A stretch of 64,000 nucleotides of DNA from Eledone cirrhosa (Eukaryota): contig OZ024766.1 of the NCBI GenBank assembly GCA_964016885.1, positions 2,976,001 through 3,040,000 of the forward strand, written 5' to 3'. The position numbers and the translations under genes were made by a program. The notes beneath the pieces are model-generated. The model did not search any database and was not told the origin of the DNA. It saw only the letters and a program-made list of their open reading frames with translations. Positions 1-64,000 of the stretch are shown piece after piece; positions within the stretch are counted from its first letter, which is position 1, and each line of letters starts with the position of its first letter.

Positions 1-104
1 TGTGTGGCTGATTGTCACACTCGGTGGTGAATTGTTGTCATTATAAAAAAAACAATAACACAGCACTTGTTAAATGACATACAATATGAGACCAATATTT
101 GACA

Positions 105-380
105 ATATTGGTGCTGCTTTCTAATATTTCTGAGACAGGATACTCACAGCATTAGTTCAGGTGATAGAGGGTCCCTCAATTACACACCACAACAGGGGAT
201 GTTGGTGTTGACCCGTAACATATCTGAGACAAGACACATCATTACCTCAGGTGATAGAGAGTCCCTCAATTACAAATTACAACAGGGAATGTTGGTGTTG
301 ACCCCTAACATATCTGATACAAGACACATTATTACCTCAGGTGATAGAGGGTCCCTCAATTACACATTACAACAGGGAAT
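105..380. repeat. ~90-bp minisatellite, ~3 copies (also 4650-4925 and 9195-9470; 2 copies near 19725-19910; relic near 44670-44780)
   Basis: GTGATAGAG recurs at 161, 251 and 341. Confidence 0.9.
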
Positions 381-554
381 TTTAGCTATTGCAAACAAAG
401 AAAAAAGAAAAAGAATTTTGCAATTATATCATGATTCTAGTTAGAAATATATTTAAGAAATGAAGTCTGTAGAAGTGTTATGGTTACATTTTAGATGTTG
501 GTGGACAATAAGTTTAGACTGGTAAAAGGAAGGGTATTTCAGGGTTCACAGTTA

Positions 555-3732
<3,178 letters not shown>

Positions 3733-3929
3733 TGTAATTCTTGAAGAATTCTCAAAACTCGAGAAGAGATATGACAATGTACGAGTGATTTGGGGTAAGA
3801 AATGGTCCTCTATGTACTTATATATGTATATGATCTGGTGTGTATCGCTGTATATAGGAGCAGTCCTAACAAATCCGGTTTACCACGAAAAGTAGAAAAG
3901 TACACAATATCTGCTGTGTTAACAATACA

Positions 3930-4545
3930 AATAATACGTACTTTATATTTCAAGTTCAAATGTAAAGTCAAGAAAGACCAGGAAAGCTAATTGTTCAGAT
4001 GTTGGTGATTTAAACCTATTTCTCACTGTCCTGTAAAATGTGGAGCAACCAATTCACGATTTAGCGTAGTTTCTCATGAAATGAAATATTTAATCATGTA
4101 GGAGATGGAACACCTACCCAGGAACATGTAGCTCACTCTATGTTATCTACAGAATATTAACTTTCACTTTAACATGAGATAATTACTACACAAGATATAA
4201 TTAGATTAATTAAAGTATAATTAAGATAGCAGGTACGTGATATGGTTGTGAATATTTCTCTTTCCGGTTTGTGACCGGTGTCATATGTTAAAAGTTCCTG
4301 AGATAATTTAATACATTTAGGAACACCTTCAGTTATATCAATTCACTCCATCAATTGTATCCAACCCAAGGTAAAAGCAACAATGTCACCCAGTAATATA
4401 TAATAATAACATATCAACGAGGGAGTGTCTTACCTTTCTACTTAACCTGTTAGAAATAGCAGCCAAATCACACTCTACTGTCTTAAAACAAGGGAATAAC
4501 ACATTCGACAGTTTAGTCGTATATATTTTCCTTAGGGCCTTGTAG
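3930..4545 (-). promoter_or_regulatory. Conserved non-coding 5' block (intron or promoter) shared by family A and B/C ZNF genes
   Basis: AAATAATACG..TTTCAAG..AAAGTCAAGAAA and ACCGGTGTCAT..TTAAAAGT motifs recur upstream of the genes (e.g. ~17960-18340, 31150-31540, 61100-61480). Function is inferred. Confidence 0.5.
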
Positions 4546-6563
4546 TGTGTGGCTGATTGTCACACTCGGTGGTGAATTGTTGTCATTATAAAAAAAACAA
4601 TAACACAGCACTTGTTAAATGACATACAATATGAGACCAATATTTGACAATATTGGTGCTGCTTTCTAATATTTCTGAGACAGGATACTCACAGCATTAG
4701 TTCAGGTGATAGAGGGTCCCTCAATTACACACCACAACAGGGGATGTTGGTGTTGACCCCTAACATATCTGAGACAAGACACATCATTACCTCAGGTGAT
4801 AGAGAGTCCCTCAATTACAAATTACAACAGGGAATGTTGGTGTTGACCCCTAACATATCTGATACAAGACACATTATTACCTCAGGTGATAGAGGGTCCC
4901 TCAATTACACATTACAACAGGGAATTTTAGCTATTGCAAACAAAGAAAAAAGAAAAAGAATTTTGCAATTATATCATGATTCTAGTTAGAAATATATTTA
5001 AGAAATGAAGTCTGTAGAAGTGTTATGGTTACATTTTAGATGTTGGTGGACAATAAGTTTAGACTGGTAAAAGGAAGGGTATTTCAGGGTTCACAGTTAA
5101 ATAGTTTTATCACCAGTGTGTGTGTTTCTGTCTAAGTTTCTGTTAGTCACAAAATATTTCCCACATGTTTCACTGGGGAAGGCCCTTTTTCTGCAGTCTG
5201 ACTATGTGGCCAACATGAGTAGAATTCTAAATAAAAGATGTCTCAACATGTTTCACACTGGAAGTTTCTTTCCCCCAATCTGAATAAAAGATTTCCAACA
5301 TGTTTCCCAGTGGAAGTTTCTTTCCTCCAGTCTGAATAAAAGATTTCCATCATGTTTCACAGTGGAAGTTTCTTTCCTCCAGTCTGAAGACATATATGTT
5401 TATTAAGTACCAAACTATCTGTAAAAGATTTCTCACATTTTTCACTTGATAGGTTTTTCTTCAAAGTGTTCTTTTGTGTCTTTCTAACCATTTGTAACAA
5501 AACCTTTCCAATATATTAAAAAAAATATGGTTTTTCTCCAGTATGTGTGTTCTTTTGTGTAAATGACCATTTGTAACAAAATATAAATCCCATATTTCTA
5601 AATGATATCGGTTTTCTCCGGTGTGTTCTTTGAAAAACACTGATTTTGACATAACATTTCCCACATTTTTAACAGGGATATGATTTTTCTGCAGTATGTG
5701 TTGTTTTTTTTTGTCTTCAAATGATTGTTTTCATGAAAGATTACCCACACATTTCATAGTGGCAAAGTTTTTTCCTCCAGTGTCAAACAAAATGAGAATT
5801 TCAAGTGAACACATCACCACATATTTCACAGTGATGTTTGTGCTTATTTAAATCACTGCACCTGACAAAATATTTCTCACATATTTCACATTGGAAGTGT
5901 TTGTTTTTATGTGAACAGTTAAACTAGTTTTCAAGAAAACATTACCCACACATTTCACAGTGATAGGGTTTTTCTCCAGTGTTACTACGTATGTCTCGAA
6001 TAAGATGAGAATTTCAACATATCAACTTACTACATATTTCATTGATGTTGTTTATTCCCAGTGTGTTCATTTATGTTTATATAAATCCCTGCAACTCACA
6101 CATTTCACAACAGAAGTGTTTTTCTCCAGTGTCACTATGTATATTGTCAAGAAGATTAGATTTACTAATGAAAGACTTATTATATAGTGATATTGATTCT
6201 CTCCAGTGTGTGTACTTTTGTGAAAAATTAAATGAGAACTACAGCCAAAACATTTCCTTCATATTTCACAACGGAAAGGTTTTTTTCCAGTGTGTTCTTT
6301 TATGTACTGTTAAATCACTGCTTTTAATAAAAGGTGTATCACATACTGCACAATGATACGGCTTTTTCCCCAGTGTGACATCATATATGTAATTCTGAGT
6401 GAAAGATTTCACAGTGATAGGGTTTGTCTTTAATATGTATGAGTTTGTGTGTGGATATTTCATCTTCTGATAAGAATGTTTTCCAACAAATCTCACAGCT
6501 ATATTCAGGAATATTTCTATCTAATAATTCTTGTTCAGTACATGTTTCATTGCGGAAGGGTTA

Positions 6564-8277
<1,714 letters not shown>

Positions 8278-11108
8278 TGTAATTCTTGAAGAATTCTCAA
8301 AACTCGAGAAGAGATATGACAATGTACGAGTGATTTGGGGTAAGAAATGGTCCTCTATGTACTTATATATGTATATGATCTGGTGTGTATCGCTGTATAT
8401 AGGAGCAGTCCTAACAAATCCGGTTTACCACGAAAAGTAGAAAAGTACACAATATCTGCTGTGTTAACAATACAAATAATACGTACTTTATATTTCAAGT
8501 TCAAATGTAAAGTCAAGAAAGACCAGGAAAGCTAATTGTTCAGATGTTGGTGATTTAAACCTATTTCTCACTGTCCTGTAAAATGTGGAGCAACCAATTC
8601 ACGATTTAGCGTAGTTTCTCATGAAATGAAATATTTAATCATGTAGGAGATGGAACACCTACCCAGGAACATGTAGCTCACTCTATGTTATCTACAGAAT
8701 ATTAACTTTCACTTTAACATGAGATAATTACTACACAAGATATAATTAGATTAATTAAAGTATAATTAAGATAGCAGGTACGTGATATGGTTGTGAATAT
8801 TTCTCTTTCCGGTTTGTGACCGGTGTCATATGTTAAAAGTTCCTGAGATAATTTAATACATTTAGGAACACCTTCAGTTATATCAATTCACTCCATCAAT
8901 TGTATCCAACCCAAGGTAAAAGCAACAATGTCACCCAGTAATATATAATAATAACATATCAACGAGGGAGTGTCTTACCTTTCTACTTAACCTGTTAGAA
9001 ATAGCAGCCAAATCACACTCTACTGTCTTAAAACAAGGGAATAACACATTCGACAGTTTAGTCGTATATATTTTCCTTAGGGCCTTGTAGTGTGTGGCTG
9101 ATTGTCACACTCGGTGGTGAATTGTTGTCATTATAAAAAAAACAATAACACAGCACTTGTTAAATGACATACAATATGAGACCAATATTTGACAATATTG
9201 GTGCTGCTTTCTAATATTTCTGAGACAGGATACTCACAGCATTAGTTCAGGTGATAGAGGGTCCCTCAATTACACACCACAACAGGGGATGTTGGTGTTG
9301 ACCCCTAACATATCTGAGACAAGACACATCATTACCTCAGGTGATAGAGAGTCCCTCAATTACAAATTACAACAGGGAATGTTGGTGTTGACCCCTAACA
9401 TATCTGATACAAGACACATTATTACCTCAGGTGATAGAGGGTCCCTCAATTACACATTACAACAGGGAATTTTAGCTATTGCAAACAAAGAAAAAAGAAA
9501 AAGAATTTTGCAATTATATCATGATTCTAGTTAGAAATATATTTAAGAAATGAAGTCTGTAGAAGTGTTATGGTTACATTTTAGATGTTGGTGGACAATA
9601 AGTTTAGACTGGTAAAAGGAAGGGTATTTCAGGGTTCACAGTTAAATAGTTTTATCACCAGTCTGTGTGTTTCTGTCTAAGTTTCTGTTAGTCACAAAAT
9701 ATTTCCCACATGTTTCACTGGGGAAGGCCCTTTTTCTGCAGTCTGACTATGTGGCCAACATGAGTAGAATTCTAAATAAAAGATGTCTCAACATGTTTCA
9801 CACTGGAAGTTTCTTTCCCCCAATCTGAATAAAAGATTTCCAACATGTTTCCCAGTGGAAGTTTCTTTCCTCCAGTCTGAATAAAAGATTTCCATCATGT
9901 TTCACAGTGGAAGTTTCTTTTCTCCAGTCTGAAGACATATATGTTTATTAAGTACCAAACTATCTGTAAAAGATTTCTCACATTTTTCACATGATAGGTT
10001 TTTCTTCAAAGTGTTCTTTTGTGTCTTTCTAACCATTTGTAACAAAACCTTTCCAATATATAAAAAAAAATATGGTTTTTCTCCAGTATGTGTGTTCTTT
10101 TGTGTAAATGACCATTTGTAACAAAATATAAATCCCATATTTCTAAATGATATCGGTTTTCTCCGGTGTGTTCTTTGAAAAACACTGATTTTGACATAAC
10201 ATTTCCCACATTTTTAACAGGGATATGATTTTTCTGCAGTATGTGTTGTTTTTTTTTGTCTTCAAATGATTGTTTTCATGAAAGATTACCCACACATTTC
10301 ATAGTGGCAAAGTTTTTTCCTCCAGTGTCAAACAAAATGAGAATTTCAAGTGAACACATCACCACATATTTCACAGTGATGTTTGTGCTTATTTAAATCA
10401 CTGCACCTGACAAAATATTTCTCACATATTTCACATTGGAAGTGTTTGTTTTTATGTGAACAGTTAAACTAGTTTTCAAGAAAACATTACCCACACATTT
10501 CACAGTGATAGGGTTTTTCTCCAGTGTTACTACGTATGTCTCGAATAAGATGAGAATTTCAACATATCAACTTACTACATATTTCATTGATGTTGTTTAT
10601 TCCCAGTGTGTTCATTTATGTTTATATAAATCCCTGCAACTCACACATTTCACAACAGAAGTGTTTTTCTCCAGTGTCACTATGTATATTGTCAAGAAGA
10701 TTAGATTTACTAATGAAAGACTTATTATATAGTGATATTGATTCTCTCCAGTGTGTGTACTTTTGTGAAAAATTAAATGAGAACTACAGCCAAAACATTT
10801 CCTTCATATTTCACAACGGAAAGGTTTTTTTCCAGTGTGTTCTTTTATGTACTGTTAAATCACTGCTTTTAATAAAAGGTGTATCACATACTGCACAATG
10901 ATACGGCTTTTTCCCCAGTGTGACATCATATATGTAATTCTGAGTGAAAGATTTCACAGTGATAGGGTTTGTCTTTAATATGTATGAGTTTGTGTGTGGA
11001 TATTTCATCTTCTGATAAGAATGTTTTCCAACAATTCTCACAGCTATATTCAGGAATATTTCTATCTAATAATTCTTGTTCAGTACATGTTTCATTGCGG
11101 AAGGGTTA

Positions 11109-12309
<1,201 letters not shown>

Positions 12310-13350
12310 TGTAATTCTTGAAGAATTATGACAATGTACGAGTGATTTCTGGTAAGAAATGGTCCTCTATGTACTTATATATATATATAATTGCGTGTGT
12401 ATCGATGTATATAGGAGCAGTCCTAACAAACCTCGATTGTTCACCACGGAGTGTAGAAAAGTACACAGTATCTGCTGTGTTAACAATACAAATAATACGT
12501 ACTTTATATTTCAAGTCCAAGTGTAAAGTCAAGAAAGACCAGGAAAGCTAATTGTTCAGATGTTGGTGATTTAAACCTATTTCTCACTGTCCTGTAAAAT
12601 GTGGAACAACCAATTCGCGATGTAGCGTAGTTTCTCATGAAATGAAATATTTAATCATGTAGGAGATGGAACACCTACCCTGGAACATGTAGCTCACTCT
12701 ATGTTATCCACAAAATATTAACTTTCACGTTAACATGAAATAATTACTATACAAGATATAATTAGATTAATTAAAGTATAATTAAGATAGCAGGTACGTG
12801 ATGTCGTTGGCAATGTTTCACTTTCAGGTTTTGTGACCGGTGTCATACGTTAAAAGTCCCTGAGATAATTTAATACATTTAGGAACACCCTCAGTTATAT
12901 CAATTCACTCCATCAATTGTATCCAACCCAAGGTAAAAACAACAATGTCACCCAGTAATATATAATAATAACATATCAACGAAGGAGTGTCTTACCTTTC
13001 TACTTAACCTGTTAGAAATAGCAGCCAAATCACACTCTGTCTTAAAACTAGGGAATAACACATCCGGCAGTTTTGTCATATATATTTTCCTTAGGGTCTT
13101 ATGGTGTGTGGCTGATTGTCACATTCGGTGGTGAATTGTTGGTAATTTTCTTTTTTCCCACGTTCACCATATATTTAACCGGCTATATATATTTTTGTGA
13201 TTTACATTTGTCAGGTTCCTAGCAATAATTAATTGTATTTATATGTGTTTGTATTTTCATTCTCTAAGAACTATAAACAATCTATAATGTTATTTATACA
13301 GTTGAATTATTGTATTTATATAGAACATGATACAGGTATATGCATATATA

Positions 13351-13893
13351 CAGGGTGGTCACTAGAAAAGGGAAAATTTGTTAAACTGCGATTTATCTTT
13401 AGAAAGACTGATGTTACAAAGCATTCCACTCACAAATACTCAAAATGACGTCCGTGCACTTCATGACAGCGTCTTAACCTGGAAACCCAAGCTCGGGTGT
13501 TTCGTCCGAAATTCGTATCTTTGGACCCGTCCCTTGTCGGCGAACACTAGCTGTTTCATGTCCTTCTCGTTTCAAAATGATGCCTTGAGATCGTTAAAAA
13601 AAATTCGGTGACATGGTTAAACATTTTGTCAGTCCCCAAGTCGGATTTTCAATCTTGAACAGAACAATTACCTGCTTTGAAAGTCTGAAAGCTGTTTCCT
13701 CCTGCTGCTTCCGTCCATGATGTGAGTATCAAAATCGAAATCAAAGAAATGAATAAGCAAGACGTAATGAAATCAATGCTTTTTGTGATTGCACACCCAA
13801 TCGACAACAAAAGAACCAATCAAAAGCCATCAATCACAGATTTTATTGATGATCTAAGCTGACCTTCAAATTATCTCCTTTCCAGCAACCTCC

Positions 13894-13896
<3 letters not shown>
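13351..13896 (-). mobile_element. Internally deleted Tc1/mariner-superfamily DNA transposon
   Basis: ~30-bp imperfect TIRs (CAGGGTGGTCACTAGAAAAGGGAAAATTTG vs reverse complement CAGGGAGGTTGCTGGAAAGGAGATAATTTG) with TA on both sides. The minus strand reads MDGSSRRKQLSDFQ, like a decayed transposase N-terminus. Confidence 0.8.
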
Positions 13897-13928
<32 letters not shown>

Positions 13929-14344
13929 TCGACAGAACTTATGTTCTAAAAGAGTTGTTCACTTGATATTTTTCCTCTCTTTACGTTGCTTGACCCTTCG
14001 TGTCCGTTTACATTTTTTCTCTCTCTTTTTTATCCCAATAACTTAGTTTAGTTATTGTTCGATCCAGGCTGAGGTATCTTGTCTCTAACACGAAGAAATA
14101 TCTATGATTCCTAGCAGACAACTGACGATGGAGATTACCCTCTTTCGCCCGTAACTTTTATTTGCAACTGAGGTAAATTTTATATTTTATTCTAGACTAG
14201 ATAAAATATATTATATGTACTACGGGTGATTTAATAAACTTTGCCCTTCTCCCAAAATTGCTGGTCTTGAGCCTAATTTACAAATCAAGAGAGATTTAAC
14301 AAGTTTGTTGCTTCAAATTTCTCAAAATACTTTTATTTAGTGTG

Positions 14345-14560
14345 ACTCGTGCAGTAAATTGGTAGAGCACCAGGTAACAAGCTTTGCATCATATAGTTAT
14401 GTCCTGTTACGTTCTGAGTTCAAATCATGTGGAAGGTAGCTTTCCCTTTCATCCATACGGGGTTGATAAAATAAAGTACCAGTAATGTATTGAGGTTGAT
14501 TTAATCAACTTTCCCCACCCCCAATATTATTGGGCCTGTGCCTACATCAAATACCATTAT
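14345..14560 (+). mobile_element. tRNA-derived SINE, family 1 (partial copies at ~18620-18770 +, 26196-26420 -, 32920-33270 -, 40719-40800 +, 49860-50120 -, 57435-57780 -)
   Basis: B-box-like GAGTTCAAATC followed by CTTTCATCC..GGGGTTGATAAAATAAAGTACCAG; dispersed in both orientations. Confidence 0.75.
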
Positions 14561-15346
14561 TTACTGTGTCTAACAACACTCAGTAACCTATACTATCACT
14601 ACCCCAATGATACCAGCCAAAATAGTATCTCAAAATTCTCTCTGACCAGCAAAATCCCAGGTACCAGTTGCCTCATGCTCCTAGCTAAGGACAGAATGGA
14701 GAAAGGGTTAACCTGGAAGATAGTGAGGGAGGTGTGTTGAAGTAGCCATTAAAACCTCTGGGGGCCTCACAAATTTTAAAAACAACAAAGTCCAATAGTA
14801 TTTTAAACATATCAAATACCAATGAAGTGTTTGTGTTTGATTTATTCTTACTACTTTCAAGATATCATTACATATGGTGTTCTTAACAGATATTTAGATG
14901 GGAAAATAACAAAAAGATGGAATCACAGACTGGACAAATTCCTCAAATGTAACTCTTCAGTTAACAAAAATAGATTGAATTTCAGGAGATAAATATAATT
15001 TATTTAATATGTTATGAAAAACTAATAAATGATTTACGCTAAAAAGAAAGAATATAAAAACCAAGAAAAGACATATACACTCCTTCAATTAAATGTGAAA
15101 GGAATTGAACTAGGAACAGTAATTTGTAAATTTTTATTTCAACACAATAAACTGTAGAAATGTTGAACTGGAGAACTGTAGAAATGTTGAACTGTTGAGC
15201 TGAAGAACTGATGAACAGTAGAACTGATGAAATGTTGAACTGTAGAACTAAAGAGAGGATGTAACCACAACAACACTGAATGTAATTCCATGGCAACAGA
15301 AATAAATGTGTACTCCTGGAGCTGTAAGACTGTACTTCAAAACCTG
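14412..15346. repeat. ~930-bp direct repeat, copy 1 (copy 2 at 18623-19580), bracketing a ZNF gene
   Basis: Collinear from TTCT[G/C]AGTTCAAATCATG to CTTCAAA(A)CCTG, including a short ACTGTAGAAATGTTGA-type repeat tract. Confidence 0.9.
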
Positions 15347-15650
<304 letters not shown>

Positions 15651-15735
15651 GAGTATGATTTATCTTCAACATGTAAGAGTAGGATTTATCACATTTTATA
15701 TTTTTTATTCCAGTGTGTGTTTGTGTGTGTTTCAT

Positions 15736-15964
15736 ATTTCCCAGTGATGGCGTTTAACACTTGTGTTGACTACGTTTGTGAACAACCAGTGAAGATTTCC
15801 AAGAGAAAGATTTCCCAGTGATGGCGTTTAACACTTGTGTTGACTACGTTTGTGAACAACCAGTGAAGATTTCCAAGAGAAAGATTTCCCAGTGATGGCG
15901 TTTAACACTTGTGTTGACTACGTTTGTGAACAACCAGTGAAGATTTCCAAGTGAAAGATTTCCC
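15736..15964. repeat. 74-bp tandem triplication of the end of the last finger and the stop codon
   Basis: AGTGATGGCG at 15743, 15817 and 15891; junction microhomology ATTTCCC. Confidence 0.93.
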
Positions 15965-17506
15965 ACATATTTCACATGAATAAGGTTTTTCTCCTGTGTG
16001 TATTCTTTTGTGAAGTACAAGATGGACCTTCTGAGTGAAAGATTTCCCACATATTTCACATGAATAAGGTTTTTCTCCAGTGTGTGTTGTTTTATGTGTT
16101 TTCATGACACTGTTGGAGACAAAAGATTTCCCACACATTTCACAGTGGAAGGGTTTTTCTCCAGTATGACTTCGTATGTGGATGACAAGATAAGATTTAC
16201 TAGTAAAAGATTTGCCACATATTTCACAGTGGTAGGGTTTTTCTCCTGTGTGTATTCTTTTGTGAAGGACAAGATGGACCTTCTGAGAAAAAGATTTCCC
16301 ACATATTTCACATGAATAAGGTTTTTCACCAGTGTGGGTTCTTCTGTGTGTTTTCAAGTCACTGTTGGTGACAAAAAATTTGCCACATATTTCACAGTGG
16401 AAGGGTTTTTCTCCAGTATGACTTCGTATGTGGATGTCAAGAATAGAATTATGAGTGAAAGATTTCCCACATATTTCACAGTGATAGGGCGTTTCTCCAC
16501 TGTGTACTCTTTTATGTATTTTCAAGCCACTGTTGGAGACAAAATATTTCCCACATATTTCACAGTGGAAGAGTTTTTCTCCAGTGTGACTCCTTATATG
16601 GATTACAAGATGAAATTTCACAGTAAAACATTTCCCACATATTTCACATGAATAAGGTTCGTGTTCTGCAGTGTGAGTTATTCTATGTTTTCTCAAGCCA
16701 CTGTTGGAGACAAAAAATTTCCCACATGTTTTACAGTGGTAGGGTTTTTCTCCGGTGTGACTCCGTTTATGGATTACAAGATTTGAATTAGCAGTGAAAG
16801 ATTTCCCACATGTTTCACATTGGAAGGATTTTTCTCCAGTGTGTGTTATTGTATGTGTTGTTAAATTACTGTTAGTGGCAAAAGATTTCCCACATATTTC
16901 ACATGAATAAGGCTTTTCTCCTGTGTGTATTCGTTTGTGATCTACAAGAGAAGAACCATGAAAAAAAGATTTCCCACATATTTCACATGAATAAGGTTTT
17001 TCTCCAGTGTGACTCCGTATGTGGGCAACAAGGTGAGAATTCTTAGTGAAAGATTTACCACATGTTTCACAGTGGTAGGGTTTTTCTCCAGTATGTGTTA
17101 TTGCATGTGTTGTTAAATTACCATTAGTGGCAAAAGATTTACCACATATTTCACAGTGGAAGGGTTTTTCTCCAGTGTGACTCCGCATGTGAGTAAGAAG
17201 ATTAGAATTATTTGTGAAAGATTTTCCACATATTTCACAATGGAAGGGTTTTTCTCCAGTGTGACTCCGCATGTGGATGACAAGAATAGAATTCTGAGTG
17301 AAAGATTTCCCACACGTTTCACAGTGGTAGGGTTTTTCTCCAGTGTGACTCCGCATGTGAATAACAAGAATAGAATTATGAGTAAAAGATTTCCCACATA
17401 TTTCACAGTAGAAGGGTTTTTCTCCAGTGTGTATTTTCTTGTGTGAGGATAGTTTCAGTTTTGAAGAGAAAGTTTCCCTACAAATCTCACAGCTATATTG
17501 AGACAT
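15902..17506 (-). CDS. Poly-C2H2 zinc-finger protein, family B, 19 fingers
   Basis: 534-aa [12 protein letters not shown]... made almost entirely of fingers; ends HKRSQHKC. Confidence 0.93.
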   Translation of the reverse strand: MSQYSCEICRETFSSKLKLSSHKKIHTGEKPFYCEICGKSFTHNSILVIHMRSHTGEKPYHCETCGKSFTQNSILVIHMRSHTGEKPFHCEICGKSFTNNSNLLTHMRSHTGEKPFHCEICGKSFATNGNLTTHAITHTGEKPYHCETCGKSFTKNSHLVAHIRSHTGEKPYSCEICGKSFFHGSSLVDHKRIHTGEKPYSCEICGKSFATNSNLTTHTITHTGEKSFQCETCGKSFTANSNLVIHKRSHTGEKPYHCKTCGKFFVSNSGLRKHRITHTAEHEPYSCEICGKCFTVKFHLVIHIRSHTGEKLFHCEICGKYFVSNSGLKIHKRVHSGETPYHCEICGKSFTHNSILDIHIRSHTGEKPFHCEICGKFFVTNSDLKTHRRTHTGEKPYSCEICGKSFSQKVHLVLHKRIHTGEKPYHCEICGKSFTSKSYLVIHIRSHTGEKPFHCEMCGKSFVSNSVMKTHKTTHTGEKPYSCEICGKSFTQKVHLVLHKRIHTGEKPYSCEICGKSFTWKSSLVVHKRSQHKC

Positions 17507-18622
17507 ATTTCTAGCTAGAGATTTTTACATAAATGATTCTCACCTGTTTTACAAGTTCAAGTAATACGATATATGTCAGCGTAAGACTGATCTTGGATGA
17601 AGAAAAGGCAAGTGCTTATATATATATATATATTATTTATTTGATTATAGTGGAGTATTCCACTATTATTTTTGTTTAGGTGAGAGAAGCTCTATTCACA
17701 ATAACATGCTCAGCTCATAAAACAAACGAAGTCTTCGTAATTGATGACAGTTCAGGTGACAAGAGAATTAATATTCATAATTTCAAAAGATGAAGGTTAA
17801 TATATATATATAGAGAGAGAGAGACATACAGTGTGTACGTATGAGAGAAATAAATAGACGTGTGTGTGTAGAAATATGTGTGTAGGTGTTGTAATAAATC
17901 AAGATTATTTAACTTCAGATAGTTAAAAAGTTCATAATGTTTGTGTTGTATTGAAAAAGGAAATAATACGAACTTTAGTTTTCAAGACCAAATATAAAGT
18001 CAAGAAAAGTTAGTAAAAACTAAATGTTCACTGATTTCTGATTAAAATAATATTTTCCTGTCCCGTAAAATGTTGAACAACCCCTTCAATATTTAATAAT
18101 ACAGGTGATAAAACAACAACTATAAGGTAAATAAGTCACCTTATGTTATTTACAAACATTAACGTCCATCTTAATATGAAATAATCACCATAAAAGATAA
18201 AATTAGATGAGGTTTAAGTTGTAACAATGGAGCTGATATAAATGGTAATATTTCACTGTCTAGTTGACACCGGTGTCATGACTTAAAAGTCCCCTATATA
18301 ATTTAGTACATTCAGAAACAACTTCCGTTATCTTAATTCATACGTTCAGTCAATATGTTAGTAATTTATTCAGATTTGTATAAATAACATTATTAATTTT
18401 ACATAACTGTTCATATTAAAACAAAACACATTATTAAAGGTAATAAAATATTTAATAAATGGAAATGAAAAGAAGAAAAACAAAAACGAATCAAGCAACG
18501 AAATTAATGGATGAGGGAGAGGGACAGACACTATATTCCTGTCTGAGTTGTGATTCAGCCCCACCCTACAGACAAAATGACAACAGTGTTACCACAGAAA
18601 ATAGCCAGAGACACCTGTTACA

Positions 18623-19580
18623 TTCTCAGTTCAAATCATGCGGAAGGTAGCTTTCCCTTTCATCCATACGGGGTTGATAAAATAAAGTAGCAGTAATGCA
18701 CTGAGGTTGATTTAATCAGCTTTCCTCACCCCAATATTGTTGGGCCTGTGCCTACATCAAATACCATTATTTACTGTGTCTAAGAACACTCAGTAACCTA
18801 TACTATCACTACCCCAATGATACCAGCCAAGATAGTATCTCAAAATTCTCTCTGACCAGCAAAATCCCAGGTACCAGTTGCCTCATGCTCCTAGCTAAGG
18901 ACAGAATGGAGAAAGGGTTAACCTGGAGGCTAGTGAAGGAGGTGTGTTGAAGTAGCCATTAAAACCTCTGGGGGTCTCACAAGTTTTAAAAACAAATTCC
19001 AATAGAATTTTAAACATTTCAAATCCCAATGAAGTGTTTGTGCTTGATTTATTCTAACTACTTTCAAGATATCATTACATATGGTGTTCTTAACAGATAT
19101 TTAGATGGGAAAATAACAAAAAGATGGAATCACAGACTGGACAAATTCCTCAAATGTAACTCTTCAATTAACAAAAATAGATTGAATTTCAGGAGATAAA
19201 TATAATTTATTTAATATGTTATGAAAACCTAAAAATTGATTTACGCTAAAAAGAAAGAATATAAAAACCAAGAAAAGACATATACACTCCTTCAATTAAA
19301 TGTGTAAGGAATTGAACTAGGAACAGTAATTTGTACATTTTTATTTCAACACAATAAACTGTAGAAATGTTGAACTGTTGAACTGATAAAATGTTGAGTT
19401 GGAGAACTGTTGACTGATGAACTGCAGAACTATTGAACTGAAGAGATATTGAGCTGGAGAACTGAAGAACTGTGGAAATGTTGAACTAAAGTGAGGATGT
19501 AACAACAACACTGAATGTAATTCCATGACAACAGAAATAATAGTGTACTCCAGTAGCTGTAAGGCTGTACTTCAAACCTG
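18623..19580. repeat. ~950-bp direct repeat, copy 2
   Basis: Collinear with 14412-15346. Confidence 0.9.
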
Positions 19581-20134
19581 TTGGATAAAATTGTGTACCC
19601 CAGTTTAACTGAAGTATAATAGGTAAAAATATGCGCACACTTGAAACACATGATTGGCTGTCATTAAATAATTGAACAATAACGCAGCACTTGTTAAATG
19701 ACATACAATATGAGTTCAATAGGTGACAATGTTGGTGCTGCTTTCTAATATTTCTGAGACAAGACACAGCATTAATTCAGGTGATAGAGGGTCCCTTAAT
19801 TACCCACCACAACAGGGAATGTTGGTGTTGCCCTCTAGTGTTTCTGAGACAAGCCACTCACAGCATTACCTCAGATGATAGAGGGTCCCTCAATTACACA
19901 TTACAACGGGGAATTTTAGCTGTTGCAAACAAAGAAAAAAAGAAAAAGAATTTTGCATTTATAACATTAAAAATGAATTTAGGAAGACAAAATTTAGACA
20001 TGGAAAGGATTTTTATTCCAGTTAAAAACATATTTAAGAAATGGAGTCTGTAGAAGTGTTATGGTTACATTTTTGAGGTTGGTGAACAATAAATTTAGAC
20101 TGGTAAAAGGAAGGGTATCTCAGGGTTCACAGTT

Positions 20135-21500
20135 AAATAGTTTTATCACCAGTGTGTGTTTCTGTCAGTCACAAAATATTTCCTACATGTTTCACTGGGG
20201 AAGGTCCTTTTTCTGCAGTCTGACTCTGTGGCCAACATGAGTAGAATTCTAAATAAAAGATGTCCAACATGTTTCACACTGGAAGTTTCTTTCCTCCAGT
20301 CTGAAGACATATATGTTTATTAAGTACCAAACTATCTGTAAAAGATTTCTCACATTTGTAACAATGAAAGGTTTTTCTCCAAAGTGTTCTTTTGTGTCTT
20401 TGTAACCATTTGTAATAAAACCTTTCCAATATATTTAAAGATATTATGTTTTTACTCCAGTGTGTGTTCTTTTGTGTAAATGACCATTTGTAACAAAATG
20501 TAAACCCCATATTTCTAAATGATATTGGTTTTCTCCAGTGTGTTCTTTGAAAAACACTGATTTTGACATAACATTTCCCACATTTTTAACAGTAATATGA
20601 TTTTTCATGTGTTGTTTTTTTTTGTCTTCAAATGATTGTTTTTCATGAAAGATTACCCACACATTTCATAGTGGCAAAGTTTTTTCCTCCAGTGTCGAAC
20701 AAAATGAGAATTTCAAGTGAACATATTACCACATATTTCATAGTGATGTTGTTTGTCTCCAGTGTGTTTGTTTGTTCTTATTTAAATCACTGCACCTGAT
20801 GAAATATTTCTCACATATTTCACAATTGAAGTGTTTGTTCTTTTGTGAACATTTAAACTCCTGTTTTCAAGAAAACATTACTCACACATTTCACAATGAT
20901 AGGGTTTTTCTCCAGTCTTACTACGTATGTCTCCAACAAGATGAGAATTTTAGTGTATTAAATTTCAGTGATGTTGTTTGTTCCCAGTGTGTTTATTTAT
21001 GTTTATTTAAATCACAGCAACTCACACATTTCACAACGGAAGTGTTTTTCTCCAGTGTCACTATGTATATTGTCAAAAAGATTAGATTTACTAATGAAAG
21101 ACTTATTATATAGTGATATTGATTCTCTCCAATGTGTGTACTTTTGTGAACAATTAAATGAGAGCTACAGCCAAAACATTTCCTACATATTTCACAACGG
21201 AAAGGTTTTTTTTCCAGTGTGTTCTTTTATGTACTGTTAAATCACTGCTTTTAATAAAAGGTTTATCACATACTGCACAATGATAGGGATTTTTCTCCAG
21301 TGTGACATCATATATATCTGTAATTCTGAGTGAAAGATTTCCCACATATTTCACAGTGATAGGGTTTGTCTTTAATATGTATGTGTTTGTGTGTAGATAC
21401 TTCATCTTCTGATGAGAATGTTTTCCAACAAATCTCACAGCTATATTCAGAAATATTTCTATCTAATAATTCTTGTTCAGTACATTTCATTGTGGTAGGG
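20135..21500 (-). pseudogene. Fossil finger array 3' of the family-A gene, paralogous to 555-2085
   Basis: Collinear with 555-2085; includes [34 protein letters not shown]. Confidence 0.85.
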
Positions 21501-22952
21501 TTATTCCCCAGTGTGAATACGTATATGATTATTAAGTATCCAACTCTCACAAAAAGATTTCCCACATATTTCACAATGGAAGGGTTTCTTTCCAGTGTGT
21601 GTTCTTTTATGTCTATTTAAATGACTCCTTGTAACAAAATATTTCCCACATATTTCACAATGGAAGGGTTTCTTTCCAGTGTGTGTACTTTTGTGTGCAG
21701 GCAAACTAGAGCTTTGGAGAAAAGATTTCCCACATATTTCACAATGGAAGGGTTTCTCTCCAGTGTGTGTTCTTTTGTGTGCAGTTAAAGTAGAGCTTTG
21801 GAGAAAATATTTCCCACATATTTCACAATGGAAGGGTTTCTCTCCAGTGTGTGTTCTTTTGTGTATAGTTAAAGTGATCTTCATAACAAAATATTTCCCA
21901 CATATTTCACAATGGAAGGGTTTCTCTCCAGTGTGTGTTCTTTTGTGTATATTTAAAGTGCTCCTCCTAACAAAATATTTCCCACATATTTCACAAAGGA
22001 AGGGTTTCTCTCCAGTGTGTGTTCTTATGTGTCTCGATAAATCGCTGTTACACACAAAAGATTTCCCACATATTTCACAATGGAAGTGTTTCTCTCCAGT
22101 GTGTGTACTTTTGTGTTTAGTCAAATTAGAGCTATGGACAAAAGATTTCCCACATATTTCACAAAGGAAGGGTTTCTCTCCAGTGTGTGTTCTTATGTGT
22201 CTCAATAAATCGATGTTACACACAAAAGATTTCCCACATATTTCACAACGGAAGGGTTTTTCCCCAGTGTGACTACGTATGTGGTTAACAAGATGGATTT
22301 TCTGAGTGAAACATTTCCCACATATATCACAATGGAAGGGTTTCTCTCCAGTGTGACTACGTATATGATTATTAAGTATCCAACTCTCAGGAAAAGATTT
22401 CCCACATATTTCACAATGGAAGGGTTTCTCTCCAGTGTGACTACGTATGTGGTTAACAAGATGGGATTTCTGAGTGAAAGATTTCCCACATATTTCACAA
22501 TGGAAGGGTTTTTCTCCTGTGTGTGTTCTTTTGTGTCGTGACAGAGTAGAGCTACCACCAAAATATTTCCCACATATTTCACATTTGAAGGGTTTCTCTC
22601 CTGTGTGTGTTCTTTTGTGTTGCAACAGAGTAGAACTACGACCAAAAGATTTCCCACATATTTCACATTTGAAGGGTTTCTCTCCTCTGTGTCTACATAA
22701 ATCACGGTTACAGACAAAAGATTTCCCACATGTCTCACAGTGTTTGTGTTTGTGAGCAGATAATTCATCTTCTGATGAGAAAGTTTTCCTACAAACCCCA
22801 CAGCTATATTCAGGAATATTTCTGTGTAATGATCCTTGTTCAGTACATGTTTCACTAGGTAACGGTTTCTCACCACTGTATGTCTGTGTAACTGTATCTA
22901 TATTGGTAGAAACAGGTGTGGTAGAAATGTCCAAGGGTTTAACGTCTTCCAT
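21501..22952 (-). CDS. Poly-C2H2 zinc-finger protein, family A, 16 fingers (the second lacks its last His)
   Basis: ATG of MEDVKP is at 22952. The longer ORF-track leader runs through the conserved non-coding 5' block from a non-ATG start. Confidence 0.9.
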   Translation of the reverse strand: MEDVKPLDISTTPVSTNIDTVTQTYSGEKPLPSETCTEQGSLHRNIPEYSCGVCRKTFSSEDELSAHKHKHCETCGKSFVCNRDLCRHRGEKPFKCEICGKSFGRSSTLLQHKRTHTGEKPFKCEICGKYFGGSSTLSRHKRTHTGEKPFHCEICGKSFTQKSHLVNHIRSHTGEKPFHCEICGKSFPESWILNNHIRSHTGEKPFHCDICGKCFTQKIHLVNHIRSHTGEKPFRCEICGKSFVCNIDLLRHIRTHTGEKPFLCEICGKSFVHSSNLTKHKSTHTGEKHFHCEICGKSFVCNSDLSRHIRTHTGEKPFLCEICGKYFVRRSTLNIHKRTHTGEKPFHCEICGKYFVMKITLTIHKRTHTGEKPFHCEICGKYFLQSSTLTAHKRTHTGEKPFHCEICGKSFLQSSSLPAHKSTHTGKKPFHCEICGKYFVTRSHLNRHKRTHTGKKPFHCEICGKSFCESWILNNHIRIHTGE

Positions 22953-23390
22953 TGTAATTCTTGAAGAATTCTTAAAACTCGAGAAGAGGTATGACAATGT
23001 ACGAGTGATTTGGGGTAATAAATGGTCCTCTATGTACTTATATATATATGATCGGGTGTGTATCGATGTATATAGGAGCAGTCCTAACAAATCCGGTTTA
23101 CCACGGAGTGTAGAAAAGTACACAATATCTGCTGTGTTAACAATACAAATAATACGTACTTTATATTTCAAGTCCAAGTGTAAAGTCAAGAAAGACCAGG
23201 AAAGCTAATTGTTCAGATGTTGGTGATTTAAACCTATTTCTCACTGTCCTGTAAAATGTGGAGCAACCAATTCACGATGTGGCGTAGTTTCTCATGAAAT
23301 GAGATATTTAATCATGTAGGAGATGGAACACCTACCCTGGAACATGTAGCTCACTCTATGTTATCTACAGAATATTAACTTTCACTTTAA

Positions 23391-23947
23391 CCCTTTAATG
23401 TTCAAACCGGCCAGAATTCTCTACCTCTTTCTGTTGAAACTGGCTGTAACTGGTTGCTCAAACTGATGTTAAGGTATTGTTCTCAAAATAAATACTTTCA
23501 AAATCTCATAGATTCGATATTATGTGAGGTAAAGCCTTTACTGTGACAATACAATAGTATATATAGAGTAATGTAAATGTTATATGAGATATTATGTGAG
23601 GTAAAGCCTTTACTGTGACAATACAATAGTATATATAGAGTAATGTAAATGTTATGCGAGATATTATGTGAGGTAAAGCCTTTACTGTGACAATACAATA
23701 GTATATATAGAGTAATGTAAATGTTATGTGAGATATTATGTGAGGTAAAGCCTTTACTGTGACAATACAATAGTATATATAGAGTAATGTAAATGTTATG
23801 TGAGATATTATGTGAGGTAAAGCCTTTACTGTGACAATACAATAGTATATATAGAGTAATGTAAATGTTATGTGAGATATTATGTGAGGTAAAGCCTTTA
23901 CTGTGAAAATACAATAGTATATATAGAGTAATGTGAATGCTAAACGG
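23391..23947. mobile_element. piggyBac-type non-autonomous element (MITE) with TTAA target-site duplication
   Basis: TTAA|CCCTTTAATGTTC ... GAATGCTAAACGG|TTAA. Paralogous empty sites carry a single TTAA (CACTTTAACATG near 4165 and 8710). Confidence 0.9.
23516..23934. repeat. 72-bp minisatellite, ~5.8 copies, inside the piggyBac MITE
   Basis: GATATTATGTGAGGTAAAGCC recurs every 72 bp, giving 24-aa periodicity in a spurious ORF. Confidence 0.95.
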
Positions 23948-24289
23948 TTAACATGAAATAATTACAACACACGTTATAATTAGATTAATAAAATAATGAC
24001 AGGGACGCGTTGTCGTTGACAATGTTTCTCTTTCCGGTTTGTGACCGGTGTCATACGTTAAAAGTCCCTGACATCATTTAATACATTTAGGAACACCTTC
24101 AGTTATATCAATTCACTCCATCAATTGTATCCAACCCAAGGTAAAAGCAACAATGTCACCCAGTAATATATAATAACAACATATCAACGAGGGAGTGTCT
24201 TACCTTTCTACTTAACCTGTTAGAAATAGCAGCCAAATCACATTCTACTGTCTTAAAACAAGGGAATAACACATTCGGCAGTTTAGTCG

Positions 24290-24508
24290 TAGTGATCTTT
24301 ACATAAAGAATTCTCACCACTTCTACTCATACATTAAGATATGTAGATATGTTTAATAGATGCTATGTAGTCTAATATACAAAGGGTCCATAAAGACTGC
24401 AGAACTCAGCTTTCTTCTTCTACGAAGTTGTAATGTAGCATTTAGTTGGTACAAGTAATAAGACATATGTCAGCATAAGACTGATCTTGGATGAAGAAAA
24501 AACAAGTG

Positions 24509-24543
<35 letters not shown>

Positions 24544-24800
24544 GATTATATATATAGGTTATTATAGGTGAATATTCCACTATTATTTTTGCTGAGGTGA
24601 GAGAAGCTCTATTTACAATAAAATCCTCAGCTCATAAAACAAACGAAGTCTTTGTAATTTAAGTTTCTTGTTATTGACGACAGTTCAGGTGACAAGAGAA
24701 TTAATATACATAATTTCAAAAGATGAAGGTTAATATATATACATATATATACAGACATACAGTGTATAAGTATGAGAGAGAGAAATAAATAGACATGTGT
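24290..24800 (-). pseudogene. Orphan 5' leader of a family-B ZNF gene whose CDS has been deleted
   Basis: Matches 30595-31070 (upstream of the 29235-30587 gene) but abuts family-A flank instead of an ATG. Confidence 0.7.
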
Positions 24801-24959
24801 GACCAAAAAAGTCAGGGGCAAATGTTGTGAGAGCTTAACTCAAATCACTAAGTCTGGAAGAGGAGATGACAAAGGAACACATCTAGTGGAAAGATGTCAT
24901 GCTAAGAAGGACCCGTCCAACCCATGCAAGTATGGAAAAGTAGATGCAATGGGGATGAT

Positions 24960-25670
24960 ACACAAAATATACACTATACATATATACATATAAATACTAT
25001 GTATATAGTATATGTGCCTCATATATACTATATATATAAATAATAGGTATATAGTGTATGTGCTACATATACACAATATATATAAATAATATGTATATAG
25101 TGTATGTGCTACATATACACAATATATACACTATATATATATACAAATAATATGTATATAGTGTATGTGCTACATATACACAATATATACACTATATATA
25201 TATACAAATAATATGTATATAGTGTATGTGCTACATATACACAATATATACACTATATATATATACAAATAATATGTATAGATACACTATATATATATAC
25301 AAATAATATGTATATAGTGTATGTGCTACATATACACAATATATACACTATATATATATACAAATAATATGTATATAGTGTATGTGTTACATATACACAA
25401 TATATACACTATATATATATATAAATAATATGTATATAGTGTATGTGCTACATATACACAATATATACACTATATATATATACAAATAATATGTATATAG
25501 TGTAAGTGCTACATATACACAATATATATATATATATATATAAATACTATGTATATAGTGTACGTGCTACATATACACACTATATATATATACTGCATAT
25601 ATATAGAGTATATGCTACATATAGACAATATATAAACTATATATATACTACATACACATTATATATAATG
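24960..25670. repeat. TA-rich minisatellite (~55-60 bp unit); shorter paralog at ~48995-49290
   Basis: Repeated TATAGTGTATGTGCTACATATACACAATATATACAC. Confidence 0.9.
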
Positions 25671-26790
25671 TTGTCCAAGGGAATAGCTGAAACAGCTTGG
25701 CACCAATGACATCATAGATCATCATTTAATGTCTACTTTTCCTGCTAGCAAGGGTGGGATAGGTCTTCACAAACCAGGGTGTAGTGGAGACCACATTCTA
25801 CTGAGTGTATTTTATTGTGGCACCAGTACCAAAGAGGTTGTCATGTCTTTGACAGAACTGAAGGGTCCAACCAAACCTTTGTTTTATCATGAGAATCTTG
25901 TAATGTATTTTCAGATGTGAATTATATCTAAAAAAAAGGTCATAATTTGAACTGTCATGAAAGTACCATCCAACAAATATTAAAGTTATAAAATTGTTTT
26001 TATTTACACATAAATGTGGATACTTTGTCATAAATATAAATAAAAACCAGTTAAGGTTTATAAAATAAACGCATCAATGTTTTTAGTTGTTTTTTTTTAA
26101 ATGATCGAGTTGTAAGGGTGTCACTGGACATTTGAAGCTTGGTGGAGCCCTTCACTCACCAGGTTAGAACAGGTGATTTCTTCCAGACAGAATGGATGAA
26201 AGGCGAAGTTGACCTCAGCAGCATTTAAAATCAGAGAACAAATATGGTGGAAAGCATTCCATCCATTGTTTTATAGTCTTTAAATAAATGTTTCTACTTT
26301 TAAATCAACCCCAGTACATTACTGGTACTTTTTTAAACCCAGAACATAATGGGCTGTAACTATATGACACACAGATTGTTGTCCGACGCTCTACAGATTC
26401 TGCCAATCCACCACCCTCAGCAATAAAATGAGATTGTGTCTCTATAAGAAACCTTAATGACAAATAACATGAAGTAGAACTTTCTACGGGGTGTATTTGT
26501 GGATTACAATACAACACCTCTGAGAATAATTTCCAACATATTTCACCATAATAAATGTTCATTAATATATATTGTTATTTTGTGGCATTCTTGAGATCCT
26601 TAATCCCTAGCCATCTGATCTATGTAGGTCATTTCCAGTCATCCCACTAGGGTCTTATTATGTTAAGGTATCCACCACAGGAGCCAGCTGATCCATTCTT
26701 CGGTAGAAATGCCTGACATATCATGTCCTCCGCTCGCTAGTCATTGTGGTAATCTTCAATATATGGTAGTATATTTCTTGTTTGATTGAG

Positions 26791-26830
<40 letters not shown>

Positions 26831-26871
26831 ATTAGAATACTGGAGCGTGTTTGAGTCAAACATATATATAT

Positions 26872-27205
26872 ATGGCTTAGTGGTAAGAGCATTGGCCTTG
26901 CAATCGAAAGGTTGTGAGTTCAATTCTCAGAACAGGTGATGTGTTGTTTCCTTGAGCAAGACACTTTATTTCACATTGCTCCGGTTTACTCAGCTGTAGA
27001 AATGAGATGATAGGGACTGGGGTCCATATCATTCCACTGCAAAGTGGTCGTGGAGGTGCCACGGAAAAAAGGCACCCAGCACTCACTGTAAATGAGGTTG
27101 GTGTTAGGAAGGGCATCCAGCTGTAGAGATCAAGCCAGAATCAGTTCCCATCCCACCCTTGCAAGCAGGGAAAGAGGGGACGTAAAATGAAATGATGATG
27201 ATGAT
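26872..27205 (+). mobile_element. tRNA-derived SINE, family 2, with CORE-like body and RTE-type 3' tail (5' part also at ~55243-55360)
   Basis: A box TGGCTTAGTGG, B box GAGTTCAATTC and CCTTGAGCAAGACACT. The tail CCCACCCTTGCAAGCAGGGAAA..GGACGTAAAATG followed by GAT repeats matches the LINE 3' end at 63228-63280. Confidence 0.85.
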
Positions 27206-27667
27206 ATAGATGTGTATGAAGGATGCCAGCTGCATTAAAAGGTGCAGAGCACTAAAAGTCGATGACACAGGACCGTGACCTCTCATGTCATGCAGTAATA
27301 CAGAAGACCCAACCCCCCACGGGTACAAGCCGAAGCTGAAGCATATAGACAATATGCTCCCACCCCCACCCACTGCAAAGTGGTCGAGGAGGTGTCACGA
27401 CAAAAAAGCACGCAGCCCACACTGTAAAGTGTTGGCGCCATGGTAAAAAAAGCACCCAGCACTCACTGTAAATGAGGTTGGTATTAGGAAGGGCATCAAG
27501 CTGTAGAACTCGAGCCAAAATCAGTTCCCGTATGAGCAAGAATGGACGTAAAACGGTGATGATGATGATAAGTATAAGATAAGGATTTTTCAAGCTTCAC
27601 ATTTTATATTCGTCCTTCCAGAGTGTGTCTGTATACTTGTGTGTTTCACATTTCCCAGTGATGGGGT

Positions 27668-28314
<647 letters not shown>

Positions 28315-28362
28315 ATTTCTAGCTAGTGATCTTTACAAAAAGGATTCTCACCACTTTTACTT

Positions 28363-28670
28363 ATCATCATTTCATTTTACGTCCGCTTTTCCCTGCTTGC
28401 AAGGGTGGGACGGGAATTGATTCTGGCTTGATTTCTACAGCTGGATGCCCTTCCTAACACCAACCTCATTTACAGTGAGTGCTGAGTGCTTTTTTTTTCT
28501 GTGACGCCTACACGACCACTTTACAGTGTGGGCGGGATGCTTTTTTGCCGTTGCACCTCCACGACCACTTTGCAGTGGAATAATAGGGACCCCAGTCCCT
28601 ATCATCTCATTTCTACAGCTGAGTGAACTGGAGCAATGTGAAATAAAGTGTCTTACTCAAGGAAACAACA
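28363..28670 (-). mobile_element. SINE family 2, 5'-truncated, inverted relative to 26872-27205
   Basis: Reverse complement matches ~26940-27203. Confidence 0.85.
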
Positions 28671-29234
28671 AATGTAGATATGGTTAATAGATACCATGTA
28701 GTCTAATATACAGAGCGTCCATAAAATACTGCAGGATGCAGCTTTCTTCAACAAAGTTGTAATGTAGAATTCAGTTGGTACAAGTAATTGGTTTACAAAC
28801 AATTTGGCTGACGATCGGCCTACAGGAATGAATTAGGTTTGCGAACCAAGATTCCTGTGTGTATATAAATACACTGAAGAGGTCACAGTGTGACGAAAGA
28901 ACTTTGACAATATATGAACAATCGTCTGGTTGTGGAACCAACCAACCAACTGGAAATTTATAAATTTAATTTATAATAAATTGAAGTGAAAGCAACTGGT
29001 GCGTGTGTTTCTTATTGGCAACATGACCCTCCCAAAGTATAACAATATCGGTTTCAACACGTTTTCAGATAAAAAATCTTGCTAAACAAATTCAGAAACG
29101 AAATATATATATATATATACTTCAACATGTAAGAGTAGGATTTATCTTCAACATGTAAGAGTAGGATTTATCACATTTACATTTTTTATTCCAGTGTGTG
29201 TGTGTGCGTGTTTCATATTTCTCAGTGATGGCGT

Positions 29235-30587
29235 TTAACACTTGTGTTGACTACGTTTGTGAACAACCAGTGAAGATTTCCAAGTGAAAAATTTCCCACA
29301 TATTTCACATGAATAAGGTTTTTCTCCTGTGTGTATTCTTTTGTGAAGTACAAGATGGAACTTCTGAGTGAAAGATTTCCCACATATTTCACATGAATAA
29401 GGTTTTACTCCAGTGTGGGTTGTTTTATGTGTTTTCATGACACTGTTGGTGACAAAAGATTTCCCACATATTTCACAGTGGAAGGGTTTTTCTCCAGTAT
29501 GACTTCGTATGTGGATGACTAGATAAGAATTATGAATGAAAGATTTCCCACATATTTCACAGTGGTAGGGCGTTTCTCCACTGTGTACTCTGTTATGTAT
29601 TTTCAAGCCACTGTTGGAGACAAAATATTTCCCACATATTTCACAGTGGAAGGGTTTTTCTCCAGCGTGACTCCTTATATGGATTACAAGATGAAATTTC
29701 ACAGTAAAACATTTCCCACATATTTCACATGAATAAGGTTTGTGTTCTGCAGTGTGAGTTATTCTATGTTTTCTCAAGCTACTGTTGGAGACAAAAAATT
29801 TCCCACATGTTTTACAGTGGTAGGGTTTTTCTCCAGTGTGACTCCGTTTATGGATTACAAGATTTGAATTAACAGTGAAAGATTTCCCACATGTTTCACA
29901 TTGGAAGAATTTTTCTCCAGTGTGTGTTATTGTATGTGTTGTTAAATTACTGTTAGTGGCAAAAGATTTCCCACATATTTCACATGAATAAGGCTTTTCT
30001 CCTGTGTGTATTCGTTTGTGATCTACAAGAGAAGAACCATGAAAAAAAGATTTCCCACATATTTCACATGAATAAGGTTTTTCTCCAGTGTGACTCCGTA
30101 TGTGGGCAACAAGCTGAGAATTCTGAGTGAAAGATTTACCACATGTTTCACAGTGGTAGGGTTTTTCTCCAGTATGTGTTATTACATGTGTTGTTAAATT
30201 ACCATTAGTGGCAAAAGATTTACCACATATTTCACAGTGGAAGGGTTTTTCTCCAGTGTGACTCCGCATATGGGTAACAAGATTAGAATTATTTGTGAAA
30301 GATTTTCCACATATTTCACAATGGAAGGGTTTTTCTCCAGTGTGACTCCGTATGTGGGTGACAAGCTGAGAATTCTGAGTGAAAGATTTCCCACACGTTT
30401 CACAGTGGTAGGGTTTTTCTCCAGTGTGACTCCGCATGTGGATAACAAGAATAGAATTATGAGTAAAAGATTTCCCACATGTTTCACAACGGAAGGGTTT
30501 TTCTCTACTGTGTATTTTCTTGTGTGAGGATAGTTTCAGTTTTGAAGAGAAAGTTTTCCTGCAAATCTCACAGCTATATTGAGACAT
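29235..30587 (-). CDS. Poly-C2H2 zinc-finger protein, family B, 16 fingers; close paralog of 15902-17506
   Basis: 450-aa ORF, collinear with the 534-aa paralog minus 84 aa. Confidence 0.93.
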
Positions 30588-33500
30588 ATTTCTAGCTAGA
30601 GATCTTTATATAAATGATTCTCACCACTTCTACTCATACATTAAGAAACGTAGATATCATTAATAGATACTATGTAGTCTAAGATACAATGATTCCATAA
30701 AAGATTGCAGAACTCAGCTTTCTTCTTCTACAAAGTTGTAATGTAGCATTTAGTTGGTACATATCGTAAGACTCATCGGAGATGAAGAAAAAGCAAGTGG
30801 TAATAAATATATTAAAAGTAATATTAATTATTGTCGAATATTCCACTATTATTTTTGCTAAGGTGAGAGAAGCTCTATTCACAATAACATCCTCAGCTCA
30901 TAAAACAAACAAATAAGTCTTCGTAATTTAAGGTTCTTGTTATTGACGACAGTTCAGGTGACGAGAGAATAAATATCCATAATTTCAAAACATGGAGGTT
31001 AATATATATACACATATATATACACAGACATACAGTGTGTACGTATGAGAGAGAAATAGACGTGTGTGTGTGTAGAAATATGTGTGTACGAGTTGTAATA
31101 AAATGAAGATAGTTAAAAAGTTCACAATGTTTGTGTTGTGATGAAAAAGGAAATAATACGAACTTTAGTTTTCAAGACCAAATATAAAGTCAAGAAAAGT
31201 TAGTAAAAACTAAATGTTCACTGATTTCTGATTAAAATAATATTTTCCTGTCCCGGAAAATGTTGAACAACAACTTCAATATTTAATAATACAGGTGATA
31301 AAACAACAACTATAAGGTAAATAAGTCACCTTATGTTATTTACAAACATTAACGTCCACCTTAATATGAAATAATCACCATAAAAGATAAAATTAGATGA
31401 GGTTTAAGTTGTAACAATGGAGCTGATATAAATGGTAATATTTCACTGTCTAGTTGACACCGGTGTCATGACTTAAAAGTCCCCCCACATAATTTAATAC
31501 ATTCAGAAACAACTTCCGTTATGTTAATTCCCACGTTCAGTCAATATGCTAGTAATTTATTCAGATTTGTATAAATAACATTATTAATTTATATAACTGT
31601 TCATATTAAAACAAAACACATTATTAAAGGTAATAAAACATTTAAAAAATTGAAATGAAAAGATGAAAAACATGAGAGGCCTGTGGAATGATGTGTCTTG
31701 CTTAAGGACACAATGTACCTACCTGAAATGTTAGCAAATAAATAAATGAATGAATGGATGAATATACAAAAAAGAAAACAGGGCGTTGTTCCCAGCGGGT
31801 AGACCCAGAGTTCAGCACGCACACATGCGAGCATGTTAGCAGTTTCTCTTAGAACCTTGTGGCTAAAGGTGAGCCTCGCAATCGTGTTATTGTCACAGAT
31901 GATGGAGTTGGCTTCCTCTTGTTAATGGTAGTGTTTGCTGGGAAGTTGTTGGTGTATACACATATGTGTTATTGCTGTGAATGTCACTGCTTTCCTCTTG
32001 TTGATGGTGTTGGTAGTTAAAACTGCTACCTATTCAGGCTGCCAGGCTGGTTGCTGGGCCTCGAACACCTTCTTTAACGGAAGATGTGGGGTCGTTGTTG
32101 TTGTTGTCACTGTTTCTGTCGCTGCCTTCCTCTTGTGAATGGTAGTGATAATTGTTGGTGCTACCTATGTCGGCTGTCAAGCTGGCTGCTGTATCAGCTT
32201 CTGTGAGTGACGCTCCAATGGCCTTCTTGACCAAAGATGCAGGTCAATAGCTTTTGGCATCGTTTGGCAACACAACGGCAAATAAATATATTCTCTATTT
32301 TTTTTTTCTTTCTTTCTAATCCGATTCAATATCATCAATTGGAAAGACCAATGGAAACATTGTTTCCTTGGTCCAATCTGATGAGTTCCACTCCACTTGG
32401 TAAGTATGAACTACGATGTTGTTGTGTGTGTGTGCAGGGTGATGTGTTGTTGTGTGTATGTTGTGTAAAGAGGAAATTTTACACACATAGGACCTAGAAG
32501 GGGTGTGTAAGGACTCTACCCCCTACAACGCTCTCAGAAATAAATGGCTGAAGAAAAAGAGAAGAAAGTTGTAAAGTATTTTCAAATGTGAATTATTTTA
32601 TTAAAAAGTCAAAATTTCAACTGTCATGAAAGTACCATCCAACAAATATTAAAGTTATGCAATTGTTTTTATTTACACGTGGATATTTTGTCATAAATAT
32701 AAATATAAACCAGTTAAGGTTTACAAAATAAACACATATAAACATCAATGTTTTTTTTTTAAATGATGTAGTCGTAAGGGTGTCACTGTGGACATTTGAA
32801 GCTTGGTGGAGTCCTTCACTTTCCAGGTTGGAACAGTTTATTTCTTCCAGAGAAGGAGAGACAATAAGAGGGAGGAAGTGAGATAGAAATATAGAGGAAG
32901 AACAGACCCCAGTGATAGACTGGTATTTTTTTTTATCAACCTTGAATGGATGAAAGAAAGTTGACCTCAGCAGGATTTAAACTCAGAGAGCAGAGAACCA
33001 GGATAAATATGGCAGAAAGCATTATATCTATTGTTTTATAGACTTTAAATAAATGTTTCTACTTTTGACTCAAGGCCAGCAATTTGAAGAGAAAGGGGAA
33101 TGCCAATTAAGTCAGGCCCAGTGCATTACTGTTAGTGTTTTTTATCAACCTTGAATGGATGAAAGTCAAAGTTGACCATGGCATGATTTAAACCCAGAAC
33201 ATAAAGGACTGTAACTTTATGACACAAAGCATGTCGTATGACACTCTTCTGATTCTGCAAATCCACCACTCTCAACGATGAAATGAGATTGTTTCTCTGT
33301 AAGAGCCCTTAATGACAAATAATATGAAGGGGGTACTTTCTACAGGGTGTATTTGTTAATTACAATACAAAACATCTGAGAATGATTTCCAACATATTTC
33401 ACCATAATAAATGTTCATCAATATATATTATTATTATTTTCTGCTAGCATGTGTAGTGTGTATATTGATATTATACGCAGGTATATATATATACATGTAG

Positions 33501-34564
33501 ATATGATACATCAAATAAAATTGTAATTGACAATATATAATACATAGAAATTGAACAAAGACTGTGTTACACTCTCTTATTTAATCAGTAGCATAATCCA
33601 TGATACATTAAAAAAGACGATATTATATATAAACTGCATTAGGAGAAAATTAGTGTCGGAAATATATGAATGTTTATTTAAGCTGTGGCCAACCGGAAGT
33701 ATTGACATTTCATAAATTTTAAAGAAGTGAATCTTTAAATAAACAAAATATATTTAATCAACAGCCACGAAATTTAGTAGATAAATTATGTAATATTCAT
33801 TCATTATTTATTCAAAGTAATGCAACTTATTTTACTAATGGGATAAAATATTATAAAGCGTACGCAGTCCCGCGATCCTTACTTTATTATAGTTTAGATT
33901 TATTAGGTCAGGTGGATTGGCCAGAACAATTCTACTCTTCTTTTTGAGATCATTAATCTCCAGCTGGACATCCTGAGACATATGATCTATGTAGGTCAAT
34001 CTCAGTCATCCAACTTGGGTCTTACAATGTTTAGGTATCCATCACAATAGCCAGCTCATCCTACCCTCAGTAGCAATGTCCAGCTTATCTTGTCCTCCGC
34101 TCCCTAGTTATTGTGGTAATCTTTGGTATATGTCAGTATATTTCTTCCCCTTGAGTAAAGTATTAAAAAATAAAAATAGTAAAATATATATATATACACA
34201 CACACACAACATATATGTTGAGATGTATAAGATTTCTCAAGCTTCACATTTTATATTCTGCTTCCAAAGTGTATCTATATATGTGTTTTTCATATTTCAC
34301 AGTGATGGAGTTTACCGCAAGTGTTGACTACGTAGGTGAACAAGCATTGACGAATTCTGAGTGACAGATTTCCCACATATTTCACAATGGAAGAGTTTTT
34401 CACCAGTGTGTATTCTTTTGTGTTGTTCAAGATGAGAACTTTTAGAAAAAGATTTCCCACATATTTCACATGAATAAGGTTTTTCACCAGTGTGTATTCC
34501 TTTCTGAAGTTCAAGATGATAACGAGAAAAAGATTTACCACATATTTCACATGAAATTAGGTTT

Positions 34565-35494
<930 letters not shown>

Positions 35495-38400
35495 TCATAA
35501 AGGAATCTCACCACTTCCACTCATATATTAAGAAATGTAGCATTCAGTTGGTAAAGTAATAAGATGTATGACAGCGTAAGACTGATCTTGGAAGAAGAAA
35601 AAGCAAGTGCTAATATATATATATATATGTGTGTATGTGTATATATATATATATTATTATTTTTGTTAAGGTGAGAGAAGCTCTATTCACAATAAAATCC
35701 TCAGCTCATAAAACAAACGAATAAGTCTTCGTAATTTAAGGTTCTTGTTATAGACGACAGTTCAGGTGACAAGAGAATTAATATCCATAATTTCAAAAGA
35801 TGAAGGTTAATATATATACATATATATATACAGACATACAGTGTGTACGTATGAGAGAGAGAAATAGACGTGTGTGTGTGTAAGTGTTGTAATAAATTAA
35901 GATATTTCACTTCAGATAGAAAAGTTCACAATGTTTGTGTTGTGATGAAAAAGGAAATAATACGAACTCTAGTTTTCAAGACCAAATATAAAGTCAAGAA
36001 AAGTTAGTAAAAACTAAATGTTCACTGATTTCTGATTAAAATAATATTTTCCTGTCCCGGAAAATGTTGAACAACCCCTTCAATATTTAATAATACAGGT
36101 GATAAAACAACAACTATAAGGTAAATAAGTCACCGTATGTTATTTACAAACATTAACGTCCACCTTAATATGAAATAATCACCATAAAAGATAAAATTAG
36201 ATGAGGTTTAAGTTGTAACACTGGAGCAGATATAAATGGTAATATTTCACCGTCTAGTCGGTGTCATGACTTAAAAGTCCCCTACATAATTTAATACATT
36301 CAGAAACAACTTCCGTTATGTTAATTCTCACCTTCAATCAATGTGTTAGTAATTTATTCAGATTTGTATAAATAACATTATTAATTTTAAATAACTGTTC
36401 ATATTAAAACAAAACACATTATTAAAGGTAATAAAACATTTAAAAAATGGAAATGAAAAGAAGAAAAACAAAAACATGAGAGGCCTGTGGAATGATGTGT
36501 CTTGCTTAAGGACACAATGTACCTCCCTGGAATGTTAGCAAATAAATAAATGGATGAATATACAAAAAAGAAAACAGGGCGTTGTTCCCAGCGGGAAGAC
36601 CCACAGTTCAGCACGCCTACATGCGAGCATGTTAGCAGTTTCTCTTAGAACCTTGTGGCTAAAGGTGAGTCTTTCAATCCTGAAAACATGTGTTATTGTT
36701 ATTGTCACTGATGATGGCGTTGGCTTCCTCTTCTTAATGGTAGTGGTAGGATTTGTTGGTGTATACACATGTGTTGTTGATGTTAATGTCACCGCTGCTG
36801 TCGCTGCCTTCCTCTTGTTGATGGTATTTGAAACTACTACCTATTCAGGCTGCCAGGCTGGTTGCTGGGGCTTGAACACCTTCTTTAACCAAAGATGTGG
36901 GATCATTGTTGTCACTGTTTCTGTCGTTGCCTTCCTCTTGTTAATGGTAGTGATAATTGTTGGTGCTACCTATATCGGCTGTCAAGCTGGCTGCTGTATC
37001 AGCTTCTGTGAGTGACGCTCCAATGGCCTTCTTCACCAAAGAAGCAGGTCAATGGCTTTTGGCATCGTTTGTCAACACAATGGCAAATAAATATATTCTC
37101 TATTTTGTTTTTCTTTCTTTCTAATCTGATTCAATATGGAAAGACCAATGGAAACATTGTTTCCTTGGTCCAATCTGATGAGTTCCACTCCACTTGGTAA
37201 GTAAGAACTAAGATGTTGAGATTTATTACAAAAAAAATCACTAAAATCAAGATACTGAGTTGGTATAACTACCTGGTTTGTATGTGTCTGTTGTGGTGTG
37301 GTGTGTTGTGGTGTTTTGATGTGGTGTGTGTGTGTGTGCAGGGTGATGTGTTGTTGTCTGTGTGCAGGGTGATGTGTTGTGTGTGTGTAGTGTAAAGAGG
37401 AAATTTTACACACATAGAACCTAGAAGGGGTGTGTGAGAACTCTACCCCCTACAGCCCTCTCAGAAATAAATGCGTGAAGAAAAAGAGAAGAAAGTTGTA
37501 AAGTATTTTCAAATGTGAATTATTTTTTTAAAAAGTCAAAATTTCAACTGTCATGAAAGTACCATCCAACAAATATTAAAGTTATGCAATTGTTTTTATT
37601 TACACATGTGGATATTTTGTCATAAATATAAATATAAACCAGTTAAGGTTTACAAAATAAACATATAAATACATCAATGTTTTTTTTCTTTTTAAATGAT
37701 GTAGTCGTAAGGGTGTCACTGTGGACATTTGAAGCTTGGTGGAACCCTTCACTCTCCAGGTTTGAACAGTTTATTTCTTCCAGAGAAGGAGAGACAATAA
37801 GAGGGAGGAAGTGAGATAGAAATATAGAGGAAGAACAGACCCCAGTGATAGACTGGTATTGTTTTTATCAATATATATACATGTAGATATGATACATCAA
37901 ATCAAAATTGTAATTGACAATATATAATACATAGAAATTGAACAAAGACTGCCTTACACTGTCTTATTTAATTAGTAACATAATCCATGATACATTAAAA
38001 AAAACGATATTATATATAAACTGCATTAGGAGGAAATTAGTGACGGAAATATATGAATGTTTATTTAAGCGATGGCTAACCGGAAGTGTTGACATTTCAT
38101 AAATTTTAAAGAAGTGAATCTTTAAATAAACAAAATATATTTAATCAACAGCCACGAAATTTAGTAGATAAATTATTTATTCAAAGTAATGCAACTTATT
38201 TTACTAATGGGATAAAATATTATAAAGTGTACGCAGTCCCGTGCTTCTTCCTTTATTATAGTTTAGATTTATTTGGTCAGGTGGATTGGCCAGAACAATT
38301 CTACTCTTCTTTTTTAGATGTCACGATCTTCCATGGCATTCCTGAGATCATTAATCTCCAGCTGGACATCCTGAGATATCTGATCTATGTAGGTCAATCT

Positions 38401-38777
38401 CAGTCATCCCACTTGGGTCTTACAATGTTTAGGTATCCACAACAATAGCTAGCTCATCCTACCCTCAGTAGCAATGTCCAGCATATCTTGTCCTCCACTC
38501 CCTAGTTATTGTGGTAATCTTTGATATATGTCAGTATATTTCTTCCCCTTGAGTAATGTATTAAAAAATAGAAATAATAAAATATATATATACACACACG
38601 CACACACAACATATATGTTGAGATGTATAAGATTTCTCAAGCTTCATATTTTATATTCTGCCTTCCAAAGTGTGTCTATATATTTGTGTTTTTCATATTT
38701 CACAGTGATGGGGTTTACTGCAAGTGTTGACTACGTAGGTGAACAACCAGTGACGAATTCTCATTGAAAGATTTACC

Positions 38778-39728
38778 TCATATTTCACATGAATAAGGTT
38801 TTTCACCAGTATGTATTCTTATGTGACGTACAAGATTAGAACTATTAGAAAAAGATTTCCCACATATTTCACATGAATAAGGTTTTTCTCCTGTGTGCTT
38901 TTTTTTGTGCTTTACAAGATTGTACTTCTGGGTGAAAGATTTCCCACATATTTCACAATGGAAGGGTTTTTCACCAGTGTGTGTTCTTTTGTGAAGTTCA
39001 TGATGAGAACTACAAGAAAAGGATTTCCCACATATTTCACAATGGAAGGGTTTTTCACCAGTGTGTATTCTTTTGTGAAGTTCAAGATTAGAACTATGAG
39101 AAAAAGATTTCCCACATATTTCACAATGGAAGGGTTTTTCACCAGTGTGACTCCGTATATGGACGACAAGATTAGAATTATCAGTAAAAGATTTCCCACA
39201 TATTTCACAATGGAAGGGTTTTTCACCAGTGTGTATTCTTTTGTGAAGTTCAAGATGAGAACTACAAGAAAAAGATTTCTCACATATTTCACAATGGAAG
39301 GGATTTTCACCAGTGTGTATTCTTTTGTGACATTGAAAATTAGAACTACGAGAAAAAGATTTCCCACATATTTCACAATGGAAGGGTTTTTCACCAGTAT
39401 GTATCCTTTTGTGAAGTTCAAGATGAGAACTCTGAGAAAAAGATTTCCCACATATTTCACAATGGAAGGGTTTTTCGCCAGTATGTATTCTTTTGTGACG
39501 TTCAAGATGAGAACTCTGAGAAAAAGATTTCCCACATATTTCACATGAATAAGGTTTTTCTCCAGTGTGCTTTCTTTTGTGCTTTACAAGATTGTACTTC
39601 CGGGTGAAAGATTTCCCACATATTTCACAGTGGAAGGCTTTTTCTCTACTGTGTATTTTCTCGTGTGAGGATAGTTTCAGTTTTGAAGAGAAAGTTTTTC
39701 TGCAAATCTCACAGCTATATTCAGACAT
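38778..39728 (-). CDS. Poly-C2H2 zinc-finger protein, subfamily C, 11 fingers; TGA at the second Cys of finger 12
   Basis: 316-aa ORF ending YSCEI*. Confidence 0.88.
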   Translation of the reverse strand: MSEYSCEICRKTFSSKLKLSSHEKIHSREKAFHCEICGKSFTRKYNLVKHKRKHTGEKPYSCEICGKSFSQSSHLERHKRIHTGEKPFHCEICGKSFSQSSHLELHKRIHTGEKPFHCEICGKSFSRSSNFQCHKRIHTGENPFHCEICEKSFSCSSHLELHKRIHTGEKPFHCEICGKSFTDNSNLVVHIRSHTGEKPFHCEICGKSFSHSSNLELHKRIHTGEKPFHCEICGKSFSCSSHHELHKRTHTGEKPFHCEICGKSFTQKYNLVKHKKKHTGEKPYSCEICGKSFSNSSNLVRHIRIHTGEKPYSCEI

Positions 39729-39872
39729 ATTTCATAAAGGAATCTCACCACTTCCACTCATATATTAAGAAATGTAGCATTCAGTTGGTAAAGTAATAAG
39801 ATGTATGACATCGTAAGACTGATCTTGGAAGAAGAAAAAGCAAGTACTAATATATATATATATATATGTGTG

Positions 39873-39909
<37 letters not shown>

Positions 39910-40678
39910 TTTGTTAAGGTGAGAGAAGCTCTATTCACAATAACATCCTCAGCTCATAAAACAAACGAATAAGTCTTCGTAATTTAAGGTTCTTGTTATT
40001 GACGACAGTTCAGGTGACATGAGAATGAATATCCATAATTTCAAAAGATGAAGGTTAATATATATACATATACAGACATACAGTGTGTAGGTATGAGAGA
40101 GATAAATAGACGTGTGTGTGTAGAAATATGTATGTAGGTGTTGTAATAAATTAAGATATTTCACTTCAGATAGAAAAGTTCACAATGTTTGTGTTGTGAT
40201 GGAAAACGAAATAATACGAACTTTAGTTTTCAAGACCAAATATAAAGTCAAGAAAAGTTAGTAAAAACTAAATGTTCACTGATTTCTGATTAAAATAATA
40301 TTTTCCTGTCCTGTAAAATGTTGAACAACCACTTCAATATTTAATAATACAGGTGATAAAACAACAACTATAAGGTAAATAAGTCACCTTATGTTATTTA
40401 CAAACATTAACGTCCACCTTAATATGAAATAATCACCATAAAAGATAAAATTAGATGAGGTTTAAGTTGTAACAATGGAGCTGATATAAATGGTAATATT
40501 TCACTGTCTAGTTGACACCGGTGTCATGACTTAATAGTCCCCTATATAATTTAGTACATTCAGAAACAACTTCCGTTATCTTAATTCACACGTTCAATCT
40601 ATTTTTCCTTAAACTCCAACTAATGCTGCTACTCAGCTTTTTTTCAGCTGTATTGATTGGAGACACGTGAAATGAAGC

Positions 40679-40710
<32 letters not shown>

Positions 40711-41000
40711 CCCTTTACAGACTGAGTTCAAATCCCGTCGTGGTTAACTTTACCAGTAATGCACTGGATAATTGCTGGCCTTGTGCCATAAGAAGAAACA
40801 TATATATATATATATATATATATAAGCATCATTTCAGGTATCTCCAATCAGTTGACCTGAAAAAGCTATATATGTTAGCAGAAATATATGATTGAGAACA
40901 CAAAACGCTTGAATTTTATTCTTTACTCCATAGTTCATCTAAAAGGGTAACATTCGTTTTCTGATGGAAGGAATTAAATAAGATGTATATACCTCCGTAG

Positions 41001-41047
<47 letters not shown>

Positions 41048-41078
41048 AGATCAAAAGATGGTTAAAGGAGTTCAATAT

Positions 41079-41147
41079 ATTTTATTATGCGCATTTCAAA
41101 AACAAACATCATCAAACAATAATATTTGTGTTTTCATCAGATAAAAC
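41079..41147 (-). ncRNA. Minimal type I hammerhead ribozyme motif (mirror copy)
   Basis: Reverse complement of 41266-41334. Confidence 0.75.
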
Positions 41148-41265
41148 AGGAGAACATGATATGAAGGCTAAAAAAACACTTGTTGATAGTGCAGTTTTAA
41201 ATCAACATATCAACATATCAACAATATCAACAAGTGTTTTTTTAGCCTTCATATCATGTTCTCCT

Positions 41266-41334
41266 GTTTTATCTGATGAAAACACAAATATTATTGTTTG
41301 ATGATGTTTGTTTTTGAAATGCGCATAATAAAAT
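41266..41334 (+). ncRNA. Minimal type I hammerhead ribozyme motif
   Basis: Stem I GTTTTAT/ATAAAAT; CTGATGA at 41273; long stem II 41280-41315; GAAA at 41316; palindromic stem III ATGCGCAT; predicted cleavage after AUA at 41327. Confidence 0.78.
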
Positions 41335-41456
41335 ATATTGAACTCCTTTAACCATCTTTTGATCTTATATTATGCATACTCCAGTCCCACAAACTGTAGA
41401 GTGCTTCTTATCCGATATCTGCATTGCTTTATTGTACTACAATAAAACTCACCTCC

Positions 41457-41492
<36 letters not shown>

Positions 41493-41500
<8 letters not shown>

Positions 41501-41720
41501 TAACAGATTAAAGTTTAAGCAAAGAATCGCTGCTTTCACCCTTAACGGGATCTTCTGAAGATCCCGTTAAGGGTGAAAGCAGCGATTCTTTGCTTAAACT
41601 TTAATCTGTTATTTTAATAAATATTTGCTCTACGGTTCTTATATATTTTATATATATTTATCCTTATCGAGCCCTCTTTGGATTTTAGTCTTCAAATTTA
41701 TTATTATTACTATTATTACT
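41493..41720. mobile_element. Fold-back element (63-bp perfect arms around T41556, plus tail) in (TA)n, with a partial hammerhead-like core
   Basis: 41493-41555 is the reverse complement of 41557-41619. CTGAAGA-TCCCGTTAAGGGT-GAAA begins at the axis. Confidence 0.65.
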
Positions 41721-41879
41721 ATATATATATATATATAATAATTATTATTGTTTATCCTTCAACCTTTAAGTGTAAACATACCGTTACTGCCCCGGCTCCA
41801 TAAAGACCCATTAATAAGTGTAAATAGATATCGAGACCTCTATTAACAGTTTAAATCTGCCTTTGCATCTATATATTCA

Positions 41880-41963
41880 CATATCTGAAGAGATGTCAAA
41901 TAAAGCGTCGGGTCGCGTCATCTTGATTGTACCCTAACCTCATATCCAAACAATTGTAATATG
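41880..41963 (+). ncRNA. Degenerate minimal hammerhead motif (G12 to C), probably inactive, in a pLTR-like relic at ~41740-42120
   Basis: CATAT-CTGAAGA-GATGT...ATATC-CAAA-CAATTG-TA-ATATG; stem I CATAT/ATATG; palindrome ACAATTGT. Confidence 0.6.
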
Positions 41964-42159
41964 CCAATAAAGTTTGTACTTATGCTGCAACACTGACTTC
42001 GATTCTTTTCAATCTACACTCTGTTTTTACTGCAGTAACCCTGGAATACATCCTAAACGAGACGAACCCCGCAACAGCATTGAGTCCTCCGAACGGTGCG
42101 TAACTGTAGTTACACACCTAACTATCACATACATACACAGACATATATTTACATATACA

Positions 42160-42395
42160 CACGTATGGGCAACCTGCGGCCCGCGAAGCTTTCTGAATGG
42201 CTCACCTAAGTCACCAAGTGAAATCTTTTTCTATAATGTTTACGATCGAGCAAAACAACGTGTACGAATTAAGAGGAAACAAATCAAAACAACCTGAGTT
42301 ACCGCCCCTGTTTTTTTAAGTTAGCCCTTATGGCCCGCCTGATGATGAGCCATATCTCATGCGGGCCGCTTCTCGAGAAAGGTTGCCCATGCCTG
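42160..42395. mobile_element. hAT (Charlie-like) non-autonomous element
   Basis: TIRs CACGTATGGGCAACCT / AGGTTGCCCATGCCTG with subterminal GCGGCCCGC / GCGGGCCGC. The 8-bp TSD is not clear. Confidence 0.7.
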
Positions 42396-43073
42396 GTATA
42401 TATAGATGCACATATATACGTTGGGTAGCACCTGTGTGTGTGTTTATGTCTCACAAGATAGTGTTTCGATTTTGAAAAATGTTCGATAAAGTATTTTAGG
42501 AGATGAACAAATTGTTTGATAAGCAAAGCAACATACACACTCACTCTCTTTTCTGGAAGAAATTGACTTTGAAACCAATCCCGTCGAGGGTAGCTCCTCC
42601 TTTCATCCTTACGAGGTCTATAAGACAAAGTACCGGTAACGCACTAAAGAAGATTTATTTACTACCCCTCCACCAAAACTATTGTCGTTGTCCCTAAATC
42701 AGAAACAGTTGTTACATACGACTGTGAGGTGGGTTTTATCATAAAAATGTACCTTAAGTTCAATTACAATAATTTTTTTAATAACATTTACGAAAATATT
42801 TAGGCGAGGAGGGACACAAACCCTGTTGTAGCATGTAATTGAGTGAGTATATCTTGTCACTATTTAGTTGACTGCTTTTCTTTCGTAAATTGTATTTATG
42901 ACAAGGATAAAGATCTCATAACTCTTTGTAGAACTGTAGAGGCTCCATCAAATGGTGTGTCTAGGGCACTTTTAAATCTGCCAGAGCCCACCCTCTCCAG
43001 GTCTGAACACAGCCGATTTTTTTCTATAAAGGAAGAATTTACCCCAGTATTGGACTGGTACATATATATGTAT

Positions 43074-43105
<32 letters not shown>

Positions 43106-43329
43106 AAAGTATTAAGATCCCATAATTCCTTCTGATGTCATAGAGGCACCACCATACGGCGTGACAAGGGCACTTTTAAACCTGGTGGAGGCCAGCTCTC
43201 TCTCGGTCTAAACACAACCGATTTTTTTCCATAGAGGAAAGAATTGACCCCAGTACTGGGCTGGTCCTTTTTTTTTTATCAACCTCGAAGGATGGAAGAA
43301 AAGTTTACCTCAGCAGGATTTGAACTCAG

Positions 43330-43610
43330 AGCTGTACGGGAGCCTCCCAAAGGTCAGCTCAAAAGTGACACAGAGGAGACTGAGGTTAGCTGGACATGCT
43401 CACCTACAGCCAGAGTTGACATTGCACTCAGTGCTCCTGTGGGAGCCCCTACATGGACACACTGGAAGAGGAAGACCAAGGTTAACATATGTTGATGCCC
43501 TAAGGACAGACATTGGTCTGTTGGAGACGCAGGACATGGCAGTGATAATGAGGGACAGAGACCGCTGGAGAGAACTCGTCCATGGATCTCGGAAATTTTA
43601 CCCGCCCTAG
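43330..43610 (+). mobile_element. RTE-clade LINE 3' fragment
   Basis: Translation RRLRLAGH...LLWEP.HG..GRGRPRLTYVD.L..D is typical of RTE ORF C-termini; a simple-repeat tail follows. Confidence 0.85.
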
Positions 43611-43671
43611 AAAAATGTACATATGTATATACATATGTATATATATGTATGTATATACATATGTATGTATA

Positions 43672-44035
43672 TACGCAGGGACATAGAAATAGTCGGGCTG
43701 GACACCCGATCACGCGGTTAAACCACTGGGAGTGAAGGACCCCTAGCCTTTCCCAGGGCATTCTTCTAGGAGAAGACAACTCAGGAAACTGGGATCACTC
43801 CGATATAAAACCTGCGGCTCAGTAGTTACCAATGATGTTGATCTTTTCTTCTTTCCGGGTTATAGCTACTGTCTCTCAGAGAGTGGGATTGGCTCAGTGC
43901 ACAGTCTTTCCTCACTTTAAAAAATATCTTCATGCACAGGCATTGCACGATAGAATTAATTAATAATTATTAATAATGGTATATCGTGCAATGGTCATAC
44001 TCGATAACGAGGGGGAAGCCATCATGTATGTATTT
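43672..44035 (+). mobile_element. Possible RTE-related non-autonomous (bipartite) retroelement
   Basis: GC-richer island between simple repeats. CTAGGAGAAGACAACTC..TAAAACC resembles RTE 5' UTR motifs; internal hairpin CATTGCACGATA/TATCGTGCAATG. Confidence 0.35.
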
Positions 44036-44201
44036 ATATGTACGTAAAAGGTAAATATAAATAACACAACCGGTACAGTGTATGGAAGGAATATATTAGT
44101 TTAACGCTTGAAATAGCAGGAAGGTCTTAATGTTCAGAAGTGAGTCCTTCATGTGAATGTATATGCATGTGTGTATGTATGTATATATATATGAATATTT
44201 G

Positions 44202-44232
<31 letters not shown>

Positions 44233-44784
44233 ATACATTTATGTTTAGTGGTTCACCAATGGTTAGAACTGGTCATTCAGTTTAGTTAACCATGATGTAT
44301 TAGTAGGAAAAGCACTCAACATTGATGTTGAATCTTGTGCTTGGTGCAATAACATAGCTGAATATTAGTTTGATTAAAACAACAGGAGGCTGGATTAGGT
44401 ATGTCCTTTTAAAGTTTTATTGTTGCAAAAAACATTATATATATTTCTTTGACCTGGTTACTTACTCAGTGCTGATTGGGTCACCTGTGTAACAAAAGCA
44501 GCCAACAATTTCTAAGGATCACCCTTTGCAGCTAAGGGTATAAATTTCACATGTGCTGCATATAAAGTCCGAACCTGCCTGCAATCACATTGCATTTCCC
44601 TGTGTGCCCTTTATGCTAATTTTCCTCACCCTTTTCCCACACATCAATCAAGGGCACCTCAATGATAAAATCAGGTGATAGAGGCTCCTTCAGTCAGACA
44701 TTACAACGGGGGATATTTGTGTTATAATCTAACATTTCTGAGACAAGATGAAACACACAGCATTACTCAGGTGATAGAGGGGCA

Positions 44785-45336
44785 ACACATATTTCACAGT
44801 GATGTTGTTTGTGTCCAGTGTGTTTGTTTCTGCTTATTTAAATCACTGCACCTGACAAAATATTTCTCATATTTCACAATGGAAGTGTTTCTTCTTTTGT
44901 GAACAGTTAAACTACTGTTTTCAAGGAAACATTACCCACACATTTCACAGTGACAGGGTTTTTCTCCAGTGTTACTACGTATGTCTCCAACAAGATGAGA
45001 ATTTCAAGGTATCAATTTACCACATATTTCACAGTGATGTTGTTTATTCCCAGTGTGTTTATTTCTGTTTATTTAAATCCCTGCAACTCACATATTTCAC
45101 AACAGAAGTGTTTTTCTCCAGTGTCACTATGTATATTGTCAAGATTAGATTTACTAGTGAAAGACTTACTACATAATGATATTGATTCTCTCCAGTGTGT
45201 GTACTTTTGTGAACAATTAAATGAGAGCTACAGCCAAAACATTTCCCACATATTTTTCAATGGAAAGGTTTTTCTCCAGTGTGAACCTTTATGCACTGTT
45301 AAATCACTGGTTTTAATAACAGATTTATTACATACT
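44785..45336 (-). pseudogene. Shortened fossil finger array 3' of a family-A gene
   Basis: Collinear with ~1270-1830 and ~20730-21300. Confidence 0.8.
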
Positions 45337-46716
45337 TCACAATGATAGGGCTTTTTCCCCAGTGTCACAACATATATGGCTGTAATTCTGAGTGAAAGAT
45401 TTCCCACATATTTCACAATGGAAGGGTTTCTCTCCAGTGTGTGTTCTTTTGTGTCTAGATAAGTCATTTTTTGAAAGAAGAGATTTCCCACATATTTCAC
45501 AATGAAAGAGTTTCTCTCCAGTGTGTCTTTTTTTGTGTGTAGTCAAATAACTCCTTCTAACAAAACATTTCCCACATATTTCACAATGGAAGGGTTTCTC
45601 TCCAGTGTGTGTTCGTTTATGTGTAGTTAAAGTAGAGCTTTGGAGAAAAGATTCCCCACATATTTCACAATGGAAGGGTTTTTCTCCAGTGTGTGTTCGT
45701 TTATGTGTAGTTAAATGACTGCTCTTAACAAAATATTTCCTACATATTTCACAATGGAAGGGTTTCTCTCCAGTGTGTGTTCTTTTGTGTGTAGTTAAAA
45801 TAGAGCTTTGGCGAAAAGATTTCCCACAGATTTCACAATGGAAGGGTTTCTCTCCAGTGTGTGTTCTTTTGTGTATAGTTAAAGTGCTCCTCCTAACAAA
45901 ATATTTCCCACATATTTCACAATGGAAGGGTTTCTCTCCTGTGTGTGTACTTTTGTGTGTAGTCAAATTAGACCTATGGACAAAAGATTTCCCACATATT
46001 TCACAAAGGAAGGGTTTCTCTCCTGTGTGTGTACTTTTGTGTGTAGTCAAATTAGACCTATGGACAAAATATTTCCCACATACTTCACAATGGAAGGGTT
46101 TCTCTCCAGTGTGTGTACTTTTGTGTGTAATTAAAGTAGAGCTTTGGAGAAAAGATTTCCCACATATTTCACAATGGAAGGGTTTCTCTCCAGTGTGTGT
46201 TCTTATGTGTCTCGATAAATTGCTGTTAGACATAAAAGATTTCCCACATATTTCACAATGGAAAGGTTTCTCTCCAGTGTGGCTACAAATGTGGTTAACA
46301 AGATTGGATTTCTCAGTGAAAGATTTCCCACATATTTCACAGTCGAAGGGTTTCTCTCCTGTGTGTGTTCTTTTGTGTTGTGACAGAGTAGAGCTATCAC
46401 CAAAATATTTCCCACATATTTCACATTTGAAGGGTTTCTCTCCTCTGTGTGTTCTTTTGTGTCTACATAAATCACTGTTACAGACAAAAGATTTCCCACA
46501 TGTCTCACAGTATTTGTGTGTAGATAAATCATCTTCTGATGAGAAAGTTTTCCTACAAATGTCACAGCTATATTCAGGAATATTTCTGTGTAATGATCCT
46601 TGTTCAGTACACGTTTTACTAGATAAAGGTATCTCCCCACTGTATGAGTGTGTAACTGTCTCTATATTGGTAGAGACAGGTGTGGTAGAAATGTCCAAGG
46701 GTTTAACGTCTTCCAT
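45337..46716 (-). CDS. Poly-C2H2 zinc-finger protein, family A, 13 intact fingers plus degenerate first and last fingers
   Basis: 459-aa ORF starting MEDVKP. Confidence 0.9.
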   Translation of the reverse strand: MEDVKPLDISTTPVSTNIETVTHSYSGEIPLSSKTCTEQGSLHRNIPEYSCDICRKTFSSEDDLSTHKYCETCGKSFVCNSDLCRHKRTHRGEKPFKCEICGKYFGDSSTLSQHKRTHTGEKPFDCEICGKSFTEKSNLVNHICSHTGEKPFHCEICGKSFMSNSNLSRHIRTHTGEKPFHCEICGKSFLQSSTLITHKSTHTGEKPFHCEVCGKYFVHRSNLTTHKSTHTGEKPFLCEICGKSFVHRSNLTTHKSTHTGEKPFHCEICGKYFVRRSTLTIHKRTHTGEKPFHCEICGKSFRQSSILTTHKRTHTGEKPFHCEICRKYFVKSSHLTTHKRTHTGEKPFHCEICGESFLQSSTLTTHKRTHTGEKPFHCEICGKCFVRRSYLTTHKKRHTGEKLFHCEICGKSLLSKNDLSRHKRTHTGEKPFHCEICGKSFTQNYSHICCDTGEKALSL

Positions 46717-47183
46717 TGTAATTCTTGAAGAATTCTCAAAACTCGAGAAGAGGTATGACAGTGTACGAGTGATTTGGGGGTACGAAGTGGTCCTCTATGT
46801 ACTTATATATAAATGATCGGATGTGTATCGATGTATATAGGAGCAGTAGTAACAAAGCTAATTGTTCAGATGTTGGTGATTTAAACCTATTTCTCACTGT
46901 CCTGTAAAATGTGGAACAACCAATTCGCGATGTAGCGTAGTTTCTCATGAAATGAAATATTTAATCATGTAGGAGATGGAACACCTACCCTGGAACATGT
47001 AGCTCACTCTATGTTATCTACAGAATATTAACTTTCACCTTAACATGGGATAATTGCTACACAAGATATAATTAGATTAAAGGTACGTGGTGTCGTTGAC
47101 AATGTTTCTCTTTCCGGTTTGTGACCGGTGTCATATGTTAAAAGTCTATAATGTAATTAATATATATGTGTGTGTGCATATAC

Positions 47184-47237
<54 letters not shown>

Positions 47238-47909
47238 GTGTGTGTGTATACGTGCATATATATACATATGTGTGTGTATACGTGCATATATATATATACA
47301 TATATATATATACATACATATATATAGGTATACGTATCCTATGCTTTGATTAGGATAGGTCAATATTTAATTAGGCATGAATTAGGATATATACAATAGA
47401 TAATTTAAGGGTTTTAAAATATCGATGGACGTGAGAGATATTTCTTCTAAGTTAAAAATGCTTGTACATATTTATCGATAAAACTTTATTTCATAAATAC
47501 ATTACAAATCGTTTGCAATTCTTTCAGAATGAAAATATAAACAGACCATATAAATAAATTTACAGTAGAATAACATAACGAATATGTTTTAAATATATAC
47601 ATAAATAACATTACAAATGCTTAGATAACATTATAAATAGCTCGCGATTCTTTCAGAAAGATATATTCCTTTTATGTTACAATATTAAAGAAAATGTAAA
47701 GGAAGGGGTGAACAACGGAGCCAACACCAGAGCAACAGACAGCAACGAGGGGCACTGAGCAACCTCTCTAATGGTTTTTGAGGCAAGCCAGCACACGGGC
47801 GGCGTTACCTTGTGAATGAGTTATCTTCCCTTTTACTACGTTGTCAGTAAAAAATTATTTTTGATTAGCTTGAAAAAACATATAAAATATGAAATATTGA
47901 TTAATAAAT

Positions 47910-48090
47910 AATTGTTTCTACTTTTGGCACAAGGCCAGCAATTATCCAAGTGTATTACTGGTACTTTATTTTATCGACAGCTTAAGGATAAAAGGCAAAG
48001 TTAACCTCGGCGGGATTTGAACACAGATCATAAAGGGCCATAACTCTTTGCTGCAAAGCATGGCGTCCGAGCTTCTACCGATACTGACAT
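47910..48090 (-). mobile_element. SINE family 1
   Basis: Reverse complement of the GTTCAAATCCCGCCGAGGTT..CTTTGCCTTT..GTCGATAAAATAAAGTACCAG consensus. Confidence 0.8.
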
Positions 48091-48336
48091 CATGATTAAT
48101 AGTTTAATAATACATAGACTATCATTAAAAGGAAACTATATATATATCAGAATAATTAAATACAGAAGTAAATATAACCATTCATTAAGTGAAATAAAAT
48201 TATAGAGAGTAAATATAACCACAGTTGGATTCTAAGAAATAAATGAAAATTAAATAATCACAAAGTGAATTTCTAAATTAATTTGGATAAGAAATGAACA
48301 AAATATATTATATGTATTGATGGGGATATATCCATG

Positions 48337-48460
48337 GTCTGAGTTCAAATCCCGCCGAGGTTGACTTTGCCTTTCACCCTTACGGGGTCGATAAAATAAA
48401 GTACCAGTAATGCACTGGGTTATTGCTGGCCTTGTGCCTAACGTAGAAACAATTATATTT
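48337..48460 (+). mobile_element. SINE family 1, 5'-truncated
   Basis: TCTGAGTTCAAATCCCGCCGAGGTTGACTTTGCCTTTCACCC..GTCGATAAAATAAAGTACCAG. Confidence 0.8.
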
Positions 48461-50897
48461 TAATACATATTTAATAATTATTTAATTAGGCTTTAAAGAT
48501 TAATTCTTTTAAAGTTGTAGTAAAATATTAATAGAATATCTTACCTTAAAATTAAAAATTATAATAACCTTGAATGAGCTAAATTAAATTATATAAATTT
48601 ATAATTAACTTAAATATTTGATTGCTATAGAAAGTAAGCTATGCCTAATAATCTGGATATAATATAAACGTATAATTAGCTAAAGCGTAATCCAATACAA
48701 GCGATATTCATTTATATATGTGAATAAATTTTTGATTTCTTAATTTATCTAGCATTTGAATACAACGGTTTTTTATTCTCCCCTCTATTTCATATTTTCC
48801 TTTTCTTCGTTTTTCTTTATTCTCCCCACATCTTCCCTTTATTTGTTTATTTCCTGCCTTTTCCTCTTCTTTGCATCCCCCTTCTATATTTCTACAATTC
48901 AGCTTAACTCAAATTGCTAAGTCTAGAAGAGATGCCGTGCTAAGAAGGACCCGTCCAACCCATGCAAGCATGGAATAGTAGATGTAATGATGATACACAA
49001 AATATACACTATATATATACAGTATATGTGCTACATATACACTATATATATAATATGTATATAGTGTATGTGCTACATATACACAATATATACACTATAT
49101 ATATACAAATAATATGTATATAGTGTAAGTGCTACATATACACAATATATATATATATATAAATACTATGTATATAGTGTACGTGCTACATATACACAAT
49201 ATATATATATACTGCATATATATAGAGTATATGCTACATATAGACAATATATAAACTATATATATACTACATACACATTATATATAATGTTGTCCAAGGG
49301 AATAGCTGAAACAGCTTGGCACCAATGACATCATAGATCATCATTTAATGTCTACTTTTCCTGCTAGCAAGGGTGGGATAGGTCTTCACAAACCAGGGTG
49401 TAGTGGAGACCACATTCTACTGAGTGTATTTTATTGTGGCACCAGTACCAAAGAGGTTGTCATGTCTTTGACAGAACTGAAGGGTCCTACCAAACCTTTA
49501 TTTTATCATGTGAATCTTGTAATGTATTTTCAGATGAATTATTTCTAAAAAAAAAGGGTCATAATTTGAACTGTCATGAAAGTACCATCCAACAAATATT
49601 AAAGTTATAAAATTGTTTTTATTTACACATAAATGTGGATACTTTGTCATAAATATAAATAAAAACAGTTAAAGTTTATAAAATAAACCCATATAAACAC
49701 ATCAATGTTTTGCTTTTTTTTTTTTAATGATGTAGTTGTAAGGGTGCCACTATGGGCATTTGAAGCTTGGTGGAGCCCTTCACTCACCAGGTTAGAACAG
49801 GTGATTTCTTCCAGAGAGGAAGTGAGAAAGAAATATAGAGCGGATGAACAGACTCCTGTGGTAGACTGGTACTTTTTTTTTTATCAACCTTGAATGGATG
49901 AAAGGCAAAGTTGACCTCAGCAGGATTTAAAGTCAGAGCAGAGAACCAGAACAAATATGGTACAAAGAATTCCATCCATTGTTTTATAGACTTTAAATAA
50001 ATGTTTCTACTTTTAAATCAACTCCAGCAATTGGAAGAGAAAGAGGAACGCAAATTAAATCAACCCCAATGCATTACTGGTATTTTTTTAAACCCAGAAC
50101 GTAAAGGGCTGTAACTATATGTCACAAAGAATATCTCTATAAGAAACCTTAACGACAAATATGAAGTAGAGCTTTCTACAGGGTGTGTTTGTGGATTACA
50201 ATACAAAACCTCTGAGAATAATTTCCAACATATTTCACCATAATAAATGTTCATTAATATATATTGTTATTTTGTGGCCTTCTTGTGGTAATCTTCGATA
50301 TATGGCAGTATATTTCTTGTTTGATTGAGGAATATATATATATATAGATGCATATGAAGGATGACAGCTGCATTAACAGGTGCAGAGCTCTAAAAGTCCA
50401 TGTAAGCCATGGAGTGGGTAGAACCAAGAAGACCTGGGATGAGGTGATAGATGCTGACCTTGCCCGTTTGCACCTCTCAAATACAATGACACAGGACCGT
50501 GACCTCTGACGTCACTCAATAATACAGAAGACCCAACTTCACATGGGTACAAGGCGAAGCTGAAGCATATAGACAATACCTCCCCATCCCCACCCACTGC
50601 AAAGTGGTCATGGAGGTATCACGACAAGTATGCACTCAGCCCACACTGTAAAGTGGCCGTGTAGGCGCCATGGTTAAAAAAGCACCCAGCACTCACTGTA
50701 AATGAGGTTGGTATTAGGAAGGGCATCCAGCTGGAGAAATCAACCCAGAATCAGTTCCCGTATGAGCAAGAATGGACGTAAAACGGTGATGATGATGATA
50801 AGTATAAGATAAGGATTTTTCAAGCTTCACATTTTATATTCGTCCTTCCAGAGTGTGTCTGTATACTTGTGTGTTTCACATTTCCCAGTGATGGGGT

Positions 50898-52769
50898 TTA
50901 TGGCAAGTGTTGACTACGTCGGTGAACAACCAGTGACGAATTCTGAGAGAAAGATTTCCCACATATTTCACATGAATAAGGCTTTTCTCCTGTGTGTATT
51001 CTTTTGTGATATAAAAGAGAAGAACCTTGAGAAAAAGATTTCTGACATATTTCACATGAATAAGGTTTTTCTCCTGTGTGCATTCTTTTGTGATATACAA
51101 GAGAAGAAGCTTGGGAAAAAGATTTCCCACATATTTCACACGAATAAAGTTTTTCTCCTGTGTGTATTGTTTTGTGATATAGAAGAGAAGAACCTTGACA
51201 AAAAGATTTCCCACATATTTCACATGAATAAGGTTTTTCTCCTGTGTGTATTCTTTTGTGATATACAAGAGAAGAACCTTGAGAAAAAGATTTCCCACAT
51301 ATTTCACATGAATAAGGTTTTTCTCCTGTGTGTATTCTTTTGTGATATACAAGAGAAGAAGCTTGGGAAAAAGATTTCCCACATATTTCACACGAATAAG
51401 GTTTTTCTCCTGTGTGTATTCTTTTGTGAGGTACAAGATTAGAACTTTGAGAAAAAGATTTCCCACATATTTCACATGAATAAGGTTTTTCTCCTGTGTG
51501 TATTTTTTTGTGTTTTACAAAGGTAGCAACCTGTGAAAAAGATTTCCCACATATTTCACAATGGAGGGGTTTTTCTTCAGTGTGTGTTCTTTTGTGAGGT
51601 ACAAGATAAGAACCATGAGAAAAAGATTTCCCACATATTTCACATGAATAAGGTTGTTCTCCTGTGTGTATTCTTTCGTGACGTACAAGAGAAGAACCTT
51701 GAGAAAAAGATTTCCCACATATTTCACACGAATAAGGTTTTTCTCCTGTATGTATTCTTTTGTGATCTACAAGATGAGAACCTTGAGAAAAAGATTTCCC
51801 ACATATTTCACATGAATAAGGTTTTTCTCCTGTGTGTATTCTTTTGTGTTTTACAAGATGGGTCTTCTGAGTGAATGATTTCCCACATATTTCACATGAA
51901 TAAGGTTTTTCTCCTGTGTGTATTCTTTTGTGATCTACAAGAAAATAACCTTTAGAAAAAGATTTCCCACATATTTCACACGAATAAGGTTTTTCTCTTG
52001 TGTGTATTCTTTTGTGTTTTACAAAGTTAGCAACATCTGAAAAAGATTTCCCACATTTTTCACAATGGAAGGGTTTTTCTTCAGTGTGTGTTCTTTTGTG
52101 AGGTACAAGATAAGAACCTTGAGAAAAAGATTTACCACATATTTCACATGAATAAGGTTTTTCTCCTGTGTGTATTCTTTTGTGACGTACAAGACTAGAA
52201 CCTTGAGAAAAAGATTTCCCACATATTTCACACGAATAAGGTTTTTCTCCTGTGTGTATTCTTTTGTGATCTACAAGATGAGAACCTTGAGGAAAAGATT
52301 TCCCACATATTTCACACGAATAAGGTTTTTCTCCTGTGTGTATTCTTTTGTGCTTTATAAAGTTAGCAACATGTGAAAAAGATTTCCCACATATTTTACA
52401 ATAGAAGGGTGTTTCACCAGTATGTATTCTTTTGTGATCTATAAGTGTAGAATTACTAGAAAAAGATTTCCCACATATTTCACAATGAAAGGGTTTTTCT
52501 CCTGTATGTGTTCTTTTGTGATGTACAACACTAGAACCTTGAGAAAAAGATTTCCCACATATTTCACATGAATAAGGTTTTTCTCCTGTGTGTATTCTTT
52601 TGTGTTCGACAAGATGAGAACTATGAGAAAACGATTTCCCACATATTTCACAGTGGTAGGGTTTTTCTCCTGTGTGTATTAATATGTGTCTTGTTAAACT
52701 ACTGCTACAGACAAATGATTTCCCACATATTTCACAGTCAAACGGTTTTGCTCCTGTGTGTCTATTCAT
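50898..52769 (-). CDS. Poly-C2H2 zinc-finger protein, B-related, 22 fingers; true start uncertain
   Basis: The first in-frame ATG is at 52769 (MNRHTG). The ORF-track extension to 53033 crosses (TA)n/(TG)n from a non-ATG start. A degenerate finger precedes the ATG. Confidence 0.88.
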   Translation of the reverse strand: MNRHTGAKPFDCEICGKSFVCSSSLTRHILIHTGEKPYHCEICGKSFSHSSHLVEHKRIHTGEKPYSCEICGKSFSQGSSVVHHKRTHTGEKPFHCEICGKSFSSNSTLIDHKRIHTGETPFYCKICGKSFSHVANFIKHKRIHTGEKPYSCEICGKSFPQGSHLVDHKRIHTGEKPYSCEICGKSFSQGSSLVRHKRIHTGEKPYSCEICGKSFSQGSYLVPHKRTHTEEKPFHCEKCGKSFSDVANFVKHKRIHTREKPYSCEICGKSFSKGYFLVDHKRIHTGEKPYSCEICGKSFTQKTHLVKHKRIHTGEKPYSCEICGKSFSQGSHLVDHKRIHTGEKPYSCEICGKSFSQGSSLVRHERIHTGEQPYSCEICGKSFSHGSYLVPHKRTHTEEKPLHCEICGKSFSQVATFVKHKKIHTGEKPYSCEICGKSFSQSSNLVPHKRIHTGEKPYSCEICGKSFSQASSLVYHKRIHTGEKPYSCEICGKSFSQGSSLVYHKRIHTGEKPYSCEICGKSFCQGSSLLYHKTIHTGEKLYSCEICGKSFSQASSLVYHKRMHTGEKPYSCEICQKSFSQGSSLLYHKRIHTGEKPYSCEICGKSFSQNSSLVVHRRSQHLP

Positions 52770-52913
52770 GACAAGATGAGAATTATGTAGAAAATCTTTC
52801 CCACATATTCTGCAGTCGAACGATCGAATACAAGGTTGTAATGTAGCCTTCAGATGGCACAAGTAATAAAACGTATGACAGCTTAAAACTGATCTTGGAA
52901 GAAAAAGCAAGTG

Positions 52914-52990
<77 letters not shown>

Positions 52991-54299
52991 AGAAATATGT
53001 GTGTAGGTGTTGTAATAAATCAAGATATTTCACTTCAGATAGTTAAAAAGTTCACAATGTTTGTGTTCTGATGGAAAACGAAATAAAAGACCAAATATAA
53101 AGTCAAGAAAAGTTAGTAAAAACTAAATGTTCACTGATTTCTGATTAAAATAATATTTTCCTGTCCCGTAAAATGTTGAACAACCCCTTCAATATTTAAT
53201 AATACAGGTGATAAAACAACAACTATAAGGTAAATAAGTCACCTTATGTTATTTACAAACATTAACGTCCACCTTAATATGAAATAATCACCATAAAAGA
53301 TAAAATTAGATGAGGTTTAAGTTGTAACAATGGAGCTGATATAAATGGTAATTTTCCACTGTCTAGTTGACACCGGTGTCATGACTTAAAAGTCCCCCCA
53401 CATAATTTAATACATTCAGAAACAACTTCCGTTATGTTAATTTATACGTTCAATCAATATGCTAGTAATTTATTCAGATTTGTATAAATAACATTATTAA
53501 TTTTACATTCATATTAAAATAAAACACATTATTAAAGTTAATAAAACATTTAAAAAATGGAAATGAAAAGATGAAAAATAAAAACATGAGAGGCCTGTGG
53601 AATGATGTGTCTTGCTTAAGGACACAATGTACCTCCCTGGCTGAGAATTGAAAACATTATATTACAATATTACTATATATGGTATATATTTGTGTGTATA
53701 CATTGTCTCATTCCATGAGAGTAACCTGGTCAACCTATGAACTCCTCATCTGACCCTTCTATATGTATATACATGTTTGTCAGTGTGTGTGTACATATGT
53801 ATATAGAATATTGTCACAACTACTATATACACCACATATACACTATATATAATATTGTCCAATATATATAGACTATATGTCATGTTGTCCAAGGGAAAGG
53901 CTGATATAGATCGGCCCCAGTGACATTACAACTATTATATACACTATATATATATATATACTACATACATACACTATATATAATGTCCAGAGGAATGGCT
54001 GAAACAGCTTGATACCACCATTTATCATATATACGCACTATACATACTATGTATACACTACATATATATCATCATCATCACCATCATTGATTAACATCTA
54101 TCTTCCATGGGTTACACAGGTCCTATTTTAAGGCATGTTGTGTCAGGTGACCGTGACAGCTCATATAGTGGTGTTTCTGGCTGGTTTTCTATGGCTGGAT
54201 GCCCTTCCTAATGCCAACCACATTGACAATGTGGGCTGGGTGCTTTTTGCTGTGTCTTTCACACGCCCACTTTACAGTGTGGGCTGGGTGGGTGGGGGC

Positions 54300-55115
54300 A
54301 TGCTTCAACTTGTGTTCCTGGTAAGTCGGGTCTTCTGTATTACTGCACATCGCCAGAGATCCCGGCCACGTGTCACCTCCTCTGAGAGGTACAATTGGGC
54401 AAGGTCGGCTTGTATCACCTCACCCCAGGTATTCCAAGGTCTCCCCACTCCAAGGCTTCCAACAACTGTGCCCTCTGCACTTTTTATGCAGCTGCCATCC
54501 TTCATATGTAACACATGTCCATACCAATGCAATCTCCTCTCCTGCACACAGCATTTGACTTCTCTTATGCCTAGTTTCTCTTTCAGTTCATTTATGCTTT
54601 GACTTTCTCACATATTACTATTACACATCCATCGTAGCATGCAGGCTTCATTTCTTTCGAATCTACACAAGTCTTCTGCATGCAGCACCCAAGTCTCACT
54701 ACCATGTAACATAGCTGTACATACGGATACATCATACCATCTGCCTTTCATTCTGAGGGAGAAGCTTTTGTAGCCAGCAGTGGCAGTAGCTCCTTGATCT
54801 ATCTCCATCCCATTCTTACTCTGGTTACTGTACTTTCAGCACACCCAACATTGCTGCTAATTCGGTCACCTAAGTAGTTTCTTCAGAGCCCTCTTAGAAT
54901 TTGGTCGCTCTTGTTTCTTGCGATCGTTTGCTGCTTACTGTTCCAGTGCAACTGCCACACGTAAAGCCTACATTCTTAGCTAAACTTACTGAGATCCCAC
55001 TACATCTCTTGTGTACCTATATTCTCCATATGAGGCAGAGGATGGGATGTCTACCAATGCCTTTCCTACATACTGGACAAGGCCATTTCCCTGAGAGGAT
55101 CTCGGTTCTGTTTTC
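54300..55115 (-). mobile_element. Decayed RTE-clade LINE fragment
   Basis: MLHGSETW...ERNEACMLRWMC and QERRLHWYGHVLHM...GRP..TW; Cys-rich segment at ~54955-55095. Confidence 0.88.
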
Positions 55116-55859
55116 TGGAATATCTACTTATATATATATATATATTCTCTACATACAATATATGAGGTTATCCAAAGTGAGGTCAATGGCTGATATAACT
55201 TGGTGCCAGTGTCCTCACAACTAATATATACCCTATATACAGACGTGTGGCTGAGTGGTTGGAGAATTGGATTCACAATGGTGAGGTTGTGAGTTCAATT
55301 CCTAGACCGGGTGATGCGTTATGTCCTTGAGCAAGACACTTTATTTCACGTTGCTCCTTCTACCTGGAGTTGCAACCGATAGATAGTATTAGCAACTGGA
55401 AAGACCAATGGAAACATTGTTTCCTCGGTCCGATTTGACTAAAGTTGATCAACTATCGATACACTAATATATACAATATATATATATTCCCGTTAGACCT
55501 GTGCGAAATTCCTTCCTTGCTCACATTTCAACCAGGTTTGATGGTCTTTATTCACCGAATTTATATTCATAGAAATCTGGGACTTGTTTCTTTCTTCTTC
55601 ATCACTTTCTGTTGCTTAAACCATTTTGTTTGTTTACCCTAGCGTCCCCTTTATTTACGTGTCCCAACGACTTTTTTTAGCCGTTGCTCGCACCAACCTG
55701 AGGTATATGGCCTTTAATGCAACGAAATGCCTACGACGGTTGGAAGGCCACTGATGAGGACAAACTTTTTCATATGTAACCCATTTGCAGCGCCGCAGCT
55801 CCATTATTATCATATTTACATATATATATACAATATATATATAATCTTCTATACACACT

Positions 55860-56340
55860 TGGCAGTATTCTGAGCCACAGCGGCAACTTTGAGCTGGACA
55901 TCAACTGCAGGGTTGTAAAGGTGACTGCGGTGTTCCAATGGATGCACTCAATTTGGTCAAACAGAGCCATCAGCTTGCATTTCAAGCTGCGCTTGTACAC
56001 TAGCATTGTACTTCCTAAGCCCATCTCTGACTGCGAAAAATGGAAACACACTGAAGATGGATAGGTGTCTAAAAACTTTCCATTAAAGGAGCCTACATAA
56101 GATTCTAAAGGTCAGCTGGTAGATCCTGTGGAGAACAGTGTCACACACACAGCAGGAGATCATCATGCAACGTTGGTTCCATGTTGCAGGTCACATTCTG
56201 AACCTCCCAGATCACCTGTCCAAAAGAGGCCAGCCGCAGCTGACCTGGTGGATCACATTCCAAAATGACCCACAAACTGTCAACATCAGCAGGCATGGAT
56301 GTCAACAAGCCGTCACCAACTGAAATCATTGGAGACAATT
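55860..56340 (+). mobile_element. Highly decayed RTE-like LINE 3' fragment
   Basis: Remnants such as RWFHVAGHILNLP and KRGQPQLTW. Confidence 0.55.
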
Positions 56341-56916
56341 AGTTAATGGTACTGGTAGTGTTTGCTGGTAAGTTGTTGATGTTAATGTCACCGCTGCTCT
56401 CGCTGCCTTCCTCTTGTTGATGGTGGTGGTAATTGAAACTGCTGCCTATTCAGGCTGCCAGGCTGGTTGCTGGGGCTCGAACGACGACTTTAACCAAAGA
56501 TGCGGGATCATTGTTTCTATCGTTGCCTTCCTCTTGTTAATGGTAGTGATAATTGTTGGTGCTACCTATATCGGCTGTCAAGCTGGCTGCCCTATCAGCT
56601 TCTGTGAGTGACACTCCAATGGCCTTCTTGACTAAAGATGCAGGTCAATGGCTTTTGGCATTGTTTGGCAACAACGGCAAATAAATATATTCTATTTTTT
56701 TTTCTTTCTTTCTAATCCTATTCAATATCATCAATTGGAAAGACCAATGGAAACATTGTTTCCTTGGTCCAATCTGATGAGTTCCACTCCACTTAGTAAG
56801 ATCTGAGATGTTGAGATTTATTACAAAAAAAAATCACTAAAATCAAGATACTGGGTTGGTATAACTACCTGGTTTGTATGTGTCTGTTGTGGTGTGGTAT
56901 GTGGTGTTTTGATGTG

Positions 56917-56949
<33 letters not shown>

Positions 56950-58905
56950 TGCGCAGGGTGATGTGTTGTGTGTATGTAGTGTAAAGTGGAAATTTTACAC
57001 ACATAGAACCTAGAAGGGGTGTGAGGACTATCCCCTACAACCCTCTCAGAAATAAATGGCTGAAGAAAAAAAGAAAGTTGTAAAGTATTTTCAAATGTGA
57101 ATTATTTTATTAAAAAGTCAAAATTTCAACTGTCATGAAAGTACCATCCAACAAATATCAAAGTTATGCAATTGTTTTTATTTACACATGTGGATATTTT
57201 GTCATAAATATAAATATAAACCAGTTAAGGTTTACAAAATAAACACATATAAACATCAATGTTTTTTTTTTAAATGATGTAGTCGTAAGGGTGTCACTGT
57301 GGACATTTGAAGCTTGGTGGAAACCTTCACTCTCCAGGTTGGAACAGTTGATTTCTTCCAGAGAAGGAGAGAGAATAAGAGGGAGGAAGTGAGATAGAAA
57401 TATAGAGAGGAAGAACAGACCCCAGTGATAGACTGGTATTTTTTTTTATCAACGTTGAATAGATGAAAGAAAGTTGACCTCAGCAGGATTTAAACTCAGA
57501 GAGCCAGGATAAATATGGCAGAAAGCATTCTATCTATTGTTTTATAGACTTTAAATAAATGTTTCTACTTTTGACTCAAGGCCAGAAATTTGAAGAGAAA
57601 GGGGAATGCCAATTAAATCAGGCCCAGTGCATTACTGTTAGTGTTTTTTATCAACCTTGAATGGATGAAAGTCAAAGTTGACCATGGCATGATTTAAACC
57701 CAGAACATAAAGGACTGTAACTTTATGACACAAAGCATATCGTCTGACACTCTGCTGATTCTGCAAATCCACCACCCTCAACAATGAAATGAGATTGTGT
57801 CTCTGTAAGAGCCCTTAATGACAAATAATATGAAGGGGGTACTTTCTACAGGGTGTATTTGTTAATTACAATACAAAACCTCTGAGAATGATTTCCAACA
57901 TATTTCACCATAATAAATGTTCATCAATATATATTAATATTATTATTATTTTCTGCTAGCATGTGTAGTGTGCATATTGATATTATACTCAGGTATATAT
58001 ATATATACATGTAGATATGATACATCAAATAAAATCGTAACTGACAATATATAATACACAGAAATTGAACAAAGACTGTGTTACACTCTCTTATTTAATC
58101 AATAACAATCCATGATACATTAAAAAAAACGATATTATATATAAACTGCATTAGGAGGAATTAGTGACGGAAATATATGAATGTTTATTTAAGCGATGGC
58201 TAACCGGAAGTGTTGACATTTCATAAATTTTAAAGAAGTGAATCTTTAAATAAACAAAATATATTTAATCAACAGCCACGAAATTTAGTAGATAAATTAT
58301 GTAATATTCATTCATTATTTATTCAAAGTAATGCAACTTATTTTACTAATGGGATAAAATATTATAAAGTGTACGCAGTCCCGCGATCCTTACTTTATTA
58401 TAGTTTAGATTTATTAGGTCAGATGGATTGGCCAGAACAATTCTACTCTTCTTTTTTAGATGTCACGATCTTCCATGGCATTCCTGAGATCATTAATCTC
58501 CAGCTGGACATCCTGAGACATATGATCTATGTAGGTCAATCTCAGTCATCCCACTTGGGTCTTACAATGTTTAGGTATCTACAACAATAGCCAGCTCATC
58601 CTACCCTCAGTAGCAATGTCCAGCATTTCTTGTCCTCCGCTCCCTAGTTATTGTGGTAATCTTTGATATATGTCAGTATATTTCTTCCCTTTGAGTAATG
58701 TATTAAAAAATAAAAATAATAAAATATATATATATACACATACACACAACATATATAGGATTTCTCAAGCTTCACATTTTATATTCTGCCTTCCAAAGTG
58801 TGTCTATATATTTGTGTTTTTCATATTTCACAGTGATAGGGTTTACCGCAAGTGTTGACTACGTAGGTGAACAACCAGTGACGAATTCTCATTGAAAGAT
58901 TTAAC

Positions 58906-60612
58906 TCATATTTCACATGAATAAGGTTTTTCACCAGTGTGTATTTTTTTGTGAAGTTCAAGATGAGAATTACGAGAAAAAGATTTCCCACATATTTCAC
59001 AATGGAAGGGTTTTTCACCAGTGTGTATTCTTTTGTGTAGTTCAAGATTAGAACTATGAGAAAAAGATTTCCCACATATTTCACAATGGAAGGGTTTTTC
59101 ACCAGTGTGTGTTCTTTTGTGACGTTCAAGATTAGAACTCTGAGAAAAAGATTTCCCACATATTTCACAGGAATAAGGTTTTTCTCCTGTATGCTTTCTT
59201 TTGTGCTTTAGAAGATTGTACTTCAGGGTGAAAGATTTCGCACATATTTCACAGTGGAAGGGTTTTTCACCAGTGTGTATTCTTTTGTGAAGTTCAAGAT
59301 TAGAACTATGAGAAAAAGATTTCCCACATATTTCACAATGGAAGGGTTTATCACCAGTGTGTGTTCTTTTGTGAGGTTCAAGATTAGAACTACGAGAAAA
59401 AGATTTCCCACATATTTCACAATGGAAGGGTTTTTCACCAGTGTGTCCTCTTTTGTGAAGTTCAAGTTGAAAACTCTGAGAAAAAGATTTCCCACATATT
59501 TCACATGAATAAGGTTTTTCTCCTGTATGCTTTCTTTTGTGCTTTACAAGATTGTACTTCAGGGCGAAAGATTTTGCACATATTTCACAGTGGAAAGGTT
59601 TTTCACCAGTGTGTATTCTTTTGTGAAGTTGAAGATTAGAACTCTGAGAAAAAGATTTCCCACATATTTCACAATGGTAGGGTTTTTCCCCAGTGTGTAT
59701 TCTTTTATGAAGTTCAAGATAAGAATTCTGAGAAAAGGATTTCCCACATATTTCACAATGGAAGGGTTTTTCACCAGTGTGTATTCTTTTGTGAGGTTCA
59801 AGTTGAGAACTCTGAGAAAAAGATTTCCCACATATTTCACATGAATAAGGTTTTTCTCCAGTGTGCTTTCTTTTGTGCTTTACAAGACTGTACTTCTGGG
59901 TGAAAGATTTCCCACATATTTGACAATGGAAGGGTTTTTCGCCAGTGTGTATTCTTTTATGAGGTTCAAGTTGAGAACTCTGAGAAAAAGATTTCCCACA
60001 TATTTCACATGAATAAGGTTTTTCACCAGTATGTGTTCTTTTGTGATGTTCAAGATTAGAACTCTGAGAAAAAGATTTCCCACATATTTCACATGAATAA
60101 GGTTTTTCTCCTGTGTGCCTTCTTTTGTGCTTTATAAGATTGTACTTCTGGGTGAAATATTTCCCACATATTTCACAATGGAAGGGGTTCTCTCCAGTGT
60201 GTATTCTTTTGTGCAGTTCAAGATGAGAATTCTGAGAAAAGGATTTCCCACATATTTCACAATGAAAGGGTTTTTCCCCAGTATGTATTCTTTTGTGAGG
60301 TTCAAGTTGAGAACTACGAGAAAAAGATTTCCCACATATTTCACAATGGAACGGTTTTTCACCAGTGTGTGTGCTTTTGTGATGTTCAAGATGAGAACTC
60401 TGAGAAAAAGATTTCCCACATATTTCACATGAATAAGGTTTTTCTCCTGTGTGCTTTCGTTTGTGCTTTACAAGATTGTGCTTCTGGGTGAAAGATTTCC
60501 CACATATTTCACAGTGGAAGGGTTTTTCTCTACTGTGTATTTTCTCGTGTGAGGATAGTTTCAGTTTTGAAGAGAAAGTTTTCCTGCAAATCTCACAGCT
60601 ATATTCAGACAT
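58906..60612 (-). CDS. Poly-C2H2 zinc-finger protein, subfamily C, 20 fingers; TGA at the second Cys of finger 21
   Basis: 568-aa ORF ending YSCEI*. Confidence 0.92.
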
Positions 60613-60742
60613 ATTTCATAAAGGAATCTCACCACTTCCACTCATATATTAAGAAATGTAGCATTCAGTTGGTAAAGTAATAAGATGTATGACAGCGTAA
60701 GACTGATCTTGGAAGAAGAAAAAGCAAGTGCTTATATATATA

Positions 60743-60778
<36 letters not shown>

Positions 60779-60933
60779 TTTTATTCTTGTTAAGGTGAGA
60801 GAAGCTCTATTCACAATAACATCCTCAGCTCATAAAACAAACGAATAAGTCTTCGTAATTTAAGGTTCTTGTTATTGACGACAGTTCAGGTGACATGAGA
60901 ATAAATATCCATAATTTCAAAAGATGAAGGTTA

Positions 60934-60969
<36 letters not shown>

Positions 60970-61775
60970 AGACATACAGTGTGTACGTATGAGAGAGAGA
61001 AATAGACGTGTGTGTAGAAATATGTGTAAGTGTTGTAATAAATTAAGATATTTGACTTCAGATAGAAAAGTTCACAATGTTTGTGTTGTGATGGAAAAGG
61101 AAATAATACGAACTCTAGTTTTCAAGACCAAATATAAAGTCAAGAAAAGTTAGTAAAAACTAAATGTTCACTGATTTCTGATTAAAATAATATTTTCCTG
61201 TCCCGGAAAATGTTGAACAACCTCTTCAATATTTAATAATACAGGTGATAAAACAACAACTATAAGGTAAATAAGTCACCGTATGTTATTTACAAACATT
61301 CACGTCCACCTTAATATGAAATAATCACCATAAAAGATAAAATTAGATGAGGTTTAAGTTGGAACAATGGAGCTGATATAAATGGTAATATTTCACTGTC
61401 TAGTTGACACCGGTGTCATGACTTAAAAGTCCCCCCACATAATTTAATACATTCAGAAACAACTTCCGTTATGTTAATTCACACGTTCAATCAATATGCT
61501 AGTAATTTATTCAGATTTGTATAAATAACATTATTAATTTTACATAACTGTTCATATTAAAACAAAACACATTATTAAAGGTAATAAAATATTTAATAAA
61601 TGGAAATAAAGAAAAAACAAAAAAGAATCAAGCAACGAAAATAATATAGAGGGATATAATGCCACCTTCAGTAACAGAGAGCACCATACCGTGTCCTCCA
61701 CTCCCTAATTATTGTGGTAATCTTCAATGTTTGGTAGTATATTTGTTCCATTTGAGGGAGTAATATATATATTAA

Positions 61776-61806
<31 letters not shown>

Positions 61807-61807
61807 A

Positions 61808-61940
61808 CGAAGGAAATGTGGTAAGGAACCAGGTAGACCATAACGCACCAAAGTACTCAATACTTAGGGTAGTAGAGTGGGTAAAAGGAACGAGTAGGAC
61901 CCCGACGTTGAGCTCAGCCATCGGGGTCCTACTCGTTCCT
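61808..61940. mobile_element. Short fold-back element (20-bp perfect arms at 61886-61905 and 61921-61940, unique tail on the left) in (TA)n
   Basis: AGGAACGAGTAGGACCCCGA / TCGGGGTCCTACTCGTTCCT; TA repeats on both sides. Confidence 0.55.
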
Positions 61941-61998
61941 ATATATATATATATTAAAATACAGATATTAATAAAATAGATGTTCTTTTGATCAATTA

Positions 61999-62053
61999 CA
62001 TTTTATTATACATATTTCGGATGTACAACAGTACGTCCTCATCAGACAAAATA
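61999..62053 (-). ncRNA. Minimal type I hammerhead ribozyme motif
   Basis: Minus strand reads TATTTTGT-CTGATGA-GGACGTAC tgtt GTACATCC-GAAA-TATGTA-TA-ATAAAATG: 8-bp stem I, G10.1-C11.1 pair and self-complementary ATATGTAT. Confidence 0.8.
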
Positions 62054-62142
62054 TGATACATGACATACCCTGAGATGTTAAATGGTTAAGATTGATTAAA
62101 TCTTAACCATTTAACATCTCAGGGTATGTCATGTATCATTAT

Positions 62143-62195
62143 ATTTTATCTGATGAGGACGTACTACTGTACCTCTGAAAGATGTATAATAAAAT
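62143..62195 (+). ncRNA. Minimal hammerhead motif, more degenerate mirror copy
   Basis: CTGATGA at 62150 and GAAA at 62177; the stem III palindrome is broken (AGATGTAT). Confidence 0.55.
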
Positions 62196-62337
62196 TTAAT
62201 TGATCCAAAGAACATCTATTTTATTAATATCTGTATTTTAATATATATAACTCTGGAAAATTATTTTTTCTTGTAGAGTGCTTCCAATCTACTGTAAAAC
62301 TCATTCTTTGATGTACTCATTGAATCTTGTTTAACTC

Positions 62338-62385
<48 letters not shown>

Positions 62386-63227
62386 ATATTATATAAATGG
62401 AAACTATATTTATAAAACCATATTTATTCTATTATATATATTTCAATGGTACCAAAAATTTATCTTATTACATTACAACAGGTTGTAAGTATATAAATAT
62501 CTATATAGATTAATAATTGTGCAAGTATAAGTATTACTGGTGATTTTATAGAAATAGAAAAAGCCACAATTATTAGTTGTTTATATTTCTAATATGAGTT
62601 TCGAAGGATATTGATTTTGTATTTTCCATTAAAAAAAAACAACACGTAGTTCAAGTTGCAAGAAGAGAACAATTTGTAGATTCAAATATTTTGTTCCAAC
62701 ATTGAAAATGTTTTCAGAATATTGTTAATTTACCGAAGTTATATAGTTTATCATACAAGTTATAATATTTATGTTTGCCCGACTGAAAGGAAAGGGAAAA
62801 AATAACTCCAATCTTGTTTGTTAACCGTTAAATTTGATGAATGATTTACTCATAAATATATAGAGAAAATTATATATTATTTTGTGTGAGATTAATTTTT
62901 CAAGGATGAGAGTTTCAATTGTATATTATTTTAGTCTAAAGATGTGTGCAAGTTTAAAGATCAAAGAAGAGGAAAAAAGTATTGTGCATTTAGAAGAACT
63001 ATCGTAAAGAGGATAACTTTCAGAATGTCAATTAAAGATTATCAATCTACATCTAAAAAAAAAAAAAATAGATTTAGAGGAGTGTCATTAAGAAAATAAT
63101 GTCAAATGTTAAAAATATTAAAATATTAAAATTAAGGAAGATCATTTAAAACAATTAAAATTTTTAAAGAAAATACTCAGTAAATAATAGGATCATTTTA
63201 AAGGTGTATCAGATATAGTCAAATGTA

Positions 63228-64000
63228 ATCATCATCATCATCATTTTACGTCCACTTTTCCCTGCTTGCAAGGGTGGGACGGGTCTTATTCAGCACAGCA
63301 TCTCCCCACCCGCCACGGTCCCCTGCCATCCCCACCGCGAGCCTCAGCGATCTGAGGTCTGTTCTCACCACCTCCGCCCATGTTTTTCGTGGTCTACCTC
63401 TACCATGTTTTCCTTCAACTGGCATTTCCTGACCCATCGGTCATCCTCCATGTGCATCACATGTCCATACCACCTCAGTCTCCTCTCTCGCACACTACAT
63501 TCTATCCTTCTCAGACACAGTTTCTCTCTCAACACATCCATGCTGGGTCGTTCACACACATTGACACTGCACATCCAATGGAGCATATCCTCTGCAGTTG
63601 CTGCCCATGTCTCACTACCATGCAGCATATAATCGGCCTTTCGTCAGCAGAGGAAGCAGCTCCCTAAATTTCTTCCAACCCGTCCTTATTCTAGATACTA
63701 TGGCCTTGGAACACCCCCCTCCCATACTAATCTGATCTAGGTACCGGAAGCTATCCACCACTTCTATAGCACCCGCCTGCATTTGAAAAATGTGTCTATC
63801 ACTGCAACTTCTACTGTCTAATTTCCCTGTACATCTACTGCATATGTATTTCTCCCTACCTGTTAGTTTGCCTGCTATCCTGCTACATCTCTTGTGTACC
63901 CAAGATCTGCATTGTGTGCATTTTATAGAATTTATGCCAGTTCCTTTTCTACATATCGAACATGGCCATTTCCCTGACAGAATCAGAGTTTTGTCCTCTT
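63228..64000 (-). mobile_element. RTE-clade LINE 3' portion with (GAT)n tail, running off the window end
   Basis: MLHGSETW, RERRLRWYGHVMHM and GRGRPRKTW motifs with frameshifts; PHD-like Cys/His segment at ~63830-63975. Confidence 0.92.

Follow-up and report, generated by a model that had tools for sequence, protein, structure and literature searches.

What kind of element left a fold-back insertion in a (TA)n tract at positions 61951–62348, and whether the tail of that insertion holds a signal for the enzymes that made it, are the questions raised by the 64-kb stretch of DNA analysed here (the window), which comes from an AT-rich animal genome of 3.0 Gb. The fold-back, originally predicted at 61945–62340, is present, with one arm inverted and the other direct, followed by a tail (Table 1). 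Its arms (61946–62057 and 62138–62249) are 92% identical, reach inward to ~62093 and are flanked by (TA)n. We refer to this element as family A, to the element at 41041 as family B, and to the bulged hairpins that follow the two insertion ends (sites 1 and 2) as box 1 and box 2.

Table 1. Coordinates in the window of the fold-back and its parts; element positions are numbered from 0, the base before the hammerhead cut.
Feature	Position	Strand	Remarks
(TA)n target, left flank	61940..61954	.	shares a few bases with the arm end
Inverted arm	61951..62093	-	element positions -89 to +56; terminates at site 1
Minimal type I hammerhead, inverted arm	61998..62054	-	core CTGATGA 62045-62039; predicted cut 62007/62006
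Head-to-head arm junction	62092..62100	.	close to the family A 5' boundary (~-102)
Direct arm (pseudo-LTR)	62092..62244	+	positions -96 to +56; majority haplotype
Minimal hammerhead, direct arm	62143..62195	+	core 62150-62156; predicted cut after 62188
Tail	62245..62348	+	site 1 (+56) to site 2 (+157)
Box 1	62250..62282	+	bulged hairpin ACTC..TA-GAGT-GCT; 5 bases 3' of site 1
Shared 13-mer	62272..62284	+	the 3' arm of box 1
(TA)n target, right flank	62340..62380	.	first bases common with the element's own TAATATATA
Box 1 of family B (41041 element)	41378..41405	+	4 bases 3' of its site 1

The surroundings are rich in similar insertions, and Hydra-type elements of several families crowd into the same (TA)n tracts. 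A third, GC-richer family adjoins the fold-back at 61806–61939(-) as a short fold-back with a tail; it has the same box at 61878–61852, 7 bases 3' of its arm end, and this copy lacks a hammerhead core. Directly to the right, at 62381–62455(-), lies an arm remnant of family C/D running from the 3' half of stem II to site 1, while a fourth fold-back (41488–41720, arms of 68 nt) carries a box in its tail with an unusually long AT-rich loop, read by eye at ~41627–41680. The window also holds C2H2 zinc-finger arrays of 84-nt units at 58906–60615(-) and 1982–~40000, in which blocks repeat every ~4.5 kb, and at 63220–64000(-) the 3' portion of a further ORF that resembles those of retroelements, includes a Cys-rich finger and terminates in (CAT)n.

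Scanning both strands of the window for a shared hammerhead grammar (stem I of 7–9 bp, CTGATGA, stem II, GAAA, a self-complementary stretch of 6 nt and TA) returned exactly four matches, at 62150(+), 62045(-), 41273(+) and 41140(-), in agreement with the earlier claim that the 41041 and 62-kb elements follow the same grammar with different stem II and palindrome. The palindrome is, as had been noted, intact in the minus-strand copy (TATGTA, paired through G-U) and broken in the plus-strand copy by a single T>G (GATGTA); that of the 41041 element reads TGCGCA. The features of minimal type I hammerheads are present, namely the core CUGANGA/GAAA/UH, stems I and II, and a palindromic stem III with covariation. 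The lowest-energy fold of 61999–62053(-) is an alternative hairpin and not the hammerhead, both as monomer and as dimer, and in cofolding a dimer-like hammerhead formed for family B and for neither family A arm. Rfam reported neither a hammerhead nor a box family in the window or in 12 loci of relatives. Covariation was assessed in the 10 groups with at least two copies, out of 19 groups comprising 219 hammerhead matches in loci of the same genome. Pairing in stem II and in an 8-nt palindrome survives double changes (for example ATAT/GTAT, ATAT/ATAT and ATGC/GCAT); the fourth position is a mismatch throughout. Compensatory changes across copies, in both stem II and palindrome, thus bear out the proposal that the parent elements are under selection for this fold. 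Because the groups are related, this covariation reflects selection along one lineage and not convergence; the arm sequences of the two supposedly distinct families do differ, but they belong to related Hydra-type lineages and are not independent inventions. Truncations are not enriched at the hammerhead cut site.

The parent element is abundant, with 2269 first-look candidates genome-wide for family A (arm plus tail), of which 40 were scored, and 291 for family B. In 8 of 20 loci fetched by an RT fragment, arm and tail stand in sense immediately above the RT ORF. The element runs from a 5' boundary at ~-102 through the hammerhead, site 1 (+56), box 1 (+62), site 2 (+157) and box 2 (+160) to a start codon at +213, followed by RT, a Cys linker and GIY-YIG, the tail of long copies continuing into box 2 and then to the start codon. 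A single ORF with RT and then a C-terminal GIY-YIG was recognised by eye in P0001 (a 750 aa open frame of a family A subfamily), L018 and L070, together with a YRDD core, a thumb and VY..YIG..RF.NH; Pfam gave no match for P0001 or P0002. A PDB search also gave no hit. The N-terminal RW motif is RWR in copies of families A and C and RWK in most homologues, and DKG is replaced by DKT (SDKTNN in P0001 and P0002). The CxCX5C linker appears in L018 as CNCRNKTDC, plus CALC; the third linker Cys is mutated in P0001 and deleted in P0002, and P0001/P0002 have CLH/CKH of the CxH type near the C-terminus; the GIY-YIG core has no CCHH and a single internal Cys. Pieces of ORF in minus orientation in L018 and L025 are inversions.

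We compared protein motifs, target and architecture with the published description of the Hydra clade of Penelope-like elements (PLEs). The passages of Craig et al. (2021; PMC8557442) concerned with this clade describe a single ORF of RT and C-terminal GIY-YIG with RW[KR], DKT and the CxCX5C linker, a sense hammerhead in the pseudo-LTR whose stem II is flanked by one additional base on either side, and (TA)n targets with an inverted 5' copy and a tail at one end, in all of which the elements here are alike. Insertion into (TA)n and a hammerhead within the pseudo-LTR are both found, and on these sequence features membership of the Hydra clade can be assigned with very high confidence. Assignment to Neptune, Nematis or Naiad was dropped in favour of Hydra on the published clade marks; Naiad elements have an N-terminal endonuclease, DKA and no canonical hammerhead, whereas here the endonuclease is C-terminal, DKT is present and so is a hammerhead. 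A non-LTR retrozyme, with hammerhead units in head-to-tail tandem, was also rejected, as the arms here are head-to-head; the family A loci examined contain no tandem short units. A search of viral contigs found no relative of the element.

What, then, of the tail? The original prediction pointed to a 13-mer common to both tails, and this occurs at 62272 and 41395 and nowhere else in the window. Followed by A/G, a form that leaves out both versions in the window, it has 831 genomic occurrences against 6 for the reversed control, so its sharing is not due to chance. Read by eye, the thirty loci fetched for this form are tails, some from variants of family B and others from additional families of like type, and in them the 13-mer lies ~115–125 nt below the hammerhead core where that core is intact. 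Among tail-bearing copies it is exact in 24/30 of family A, 30/30 of family B and 13/20 from an arm-only search with family A, and every copy checked in these two families has at most one mismatch. A minus-strand coding (EALY) or splice-site reading of the 13-mer was rejected because the ORF lies in sense downstream of the tail. The suggestion that the motif acts in cis as a signal to the RT or endonuclease holds in that it is conserved across copies and families and behaves like one, but the unit is a hairpin rather than the 13-mer, is present twice, and is conserved across the Hydra clade.

This box has the form RCUC..(UW)GAGY-RC and occurs in two copies between hammerhead and start codon. 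RCTC pairs with GAGY, a 2-nt bulge beginning with U sits on the 3' strand, and the upper stem and loop are variable. Box 2 follows the end of the tail in families A, C and D; a pattern search found none in family B. Relatives were drawn from a metagenome scan (78 loci, 30–39% protein identity), 52 of them with a recognisable start and 39 with 170 nt above it, giving 36 distinct 5' regions. Two boxes are present in 23 of these, one in 10 and none in three; by a stricter anchored parsing, 21 have at least two, 11 have one and four have none. Any box at all was found in 6/429 ORF windows and 151/7200 shuffles, and in 7/36 antisense strands of the same regions, the last because the hairpin is partly self-complementary. 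Among published consensus sequences, as far as the supplement of Craig et al. covers them, we recognise by eye both boxes in Hydra-1_Ajap, which begins two bases before box 1, one box at the 3' end of Hydra-2_Amil and Hydra-2_Ajap, and box variants in Hydra-1_Crog and Hydra-1_Obim. The boxes carry no annotation in these sequences, and the word 'hairpin' does not occur in the supplement.

Pairing was counted by anchored parsing, because MAFFT put the 5' arms in the wrong place when 30 boxes were aligned. Of 50 distinct boxes, 47 form the first upper pair (C-G in 32, U-A in 15), a number reached by none of 20000 shuffles; the second is formed in 34/50 and the third in 27/34. When 21 elements are placed on a tree of their RTs, the first of these pairs, scored in box 1, switches four times, each time on both sides (3–4 switches under bootstrap, at least two of them forced). 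The outer pair is A-U in box 1 of the families of this genome and G-C in box 2 and in relatives, where it is uninformative because it hardly varies. The drawn structure is the lowest-energy form in only 24/50 isolated boxes, and RNA and DNA cannot be told apart by the counts of G-U against A-C in the upper stems. We are nonetheless nearly certain that the twin hairpin is a real, conserved structure. The box 1 loop of family A (62254–62275) is hypervariable, with 25 variants among 30 copies against five for a nearby segment of like length; by eye that of family D is also variable, and that of family B is not (29/30 identical). Slippage in T runs, or errors made while copying through a bound hairpin, might account for this. 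In L169, L171 and L197, metagenomic loci of one sub-lineage, a small extra hairpin with ACTC/GAGT arms was seen by eye between hammerhead and box 1.

The boxes coincide with the places where insertions end. Nearly all ends in families A, B and D lie a few bases 5' of one box or the other: at +56 or +157 in family A, 5 and 2 bases above the boxes; at +46 in 25 of 27 inverted arms of family B, with box 1 at +51; and, in family D, where box 1 is at +59 and box 2 comes directly after +149, at ~+55 and ~+150. Thirty-four repeats of the 5' region were found among relatives, 14 of which were excluded (contig ends, run-through, no box). Of the 20 informative ends, 15 fall within -5 to +8 nt of a box start, with ~6% expected for a window that was picked after inspecting the data and in loci some of which are near-copies; the other five lie at -32, 27, 62, 83 and 158. 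According to the sections of Frangieh et al. (2024; PMC11167929) that map RT starts in vitro, a PLE RT initiates internally at two positions that delimit the tail, requires RNA ~55 nt further 3', and extends both target strands, hammerhead cleavage being dispensable. By analogy, the boxes would be natural candidates for the RNA signal for RT starts in the Hydra clade, and from their position we consider it likely that the hairpin sets these sites.

How the two sites are used is visible in head-to-head insertions. In searches not selected for tails, 19 of 23 pairs combine site 1 with site 2, three combine site 1 with a partial tail, one has site 1 twice and none has site 2 twice. Independent site choice permits at most half mixed pairs, and the 19/23 were counted by hand (P=0.0013 against 50%), two internal tail deletions being classed as site 2 and query loci and duplicates omitted. 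The family A arm-only search contributed 12 pairs (nine site 1/site 2, two with a partial tail, one site 1/site 1). Because an arm-only search with family B gave no matches, family D provided the untailed replicate, with 11 pairs (10 site 1/site 2 and one with a partial tail). Where copies had been selected for a tail, the other arm of the pair ended at site 1 in 11/11 (family A) and 28/28 (family B). The inner ends gather at a fixed 5' boundary that reads TCA in families A and B. Of the family A starts from the arm-only search, 17/34 fall within -108 to -90, and in family B 28/28 inverted arms stop at one base, breakpoints there being read by eye as BLAST alignments broke at a T run. This boundary may be the transcription start. 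At the junctions of the family B loci L031–L060, an 8-nt unit taken from the 5' end of the arm is present between one and four times, which looks like slip-back synthesis at a template end.

The arms of the 62-kb insertion differ at eight internal positions. Three of them (-15A/-12C/+8G, in the inverted arm) make up the haplotype of five ORF-bearing copies (L065, L066, L071, L082 and L083). Both arms share one minority allele (+43), and minority alleles common to both arms occur in six other pairs. Since the haplotypes differ, two templates, a template switch or later conversion must be involved, and not plain snap-back; two enzymes on one RNA would account for the difference only together with a switch or conversion. 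The one-site-per-arm rule and the fixed 5' boundary lead us to read the insertion as two run-off cDNAs joined head-to-head. In the mechanism that we propose, the element's protein would bind each hairpin in the RNA, its endonuclease would nick both strands of (TA)n, and each nicked end, paired with a short AU-rich stretch immediately 5' of a hairpin, would prime copying. Both cDNAs would reach the RNA 5' end, ~100 bases above the hammerhead, and their joining would give a fold-back with a tail on one arm. In long copies, one cDNA might continue on tandem or circular RNA or jump to a 3' repeat. The hammerhead would probably be a passenger in the copying step. It thus seems probable that the insertion is a short copy of a Hydra-clade PLE in (TA)n, in which the tail hairpin, one of two, positions the RT at internal starts, and we lean slightly towards a two-primer origin of the fold-back. 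That this undescribed, clade-wide pair of hairpins acts as rulers, with one RT-endonuclease per hairpin, each primed from one (TA)n strand, would explain why the tail is optional, why there is an inverted 5' copy and why short fold-backs are so numerous; we put the chance of this fuller scheme at about even.

The boxes could instead act in DNA, the GIY-YIG endonuclease recognising a duplex or extruded hairpin in a longer intermediate, cutting just 5' of it and trimming both ends, with the fold-back arising by cDNA snap-back. The same positional and covariation data fit this, and among published accounts the passages of Craig et al. (2021; PMC8557442) on the tail attribute it to endonuclease resolution, those of Arkhipova (2013) on head-to-head repeats propose self-priming, and earlier work cited in the text of PMC11167929 has the endonuclease of D. 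virilis needing the tail in DNA. Yet the mapping in that same text shows that in a relative the tail ends are RT start sites in vitro, and snap-back yields identical arms whereas those here differ by a three-site haplotype. Three features of the boxes also suit a sense RNA: the bulge is one-sided, box 1 of family A has U-G in some copies where others have C-G, and some of the loops are C(UUCG)G. We regard action in DNA as unlikely.

It might also be that the boxes are bound by an element or host protein for translation control or packaging, and that ends lie nearby because chance AU-rich patches pair with (TA)n. Box 2 does lie ~12–40 nt above the start codon in relatives, and both sites have TA-like patches overlapping the target. 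However, these regions are AT-rich throughout and other TTAATAT-like patches (e.g. +42 to +48) are seldom used, while the distance from site to box varies by no more than a few bases among unrelated sequences, GC-richer relatives included, which leaves this account quite unlikely. The remaining possibility, that the fold-back is a MITE- or retrozyme-like non-autonomous unit copied whole, so that one site per arm records a single ancestral structure, draws on family B, in which 12/30 loci share one junction string and 28/28 stop at the same base. Against it, those 30 loci contain 17 junction strings; in families A and D junctions and arm lengths vary copy by copy, which largely refutes the idea for these families; the long arm can be either one, there are no tandem arrays, and the unit is without box 2. 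We consider it very improbable. A hairpin acting in RNA at the RT start sites is thus the reading that we retain.

The inverted 5' copy and one-sided tail have already been published, in the relevant passages of Craig et al. (2021; PMC8557442) and Arkhipova (2013), and opposite-strand hammerhead pairs are known from metazoan PLEs in those of Cervera and de la Pena (2014; PMC4209133). Since architecture and hammerheads are both in print, the fold-back is a known structure, and a hammerhead fold-back alone is ordinary for PLEs. For the twin hairpin and the one-site-per-arm rule, we found no description in the parts of article text covered or in Rfam. Neither of these, nor the tie of the hairpins to the two ends, appears in the passages and supplement of PMC8557442 covered here, and the sections of a 2026 retrozyme preprint that were covered do not mention the twin hairpin. 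On how PLEs choose internal starts, the mapping sections of PMC11167929 give two starts and not an RNA signal. What the Hydra clade offers is a covarying hairpin of 20–30 nt, conserved across proteins that are only one-third identical and lying at a set distance of a few bases behind each start. The pair allows a direct mutational test of start choice and provides a marker of element boundaries in annotation; the hairpin is possibly also a programmable start signal for RT-based insertion. Penelope-like elements are the sister group of telomerase. If our reading is true, the hairpin would be a portable signal setting where a telomerase-like RT begins on RNA.

In L1 twin priming, two target ends each prime a cDNA and the products are joined head-to-head via short matches; the internal site used by the second primer varies, and there is hardly any overlap between the two parts. 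Here, by contrast, neither start varies and the overlap of the arms is complete. The hammerheads resemble those in the passages of Cervera and de la Pena (2014; PMC4209133) in core, long stem II and palindromic stem III region, and we count as likenesses the opposite-strand pairs 100–700 bp apart and the weak in vitro activity reported there, our own examples being known from sequence; no essential difference from the hammerheads of those passages is apparent, and ours are new members. Relative to typical Hydra elements of <3 kb in the passages of Craig et al. (2021; PMC8557442), the copies here are longer (L081 has ~4.7 kb, with >1 kb of 3' untranslated sequence), the tail has ~100 nt against 30–40, and copies number in thousands. 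The closest parallel for the starts is PAc, the anole Poseidon element, for which the mapping sections of Frangieh et al. (2024; PMC11167929) likewise give two internal starts bounding the tail, and an AT-rich target, in that case from in vitro mapping. PAc belongs to another clade, its starts lie inside the ORF in an AC-rich stem-loop, and the RNA motif bound by its protein is undefined in those sections, whereas in the Hydra-clade elements a conserved candidate follows each site, within the 5' untranslated region.
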